Virus record (IMG/VR): IMGVR_UViG_3300035493_000198
Location: 1-30,550 of that record
Length of the DNA: 30,550 nucleotides
Reading direction: 5' to 3' (one strand)
Source: a virus
Taxonomy: Duplodnaviria > Caudoviricetes
Every line of letters begins with the position of its first letter. Within the stretch, counting starts at the first letter, position 1. Below are positions 1 to 30,550 of the stretch, one piece after another. The notes below the pieces were generated by a model. That model did no database searches. It was given only the letters and a program-made list of their open reading frames with translations, and was not told the origin of the DNA. The translations under genes and the position numbers were made by a program.

Positions 1-447
1 ATGCTCAAAAGGACGTTGCTTTTCATCGCTCTCATTTCCCCAGGAATAGCTCAAGCCGCTATCTACCAGTGCACGGTTAATGGTCAAACAGTCTTTTCTG
101 ACCAGCCCTGTGGTGAGGACTCAAAACAGATCGAGAACAGACCCGCTCCCGCGATAGGTGGACGGTTTGATACTGGCACTGATGCTGAGTTCTATCAGCC
201 AGAGAAGCGTGAGCGAACGGTCGATCCGTGCCCTTTCATCAATTCGACAGATCTACGCCGATACATTATCCAGAACAAAATCGTTCGAGGTATGAAGCCG
301 GAGGATGTGCGCAGATCGTGGGGCAGCCCATCGAGCATTCACACCGGGCGCAGAACCCAGTGGGCATACCACTACCCCAACTACTCAGCCAGTTACGTGT
401 ACTTTGAAAATGGATGCGTGACAGATTGGAGCGGTTACTACCGCTAA
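1..447 (+). CDS. Exported DUF4124-type protein with C-terminal SmpA/OmlA(BamE)-like domain (moron)
   Basis: Signal peptide ending AQA; AIYQCTVNGQTVFSDQPC motif; C-terminal IVRGMKPEDVRRSWGSP...W.Y...YVYFENGCV pattern. Confidence 0.75.
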   Translation: MLKRTLLFIALISPGIAQAAIYQCTVNGQTVFSDQPCGEDSKQIENRPAPAIGGRFDTGTDAEFYQPEKRERTVDPCPFINSTDLRRYIIQNKIVRGMKPEDVRRSWGSPSSIHTGRRTQWAYHYPNYSASYVYFENGCVTDWSGYYR

Positions 448-475
448 CCCCCAAACCCAAAGACAAGGAGGCACC

Positions 476-1270
476 GTGGGCCTTAGATCATCGATTTCAG
501 TTGTTGTCATCGCAGCGCTATTGGCAGGCTGCTCTGAGCCGAAACTAAATGCGGCAAGCGAAACCGAGCTGAAAGCATCGATCCAGGAAGTGAAAGACTC
601 CCTAGATCCATCAAAGCAACAGCAGTTTAACTCGGCGATCGTGACCATCATGGGAAGCGGAATGGATTTGGGGGCAGTGATGCGCGGAGAGCAATCTGCC
701 GAGGATATTACCCAAGGCATGCTGGCCCGTCTGGATGGCAAAACCGCCGATGAAGTGATTGCGGAAAGCGAGAGGATCATCCGTGAGCGAGAGGCCCGGC
801 AGAGAGAGCAGGCCCTGCAGGAGATAAAGGACCTCGAGGAAAAGAAAGCGGCAGCCGCGGCTGCTCAATCAGATCTTGAGAAATTCCAGGTAACCAAGTC
901 GCGGCTGTATAAGCGGGATGATGGGTTTATGAAAAAGCCCATCATTGAGCTGAGTGTCGTTAATGCCACCGACAAGGCGGTTTCCAGGGTATTTTTTGAA
1001 GGTGTTGTCGCAAGCCCGGGGCGCTCCGTTCCGTGGGTTGAAGACACCTTCAACTACTCAATCCCGGGTGGTATTGAGCCGGGAGAGAGCGCGGACTGGG
1101 CGCTTGCTCCGAACATGTTCTCAGCCTGGGCAACGGAGGTTCCTGCGGATGCCATACTGACTCTGAAGGCCTACAAACTGGAAGGGCCAGGCTATGAGCT
1201 GCCCGAGAAGTCCTTTTCAGATAATGACAAAGAACGGCTCGATACCCTAAAGAGCCGGTACCCGGATTGA
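476..1270 (+). CDS. Lipoprotein (DUF6694-like), moron
   Basis: AAGGAGG RBS before GTG; lipobox LLAG-C; helical N-domain, coiled-coil linker, beta-rich C-domain. Confidence 0.75.
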   Translation: MGLRSSISVVVIAALLAGCSEPKLNAASETELKASIQEVKDSLDPSKQQQFNSAIVTIMGSGMDLGAVMRGEQSAEDITQGMLARLDGKTADEVIAESERIIREREARQREQALQEIKDLEEKKAAAAAAQSDLEKFQVTKSRLYKRDDGFMKKPIIELSVVNATDKAVSRVFFEGVVASPGRSVPWVEDTFNYSIPGGIEPGESADWALAPNMFSAWATEVPADAILTLKAYKLEGPGYELPEKSFSDNDKERLDTLKSRYPD

Positions 1271-1492
1271 TCAGATAGTCTGATCAACCCCACTTAAAGC
1301 CGGGGCCGGCCCCTCAATCTGCCGGCCTCGGATGAACACATGATCCCCCACCTGGGCATCGCCCCGCACTCGCACTCTCGCACCGGTTACCAGCTCCACG
1401 GTTGCGCCATCGGTATGCACTGCCACTACTTCGCCCTTGTCCCTCGGCTCTGACGGCAGCACACCGAGCAGGCGTTTATACAAGTTACTCAT
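1271..1492 (-). CDS. Small tail-tip protein (OB-fold-like)
   Basis: 73 aa; last gene of the tail operon, overlapping the previous gene; GEVVAV...ATVEL...VGDHVFI pattern. Confidence 0.6.
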   Translation of the reverse strand: MSNLYKRLLGVLPSEPRDKGEVVAVHTDGATVELVTGARVRVRGDAQVGDHVFIRGRQIEGPAPALSGVDQTI

Positions 1493-3539
1493 GGGTTTCT
1501 ACTCCGATGGTCTGCCAGAGCTCCGGGCGGCTGTGGCTGATGCTCAGGCTGCGCACCAGGCCCCGGCGGGTGTTGCCTTGCTCCTGGTATTCGATCAGGG
1601 TGCCCGGGCGTATCATTCCGGTTTCTGGCAGCACCGGCAGCCGCAAGCTGATCTGGGCTTGCTTGCCGGTGTCGCCCAGCAGGGCCAGCCCTCGCTGGCG
1701 TGTCATGGCCGGGTCGGTGGCCAGTTCGTCGACGATGGTCGGGGCTGGGTTGGTGCCGCCGGTGGTACCGATGATGATGCGGTCGGCACGGCCCTGTTCG
1801 CCGCCGTGTACCCAGACGGCGTTATAGTCTGGCTTTTCCTGCCACTCGATGCCTTCCACCTCCACTACGTCCTCCGGCAGCGCAATGTCCGGGGTGGCGC
1901 TGCTCCAGTTCCAGGGCGCGGTCGGGTACCGGGGCAGAATCCGCAGGGTCTGGTCGGTGTCGTGGCTCTGGACATAGGCGCCGCCGGCTTCGGCGATGCG
2001 CTTGGCCGCGTCGATCCAGGTGCCGCTGTGGCTCCAAATGCCGGCCGGGATCTGCCAGTCCTCGATCTGCCAGTCTATCGTCCAGCCGATGGGTACGCCG
2101 TTGGTGGTCAGGGTGGCGTTCAGGGCCTGCTGGGCAGTCATGGCGCTGGTGTTGGTGTACTGCGTGACCGGTGCCAGGGGGGCGGCCAGGAACGCGGCTC
2201 TGCCCCGTCCTGAAACCCTGAGCCAGGATTGCCCGAACCGGCGCTCCCGCTGGATATTCTCTACCAGTACCCGCAGGGGCTCCCCGTTTATGGTGGCGAT
2301 CAGTTCCACCCGGGTGCTGCTGTCCGGGCGTACTTGCGCGAGGGCGCTGGCGGGTATCCGGGTTGACCAGCTCCACGTCCAGCTATCGGCGTCGATGCTG
2401 GCGCTGAAGTCCTCCGCTGGTACCGTGGTGCCGTCCAGCTCGGTCAGGGTCAGGGTGTTAATCACGGTGTATATCTCCCGTATGGGGATGGTGATGGTTT
2501 CAGCCGGTGGCGGCGGTTCGTCGCCGGGGCAGCCAAAGATCAGGGTTGTGGTGCCGTCCTGCTCTCGACAGAACCGCAGGGTGATCTGGTCGTCGTCCGG
2601 GGTGCCTGGGTCAACCGGAGGCGGCGGCCAGGTGGCCAGCCCGGGGGCCGGGTCGATGGCCTGGGCTTGGCGAATGCTTAACCGCAGCGCCAGCTTGGCG
2701 CCCTGGTTCGCCCGGATGGTCAGGGTGGCGGTTATCGGCTCCGCCTGCTGTTCGCCCAGGCGCCGGGTGGCCCTCAGCTTTACGGTTTCCGCATACCGCT
2801 GGCCGATGCCGTAGCCCACCCGGATGCCATGCTGGTGGTCCGTGGTGAACGACTGGCGTACCCGGACCGCATCGGCGTGGCCCAGGGTGGTGTTGCGGCC
2901 TTCTATTTTCAGGCCATGCTGGGCCTGGATACTCCGGCTGCCGGCCAGCTTGTCCGCTTGCTGCTGGCGGAAGCTCTGCCCCTTGGTGACCGGCAGGGTC
3001 ATGGTCTCCCGGGTTGTCAGGGTGGTACTGGTCCGGCGCATTTCCTGTTGACCGGTGCCCATCGGGGTCTGGCTGGCGCGGAAATTCCGCGACGGCAGGG
3101 CGGCTGCTACCCCGTCCGCGTCTGGCAGGTCCAGGTTCTGGTGGCCTTCGGCGTCCAGGGCCACGGCTCCGGCAGCGCTCGGTAGATCCGCCAGCAGGTC
3201 GCCCCGCAGGGTCTGGTCTATGGCCTGCAGGGTTATGTCCGCCAGCGTCGGTGCCGGCAGGGTGGCGTGCAGTGTGCCCATGATCGCCGGGGCGGTGGTT
3301 TCGCCTACGGCGGCCAGGGTTATATCCGGCAGCGCAGGGGCTGGCAGGCTGGTGCTCAGGGCGCCGTTTACGGTCGGGTATTCCGGCGCCACATAGCGGC
3401 CAAACTGGAGCGTTACCGGCCCGGGGGTTGGTTCCCTCGGGCGCAGCAGCTCCAGGATGATGCCGGGGTCTGGGGTAAACCGAAGGTCTACCGGCCCCGG
3501 GGTGTCATGCCTTCGCTTCCATAGCCTGAGCTTTATCAC
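1485..3539 (-). CDS. Tail tip/hub-like protein with Pro-rich repetitive N-terminus
   Basis: 684 aa ORF in tail operon; Trp-rich C-terminal hub-like region; internal peptide repeats. Confidence 0.65.
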   Translation of the reverse strand: MIKLRLWKRRHDTPGPVDLRFTPDPGIILELLRPREPTPGPVTLQFGRYVAPEYPTVNGALSTSLPAPALPDITLAAVGETTAPAIMGTLHATLPAPTLADITLQAIDQTLRGDLLADLPSAAGAVALDAEGHQNLDLPDADGVAAALPSRNFRASQTPMGTGQQEMRRTSTTLTTRETMTLPVTKGQSFRQQQADKLAGSRSIQAQHGLKIEGRNTTLGHADAVRVRQSFTTDHQHGIRVGYGIGQRYAETVKLRATRRLGEQQAEPITATLTIRANQGAKLALRLSIRQAQAIDPAPGLATWPPPPVDPGTPDDDQITLRFCREQDGTTTLIFGCPGDEPPPPAETITIPIREIYTVINTLTLTELDGTTVPAEDFSASIDADSWTWSWSTRIPASALAQVRPDSSTRVELIATINGEPLRVLVENIQRERRFGQSWLRVSGRGRAAFLAAPLAPVTQYTNTSAMTAQQALNATLTTNGVPIGWTIDWQIEDWQIPAGIWSHSGTWIDAAKRIAEAGGAYVQSHDTDQTLRILPRYPTAPWNWSSATPDIALPEDVVEVEGIEWQEKPDYNAVWVHGGEQGRADRIIIGTTGGTNPAPTIVDELATDPAMTRQRGLALLGDTGKQAQISLRLPVLPETGMIRPGTLIEYQEQGNTRRGLVRSLSISHSRPELWQTIGVETHE

Positions 3540-3542
3540 GGT

Positions 3543-3950
3543 TTAGCCCTGAAAGATAGCGCTGGTGATACGGGCGAACGATCCGGCCTGCAGGTTGGTG
3601 TCCTGCAGCTTTATGTCGCCATTGCCTTCCTCGTCGGTCACGGTGGCGTCAGCCCACCAAGCGCCCGCCCCGTCCAGAATGCGGGCATGGCTGGCGACTC
3701 CTGCAACCAGGGCCTGGCCTTCGATGGCGGCGGTGGTTCTGATCTGGACCTGCTCGGCGTCCAGGGTCAAAACCGCTGGCGGCATCGGCAGTTCGGCGAT
3801 CAGGGTACCGGTGCCCGGGCTGCCTGCGAATAGCTGAACCACGGCCTCCCCGGGGCTCGCGATCAGCCGGGCGTGACTTTCCTGCAGGGCCGGCAGCCGG
3901 GCCGCTTGCTGTCTTGCCGCTTCATGGGCGGGGGATAGGGTCAGGGCCAT
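3543..3950 (-). CDS. Putative virion tail protein
   Basis: 135 aa, tightly packed in the tail operon. Confidence 0.6.
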   Translation of the reverse strand: MALTLSPAHEAARQQAARLPALQESHARLIASPGEAVVQLFAGSPGTGTLIAELPMPPAVLTLDAEQVQIRTTAAIEGQALVAGVASHARILDGAGAWWADATVTDEEGNGDIKLQDTNLQAGSFARITSAIFQG

Positions 3951-3954
3951 GCTG

Positions 3955-4269
3955 TTACTCCATGGGCTCGGGGATCAGGCCGCCTTTTATGACGGGGTCG
4001 AAATCGCCGGTTTTGTCATAAGTGATAACGGTGTATCGGCCGTCTGGTAGGTGCTGAAAGCTCCACTGCCCCGTTCGCTTCGACCGATGAACTTTCACGG
4101 CAAGATAATCAGGGGGGGCGAGATTGCCCGGCGTCGTGCTGCGCTCAATCAGCAGCAATACGTCCGCAACTTTGGGGCTTCCCGCCGCATCCTGAATCAG
4201 ACCACTTAAATGGCGTTTGTTTGGCCGGTTTGCTGAGTGTACCGATAGTGTTTCGCCAGTCAGTATCAT
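3955..4269 (-). CDS. Small beta-sandwich tail-fibre-associated protein
   Basis: Start reassigned to ATG 4269 (ATGA overlap with upstream stop); GQWSFQHLPDGRYTV prealbumin-like motif. Confidence 0.6.
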   Translation of the reverse strand: MILTGETLSVHSANRPNKRHLSGLIQDAAGSPKVADVLLLIERSTTPGNLAPPDYLAVKVHRSKRTGQWSFQHLPDGRYTVITYDKTGDFDPVIKGGLIPEPME

Positions 4270-5474
4270 CGCCAGCCCCCCGTGATTTTGAAGCCGACAC
4301 AAAATATGGTCGAACCACTACCAACAAGGGCGACGATCAAAATGGGTTCCGGGTTATTGGGGCCGGCATCGAGGACGACGCCAAGTTCCCCCGCGAAATT
4401 ATCGGCCCGCTTTGTTATTGATTCGTGGCCGGAAAGCGAACTTAGAATCCCGGGCATAGTGCCCCTTAACATTCGCTGATGCTGCTGATGAACATAGATC
4501 GGGCCAACAAATATATCCCCCTCGTTAGCGGGGTTCGGATATGGATCTTCGCCGCCCAGAAAGGCAACTTTAGAATATCCATATCTTGCATAGCGATCTG
4601 ACGCCTCGGTAAGGGCATCCTTTCTTCGAGCAATCCAGCATCCTTGAACAAGCTCTTGGTTGAATCGAGATAGCTCATACTGACTAGTACCGGAGTAGCC
4701 TGAGCCTGGGTTGTTGGTTGCGTGGCCGGTAATCACGCAATTATGGTTGTCATTATTATCTATCTTGATAAAGTCGCCGAACTGATAGATGGCTGCTCGC
4801 CTAACTGCTGAGGTGTCCATGTAGGGCATGAAATAGATCCAGCTCTCATCGGCCACTAATACCCAGGGGCGAGGAAGAACAGCTGAAGAGCTCGACGCTG
4901 TGGGCCGCCATGTAAGGTCTGTCTCTTCACTCGTAGTCGGAAACGGAAGGGCGAAGTTGTCGATCCCGGTCATCTGCTCATAACCGCGGACCTGGTGCGC
5001 CGAGTTGCCGGAAGCGCTGTTATCGATTCTCAGGAAAAAGCTTGTGGCGTCCGGGTGAACTGAACGGTAGGCCGCCACTAGGTTGTCGCCGAACGCTTTT
5101 TCCCAATAGCCCGGGGCGGCCCGCTTGACGATGATGCTCCCGCTGGCGGCACCGTCAGGGATACCTGGGCAGTCAAAGGTGAATGTGGTGGCCGTGGCGC
5201 CCGTCACCCGCCATACATCGTTCAGGGCGGCGGGGGTTGCCCCTGAAATCTCGATGACGGCGTGCTTTTCAAAGTCGTTACCGCCGCTGAACTCGACAGT
5301 CGCCACCCCGGCGCTGATGGTGATTTTGTTCCCATCTGGGGCTTTAGCCCCGAAGCCGTTAACCAGGCAGGCGTCCAGAATTGCTACTAGATCGCCCGGC
5401 TGCGCCATTATTTGAGGCGCCCCTGCCATATCACTGTGAAACCATCGAACGGTGCTGTTGTTCTCTACTGCCAT
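4266..5474 (-). CDS. Tail fibre / receptor-binding protein candidate
   Basis: 402 aa; AAGGAG RBS; N-terminus LVAILDACLVNGFG typical of tail proteins; AT-richer C-terminal half. Confidence 0.65.
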   Translation of the reverse strand: MAVENNSTVRWFHSDMAGAPQIMAQPGDLVAILDACLVNGFGAKAPDGNKITISAGVATVEFSGGNDFEKHAVIEISGATPAALNDVWRVTGATATTFTFDCPGIPDGAASGSIIVKRAAPGYWEKAFGDNLVAAYRSVHPDATSFFLRIDNSASGNSAHQVRGYEQMTGIDNFALPFPTTSEETDLTWRPTASSSSAVLPRPWVLVADESWIYFMPYMDTSAVRRAAIYQFGDFIKIDNNDNHNCVITGHATNNPGSGYSGTSQYELSRFNQELVQGCWIARRKDALTEASDRYARYGYSKVAFLGGEDPYPNPANEGDIFVGPIYVHQQHQRMLRGTMPGILSSLSGHESITKRADNFAGELGVVLDAGPNNPEPILIVALVGSGSTIFCVGFKITGGWR

Positions 5475-5486
5475 GGTCTTGCTCCT

Positions 5487-8400
5487 TTAAGGTCTGTCTA
5501 TGTTGCCGAGGGCGTGGATTTCGCAGCCGTCTGCGCCGTCGCCCAGGGGCTCGTCGCTCTGCTGTATTGCCCGGGCCATCCAGAAGTCTGCCAAGGCGCC
5601 GACGGTGTTAATACGCACAACATTGCCGGCACTCCAACCGCCCCCGTTGGCCGCGACCGGAATGGTCAGGTAGGGCACGCCGCCGCTGCCGTCCTCGTCT
5701 CGGGTTCTGGGGTTGATCGGGGCGATGTCCTCGGTGAACGGCCCGCTGTAGACCAGGCCCACGCGCTGGCCGATCAGCTCCACGTTGGTGCTGCTGGTGA
5801 ACCGCAACAGCCAGCGCTCGGTTTCCGCCCCCTCGTTGGTGACAGTGATCGGGTGCGCGATGGTGTTCAGGCTGGCGGTGGCTTCGTCGCCTTCGATGGT
5901 GTCCTGCCAGGTGCCGCTCCACGTTTGCTGATCCCAGGTCGCCGACACCCGCGCCCGCCGGTCGCCGTGAATCAGGCAGCTGGCCACGATGGATTCCCCG
6001 GCTGGGTAGTCGTGGGTCAGGGGCCGGCTCAGGGTTATGTCGCCGGTTATCTGTACGTCGGTCACCAGGCGCAGGTCGCCGACGGTGTGCCTTACGGTCA
6101 CGGGCATAGCGATGCCGGTTACATCATCAAATGTCACGGTGCCGGTGGCGCGGTCCAGGCTGTAGCCCTCGGTCACTTGCTCCCCGTTGGCATCCATAAC
6201 CCGTACCCAGGCCACGCGGGGCCGGGTAGCGATGGTGCCGCCGGTGGTCACGGTTTCCGGGGCGGTTTCCTGGGGGTGCATCACCATGACCACGTCCCCG
6301 GGGCGGTAGATCGGGACGCGGCCGTCGGCCGGCAGGCGCACGGCGTCGATGCCCACGATGCTGGCGTCCAGCGGGATATACGAAAAGGCCACGGCGTTAT
6401 AGCGCAGGGTGCTGGTGATCATCGGGCGCGGGCGGTAGATTTCGCCACCCACAACGTTGCCCGGGTCATACCACCATTCTTCCTTTTCTTCCGGGCTCAG
6501 GGTGGCGTCGTCTACCCACTCCCCGAACGTGACGGCGGCGGTACCGAAGGTGTAGTTGACCGTTCCTTGCAGCAGTGGATGGTTGAACTCGCCGTTTTCG
6601 TCCGCCAGCGCGATCACCTGTTCGCCGTCCTCGGTGGTGCCGACGATCTGCAGGCTTTCCGGTTTCAGCGGGGCGCTGGGGGTTCGGAAAAAGCCTTCGG
6701 TGGCGGTCCATTCGCCGTACACGGTCAGCAGGCTGGTGATGTCAAAGCCTACGGGTTGGCCGTCCTCCCAGAAAGTCACGGAGGCGGTGCCGGCTTCGTA
6801 GTCTATCGAGCCTGCCGCTAGGCCGCTGCCGGTGTCTGGGTCTATGTCGGTCAGCAGGCTGCCGCTGCGGTCGTCGTAGGTGTTGCCGCCCAGGGTAAAG
6901 CGCACGGAGTCGGGTACGATGGGGTCCGCGATGTTGGGTGCAAGGTCCAGTTCCAGGGCCGCGATGGGGGTGGTGTCTGTGGCGGCGGTTGAAGTTGAGG
7001 ATACACCGTCTGCTGCATACCGCGCCTCACCATCCTCGCCAGTGTTAATAGCAAAGCCTCTTGTCTCGTTATTCCAAAAACTGCCACGCCAGCCGTTAAT
7101 CTGCACGCTGATTGCCGAGACGTTGATGTTTATCGTGTTACCGGTAACAGTGCCGATGATCTGGCTCGATACAACGCGCGCACCGGCAGCGCTGGATGAC
7201 CACCCATCCTTGGCGTCCTGCCTACCAACCACTAAATTGCCATTCTGCTCGACCGCTCGAACCTTCAGACGCCAGCTGAAATACTTGTGTGGTACCAACT
7301 TAATATCGATGGCCAGCGTGTTTGGCTTTGGGGTTTGGCTCAGGGCGGCCGTACCGGCCACGCTTATAGCCTCAGTTAGCTTTACCGATTCGCCAGGGTT
7401 GTCCGCCTCAAACCACTGGTAATCAATTATCAAATCCGCCCCGCGATCCGGCAGGGTGTCGAATATCAGTTCTCCGGTGCCGTCGAAGCTGTCCAAGGTG
7501 CCGGTGGCGTCTCCGGTGATCTCTCCGGCAGCGCTCACGGTGGCGGTTTTGGTTGCGCCGCCGGTGGTCCAGAGGATGGACACCGAGGCCGGAATCACCG
7601 GGCTGTTCTCCAGTGTGAACGGCAGCCGGGCTTCGTTCGCGTTGATCGCCTGGCTACCGCTGCGCACTTCGTAGTGTACCCGGGAGCCGTAGGTGTAAAT
7701 GATCTGGCTGCCTGCGTCCGGCAGGGCGCCGGTGGTCAGGGTCACGTTACCGTTTACGTAGTCGATGGTGCCGGTGCCGAATCCGGGGTCACTGCCAAAG
7801 ATCGCCCCCTCGCCATCGTCGGTCAGGGTGTACCAGTTGCCCTGGGCCATGTAGCTCACGGTGAGGGCGCCGGGGGCCGGTACCGGGGCCAGGGTTTCGA
7901 TCCAGTTGAACCGGCGGTTTTCGGCGGTCACCTGGCGGGCCAGGGTGTGGGCCTGCTGCGGCACTTCCACGGTGCGGGTGCCGGCCTCGATGCTCTGCAC
8001 CAGCTCGGGGTTCAGCATCTGGTTGGCCAGCGGTTCCTCGCTTTGGGCGGCTGGTACCAGTTGGGTGAACATGGAGGCAGCCCGCAGCTGCAGATCGCCG
8101 ATCTCCGCGGCCTGGGTGAGCGGTTGCGCACCGAAGTAGCGGGTAGCATCGGCGACGGTGGTATCCCGCAGGCGGGCGCCGGTGGTGTAGTTGTAATTAC
8201 TGGTTCGGCTTGGGGTATGGCCGGTGAAGTCGTGCCGCAGGGAATCCGATAGGTCCAAGGTTACGATCAGGCGCTGAAAGTCGCCCTGGCTATCGGTAAA
8301 GGTCTGCAGTTCGGCGGTGACTTCGGTCACCCGCACATACTGTTCTATTTCGTTGGCCTGGCCCTCGTTCTGAACCAGGCAGAGGGTTTTGCCCCGGGGC

Positions 8401-8831
8401 GGCAGGGTGGTGGTTTCGTCCCGCTGGATGATGCGGATCTGGCGCATGCCCTCGATGTGGTTTTCGTAGAGTGCGCCGGCCCACATCGGGCCTTTGAATA
8501 GATAGGCTTCAACGCGGTTCGCTGCCTGCTCCCGGGTGTCGAACGGATCATTCGTTGTGAACAGGGTGTAACCGATGGCCGGGTCCTCCGGCAGGGCCGT
8601 CACCACGGTTTTCGCGCCGCCGAATAGATCGGTACTCAGGGTGCGCACGGCCAGAAATAGCTTCCGCAAATTGAATCGACCCATGGCCCGGTCAAGGTCG
8701 CTGATGTCCTCAAAGACGTTGTTCATCACGCCGTCCGGGATTTCGTTGCCGGTGGCAGCGCCGCCGCCTTCGGGTACGTCGTCCATGACCTGGGACGCGA
8801 GGAACTTGATGTTCTGTTCTTGAATCGGCAT
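5487..8831 (-). CDS. Large tail-tip structural protein
   Basis: 1114 aa after the Dit-like gene; repeated GTIDY/GSIDY/GTVNY beta motifs. Confidence 0.75.
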   Translation of the reverse strand: MPIQEQNIKFLASQVMDDVPEGGGAATGNEIPDGVMNNVFEDISDLDRAMGRFNLRKLFLAVRTLSTDLFGGAKTVVTALPEDPAIGYTLFTTNDPFDTREQAANRVEAYLFKGPMWAGALYENHIEGMRQIRIIQRDETTTLPPRGKTLCLVQNEGQANEIEQYVRVTEVTAELQTFTDSQGDFQRLIVTLDLSDSLRHDFTGHTPSRTSNYNYTTGARLRDTTVADATRYFGAQPLTQAAEIGDLQLRAASMFTQLVPAAQSEEPLANQMLNPELVQSIEAGTRTVEVPQQAHTLARQVTAENRRFNWIETLAPVPAPGALTVSYMAQGNWYTLTDDGEGAIFGSDPGFGTGTIDYVNGNVTLTTGALPDAGSQIIYTYGSRVHYEVRSGSQAINANEARLPFTLENSPVIPASVSILWTTGGATKTATVSAAGEITGDATGTLDSFDGTGELIFDTLPDRGADLIIDYQWFEADNPGESVKLTEAISVAGTAALSQTPKPNTLAIDIKLVPHKYFSWRLKVRAVEQNGNLVVGRQDAKDGWSSSAAGARVVSSQIIGTVTGNTININVSAISVQINGWRGSFWNNETRGFAINTGEDGEARYAADGVSSTSTAATDTTPIAALELDLAPNIADPIVPDSVRFTLGGNTYDDRSGSLLTDIDPDTGSGLAAGSIDYEAGTASVTFWEDGQPVGFDITSLLTVYGEWTATEGFFRTPSAPLKPESLQIVGTTEDGEQVIALADENGEFNHPLLQGTVNYTFGTAAVTFGEWVDDATLSPEEKEEWWYDPGNVVGGEIYRPRPMITSTLRYNAVAFSYIPLDASIVGIDAVRLPADGRVPIYRPGDVVMVMHPQETAPETVTTGGTIATRPRVAWVRVMDANGEQVTEGYSLDRATGTVTFDDVTGIAMPVTVRHTVGDLRLVTDVQITGDITLSRPLTHDYPAGESIVASCLIHGDRRARVSATWDQQTWSGTWQDTIEGDEATASLNTIAHPITVTNEGAETERWLLRFTSSTNVELIGQRVGLVYSGPFTEDIAPINPRTRDEDGSGGVPYLTIPVAANGGGWSAGNVVRINTVGALADFWMARAIQQSDEPLGDGADGCEIHALGNIDRP

Positions 8832-8834
8832 GGA

Positions 8835-9233
8835 TTACGGCTCCACGGTGATGAATCGGAATGTGGGAATTACCCGGTGGTCTGGGCCGGGGTTAACCTG
8901 GAATCGCAGCGGCGTGCTTTCGTACCCCAGGCCATCGTGATGGCGGAACTGAACGGTGTGGGTCTCGCCATGGAAATCGAGGGTCAGTTTCTGGCCCGGG
9001 TTGTTGTGCCAGGTGATGATCAGGGATTCATGGCTGGCCAGCATCCACCCGCCCCGATCCGGGGCCTGCAGGGTGATGGGCTGGCCGAGCTGGGCTGCGG
9101 CTACCTGGATGATGGCCTTGCCAGTAACGCTGCGGGTAAAGCTCTGCTCAACCGGAGACCAAGTGCGATCGATCCAGTTCAGGTCTGCTGGCAGCTCTAC
9201 GGTGTTGGCGCCATCGGATAGGGTTATGCTCAC
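8835..9233 (-). CDS. Distal tail (Dit-like) protein
   Basis: 132 aa directly after the tape measure gene, overlapping its stop. Confidence 0.6.
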   Translation of the reverse strand: MSITLSDGANTVELPADLNWIDRTWSPVEQSFTRSVTGKAIIQVAAAQLGQPITLQAPDRGGWMLASHESLIITWHNNPGQKLTLDFHGETHTVQFRHHDGLGYESTPLRFQVNPGPDHRVIPTFRFITVEP

Positions 9234-12200
9234 AGGGCGGTACTCCGTGCATTTTCAAGGGCTCGAATCAGGTGGTCCTCATCACCGGCTAGCACCCGCA
9301 CGGTGCGGCCGCCGAGGTTTACATTCACGGTTTTGACAGTTTCGGTGCGAGCCTGGGAGGTGGTCGGCTGGCTCAGCTCCCGCTGGGCCCGCTGCCTTTC
9401 AATCTCCGCCAGCTGCTGCTCACGCGCCCGATCGGCGGCCTCTTTCTCGCGGGCGTTTTCGGCTTCTTTCCGGTTCCGCTGCTCAATGCGGTAGATCTCC
9501 TCGAGGGTATCCAGCGATTTTTGATAGTCTGCAGCTGCCTCATCGGCACCAGCCTGCTGAGCCAATTTCAGTTGCTCTTGCAGGCGCTGCCGTTCGGTTT
9601 CGTACTGGATGCGCTGAGCTTCTTCGGTGTCACCACGGATATCGGCCAACCGCTGTTGCAGGCTGCTCAGGGTGTTGTCTGCTGTGGCAGTGAGGGATTC
9701 CAGCTTCTGCTTGGCCGCATCGATCGCGCCCTGCAGGCCGTTCAGGCGCTGGTCGTCCAGCAGGTCAAAGCGGTTGGCGGCGGTTTCGCTCATCCGGTTG
9801 AGCTGGTCCATGCTGAATGTGCCGCCTTCGATCTTTTCCTGCAGGTTTTCCATGGCCACTGCCTGGGCCCAGAACTGCTTTTCGACCTCGGATGCGGCCA
9901 GAGCCGTGTCGGCGAACCAAGCGGCAAAGCTGTTACTCATCAGGCGCCGGCGAGCGTTGGCTAGTTCCTCAGTTCGCTGGGTTGCACGTTCCAGCGACTC
10001 AGAAGCGGACTCGGCCTCATTAACGAAGGCATTGCCGCCGATCTTCATTTCGAAGAGGTTCCGGGCGGCGGTGGATAGGGCGGTTACCTGCTCACGGGCA
10101 TTGGAGATGGCCTTTGCGAAGGCGGCGCCAAAGGCAGAGCGGAACTTGTCGCGTGCTTCATCAGCGGCATCAGCGGCTTCTTTCGTTTTGTCGGCGACCT
10201 TTTTGGTCTCGTCGCCAGCATTTTTTATTGACGCCCCAGCCTCATCAAACCCGCTGCTGATCGACGACCCGGTGCCGCCCTGCTGTTGCTGCAGCTCTTT
10301 GAGCTCCTCTCTGAGCTGCCGAGTTGCCGCAGCCCCTTGAAGGGCTTTAATTCGGGCCTGGTCGCCAGTAGCAATCACTGCTTTGGCATATGCTTGGAAG
10401 GCTTCTGATATCTCCCTCTGGGTCGCTTCTCCGCTGTTCTGGATGGCCAAGAATGCATCCTCAGCCTTGTCAGCCGCACTTTCCAGCTCCTGCTGAGTCG
10501 TAACCCCCAGATCCTTGTATGCCTTTTCTAGTCGTTGCGCCTTCTCTGCGGCTGACTCAATCTCATCTCCCGCTTCCTCTGCCTTTTCTCCGAGGCCCAG
10601 CAACTCATCCCCAGTCTTTCGGGTCTGATCCTCTACGTCCTTGAGTTTCTTCTCGGCAGGCTCAAATGCAGTAATAACACCCTTGCCGGCTTCCCATGCC
10701 TTCTTTCCGTATTCGACAGTCTGCCGGCCCAGATCAATCGTAGTCGCCCGGGCTGCCTCTGCCTTGGCTCTGATGTTGCTGTAGGCCTCATCACTAACCA
10801 CGCCGATCTTGTTCAGTACAAAGGTCAGCCCCTGGGCAGCACTCATCAGGTTTGCAAAACCAGCCGAGACTATGGTCAGGAAACCCGCGACAACCGCCTG
10901 GATGCCACGAAATGCAGCAACCACACCGCTGGCCCCTGACTTAACAGTGCTCCAAACCGTATCGAAACCAGCAGAGATTGCGTCTGTGTTTGACAGCAGG
11001 CTGGTGGCTAGATCTTCGCCCCACTGGATCAGCCCTTTGAACATGTCCACCAGCTTCTGGCCAGCTTCGGACTGATCAAACAGCTCCATCACCCGGCGGG
11101 TGGCGTCCCCAACCACCGGCGCCAGTTCGGCACCGATGCGGCGGGTCAGGCCCTGAATCTTGGTGTTGATCTCGTTGTATACATCGTTCGCGCGGTTGAG
11201 CTTGTCGAGCTCCTCCTCGGAATAGATCGCCCCGGCCTGAGACGCTTCCTCGGCAATGGCACGCAACCCCGCGGCGTTGTCCTCCAGCAGCGGCATCAGC
11301 TTTTCGGCGTCTGAACCAAGGGTGCGCAGCACCGCGACCTGCTCACCCTTTGGCAAGGTCTCAATGGCGCCCGCCAGTTTGATCAGCTGCTGATCTGGGG
11401 CCAGCTGCTCAAACTCTTTGATGTCCATGTTCAGGGCATCGAATACCTGAGCCGCGCGGCCAGACCCCGTTGCAGATAACCGGCCCAGTCGTTCAGTGAT
11501 GCTTGTGAGGGTTTTGGCTACACCGTCACCGGAGACGCCCACCCGTTCAGCAGCGATTTGCCAAACCTGCAGGGCTTCGCGGTTCACGCCGATAGCGTTT
11601 GAGGTGTTGGTCAGGTTATCTGCAACAGCCGCCTGGCTCTTCGAAAAGATTGTCAGCGTGGCAACAGATGCACCCACGCCCGCAATCAGTCCAGCTGCTG
11701 CAGTGGCGACAACCTTGATACCGCTGCCCAGCTTGCTCAGCAGACCGGTGGATTTCTCCGCCTCTTCCCCGAGTTCTTTGGTACCTTTGGCGGCTTTCTC
11801 CGCTCCGTCGCCAGCGCCATCGGCAGAGTCCTTTACCTCACGGAGTTCGTTCGCCATTTCGGAGGCCTGGGAGTTAACACCCTCGATCTCTTTGTTGATC
11901 CGGACCTGCTCGCCGGCGAGATCTTTGGTGCTGATGCCAGCTTCATCCAGGGCACCGCGTAGCTCATTTAACTGACGGTTATTGGAGATCCAGGCTTCGT
12001 CCGCGCTTTGGGCGGCCTTCTTGGCTCGTTCGAATTCTTGGGCTTGCGCCCGGGTGGGTTCTTCGGTTTGAGCAAGCGCTTTGCCGAGCTCGGTGGCTCG
12101 GGCTCTCGCGGCCTGCTGCTGTTCGGCTAGCTCTTTGGTTTCGCGTTTGAGTTCGGCGAACTGAGTAACGAGCCCCTGCTGTTCCCGGAGCTCGGTCAGG

Positions 12201-12394
12201 CGGCCCGCCAGCGCCTGCATTTCTTCTGAGGTCTTCCCCAGGCCCTCGCGCAGGGCGGCGGAGTTGTCGGGTAGCTCCACACGGCCGGATTTTTCCAGCT
12301 CTTGCAGATCGCTGATCAGGCCCTCTACGTTCTTGAGCCCATCGACGGCTGCAGAAATCAGCAGGTTGACGCGTTCGTCATTTCCTCCGGCCAT
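9230..12394 (-). CDS. Tail tape measure protein
   Basis: 1054 aa, Ala/Glu/Gln-rich helical protein with hydrophobic patches; position after tail tube; GGGGAGG RBS. Confidence 0.9.
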   Translation of the reverse strand: MAGGNDERVNLLISAAVDGLKNVEGLISDLQELEKSGRVELPDNSAALREGLGKTSEEMQALAGRLTELREQQGLVTQFAELKRETKELAEQQQAARARATELGKALAQTEEPTRAQAQEFERAKKAAQSADEAWISNNRQLNELRGALDEAGISTKDLAGEQVRINKEIEGVNSQASEMANELREVKDSADGAGDGAEKAAKGTKELGEEAEKSTGLLSKLGSGIKVVATAAAGLIAGVGASVATLTIFSKSQAAVADNLTNTSNAIGVNREALQVWQIAAERVGVSGDGVAKTLTSITERLGRLSATGSGRAAQVFDALNMDIKEFEQLAPDQQLIKLAGAIETLPKGEQVAVLRTLGSDAEKLMPLLEDNAAGLRAIAEEASQAGAIYSEEELDKLNRANDVYNEINTKIQGLTRRIGAELAPVVGDATRRVMELFDQSEAGQKLVDMFKGLIQWGEDLATSLLSNTDAISAGFDTVWSTVKSGASGVVAAFRGIQAVVAGFLTIVSAGFANLMSAAQGLTFVLNKIGVVSDEAYSNIRAKAEAARATTIDLGRQTVEYGKKAWEAGKGVITAFEPAEKKLKDVEDQTRKTGDELLGLGEKAEEAGDEIESAAEKAQRLEKAYKDLGVTTQQELESAADKAEDAFLAIQNSGEATQREISEAFQAYAKAVIATGDQARIKALQGAAATRQLREELKELQQQQGGTGSSISSGFDEAGASIKNAGDETKKVADKTKEAADAADEARDKFRSAFGAAFAKAISNAREQVTALSTAARNLFEMKIGGNAFVNEAESASESLERATQRTEELANARRRLMSNSFAAWFADTALAASEVEKQFWAQAVAMENLQEKIEGGTFSMDQLNRMSETAANRFDLLDDQRLNGLQGAIDAAKQKLESLTATADNTLSSLQQRLADIRGDTEEAQRIQYETERQRLQEQLKLAQQAGADEAAADYQKSLDTLEEIYRIEQRNRKEAENAREKEAADRAREQQLAEIERQRAQRELSQPTTSQARTETVKTVNVNLGGRTVRVLAGDEDHLIRALENARSTAL

Positions 12395-12415
12395 GTGGTT
12401 TCATTACCTCCCCGC

Positions 12416-13348
12416 TTAGATCATCGCCATTTCGACGAATTTGCTCAGGCCTGCGCCGGTGCGACCTTCGTCCGCCAGCACGGTGCCGGACAGAGTCAGC
12501 TCGGCGAAGTCGTCGCCACCGTGACGCTGGAAGCCCGAAGTGGGGGAGAGCTTCACCCGGAAGTACGTTGCGTGCAGCGGGTTACCGCTATCAACAGAGT
12601 TGAGGCCTTCCCAGCGCAGCTCGAACAACTGTTGCGAGGCCGCCAGCGCCTGAATCAGGTACTGAGGGTTGCGCTCGTAGCTGACAGACAGCGGAATCAT
12701 GGCCTCCATATCTGGATAAGCGATGTTGGCCGGCTCATCTTTGATGCGGATGCCGTGCGGAGTGCGGTCGTAATCCTGATCGGCAGCCAGGGCGGCTGCG
12801 CCAATGTGCTGCCAGGTCACATCACCATCGGTGACAGTGCCGTTCGCAGTCGGCCATGTGGGTTCAGTGGCACCGGTAGTGCCGCCAGTCGTCGCCAAAT
12901 AGGCGTTGGTGGCATCTACCAAAACCGCGCCAGCGGCAACCTCGGTTTCAGAGCTCCACTCGGTGTCGCCAGCGATTGCGACAGTAACTGTCTGATCAGG
13001 ATCTGGCAGATAGCGAAAGCCAATCCGGGTGCCAGACCAGGACTCGACAATCTCATCAGAGATGGACTGCGCGCCAATCTGCTCAATGTTTGCCAGGAAG
13101 CCCGCCGCGATGTTGCGCGGAGTGATGTCGTTACAGGTGGCTTCGAAGGTAAAGGACGTTACGTTTTCATCAACGTCCAGCTCGCCGCCAGCTGCCGTGG
13201 TGTAGTCCTGTCGGGACTGACGATCCACTTCAATGGATTCCGTGAAGCCGGTGACGTTACCCAGCTCAAATGGACGGCCCCCGCCAATCGGCTTGAGGAT
13301 GAAACGGCCGCGGCCTTTGTAACCGCGTGTGGTTGATTGCAAGGACAT
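12416..13348 (-). CDS. Major tail tube protein with inserted small CBM-like domain
   Basis: 310 aa; FELGNVTGF...ELTLSGTVLAD tube-like motifs; internal TGATEPTWPT...VTDGDVTW module. Confidence 0.8.
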   Translation of the reverse strand: MSLQSTTRGYKGRGRFILKPIGGGRPFELGNVTGFTESIEVDRQSRQDYTTAAGGELDVDENVTSFTFEATCNDITPRNIAAGFLANIEQIGAQSISDEIVESWSGTRIGFRYLPDPDQTVTVAIAGDTEWSSETEVAAGAVLVDATNAYLATTGGTTGATEPTWPTANGTVTDGDVTWQHIGAAALAADQDYDRTPHGIRIKDEPANIAYPDMEAMIPLSVSYERNPQYLIQALAASQQLFELRWEGLNSVDSGNPLHATYFRVKLSPTSGFQRHGGDDFAELTLSGTVLADEGRTGAGLSKFVEMAMI

Positions 13349-13352
13349 GGCA

Positions 13353-13811
13353 TTACCCCTCGTTTTTGGTCAGCGGGTAGCTGATGGTGATGGTGTGCGT
13401 GACACCAGCGGTGTTTGATCCTGATTCCGGGTGGATGTAGTCGCCACCGGAGATCGATACATTGGTAGTGTTCGGCAGTGCATCCATGGCCAGCAGAGAT
13501 GCCAGGGCCATGGTGATGTCTTCGTCCAGCTCGTCCAGCTCTGGCTCGTAGTCCCGATCGTTGGCGTCAACCATGCCGGTGACCAGCACCTCCCGGGACT
13601 TCATGACCGTTTTGGGCTTGGCGGCGCCTGGGGCGTTGGAGGATGTGCTGACAGAGATTAGAGGCAGATCATCCTGGTTGATCCGCAACGACTCTGGCCG
13701 GCCCCGGGTTACTTTGTTTCCAGCACTGGTATGGAAGCCATTTTCTGGCCGGATTCGCTCCAGCTCCTCGATGATTCGGTTAACCAGGGCGGTGCCTTTG
13801 GCTGCCATCAA
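13353..13811 (-). CDS. Tail terminator (gpU-like)
   Basis: 152 aa acidic protein between the gpZ-like gene and the tube gene. Confidence 0.65.
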   Translation of the reverse strand: MMAAKGTALVNRIIEELERIRPENGFHTSAGNKVTRGRPESLRINQDDLPLISVSTSSNAPGAAKPKTVMKSREVLVTGMVDANDRDYEPELDELDEDITMALASLLAMDALPNTTNVSISGGDYIHPESGSNTAGVTHTITISYPLTKNEG

Positions 13812-14416
13812 CGGGCCTCCTTCTGCATCGCGTAGTTGAGCTGGGCCCGATACTCTTTCGCCAGCTCTTTGCTGATCTCGGGCTTGAGTTCGCGCCGGAC
13901 ACCACGGAACACCTGGTCAACCGAAGGGCCGTAAAGGTGTTCGATGTCGCCACGGCCGGATCCTGTGCGAACGAATACGCCCATTACGCCGGAGTTCTTC
14001 AGCGGTAGCAGGAATGCCCCTCGCATTTTCTTGCGGCTGCTGCGCCGGGAAACAGACACAGAAACGCCGGCCTGTTTCTTACCTGATGCAATGCCCCGGA
14101 GCTGATCGCCACGGGCACCGCTGGCTGCGCGGGCCAGCTGCTTGGCTCCGTAACGTGCAAGGCGGGTAGGGCGCTTGCGGCCAGAGATCACTGCCTCAGG
14201 GCGCTGCTCTGTGGCCTTCTGGGTGATGGTCAGATTCTCGTTCACATAAGCGGCCGGCAGCCGGACCTGGCCCCTGATAGCTTTGCTTGCAGCGGTTCTG
14301 AACTTCGAGGTCACCCGATTTACAGCGCGAAACTGAGCCTTTTCTGCAGCCTTGATGGTGCCCTGAACAAATTTTCGGGCTTGGGAAAACTGACGCTTGT
14401 CGATGGACAGACTCAT
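13808..14416 (-). CDS. Tail completion protein (lambda gpZ-like)
   Basis: 202 aa, very basic; LYGPSVDQVF motif; synteny. Confidence 0.75.
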   Translation of the reverse strand: MSLSIDKRQFSQARKFVQGTIKAAEKAQFRAVNRVTSKFRTAASKAIRGQVRLPAAYVNENLTITQKATEQRPEAVISGRKRPTRLARYGAKQLARAASGARGDQLRGIASGKKQAGVSVSVSRRSSRKKMRGAFLLPLKNSGVMGVFVRTGSGRGDIEHLYGPSVDQVFRGVRRELKPEISKELAKEYRAQLNYAMQKEAR

Positions 14417-14697
14417 CTCAGCACCACCTTGGCCATCGCGTCGTCTTTGACGGCCATCAGTTGATCGACTTTGTAGGTCTTATCCCGGATAACCACCGGC
14501 TGGCCTTGCTGGATTACCGGCACCTCGTCAGGAAGCACGGATACTGTGGTACGGCTCTCGACCACTGGGTCATATGCCCCAAGCTCGACCAGCTCATTTG
14601 CCACGATGCCCCGGGCGGGCTGGCCTGCGAATGTGATGTCTTCGCCGAACATATCCATACAGACTTCGGCGGTTTCCCGGGCCAGATCAATTGCCAT
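14413..14697 (-). CDS. Head-tail joining protein (gpFII-like)
   Basis: 94 aa beta-rich protein; synteny. Confidence 0.65.
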   Translation of the reverse strand: MAIDLARETAEVCMDMFGEDITFAGQPARGIVANELVELGAYDPVVESRTTVSVLPDEVPVIQQGQPVVIRDKTYKVDQLMAVKDDAMAKVVLR

Positions 14698-15142
14698 TGC
14701 TGCGGCCCTCGTGTTGATAAGAGCCGACCGATACGTGGCTTGGCGATTCAGGCCGAACGCGATCTAAGATGTTGCCTGCATTGCTAAGGGCTCCAATCAG
14801 GATCCCAGCCAATACGATTGCTTTCACCGCAGTACGAAGCTGCGCATTGGTGTTGGACTGTTCGACGCGGATCGCGTGCAGCTCCTGCATTTGAGCAATT
14901 CGGTGAGTTTCCTGGGCGGCAATGAGGTCGTCGAAGCGCTCGGAGAGCTCCTCCACGTCTGCACTCAAGCGACTGAAAGACTTTTCCAGGGAGCGGTGGT
15001 TGGCATTCATCTCGCTGATCAAAGTACCGTGCTTGGTCACCTCTGGCTTGATCCACTCAATGGACTCAGCCCGGTGTTCAAGTGTGTGTACTTTTTGCTC
15101 AAGCTTTCCCACCCGTTCATGCACTCGGTAGTTCTCCGCCAT
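14687..15142 (-). CDS. Coiled-coil protein with C-terminal TM helix (XhlA/holin-like candidate)
   Basis: Start at ATG 15142 with GGAG RBS; heptad pattern followed by AIVLAGILIGAL; directly after the endolysin gene. Confidence 0.5.
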   Translation of the reverse strand: MAENYRVHERVGKLEQKVHTLEHRAESIEWIKPEVTKHGTLISEMNANHRSLEKSFSRLSADVEELSERFDDLIAAQETHRIAQMQELHAIRVEQSNTNAQLRTAVKAIVLAGILIGALSNAGNILDRVRPESPSHVSVGSYQHEGRSNGN

Positions 15143-15187
15143 GATCAGCTCTCCGGACACGCGCAAACTCCCCTTTGCCGTTATTCA

Positions 15188-15574
15188 TTAGTAACTCCAC
15201 GCCCATGGGCGAGGGCGGTCAGGCTCATGCGGCAGATCGTCAAGATGTATGAATCGAGAGCTCCCTTTCTGGTTAACGCCTACGCCAGTGAATCCGTGCT
15301 TTACTGCCAAAGCTATAAGCTCAAGTGCATCACCGCCGTGAACAGAAACATCGCACGCGCGTCCAGTGGTGTGCGGCCCGGGTTGTAACTTTGCAGCTTC
15401 GATCGGGTGCGAGTCATGCCGATACCCGCTGCTGATCACCATCGGTTTGCCGAAGTCAGTGCGCAGCCCCTGTAGCCGCTCCATGAAGCCCGCTTCCATG
15501 CCGCTTTTTCCGGTGTGACGGCATGCGAACTCGGATGCTGTAAAGTTCGGGTATTTGTTCCAGTTGATGCTCAT
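15188..15574 (-). CDS. Peptidase M15A-family Zn peptidase, probable endolysin
   Basis: ISSGYR, H-x6-D (HTTGRACD) and FIHLD motifs; no signal peptide. Confidence 0.85.
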   Translation of the reverse strand: MSINWNKYPNFTASEFACRHTGKSGMEAGFMERLQGLRTDFGKPMVISSGYRHDSHPIEAAKLQPGPHTTGRACDVSVHGGDALELIALAVKHGFTGVGVNQKGSSRFIHLDDLPHEPDRPRPWAWSY

Positions 15575-15590
15575 GCTCCACCTTCCAGTA

Positions 15591-15633
15591 GCCTTTATTC
15601 AGCACCCTGCCGCAGCAGGGCGCTGTAAAAGGC
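15591..15633 (-). other. Intergenic stem-loop after the capsid/decoration genes
   Basis: CAGCGCCCTGC-TGCG-GCAGGGTGCTG with extended GCCTTT/AAAGGC arms; no clear U tract. Confidence 0.55.
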
Positions 15634-15639
15634 CACGGT

Positions 15640-15969
15640 TTAAGCGCTCAGGCGCACCTTGCCAGTTGCTGATGGGTTGGCAGCAGCTGCAGCTGCATGA
15701 CCGATCAGGGTGTTGGATCCGGATCCATCAGCTGTGGTTGCCGCAGTACCGTTCCAGTAAATGGCAGCACCTTCGGTCCAGGCTTGGGCCGATGTTTTCG
15801 GCAGCTCCCAGACGCCTGTGCACTGCCCCTCAAAGGGGGCGCCTTCAGGGGCGTCGTGCAGAGCAATGACGAAAAGGGCGCCGATTAGGCGGCCCGTGCC
15901 GGAGGTAACGCCGCCGGCAGGGGCGGTGAGGGTCAGAACCTGACCCGGCTGAATGAAGTTTGTAGCCAT
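15640..15969 (-). CDS. Capsid decoration/cement protein (DUF2190)
   Basis: MATNFIQPGQVLTLTAP...GVWELPK motif; directly after the capsid gene; AAGGAG RBS. Confidence 0.85.
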   Translation of the reverse strand: MATNFIQPGQVLTLTAPAGGVTSGTGRLIGALFVIALHDAPEGAPFEGQCTGVWELPKTSAQAWTEGAAIYWNGTAATTADGSGSNTLIGHAAAAAANPSATGKVRLSA

Positions 15970-15980
15970 GTCAGTTCTCC

Positions 15981-18002
15981 TTATGCGCCAGCGTTGTAAG
16001 CTGCACCGCGGTAGTCCAGCGCAGCCACACCGAAGTCATGGCGCACTTTGTACTTGGTGCCGTCTACGTCGAACCCTTGCTGCATCTCCAGATAGGGCTC
16101 TTGGTTTCCATCCAGGAACGCGACTTCGATAACCGGAGCCTCGGTCGCGGATGCGAAGGTGTAGTAGCCGGTACCTGTCAGGCGCGGGGTGTCGATCACG
16201 TCAGAGAACAAGCCGCGAACTTTGTTCGGGCGCTGCAGCTTGCCGCTGGTGTCTGGATCGTACTCAGCGCCGTTGATTACCCGAGCGGTGCCGCCAAGCC
16301 CCATCGGCACCAGCAGGTTGGAGGGGCGAATATCCAGGAAGTCATTGCCGCTGATGTCTTTCTGGCTGGCCATCAGAACACGCAGGGCTTCCAGGGATTC
16401 CACGGACAGAGCAGCTGCGGTGCCGATGTTCTTGTGATCGGCATGGAACAGGGGCTTGCCGTCATCCATGGTCGGGCCTTGGCCGCTATTCTCCGCCAGC
16501 AAGGCGTACACAGCAGCCTCGATGGTGCGGGCAGCTGCGCGGCCCAACATGTTAGACAGGCCGATGAACGCGCCCAGGTCATCATTTACAATCGCCTTAC
16601 GGGTCAGTGAGATGATGTTGCCGACGGTTTCGGCCTGGATGCTGGCCTTCTCACCGTCCGGGATGGCCTTGTACTTGTACTCGCCGTGCTCGTTCAGGCC
16701 GTCCAGATTGCCCAGGCTGCCCAAGCGGTAACGGTTGTGGGCGCGGAAGTCGCTCACGGAGCCGGTGGCGCAAAAGCGAGACCAGGTGTCAGAAGCTGAG
16801 GCATACGCCGTCTGCAGCGTTTTGTGCATGGCTTCTTCCAGAATGATCGGGAAGTCGCTGGTGCCCTGAGTGAAGGCGCTGGCCACGATCTTCATCTGGT
16901 CCATGCCGTTGGTGTTGGTGCCGGAGGCGACCAAGGAATCCTTCGCGATATCCAGCAATTTGTGGCCGCGGTAGGGGTTGTTGCGGTCAGCTTTAACGCC
17001 AGCAATGCCGGCTCGCGCCATAATGGCTTCAACCGCAGCGGCACGCTTAACGTCGCGCTCATCCTGTACCACAGTTACCCGGCCCTGAACTGGCTCAACA
17101 CCTTCCGCCAGCTTGGCCAAGATTTTCTCTCCTGCTTTTTCCGGAGTGACGGAGAAGTCATCCAGGCAAGCAGCTTTCAGTTCAGCAAGATCATCGCGAC
17201 CTTTGAACATATCGAATTTTGCGTTAATGCCCTCGCGGCGAGCAGTTTCTTCCTGCTGCAGCTTGGCGCGGATTTCGGCCTCAGTAGGGACCTTAGCCTG
17301 CGGCTCAACCGCTGGCTTCTTTACGGGATCAGGCATAGCTGGTTCCTCAGTTTCGAGTGCGGCGGTTACCGCGGTTTGGGTTTGCTTTGCGAATTTTGGG
17401 AAGCGGGTCAGATCGAAGGTTCTTTCGATGCTTGCCGCGATAGGGAGCGCTTCGGTTACCTGATTGACGTAGCCTGCAGCTTCTGCCTCGGAGGCGGTGA
17501 ACCAGTGATCCTTTCCATCCTCCATGAGCGCCATGAACTCTTCGGCGGGCTTACCGGTGCCATCGGCGTAAGCTTCGGCCATCGCACTTGCGAACTTGTC
17601 CATGGTGTCGGCCATGTCGCGCATGTCCGTGGCGTTGCCCATGCTGAAGCCCCAAGGGGCGTGAATCATGAACAGCGCGTTGCTTGCCATATTGACGGTA
17701 TCGCCAGCCATAGCGATCAGGCTGGCGATGCTGGCCGCAATGCCGTCGATTTCAGTGGTTACTTTCGCGGGGTGGCGCTTGAGTGCGTTGTAAATGGCCA
17801 GGCCATCAGTGACTGATCCACCAGGAGAGTTGATGCGCAGGGTAATATCGGTGGAATCCAGCCCGGCCAGGTCTTTGACGAACTGCGCAGCCGTGGTGCT
17901 TTCGTCATCCCAGCTGTCGCCAATATCGCCGTAGATGAAAATCTCCACGGAGTTATCAGCGAGGGCCTTAATGGAGAAGGGGTTGTTCTTTGGTTGAGGC
18001 AT
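15981..18002 (-). CDS. ClpP-like prohead protease fused to major capsid protein
   Basis: INSPGG, AASIAS (Ser) and FMIHAP (His) S14 motifs; linker; C-terminal capsid region ending KVRHDFG. Confidence 0.92.
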   Translation of the reverse strand: MPQPKNNPFSIKALADNSVEIFIYGDIGDSWDDESTTAAQFVKDLAGLDSTDITLRINSPGGSVTDGLAIYNALKRHPAKVTTEIDGIAASIASLIAMAGDTVNMASNALFMIHAPWGFSMGNATDMRDMADTMDKFASAMAEAYADGTGKPAEEFMALMEDGKDHWFTASEAEAAGYVNQVTEALPIAASIERTFDLTRFPKFAKQTQTAVTAALETEEPAMPDPVKKPAVEPQAKVPTEAEIRAKLQQEETARREGINAKFDMFKGRDDLAELKAACLDDFSVTPEKAGEKILAKLAEGVEPVQGRVTVVQDERDVKRAAAVEAIMARAGIAGVKADRNNPYRGHKLLDIAKDSLVASGTNTNGMDQMKIVASAFTQGTSDFPIILEEAMHKTLQTAYASASDTWSRFCATGSVSDFRAHNRYRLGSLGNLDGLNEHGEYKYKAIPDGEKASIQAETVGNIISLTRKAIVNDDLGAFIGLSNMLGRAAARTIEAAVYALLAENSGQGPTMDDGKPLFHADHKNIGTAAALSVESLEALRVLMASQKDISGNDFLDIRPSNLLVPMGLGGTARVINGAEYDPDTSGKLQRPNKVRGLFSDVIDTPRLTGTGYYTFASATEAPVIEVAFLDGNQEPYLEMQQGFDVDGTKYKVRHDFGVAALDYRGAAYNAGA

Positions 18003-18049
18003 AACAGCACCCTTGGTTTTTGGATGCTGTCAGCCTCTCAAAGCACTTG

Positions 18050-18074
18050 CGACATTTTTAGCTGCGCAATGTCG
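18050..18074 (-). promoter_or_regulatory. Dyad CGACATT-N11-AATGTCG, putative Mor-family activator site upstream of the capsid gene
   Basis: Perfect 7-bp arms in the portal-capsid intergenic gap; related copy at 19855-19877. Confidence 0.6.
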
Positions 18075-18080
18075 TTATTT

Positions 18081-19604
18081 TCAGGTTTCCTCTGGGTCCT
18101 CTTGAAGTTGTTCTGTGGCGAGCTTCCAGGCGGCATCTGAGTCAAACACCAGGCCTTTTTCTTTGGCTTTCCGCCGGAACTTGTCGATCTGGTCGAGGAC
18201 ATCTGTCGGGTTGACCCCGCGCTTGCGCATTACCTCGGACTCCGAGGCAAAGCCGGCGCGCACGAGGGTTAGCCAGGCGGTGGCTTCTTTAGCCGGGTCG
18301 ATCCACGGCATCTGCTGGCCAACAAACATGGCATCATCTTCAGTGCCGAGCTCAAGGTCGGGAGGAATTGGCACAACGCCCGAAAGGGCCGCGGCTCTGA
18401 CGAACTGAGCCCATACTGGCTGAACAAAGTTGCCCACGAACTCGTCAGTCAGTGTGGCGTAGTGAACCCACTGCTCAATCAATTCCTGGCGCTGAGCAGA
18501 GAAAGTGCCGTTGTAGTCCCGGGCAATACTGCTGTAGTTCGCGCCAATGCCCGCGGCGAACGCTTTGAGTTGGCCCTGGCGGAACGTTACCAGGTTCGGG
18601 TTCGGGCGCTTGGAATCGATCATCCCGATCTCTTCACCGATCTCCAGGGTATCGATGATGGTGCCGGGCTCGAGCCCAATCTCCCGAGGCTTGATTTCTC
18701 CGTTCTCGTCACGGGGCAGGGTGTCGGGGTCCAAGTGCTCTGGATTGCCACGCTTTACGTAAGCGGTGAGCATGGCCGCGATTTTCGCCGCTACTCGCTC
18801 GGACTCTTCGTAATCCTTTATGTCTTCGAGTCGGGTAATGACGCTGGCGAACTCGGAAACGCCACGAACCTGGCCAATGCGGTCGGCGATGGTTACGTGG
18901 AGAACTCGGTCTGCCGGCACGAATTTCAGGTCGCTGCTGGATGATAGGACAAGGCCATCGGTTGGGTGATTTTTGTGAACCCAGAATCCCGTTGGGCGCC
19001 CCCAGGCATTCAACGCAACGCCTTGGCGGATCCCTCGGCGCGTGTCGTTGAGCGAGTAAGGCACCATGTCTGGTTCAAACAGCTCGAGTGAAAACGGTAC
19101 TCGTGTTCCGTGTTCGAGGAGCGGTACCGGGCCGGACAGCATTTGAGCGAAGGCTTCGCCGTCTCTGATCCAGGTGCGGCATGCAAGCCTCTGAACTCTG
19201 GCCCAGTGGAATTGTTGGGTAACCTCCGGGTGGTGCTCCCAGTCTTTCCATGCCGCCAGCAATGCTGAGGCATACTCTCGATGAATTGTGCCATCGGTTC
19301 GCCGGGGCTGGGGCTCTACACCTATACCCTTGGGGCCAACCACGTTGTTGACCATGGTGCGCAGCGCGCCTCGAGTAATATCGTGGTTTTGTTCCAGGTG
19401 CCGAATCTGGTTTCGGATGGCCACAGCGCCTTGCTGGGTCTGCAGGTTGGGGCCGGCTTGGTCCCGGCGAAACTTGCGGGTTCGGTCTGGCTTTGCCGCC
19501 TCATAGTAGGCCAGCACCTGGCGCGCCTGTGCCCGCTTAAGCGCCGCCTGAGGACTGAAGACGCCAACGAGGCGGTCTATTGAATTGAGCTTTGCCTTAC
19601 TCAT
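18081..19604 (-). CDS. Portal protein (lambda gpB family)
   Basis: 507 aa; GQVRGVSEF, NFSA-like GTFSAQR and WIDPAKE motifs. Confidence 0.92.
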   Translation of the reverse strand: MSKAKLNSIDRLVGVFSPQAALKRAQARQVLAYYEAAKPDRTRKFRRDQAGPNLQTQQGAVAIRNQIRHLEQNHDITRGALRTMVNNVVGPKGIGVEPQPRRTDGTIHREYASALLAAWKDWEHHPEVTQQFHWARVQRLACRTWIRDGEAFAQMLSGPVPLLEHGTRVPFSLELFEPDMVPYSLNDTRRGIRQGVALNAWGRPTGFWVHKNHPTDGLVLSSSSDLKFVPADRVLHVTIADRIGQVRGVSEFASVITRLEDIKDYEESERVAAKIAAMLTAYVKRGNPEHLDPDTLPRDENGEIKPREIGLEPGTIIDTLEIGEEIGMIDSKRPNPNLVTFRQGQLKAFAAGIGANYSSIARDYNGTFSAQRQELIEQWVHYATLTDEFVGNFVQPVWAQFVRAAALSGVVPIPPDLELGTEDDAMFVGQQMPWIDPAKEATAWLTLVRAGFASESEVMRKRGVNPTDVLDQIDKFRRKAKEKGLVFDSDAAWKLATEQLQEDPEET

Positions 19605-19834
19605 CGATCAAGCCTCGCTACTGCAAACCCCAAGCCTCCGAAGCTGGGCGCGCCGGAGGCCGCCCGCCGCTCCGCCGCAACCTTTGCTTCCCATTCCTTT
19701 CTGCCTTTCCGGATTGATTCGAGATCCGCCCTGGATACTCGACGCCCTTCGAATTCAATCTGTTGGCCCTGAAGAACAGCCGCTTCGGCGGATAGGTACT
19801 TGGCAAGCATTTCTGAGGCTGTTGGGGTTGTCAT
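19601..19834 (-). CDS. Head completion protein (gpW-like)
   Basis: YLSAEAAVLQGQQIEFEGRRVSRADL motif; between terminase and portal; ATG 19834 (GTG 19843 alternative). Confidence 0.8.
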   Translation of the reverse strand: MTTPTASEMLAKYLSAEAAVLQGQQIEFEGRRVSRADLESIRKGRKEWEAKVAAERRAASGAPSFGGLGFAVARLDR

Positions 19835-19854
19835 GGTCTGCACCTGCTTTTGTG

Positions 19855-19877
19855 GATGTTTTCACTCTACAAATGTC
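19855..19877 (-). promoter_or_regulatory. Dyad GACATT-N11-AACATC (minus strand), putative Mor-family activator site upstream of gpW/portal
   Basis: Same arm and spacer geometry as 18051-18073, with 2 mismatches in one arm. Confidence 0.5.
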
Positions 19878-19889
19878 CGCCTGACATCG

Positions 19890-20195
19890 TTACCGGCAAG
19901 GTGTGACCGAAACAATCCGCATGATATGCCGCTCACTAAGATTATATTTCTTGGCCAAATCAGGGATATTGGTTCCGTTGTACTCTCGGACGATCTCGCT
20001 GTTCCTTTGGCTGCGGTTTGGGCAAGGCACGTAGATCTCACCTCCGCCAACCTCCCGGCGAATTTCCAACACAATTTCATCGGCCATCGCAGACGCTGCG
20101 AGCTCAATAAGGCCATACCTGCGGGTGAGGCATGCGGTCAGGATGCGGTGCAGCTCCACTGCTGAGTCAGTGTCGCGGTTCAGGGTTGTGTTCAT
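19890..20195 (-). CDS. Mor/C-family transcription activator
   Basis: GGGEIYVP...RNSEIVREYNGTNIPDLAKKYNLSERHIMRIV matches the Mu Mor/C signature. Confidence 0.85.
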   Translation of the reverse strand: MNTTLNRDTDSAVELHRILTACLTRRYGLIELAASAMADEIVLEIRREVGGGEIYVPCPNRSQRNSEIVREYNGTNIPDLAKKYNLSERHIMRIVSVTPCR

Positions 20196-22216
20196 AGCCG
20201 GCTACTCCACTCTGATTTGCCAACGCCTCGGCGGGCGGGTTTCGTTGTTCTTGGCTTCTGTTGTCTTTCCCGGCGTTCTTCCCGGGTTTCGCGTTCACTG
20301 TTGTGCTCTATGGGTTTCGCCCATGGCTGAGCTGGGTTGTCCCAATTGATCCTGTCGGCCCCCAAATGCAGGGCGCCAGCCCAGATCATTGCGCAGAGGT
20401 CAATAGATTCATTGCGCTTGCGGATCTGCTTCCACTTGCCGTTCGGCTGCCGTACCTCTGCCCTGAATTCATCCCAGAAGGCCGCACCCAACCAGGTGGG
20501 AAAATGGAGCCTGGCCGGCCCGCCACTTTGACGCCGGCTTGCGTTGAAAACGGAATCCTTCAAGAGGTTGGGGTTGCACAGCAGCTGGGGGATGTTTTTT
20601 CGGGTTCCCACTCGACTTTTCCTCAGAATGGGGGCGGTGAGTGTAGAGCCGCCTTTATAGAGCCTGGCTTTGTCTCCGAGCTGCTGCTTCTGGAGCCGGA
20701 GCCACCAGGCCTTTGCGTTCTCCGATACACCGCCCTCACCACCGGAGTCTGCGACTACCAGTCGGACTCGAAGCTCCTGGCCATCAATCTGAGTTCTGTA
20801 TGTGGCGCCCAGAGTCCGCTCGGTCAAAACATCCCAGTCCTCCGGGTAGCTGGCCGGATCAATCGGGGCCTTGCTGCCACCAACACCGGGCCGGTTGCTA
20901 TCCCTGATCTCGAAGCGGTCTATCAGCCACTGTTCCATCTGTGGGCCGAAGGCGTGAACCTGAACCACGAAACGTGCATCTTGACCGCCCTGGACGTCGG
21001 CGGAGGCAATCAAGAAACGGGCATTCTCCGGGACAACAAAGCGCGGGTAGTCCTCTGCCAGATCGGAGACGTTGGTGGAGCGAGACTCTTCAAGCATGGC
21101 CTGGCTGAGGTAAGGCCTTCCCCAGTCAGTATTGATTACGGCCTTGTATGTGTGTTCGCTCCCGGTGGATTCGTAGGTCTCCCGGGCGCGCTTAAGCTTT
21201 TCAGCCAAGCTGGACCAGGTCTGAAAGGCCGCGGCAGGGCCCTCCATCCAGAACGATGCAATTCGGCTCTTGCGCGGCTCACCCTCCAGCACGCCGTCCG
21301 CGTTCAGGTAACCGCCCTCCGGAACCCAACGGCCATTGAGGTTCAGGCGTTTTTTCAAAGAAGGGTCCACCTCGGTGCCGCAGTGTGGACAAAAAACCCG
21401 GGCGGACTGCAGGTTGAAGTTCTCCATAATGGGCTGGAACCGCTCCCTGCAGTGACCCTCAGGGCACTGCCAGTACCAGCGGCATCGGGTGCCCTGGTTG
21501 TACAGATCCAGAATGCCGGTTGTGGGCGGGGCCATGTGTGGCGCATCTTCAGGCTGTCGCCAGGTAGGATCGGTGATATCCCGCCCCGGCGAGCTTTCCG
21601 CCAGCGTCATGCCGGTAGAGCCAAACGTCTGGGTACGCTTTGATGCCAGGGTGAACGGGTCACCCTCACCGCCCATGTCCGCCGCCAGCCGGTCGTAATC
21701 TGTGATTAGAACAAACTTGTAATCGGAGCTGGCCATGACGTTCTTCGATGGCCACTTGATCCCCAGGTAATTGCCAGCTCGGAATATCCTGTCGTGAACG
21801 TTGTTATCGTGCCCCCGGGGGCTCAGTCGTTTCACCAGTGCTGGAGAGTGGTTCAGCATCCGGTCTACGCGTTTCTTGCTGTATTCCCGGGCCTTCTCTT
21901 CGCTTATCTGAATGATCAGCCCGTCGGCTGGATCGCACTCAATCCGGTATGCGATGTAACCATCCAGGAGCGCCTGTGTTTTTCCTGTCCGGGCTGGGCC
22001 GGCAAAGATCACGGCGTCATAGCTACGACCTCCCATGCAATCCAAAGGCTCCCGGATGTATGGGGCGCCGTCTGCGCTCCAGTCTTGAACAGTCCCGTCA
22101 CCGTTCACCATCTTCATGTATTGGGCAGCCGCCTCGCTGGGCTTGATTCGGCGCGGAGGGCGGATCAGCTCTGCAACATCCTGGCGGATTATTCTTGCAC
22201 TTCCGTAACTACCCAT
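20192..22216 (-). CDS. terL: Terminase large subunit (lambda gpA family)
   Basis: Walker A GPARTGKT; ESSP coupling motif; CxxC Zn site; ADVQ nuclease; ATG 22216 with GGAGG RBS. Confidence 0.93.
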   Translation of the reverse strand: MGSYGSARIIRQDVAELIRPPRRIKPSEAAAQYMKMVNGDGTVQDWSADGAPYIREPLDCMGGRSYDAVIFAGPARTGKTQALLDGYIAYRIECDPADGLIIQISEEKAREYSKKRVDRMLNHSPALVKRLSPRGHDNNVHDRIFRAGNYLGIKWPSKNVMASSDYKFVLITDYDRLAADMGGEGDPFTLASKRTQTFGSTGMTLAESSPGRDITDPTWRQPEDAPHMAPPTTGILDLYNQGTRCRWYWQCPEGHCRERFQPIMENFNLQSARVFCPHCGTEVDPSLKKRLNLNGRWVPEGGYLNADGVLEGEPRKSRIASFWMEGPAAAFQTWSSLAEKLKRARETYESTGSEHTYKAVINTDWGRPYLSQAMLEESRSTNVSDLAEDYPRFVVPENARFLIASADVQGGQDARFVVQVHAFGPQMEQWLIDRFEIRDSNRPGVGGSKAPIDPASYPEDWDVLTERTLGATYRTQIDGQELRVRLVVADSGGEGGVSENAKAWWLRLQKQQLGDKARLYKGGSTLTAPILRKSRVGTRKNIPQLLCNPNLLKDSVFNASRRQSGGPARLHFPTWLGAAFWDEFRAEVRQPNGKWKQIRKRNESIDLCAMIWAGALHLGADRINWDNPAQPWAKPIEHNSERETREERRERQQKPRTTKPARRGVGKSEWSSRL

Positions 22217-22715
22217 GGGCCTCCAGCTCCTCGTCGTCATCGATGACGGATTGATACATCTGTTCCCTAAGGTTGTCGGTCACGCCCTCGACCAGATCAA
22301 TTGCCTCCGGCGGGAGCCCTGCGTCGCGCTCGAGTAAGTCGGGTAGCGCATCCAGTTTGCTCGCAATGGACTTCGCCAGATTGCTCATCTCTCGGTGCAC
22401 CTCTTCGACTGGCACCAGGGAGCGCATTTCCTTTTCGAGCTTGATGCGCTCGTTTTCTGACTGGTACCAGTCTTTGCGATCCTTGGGATGCATCTCGTCC
22501 GGGTCCGCTCCGGTGCCGGTCACAACATCGCCGAACAGGGCGGGACCGGCATCTTTGAGTGCGTATACGCTCACTCCGTTTTTCTGACTAGCCGGAAGTA
22601 CGCCAGCCTCCCTTAGCCGCCGGCGGACTGTTCCTCGGTCCATCCCGAATGCGTCCGCCAGCCGGGTGATGTTCCAGTTGTAGGCATCCGCTAACTTGTT
22701 GATTTCTGCCGCCAC
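22209..22715 (-). CDS. terS: Terminase small subunit (DUF1441/Nu1-like)
   Basis: N-terminal HTH (NITRLADAFGMDRGTV); KDWYQSENERIK motif; GTG start at 22715 or 22724. Confidence 0.85.
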   Translation of the reverse strand: MAAEINKLADAYNWNITRLADAFGMDRGTVRRRLREAGVLPASQKNGVSVYALKDAGPALFGDVVTGTGADPDEMHPKDRKDWYQSENERIKLEKEMRSLVPVEEVHREMSNLAKSIASKLDALPDLLERDAGLPPEAIDLVEGVTDNLREQMYQSVIDDDEELEAHG

Positions 22716-22799
22716 CTTCACCACCCGTTAATCGCGAAGCCACGCGCCCCAAGGGCTCGCGGTGGTGGAGCCATGGGAACCCGAAAATTTGCCAAAACT

Positions 22800-22843
22800 C
22801 GCGGTTCCGCGCCCCCGTACAGCCCTGATCCGCCGGAGTACCT
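22800..22843 (-). other. Lambda-like cos site (cosQ-like AGGTACT; cosN-like GTACG^GGGGCGCGGAAC^CGCG)
   Basis: Aligns by eye to lambda TTACG^GGGCGGCGACCT^CGCG, followed by AGTTTTGGC; located just upstream of terS. Confidence 0.7.
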
Positions 22844-22866
22844 TTCGGTTTTTGAGATCGCCCCGT

Positions 22867-23109
22867 TCATTCGTCCCGAGACCACTCGCGCAGCGCCGCC
22901 TTATCCGCGTTGCAGTCGCTGAGAACTCGCTGAACCTCAGCGCAATGTTCCGGAATATCTCCCCAGTCAGTGCCCCGGTACTCCGGTACTGGGCTGGGCT
23001 GCAGGAGCACAGAGGGCGGATACACATACTCAGTCCTGTACTCGATCACTGGATCCCGCGCGCAGGATGTCAGCAACAGCGGGAGGGTGAGGGCGGCCAG
23101 CACACTCAT
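22867..23109 (-). CDS. o-spanin (Rz1-like lipoprotein)
   Basis: Lipobox LLTS-C; Pro-rich; CNADKAALREW; overlaps the 3' end of the i-spanin. Confidence 0.8.
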   Translation of the reverse strand: MSVLAALTLPLLLTSCARDPVIEYRTEYVYPPSVLLQPSPVPEYRGTDWGDIPEHCAEVQRVLSDCNADKAALREWSRDE

Positions 23110-23425
23110 CGTTGGCCAGCGCCTGGCGTAGGGCTTCGATCTGTTCACGGGCTTTCCTCTCTGAGTTCTGGCGGGCTTGTTGCGCCTCGGCAATGAGCTG
23201 GTCGCGCTTCTGCATCTCACTGGCCAAGGCCTGATAGCTTTCAGACTGGCTTTGTACGTACTTGGCCAGCTGGGTGTTCTGAGAGTTCAGCGCCCCCATG
23301 CGCTCAGTCAGGGAGTTGTTGCGGGAGTGGAGTGCGTACACGGCAGTGAGTAGCCCGAGAATCAGGACGATGAGGCCGCCGGATAACCAGGGCAGCGCTT
23401 TGGATGTGAGCAGCTTCCCGATCAT
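23030..23425 (-). CDS. i-spanin (Rz-like)
   Basis: N-terminal TM, periplasmic coiled coil, C-terminal ECAGRPHPPAV; ATG 23425 overlaps the upstream stop. Confidence 0.8.
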   Translation of the reverse strand: MIGKLLTSKALPWLSGGLIVLILGLLTAVYALHSRNNSLTERMGALNSQNTQLAKYVQSQSESYQALASEMQKRDQLIAEAQQARQNSERKAREQIEALRQALANDECAGRPHPPAVADILRAGSSDRVQD

Positions 23426-23646
23426 TTGCGCCCCCTGCTGAAAGACTCTATAGCGTTGTTGCCGTAATACCCGATGACGATGAAGGCAAAAGCCCATGCC
23501 AGCGATTCCAGCAGTGGCATGGACGATTCCCGTAATGGAGCAAACAAACCGGCAGCCAGGGTAACCAGCAGGGCGCCCATAGCCGTGTAGGCCAGCCGCC
23601 GGCGGTGCTTCCAGTAACGCTCAGGGTCTGGGTGCTGGTCACTCAT
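23422..23646 (-). CDS. Holin-like two-TM membrane protein
   Basis: 74 aa with two hydrophobic helices and a basic C-terminus; next to the spanins. Confidence 0.6.
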   Translation of the reverse strand: MSDQHPDPERYWKHRRRLAYTAMGALLVTLAAGLFAPLRESSMPLLESLAWAFAFIVIGYYGNNAIESFSRGRK

Positions 23647-23890
23647 TGGGTGTCACCTTCCGTCGTTCATTTATCCAGTCGGCCCGCCAGCCAGTGAACC
23701 GGCGATCATTTGTTTCCATCCTGTACTGCATTGCCGCCTGCCGCTTGATGGTGTCGCTGGCCACATCGCTGAACTTGCCCTCTATTTCAGCCAGCTTGGC
23801 CTTGTACGCACCACGGTCACCGGTGATGGCAATGTCCACCAGTTCGTTGGCAGCAACGTGTTCAGGCCTCATTTGGCCCTTCCTCGTCAT
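23639..23890 (-). CDS. Hypothetical protein
   Basis: 83 aa, overlapping neighbours on both sides. Confidence 0.6.
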   Translation of the reverse strand: MTRKGQMRPEHVAANELVDIAITGDRGAYKAKLAEIEGKFSDVASDTIKRQAAMQYRMETNDRRFTGWRADWINERRKVTPNE

Positions 23891-24225
23891 GCCGCTTTTG
23901 CCCCCTTGATGGTGATGATTCCCTGGTCAAACAGTTCTCTCCAGGTGCGGACCTGCCCTCGGCGTAGGTACCAGTCTTTGTGCTCCCGCTCCATGGGTGG
24001 CCACTTCACCCGACCATCGATCACCGAATGGCAGGCATCGCAGGCAAAGCAGGCGCTCAGGTCGTCAGCCTTCCTGGCAATGCCGTGGCTCTCGTCTGAG
24101 AGGTGAGCCAGCACGGTGGTGTTCCAGTCACTGTTGCACACGCCAACGATCTGCAGGGTGCACTCCTGACCCCGGGCCGCGTTCCGGATATGGTTCGAGC
24201 GAATGGGCGTTGGTTTCTTCAGCAT
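23887..24225 (-). CDS. DUF1364 (YbcO-like) putative nuclease
   Basis: AARGQECTLQIVGVC...TVLAH...FACDACHSVIDGR motif; ATG 24225 with GGAG RBS. Confidence 0.8.
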   Translation of the reverse strand: MLKKPTPIRSNHIRNAARGQECTLQIVGVCNSDWNTTVLAHLSDESHGIARKADDLSACFACDACHSVIDGRVKWPPMEREHKDWYLRRGQVRTWRELFDQGIITIKGAKAA

Positions 24226-24226
24226 G

Positions 24227-24538
24227 TCAGTCTCCGTGATACCGTGATCCGCCAGCGCCATAACCCCGGCCGCTTTCACCGCCTCGCAACTCTGCCAGCC
24301 GCAGGTGCGCCGATTTAAGCTGTTGGTTGCGCTCGTTCAGGCGGATCCGCAGTTGAATCACCAGGTCTTCCATTGCCAGGCTTTCACCGGTCTCTTTGCA
24401 CACAACCCCGGAGGCCTCGCAGTTGTCGCAGCGCAGCTGATAGAACATCGACTTCACGAACCCGGCGCCATGACAATGCGGGCAAGGCTTTAACGGTCGC
24501 TTTTCCTGGTTGAAGGCCGGGCCTGCACTCTTTTTCAC
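24227..24538 (-). CDS. Small DnaJ-type zinc-finger protein
   Basis: CPHCHGAG...CDNCEASG. Confidence 0.65.
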   Translation of the reverse strand: MKKSAGPAFNQEKRPLKPCPHCHGAGFVKSMFYQLRCDNCEASGVVCKETGESLAMEDLVIQLRIRLNERNQQLKSAHLRLAELRGGESGRGYGAGGSRYHGD

Positions 24539-24744
24539 GACTTCAGCACCTCACCTTTTGCTGCACGCTTCTCAGTGAGCTTCCACGCGTCTTGGTGCGA
24601 CACGCCCTCAGGTATCAGGATCAGGCCATCGTGCGATGCCAGAAACTCATCGGTACCCGGGGCGCAAACGCGATAGATCTGGCCGTGCCCCGTATGACGT
24701 AAGCGGTCACCCTCTTTGATCTCAATGCCGTTTGCGTCTTTCAT
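24535..24744 (-). CDS. Hypothetical protein
   Basis: 69 aa; 4-nt overlaps on both sides; GGAGG RBS. Confidence 0.6.
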   Translation of the reverse strand: MKDANGIEIKEGDRLRHTGHGQIYRVCAPGTDEFLASHDGLILIPEGVSHQDAWKLTEKRAAKGEVLKS

Positions 24745-25418
24745 GCAGCACCTCCCGTCAACTTCTTAACGCTGTTTGTGATGGCGCTTTCCAGGTATTG
24801 CTGGGTACCGCGCTGGTGGATTTGTGCAACGCCCATGTCGCCGCCTCCCTGGTAAACAAGCCGGGCCTTTTCTGCATTGCCGATCATTACCGGCTCGTCC
24901 TGAGGCCTGCCGCGCTTAAAGCCTGTGTGCTGGCTGTTTTCGTGCTCGCAGGTGCCAATCAGCTTCCTCGGGAACGATTCCGGGGGCTGAACGGTGAAAC
25001 CCTGGTAAAGCTTCAGAAAGTTGTTCCGGAGAAAGGGATATTCCTTTTCATCTGTCAGGCTGATCTTCTGCCAACCCCCCAGGCGCTCGATGGCCGCGTG
25101 AATCTTCGGATCGTCAAAGACAACGGACCGGTAGTTCCCAACGCAACGGATAGCGCGATCAACCTTCGCCCAAGCTTCACCGCTGGCGGACTGGCTGCTG
25201 CCTTGGAGAAGCCGAACGATATCGGCTGGCTTCGGCGGGTATTGGCCGGTGTCAGGGTTCGTGATGTGCCGGCATAGCGCATGCTCGATGTCCTTCAGCG
25301 GAAATGAGATCAGTGCCTGGAACACCATGTAAACCACACGGGGCTCGGGGCATTTGCCGTAAACCTCGTGGGCCTGAGCCCAGATATCGCCGAAGGCTTC
25401 CAGATCAGTGGTGTTCAT
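24741..25418 (-). CDS. DUF6475 replication protein (lambda P-position helicase loader candidate)
   Basis: GQYPPKPADI and VVFDDPKIHAAIERLGGW motifs; directly after the initiator. Confidence 0.75.
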   Translation of the reverse strand: MNTTDLEAFGDIWAQAHEVYGKCPEPRVVYMVFQALISFPLKDIEHALCRHITNPDTGQYPPKPADIVRLLQGSSQSASGEAWAKVDRAIRCVGNYRSVVFDDPKIHAAIERLGGWQKISLTDEKEYPFLRNNFLKLYQGFTVQPPESFPRKLIGTCEHENSQHTGFKRGRPQDEPVMIGNAEKARLVYQGGGDMGVAQIHQRGTQQYLESAITNSVKKLTGGAA

Positions 25419-26673
25419 AGGTCACCCCCTGGTGTGCTGATGTGCGTTGCTCGTGAATGCGGCGAAGCTCGGCCGCTCGATCAAGTCCGGACTGAGCCGG
25501 TGTTTTCCGGCGCTCAGCCTTGCGCTGCAGGGCAAGCTGGGACCACTTGTCGCGGAGCTTGTCAGGGCTCTGAACGTTGGCAGACCAGAACTCGTGCTGG
25601 CGGCACCAGTCGTACAGAACGCGGATGTGCACAGGCTCCCGACCGTCCTGCTCACGCATCAGCCGGATGGTGTTTGCCCAGCGAGCAAGGTTCGGCTCTC
25701 GGGGCTTGTCCTGTCCCAGCTGATCCGCCAGCTGCCCCCACATCCACTCAGCCAGATCGAGATCGTCTTGAGTTCCCCAGTACCGGCCGCTCTGGATCGC
25801 GGCGTCAGGGCGTTCTGGCTCAGAGGTGGGCTCGATGGAATTCGGGGAGGGAGCGTCGGGCCGGTCAGGCCCGGACAATCCTTCTGCCGTAATCTCTGCT
25901 GTAGTCTCTGTAGTAATCTCTGTAATAGATTGCTCACTCAAAGCAGACTTGCCTGCCTTGGCTAGACACTCTTGTTTGTCTTGGGTAGACAAACTGGTTT
26001 GCTCTTGGGTAGCCGGACTTAGTTTGTCTTGTGTAGACAGACTGGATTGGGAAGCGCCACCTTTACGGCTATTGCAGGCGACATGGGCGGGCTGGAGGTT
26101 TTCCTCGGTATGTTCGCCACCCTCGGCCAGAGGTTTCTTGTGATCGAAGCAGAGCGCTTTTCCATGCTGGCCGGGACCATAGACGATTGGCTTCTGACAA
26201 CACCCGCAAACCATCCCATCGCGCCTTAGGACGACACTGTAATCAACGTATTCAGTCTTGGCGCCCAGTTTCTTTGCGCGCATCATCCCGGTCTTTGAGA
26301 GGCCGTTCAGGGTGGACTTGTAGGTTTCCAGGGCGTCCTCGAGATCCAGTGCCTGGGGTGAGCCAAGCAGCGCTTTCTCCAGTGCATCCTCATTGACGCG
26401 GAAGTACATCCTTGCAGGAACGCCTCGCCGCTTCTCCTCGAGGACGCCAATGGACTTGAGCGCCTTGCGGGCCCGCTCCTGTTCCCGGCGATTCATGCCA
26501 GTCTCTTCTTCCCAGTCCTGCTGAGATTTGTAGAACCAGCCTTCTTCGTCGGTAACGCGCTTGGTCCAATAGATGCACTGAGACAGCATTAGGGCACCCG
26601 CAATGCCCACACCGAGATCCACGAATGCGCGCTGAAAGGCGATCGGCCTGGCCATCAATTCAATCATGCTCAT
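25405..26673 (-). CDS. Replication initiator (O-like, winged helix) with internal HNH endonuclease domain
   Basis: N-terminal wHTH (WFYKSQQDWEEETGM); HNH C-x2-C...DHKKP...GG...N...H..CN; C-terminal FWSANVQSPDKLR. Confidence 0.85.
   Translation of the reverse strand: MSMIELMARPIAFQRAFVDLGVGIAGALMLSQCIYWTKRVTDEEGWFYKSQQDWEEETGMNRREQERARKALKSIGVLEEKRRGVPARMYFRVNEDALEKALLGSPQALDLEDALETYKSTLNGLSKTGMMRAKKLGAKTEYVDYSVVLRRDGMVCGCCQKPIVYGPGQHGKALCFDHKKPLAEGGEHTEENLQPAHVACNSRKGGASQSSLSTQDKLSPATQEQTSLSTQDKQECLAKAGKSALSEQSITEITTETTAEITAEGLSGPDRPDAPSPNSIEPTSEPERPDAAIQSGRYWGTQDDLDLAEWMWGQLADQLGQDKPREPNLARWANTIRLMREQDGREPVHIRVLYDWCRQHEFWSANVQSPDKLRDKWSQLALQRKAERRKTPAQSGLDRAAELRRIHEQRTSAHQGVTYEHH
25883..26043. 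repeat. Putative replication origin: four iterons plus four 12-bp tandem repeats
   Basis: Cores CTTGGCTAGAC, CTTGGGTAGAC, CTTGGGTAGCC, CTTGTGTAGAC at 25957, 25980, 26004, 26028; TCTG-led 12-mers at 25883-25930. Confidence 0.75.
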
Positions 26674-27413
26674 GCCGCTTGTTCCTCGCCATCAAAAAGC
26701 ATGTGTGTGTATTTGCCGTCCCAGTCCTTGCGCATGTCGAGCTGACCTTGTTCGTATTGGGAATAGAGCCACTTGGCACCCTTCTGGGTGAGCACGACCT
26801 TCTCGCAGGGACGATCATCGCGGTTGAGGTAGCGGCGTTCCGTGAAAAGCTTGTCGCGGTAGGCCGCGGCGCTCCGGTATCCGTGCTGGGTCTTCAGGAG
26901 CCGCTTGCGCTCAACCAGGAGGGGCTGAACCCGGTTCAGGTTGACGCCATTGAGCATCCGGCAGAACTCAACCGGTGTGAGCCCGGCCTTCAGGTTGGCC
27001 GCCAGATCGTTGCACACGGCGTTCAGGCGGGTGGTTTCGCCTTTGTAGTGCTCTACCTGGGCATTGAGATCTTCAAGGGCAATCCGGGCAGCCTGGCTCA
27101 GGTTGCTTGCCCATGCAGGAAGGGCCACCTTTTGTTCCAGCTCCTGCCACCGATCTACAAGGCGGGCTGTGAACTCGGGTGACAGCTGGGCGACAATCAC
27201 ATAGCTGTCACGCTTTTCTATCCAGTAGTGGGTTACGGTTTGGCCGCGGTGATTTTTAACTTCCCCCACTGGGGGACGTTGGATAACTCCGCGATCGGCA
27301 AGGCGGTCGATAGACTGCTTCACCTTGTCGTGCCGTGATTCCAACATTTCGGCAATCTCACGACTGCTCATCATCAGAGGGCCATCGTTGATTGTCGGCG
27401 TAAGTTGCTGCAT
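26670..27413 (-). CDS. Rha-family regulator/antirepressor with KilAC-like C-terminus
   Basis: MSSREIAE...RHDKVKQSI...VAQLSPEFTARLVDRWQELE; C-terminal LTQKGAKWLY; AGGAGG RBS. Confidence 0.85.
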   Translation of the reverse strand: MQQLTPTINDGPLMMSSREIAEMLESRHDKVKQSIDRLADRGVIQRPPVGEVKNHRGQTVTHYWIEKRDSYVIVAQLSPEFTARLVDRWQELEQKVALPAWASNLSQAARIALEDLNAQVEHYKGETTRLNAVCNDLAANLKAGLTPVEFCRMLNGVNLNRVQPLLVERKRLLKTQHGYRSAAAYRDKLFTERRYLNRDDRPCEKVVLTQKGAKWLYSQYEQGQLDMRKDWDGKYTHMLFDGEEQAA

Positions 27414-27416
27414 ACT
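27388..27416 (+). promoter_or_regulatory. Sigma70-like promoter, antisense to the rha leader
   Basis: TTGATT-17 bp-CATACT; the -10 overlaps the rha start codon. Confidence 0.55.
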
Positions 27417-27437
27417 TCCTCCTATCTCGTCCGCAAT

Positions 27438-27482
27438 ACCCCGGTAGGCCTGCCAGCCCATGACCCGGGGTTTTGTTTTTTT
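27438..27482 (+). terminator. Intrinsic terminator on the plus strand
   Basis: ACCCCGG/CCGGGGT stem followed by TTTGTTTTTTT. Confidence 0.6.
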
Positions 27483-27891
27483 AGGCCTCTGGCCCTTTCC
27501 CCGTAATAGCCACCCGAACTTCCCCGCCCGGCTTCACGATCTCGTCGCGCTTTAGGAATGGGTGTGTCCGAAAGTGGCAATCGTCGATTCCCAGAGCATC
27601 CGCCAGCCCATCACGGCCAGACTTGAACGCGGCAATCACGTTGTCGTCATCACGCCGGCGGCGATTCGGTGGGCAGAAGTCCAGGAACACATGAATTTCA
27701 CCGCCAGCGGCGACCAGATCGCGCAGGGGCTGCAAGTCCCACTTGCCCTGGTTGATGGCATTGCGCGCTTCGATCTTGCAGGTGTATCGGTACACCTCTG
27801 CGGCCCGGGCCCTCTTTGCCCAGTGCCCCCGGCTATTCGGGCTTAACGCCTTCGGTGGCCAGGGTAGGGTGATCTGCAATTTCTCCGGCAT
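27481..27891 (-). CDS. rusA: RusA-like Holliday junction resolvase
   Basis: LPWPP..LSPN; PPNRRRRDDDNV...K...D..ADALGIDD catalytic motif. Confidence 0.85.
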   Translation of the reverse strand: MPEKLQITLPWPPKALSPNSRGHWAKRARAAEVYRYTCKIEARNAINQGKWDLQPLRDLVAAGGEIHVFLDFCPPNRRRRDDDNVIAAFKSGRDGLADALGIDDCHFRTHPFLKRDEIVKPGGEVRVAITGKGPEA

Positions 27892-28034
27892 GACTGCTCC
27901 GCTGTCCGGTTTTGTTTTTCGTGACGTGTCACGCTATCGAATTAGTGTCAGGCCAGTTTTCAGCCATGGCCCAGGGCTACATGCAGCTTGTCATCGCTGT
28001 TTGATGCGTCGGCCGGGACACTCCCAACCCCTTA

Positions 28035-28184
28035 CGCATCTGAATGAGCCTTGACCGGATTCGAACCTGCGACGACGCCGCGGCGTCCGGAGATGCGTCA
28101 AGGGCGCGACCCTTTGGCAGTGCTCCGCTCCCACGTCGAGTGGGCGCTCTGTCCTGACTGAGCCACAAGGCTCATTCAGATGCG
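28035..28184 (-). ncRNA. tRNA-like structured RNA (tRNA-Arg-like, non-canonical)
   Basis: D-arm GCTC-AGTCAGGACA-GAGC; T-arm GCAGG-TTCGAAT-CCGGT; 5-nt anticodon loop; 54-nt variable insert; perfect 19-bp closing stem; no encoded CCA. Confidence 0.7.
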
Positions 28185-28438
28185 GGCTCCTTACGGGAGC
28201 CATTCGGACTGATCAGCGAGGGCGGTGGTCGTGAGTAACCTTGGCCTCAGTCTGCTGGCGTTCTATCGCCGGGACCCAATCCCCAGCTGCGATGTCGGCA
28301 CCTTGGCTTTCGCCTGGCCAGCTTTACCGGCTGCTTTTAATAGCGCTGCAGCTCGCGCCTGCTGTGTCAAAGAATGGGGCTCTCGCTTTTGCTAAGCTGT
28401 CTCGCGCTACACAAACCAACTTTTCAAAAGGAGGCCCC

Positions 28439-28609
28439 ATGGCCCACGAAAACAATTCCCCTGAACGTATTGCTGCCGACATACTCGTTGCGGCAATAGC
28501 GAAATCACCGGCACTTTCAATGTCTGACCCCGTGAAGCTCCCGGAGCACTACCGGGAGATCCTTGAAGGGGTCCGAAGCGTTCTCGAAGAATCACCTCAG
28601 AACCGGTGA
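28439..28609 (+). CDS. Small counter-oriented hypothetical protein (56 aa)
   Basis: AAGGAGG RBS 4 nt before ATG; TGCTAAGCT extended -10 candidate upstream. Confidence 0.55.
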   Translation: MAHENNSPERIAADILVAAIAKSPALSMSDPVKLPEHYREILEGVRSVLEESPQNR

Positions 28610-28779
28610 TCGCTGGAGCCCTGGCGAATTACCTCCAAGGCCTCATTTAACTCCCTTGCAGCCTGGGCAAGGCTGATCTCGTTGCCAGCTGCATAGCGGG
28701 CAGCCGCCTCCATCCGCCAGCGAACTTCATTCGCATCGGGTGGAGTTCTCTGGTTCTTGCCTTGCGCTGCTTCCGTCAT
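28597..28779 (-). CDS. Hypothetical early protein (cII position)
   Basis: 60 aa; GAGGA RBS; directly after cro. Confidence 0.55.
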   Translation of the reverse strand: MTEAAQGKNQRTPPDANEVRWRMEAAARYAAGNEISLAQAARELNEALEVIRQGSSDHRF

Positions 28780-28864
28780 TTCACGATCCTCAATTCACTG
28801 TACAAATAACCACCCATAGTCAGGCGGGTATTTACCTTGTCCTGCTGTGGCTTAATGGAAACCA

Positions 28865-29113
28865 TCAGGCGGCCTCTCCGGAGCGCTTGTCAGCCGGCAG
28901 GCCGTCAGTTGGATTGGGGTAGATGTCTGGGCGTAACTCGTGAGGAGTGACCTGCCAGTCGGTGGCTTCGCAGACGATAAGCACCTTTTCAGCGGACACT
29001 TTTCTCAGCCCGGAAAGCCATTGATAGATCAGCCCCTGAGTCACTTTCAGGTGATCAGCGAGCTGCCTTTGAGTAACCCTGTTGCGGGCCATGTATGCGC
29101 GTAGTGTCTTCAT
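28865..29113 (-). CDS. cro: Cro-like HTH repressor (YdaS family)
   Basis: TQRQLADHLKVTQGLIYQW HTH; VTPHELRPDIY signature; divergent from cI. Confidence 0.9.
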   Translation of the reverse strand: MKTLRAYMARNRVTQRQLADHLKVTQGLIYQWLSGLRKVSAEKVLIVCEATDWQVTPHELRPDIYPNPTDGLPADKRSGEAA

Positions 29114-29121
29114 GGGTCTAG

Positions 29122-29150
29122 ATATTAGCGATGCTATTAAATCTGGTCAA
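29122..29150 (-). promoter_or_regulatory. PR-like promoter for cro
   Basis: TTGACC-17 bp-TAATAT. Confidence 0.8.
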
Positions 29151-29188
29151 TAGCATCGCTATTTGTGCGAGGCAATAGTTTTGCTATT
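29124..29188. promoter_or_regulatory. Three repressor operators, consensus AATAGC-N3-GCTATT
   Basis: ATTAGCGATGCTATT (29124), AATAGCATCGCTATT (29149), AATAGTTTTGCTATT (29174); exact 25-bp period. Confidence 0.85.
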
Positions 29189-29198
29189 CAATGCAGGG

Positions 29199-29996
29199 AT
29201 GGACGCCAAACGTAAATTATCTGAAAAGCAGATCGCCGACGCCCAGCGCCTAAAAAGCCTTTGGGAGCGCGAATTTAAGGGAAAAATCTCTCAAGAAGAG
29301 GTGGCGTATCGTTGTGGGTGGAAAACTCAGGGTGCGTTTAATCAGTATCTGCACGGAAAGATCCCTATTGGACTTAATGCACTGCTCAAAATTTCCAGGG
29401 CGCTGGGCGTGGACCCTGGAGATATCTCTCCTCACTTGGCGGCAAAATTGTCGAAGCACGGGATCGCAGGCTTCGATCATTCGGCTGCCCCGAAATCACC
29501 CGGTAGCAGTAATGACGAGCTGGAGTTCTTCGGGCACATGGATGCCTGGGACAGCAGCACACCGTTGGATGAGGATGAAGTAGAGTTGCCTCTGTTCAGG
29601 GAAGTCGAGCTGGCGGCCGGAGGTGGTGCCACTCAGGTGATAGAAAATCACGGGGCAAAGCTTCGTTTTGCAAAATCCACTCTGCGCCGGGCGGGTGTTC
29701 CTGCCGAGTCAGCTGCCTGCGCGTTCGTTCGCGGTAACTCCATGGAGCCGGTCATGCCCGATGGCACCTGCGTGGGCGTGAACACCGCTGACAAAGCCAT
29801 CAAAGATGGCGAGATCTACGCAATCGACCACGGAGGCATGCTTCGGGTGAAGTATCTGCACCGTCGACCAGGTGGTGGTATCAAGATCGTGAGCCAGAAT
29901 GCGAGTGAACATCCGGTTGAAGAAGTGACTGCTGAAGACATGGCTGCCAATGTGCGCGTGATCGGGCGCGTGTTTTGGTGGTCGGTACTTCGCTAA
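29199..29996 (+). CDS. cI: CI repressor (HTH + S24 autopeptidase)
   Basis: HTH SQEEVA...TQGAFNQYL; Ala-Gly site LAAG; GNSMEP Ser and RVK Lys; ATG 29199 preferred. Confidence 0.93.
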   Translation: MDAKRKLSEKQIADAQRLKSLWEREFKGKISQEEVAYRCGWKTQGAFNQYLHGKIPIGLNALLKISRALGVDPGDISPHLAAKLSKHGIAGFDHSAAPKSPGSSNDELEFFGHMDAWDSSTPLDEDEVELPLFREVELAAGGGATQVIENHGAKLRFAKSTLRRAGVPAESAACAFVRGNSMEPVMPDGTCVGVNTADKAIKDGEIYAIDHGGMLRVKYLHRRPGGGIKIVSQNASEHPVEEVTAEDMAANVRVIGRVFWWSVLR

Positions 29997-30022
29997 AAGA
30001 CATAATGATCAAGGATGCTTGA

Positions 30023-30550
30023 ATGAAACCATCTCTTCTAGCACTTACAGCCCTTCTCGCTTTCCCTGTGTTCGCTAGTGCTGCCGTCTACAAATGCCAA
30101 TCTGGCGGTCAAACTGTGTTCTCGGACAGGCCTTGCGGTGCCTCTGCAGAAAAGGTTGAAATTCGAGGCGAGAAAAAGCGACAGCAAAGGAAAAATGAGT
30201 GGGAGGTCATCAGGTCCACCGATGAAATGACCGGGAAGGCTGCCTGCGTGGCCAAGTCGCCCAACACTTATATGGGCAAAGAAGGATCGGAATTTCTATT
30301 TGCATCTCTTAGGGTCATGCCATTTGAGTCCGGCTTCATTGTTGGTGCGCGTAGTGAGCAGGGATTTGATAGTCGGCCGGCATCTCTTCATACCAACATC
30401 GACGGGCTTGGTGTGCGGGCTGGGGAATTCGGCTTCAAAGAGTTCAGCGTGAAGCAGGGTAGCTACGTTGTGGGCTTGGCGCCCGAGGCATCCACGCAAT
30501 TAGTGGAAGAGCTGAGGCAGTCCGAGCATTTTCGGATTAGGCTGCGTTAC
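30023..30550 (+). CDS. Exported DUF4124-type protein, 3'-truncated by the window (not in ORF track)
   Basis: Manual translation MKPSLLALTALLAFPVFASAAVYKCQSGGQTVFSDRPCG..., open to the window end; AAGGA RBS. Confidence 0.8.
   Translation, partial: MKPSLLALTALLAFPVFASAAVYKCQSGGQTVFSDRPCGASAEKVEIRGEKKRQQRKNEWEVIRSTDEMTGKAACVAKSPNTYMGKEGSEFLFASLRVMPFESGFIVGARSEQGFDSRPASLHTNIDGLGVRAGEFGFKEFSVKQGSYVVGLAPEASTQLVEELRQSEHFRIRLRY

Follow-up and report, generated by a model that had tools for sequence, protein, structure and literature searches.

The window, as we call the whole stretch of 30,550 nt that was analysed, is a provirus record (IMGVR_UViG_3300035493_000198) whose minus strand carries, after a cro-like gene, a 60-aa ORF, a non-coding block, rusA, an Ant/Rha-like gene and an O-like replication gene. 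A sigma-70-like promoter precedes cro, one such promoter being the chance expectation, and a RusA of kin that is 83% identical to the window RusA is a Marinobacter adhaerens protein. Between cro and rusA lies a tRNA-like element closed by a long helix, which we call the clamp, and bordered on both sides by other conserved RNA structures. The features of the locus are:

29163-29996, plus strand: cI-like gene, facing away from the cro-like gene
28865-29113, minus strand: cro-like gene heading the early operon (HTH families)
28810-28827, minus strand: terminator-like hairpin after cro, at the tR1 position (consensus scan only)
28211-28362, minus strand: separate conserved non-coding element of 150 nt, upstream of the tRNA-like element and common to Marinobacter-type kin whether or not these have the tRNA-like cargo
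28185-28201, minus strand: small hairpin adjoining the clamp; a hairpin with a GGAAAGA loop lies at this spot in 11 of 14 other member loci checked
28003-28040, minus strand: downstream hairpin module common to kin (L006, L008, L016), overlapping the last 6 nt of the clamp
27481-27891, minus strand: RusA-like resolvase, the first gene downstream of the element (phrog_34)
26670-27461, minus strand: Ant/Rha-type antirepressor-like gene, the second gene downstream (phrog_63, Pfam Rha)

The O-like replication protein (25405-26673, minus strand) has an internal HNH domain at residues 156-205. The plus strand has an antisense ORF of 122 aa at 28241-28609 that matches nothing in Pfam and part of whose DNA resembles stretches of L007 and L020; it is perhaps a small moron.

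The element occupies the minus strand from 28184 to 28035, and all the segment positions given by the initial annotation were borne out there: its 19-bp duplex is a perfect inverted repeat (19/19), the short arm at 28144-28130 has the 5-nt loop that had been claimed, and no CCA is encoded 3' of the acceptor. The reported single T-stem mismatch is real (A.G) and is found in the window copy only, among 12 aligned members, but an additional G-U wobble in the stem had been overlooked. The parts of the element are:

28047-28172, minus strand: tRNA-derived body (acceptor, D arm, short anticodon-position arm, insert, T arm); Rfam tRNA model 29.7 bits, family model 118.7 bits, covariation
28173-28184, minus strand: clamp extension of the acceptor, 12 bp, 5' strand; perfect inverted repeat, in-context pairing probability ~1.0
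28172-28166, minus strand: acceptor, 5' strand
28146-28163, minus strand: D arm, stem and loop; stem invariant, G18G19 retained, loop 7-10 nt among members
28130-28144, minus strand: anticodon-position hairpin of 5 bp, without an anticodon; loop variable, 3-5 nt among members
28127-28074, minus strand: insert, 54 nt
28088-28127, minus strand: insert arm, a covarying outer stem and a conserved 27-nt core (bulge, 3-bp stem, internal loop, G-rich hairpin)
28074-28087, minus strand: second insert hairpin, where a type II variable arm would be; paired, variable in sequence
28054-28070, minus strand: T arm, its T loop canonical; no variation among 12 members at 14 of 18 positions
28053-28047, minus strand: acceptor, 3' strand
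28035-28046, minus strand: clamp extension, 3' strand, where discriminator and CCA would be; inverted repeat, CCA in none of the 12 aligned members

The minimum free energy of the element is -76 kcal/mol (z -4.94), and none of 200 shuffles was equally stable. When folded within 510 nt of context, the clamp, the short arm and the insert arm pair with predicted probabilities of 0.93-1.0, the second insert hairpin with 0.77, the D stem with 0.51 and the T stem with 0.12, in a model that takes no account of tertiary contacts. The clamp form is 5.5 kcal/mol more stable than the downstream hairpin with which it overlaps, and is the predicted winner. A switch among insert, clamp and downstream hairpin via a 7-mer common to them was considered and rejected, the alternative folds having a probability of 0.00. 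As for a possible origin of the insert from the downstream hairpin, 65 of 300 shuffles resemble that hairpin as well as the window insert does, and for the insert of L143 the numbers are 2, 8 and 45 of 300 with three targets. We also rejected a coding role, in that the overlapping ORFs of 63 and 70 aa have no Pfam match and element lengths of 117, 118, 120 and 126 nt break the frame.

The Rfam tRNA model recognizes the element just above its gathering score of 29, with a long insertion, and no other Rfam family reaches its cut-off on the element, the remainder being sub-threshold chance matches. ARAGORN, run with default settings, calls no tRNA or tmRNA anywhere in the window; a tmRNA identity was dropped on this result and on the size of the insert, which is only 53-56 nt across members.

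The element belongs to a family of 13 distinct cores, the thirteenth of which (L235) was found later. There are two core types. The two Marinobacter-type members, the window copy and L022 (whose host is putative), sit after a cro-like gene in prophage early leaders; the 11 Achromobacter-type members lie downstream of cI on the same strand, as seen in the three loci whose upstream gene was scanned (L142, L145 and L147), and the RdgC of L142 groups with Achromobacter proteins. L022 was found by a D-arm pattern and is 92% identical to the window element, with different flanks. Contigs from other runs join across 28040-28179, and among the contigs listed for eight runs, including two labelled as RNA, none covers the cargo, an absence that says nothing about expression.

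Several searches delimit the family. A general D-arm/T-arm pattern matched 119 loci in a quarter of the viral collection, among them one distant relative (L115). Patterns based on the insert gave 8, 13 and 11 matches in the viral collection, 3 of the 13 being chance matches, and when the insert alone was sought with a free loop, all 11 viral matches lay within a D-arm/T-arm scaffold. A metagenome scan returned eight matches, of which five are real and three chance. With the family covariance model, members reach 119-172 bits, and nothing else in 81 sources exceeds 42 bits. The genome contig collection held no true family match (a first search gave none, and the three matches of a later one all lacked the scaffold); 151 sampled genomes held no member, the sole match of the family model being an ordinary tRNA-Arg; none was found in E. 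coli genomes; and a blastn query with the element returned short tRNA-type or chance matches, or none, from phages, plasmids and E. coli genomes. The tRNA-like element is thus a rare family. No description of it was found in the literature by full-text searches, which did not extend to subscription papers or to the supplements of large structured-RNA catalogues, where it could be listed. Among the 119 matches to the general pattern, about 42, comprising L023, L033, L035 and their kin (about 1480-1640), form one further tRNA-scaffold family, in which the anticodon region contains a nested T arm followed by a D-loop-like segment.

Conservation within the family was assessed on an alignment of 12 rows, from which the identical cores L147 and L214 were omitted and in which L235 was not included. 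We counted 37 pairs; the outer insert stem and the second hairpin were excluded because the aligner put both out of register. Paired cells make up 98.2% of the alignment at these pairs, as compared with 27-45% for control structures slid along it, and 15 of the 37 pairs show two-sided changes, a number reached by 0 of 500 shuffles, although most of the two-sided changes represent a single event between the two groups, one of which, the Marinobacter type, has only two members. Independent paired changes inside the groups occur in L022, L144, L145 and L143. The held-out L235 scored 158.6 bits and added new paired changes in the acceptor and the short arm, with one insert-loop base altered.

Conservation is unevenly distributed over the element. 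Between the two groups, identity is low in the acceptor (0.34), the extension (0.42-0.43) and the outer insert stem (0.25), all of which are nevertheless paired, the outer insert stem with 4 of 4 bp in every one of the 12 members. It is high in the D stem (1.0), the T arm (0.85) and the 27-nt insert core (0.89), where 23 of 27 positions are invariant across 12 members. The insert, whose conservation and covariation the initial annotation had named as one test of its reading, has a core that is 89% identical between groups and an outer stem that covaries; together with the compensatory changes, the conserved core upholds its view of a repurposed tRNA scaffold under selection rather than in decay. 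The hallmarks of the tRNA elbow (U8, A14, G18G19, a UUCRA T loop and G15-C48) and the 7-bp acceptor are invariant in all 12, and conservation is lowest in the anticodon-position loop, with its 3-5 nt of variable sequence. At position 73 members have C, G or A, nearly always paired within the clamp. With an anticodon loop of 3-5 variable nucleotides and no CCA encoded by any family member, the element is not a functioning tRNA, nor is it one in decay. It is very likely a functional structured RNA. A 21-nt stretch at its D arm is an exact match to a phage tRNA-Arg(UCU) in L021, and the best genome match of the family model is likewise a tRNA-Arg, so that the scaffold probably derives from tRNA-Arg.

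The element shares with canonical tRNAs the elbow nucleotides and the 7-bp acceptor (12/12), but where these have a 7-nt anticodon loop with an anticodon and an unpaired discriminator, the element has a loop of 3-5 nt and is paired from position 73 onward. Other tRNAs with extra sequence or an altered cloverleaf, such as the intron-containing tRNAs of Lak phages as reported in 10.1101/356790 and the allo-tRNAs as described in PMC5389517, keep their anticodon, whereas the element has none. The Pas sRNA preprint speaks of tRNA-like sequences only as integration remnants. The YrlA Y RNAs, in the account given in PMC4201824, likewise have D and T arms of tRNA origin, which form a module on a long stem, and occur in phages too. 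In the element, by contrast, the order is D arm, anticodon-position arm, T arm, and it is the acceptor that the long stem prolongs. No Ro60/TROVE gene was present in the five carrier prophage records (two of them at least 90% complete), as against 2 of 14 in a control, and the YrlA motif GNCGAAN0-1G was found near the 5' end of none of 12 members; a YrlA identity was rejected on these two grounds.

The element can also be compared with the engineered tRNA scaffold, which, as PMC3753655 describes it, retains the acceptor, D and T arms, has lost anticodon function and displays and protects a foreign structured RNA. The element is natural, its insert sits in the variable loop and does not replace the anticodon arm, and its ends are clamped rather than free; it may be regarded as a natural counterpart of that design. 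Among phage leader RNAs, P1/P7 C4, P4 CI and N15 CA are structured early-leader RNAs upstream of an antirepressor-like gene, a setting shared by the window copy only; unlike them, the element has no Rfam match, no complementary targets and no fixed downstream gene. C4 RNA is matured by RNase P. Helices cut by RNase III occur in phage early leaders such as that of the Qin dicBF operon, but their cargo, DicF, is a base-pairing sRNA of the Hfq type, in place of which the element has a tRNA body and insert, and cleavage of its own helix is predicted. The lambda N-leader, too, is a phage early leader with an RNase III processing site. The element is a real, uncatalogued RNA family, a variant of tRNA-like and of processed phage leader RNAs. 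It is one that annotation tools would discard as a broken tRNA, and in it selection acts on the elbow and the inserted domain while the anticodon has been abandoned.

Comparison with close kin separates the clamp from what it encloses. The closing helix measures 16-19 bp across the family. All 12 close kin leaders have the small hairpin and the start of the closing stem at the identical slot, and none of the 12 has the insert; the 150-nt element upstream is likewise present after cro in 12 of 12 Marinobacter-type kin, as matched by its motif (L221-L232). In L004 the stem arms resemble those of the window but the enclosed fold is different. Long stems number 1.24 per region on average in 17 leaders versus 0.27 in shuffles. 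Since the kin keep hairpin and clamp start and lack the insert, the slot is fixed and its cargo exchangeable, the tRNA body being one of the accessory pieces that it can hold. With other cargo in the same clamp among close kin, the locus lends itself to cargo swaps that probe the function of phage leader RNAs. The 150-nt element matches no Rfam family and is a candidate antitermination RNA of the operon.

Several observations on related leaders may be recorded here. More often than the tRNA body, the clamp encloses another RNA, branched and conserved (L006 2568-2656, L011 2261-2351, L019 2103-2183), which has no tRNA features and no Rfam match. The hairpin with the GGAAAGA loop, for which a literature sequence search gave no description, also lies shortly upstream of ordinary phage tRNA genes (L150, L151, L177, L180 and L186, about 1500). 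Citrobacter phage phiNP (L219) has an unannotated 1-kb leader after a repressor-like gene, with two long clamps (2342-2468 and 2694-2819), one of which holds two T-arm-like hairpins and the other a copy of a CAU anticodon arm. A degenerate tRNA-Met(CAU)-like gene lies directly before rusA in 7 of 17 loci scanned, with scores of 32-39 bits (for example, L011 2752-2823).

How might the element act? We propose that the early promoter transcribes it within the phage early transcript, that the clamp stacks coaxially on the 5-bp T stem to give 21-24 bp, and that host RNase III would cut the closing helix near the boundary between acceptor and extension, perhaps followed by RNase P trimming. The product would be a tRNA-shaped RNA of ~120-130 nt, in which the elbow would serve as a stable scaffold or as a second contact, and the conserved insert hairpin would be displayed to a protein partner; it would act in trans on a host protein that binds tRNA or RNA, as an accessory ligand or a decoy. 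That RNase III cut would also split the leader from the downstream mRNA. Taken as a whole, this chain, from RNase III release of a tRNA-scaffolded RNA to display of the insert to a protein, seems to us about evenly balanced between right and wrong. Its individual parts can be judged separately. E. coli RNase III substrates are described in PMC1540722 as typically two helical turns long, with coaxial helices sufficing and a minimum of 11 bp on one side; the closing helix attains about two turns, coaxial stacking being allowed, if its 16-19 bp stack on the T stem, and is by its modelled length a plausible RNase III-type helix. Mapped RNase III sites seldom fit a consensus (reported in PMC5371410), and DicF is excised from a prophage polycistron by RNase III (as stated in 10.1101/2023.04.14.536235). 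Protection of an inserted RNA by the engineered scaffolds (PMC3753655) offers a parallel for the stability that the elbow would give. That the insert is conserved in the sequence of its bulges and loops and has no antisense target points to a putative protein-binding surface.

The main rival of this mechanism is a cis role on the nascent transcript, which we consider possible but unlikely: a leader domain that is never released would, while the early transcript is still being made, bind RNA polymerase, a nuclease or a Nus factor and so promote read-through or stabilize the mRNA, a role that the cis-acting put and nut RNAs resemble. The element comes directly after a terminator-like hairpin that follows the first early gene and, like put and nut, it lies between the early promoter or first gene and the early terminators; it occurs in rightward and leftward early operons alike, and its sequence-level conservation suits a binding site, all of which fits such a domain. 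Against this, none of the 12 close kin has the cargo although the upstream 150-nt element and the clamp are kept, so the cargo is not the essential antiterminator of the operon, and the upstream element is the better antiterminator candidate. An intact elbow on a 7-bp acceptor might instead be a processing signal only, to which RNase P or another enzyme of tRNA processing would be recruited so as to cleave the polycistron, the released piece then having no job; the 7-bp acceptor stem is, by the account in PMC4201824, a major RNase P determinant for YrlA, and the upstream hairpin likewise precedes ordinary phage tRNAs. We regard this as quite improbable: it leaves the 23 invariant positions of the 27-nt insert core unexplained, the leader and trailer are paired over 9-12 bp and CCA is missing, and there are kin that have the clamp without tRNA cargo.

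The two remaining alternatives fare worse. The initial annotation had suggested a processed regulator of rusA-rha-replication expression and pointed to the C4, CI and CA RNAs. In its C4/CI/CA form this would be an antisense immunity RNA pairing with its own operon to silence the antirepressor; the Ant/Rha-like gene two genes downstream in the window and the action of c4 through complementary sequences in loops, as PMC12197685 presents it, would be in keeping with this. The suggestion fails on several counts: there is no Rfam C4 match at E<=5, a search 600 nt to each side for complements of the insert core gave, in all 12 members, a longest match no better than in shuffles (lowest p 0.08), complements of the whole element were inconsistent in the seven members tested, and the downstream genes differ among members. 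We consider it very unlikely. The reading as a decaying tRNA pseudogene, or as an intron-containing tRNA restored by splicing, is essentially refuted. An Rfam tRNA score barely above the cut-off, the T-stem mismatch of the window copy and the existence of phage tRNAs with conserved introns (reported in 10.1101/356790) would suit it, but it is contradicted by compensatory changes across groups and by an insert core as conserved as the elbow; without the insert a variable loop of 3-5 nt would be left, in which there is no anticodon; position 73 is paired, and members lack a conserved acceptor identity.

Returning to RNase III release and display of the insert, a more specific form of it would be a natural tRNA-scaffold display, in which the clamp-released, unchargeable tRNA, devoid of an anticodon, docks by its elbow on a host tRNA-binding protein with the insert as a second binding arm and inhibits an anti-phage system that senses or cuts tRNA. 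We offer this only tentatively, as a rather doubtful extension. A decoy against anticodon nucleases, as the initial annotation had it, is unlikely when taken in that narrow sense, given that no part of the element is less conserved than the anticodon loop; a decoy that works through elbow and insert may stand. If the RNA is a decoy, it would constitute an RNA counter-defence against tRNA-directed immunity, and if the display system is true, the clamp slot would do for RNA effectors what morons do for proteins, as a cassette whose content can be swapped.

The neighbourhood of the element varies. Downstream genes differ from one family member to another, and among the ORFs scanned, no gene that might encode a partner is common to all carriers. 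An amphipathic-looking ORF of 24-29 aa with a ribosome-binding site lies 138-238 nt downstream (L142-L149, L202, L203, L208 and L209); 10 of 10 Achromobacter-type members tested have it, and 0 of 2 of the Marinobacter type. Finally, L144 contains a Burkholderiales-2 RNA (2088-2162, plus strand; 76.9 bits) ~1.1 kb upstream of the family member and on the opposite strand.
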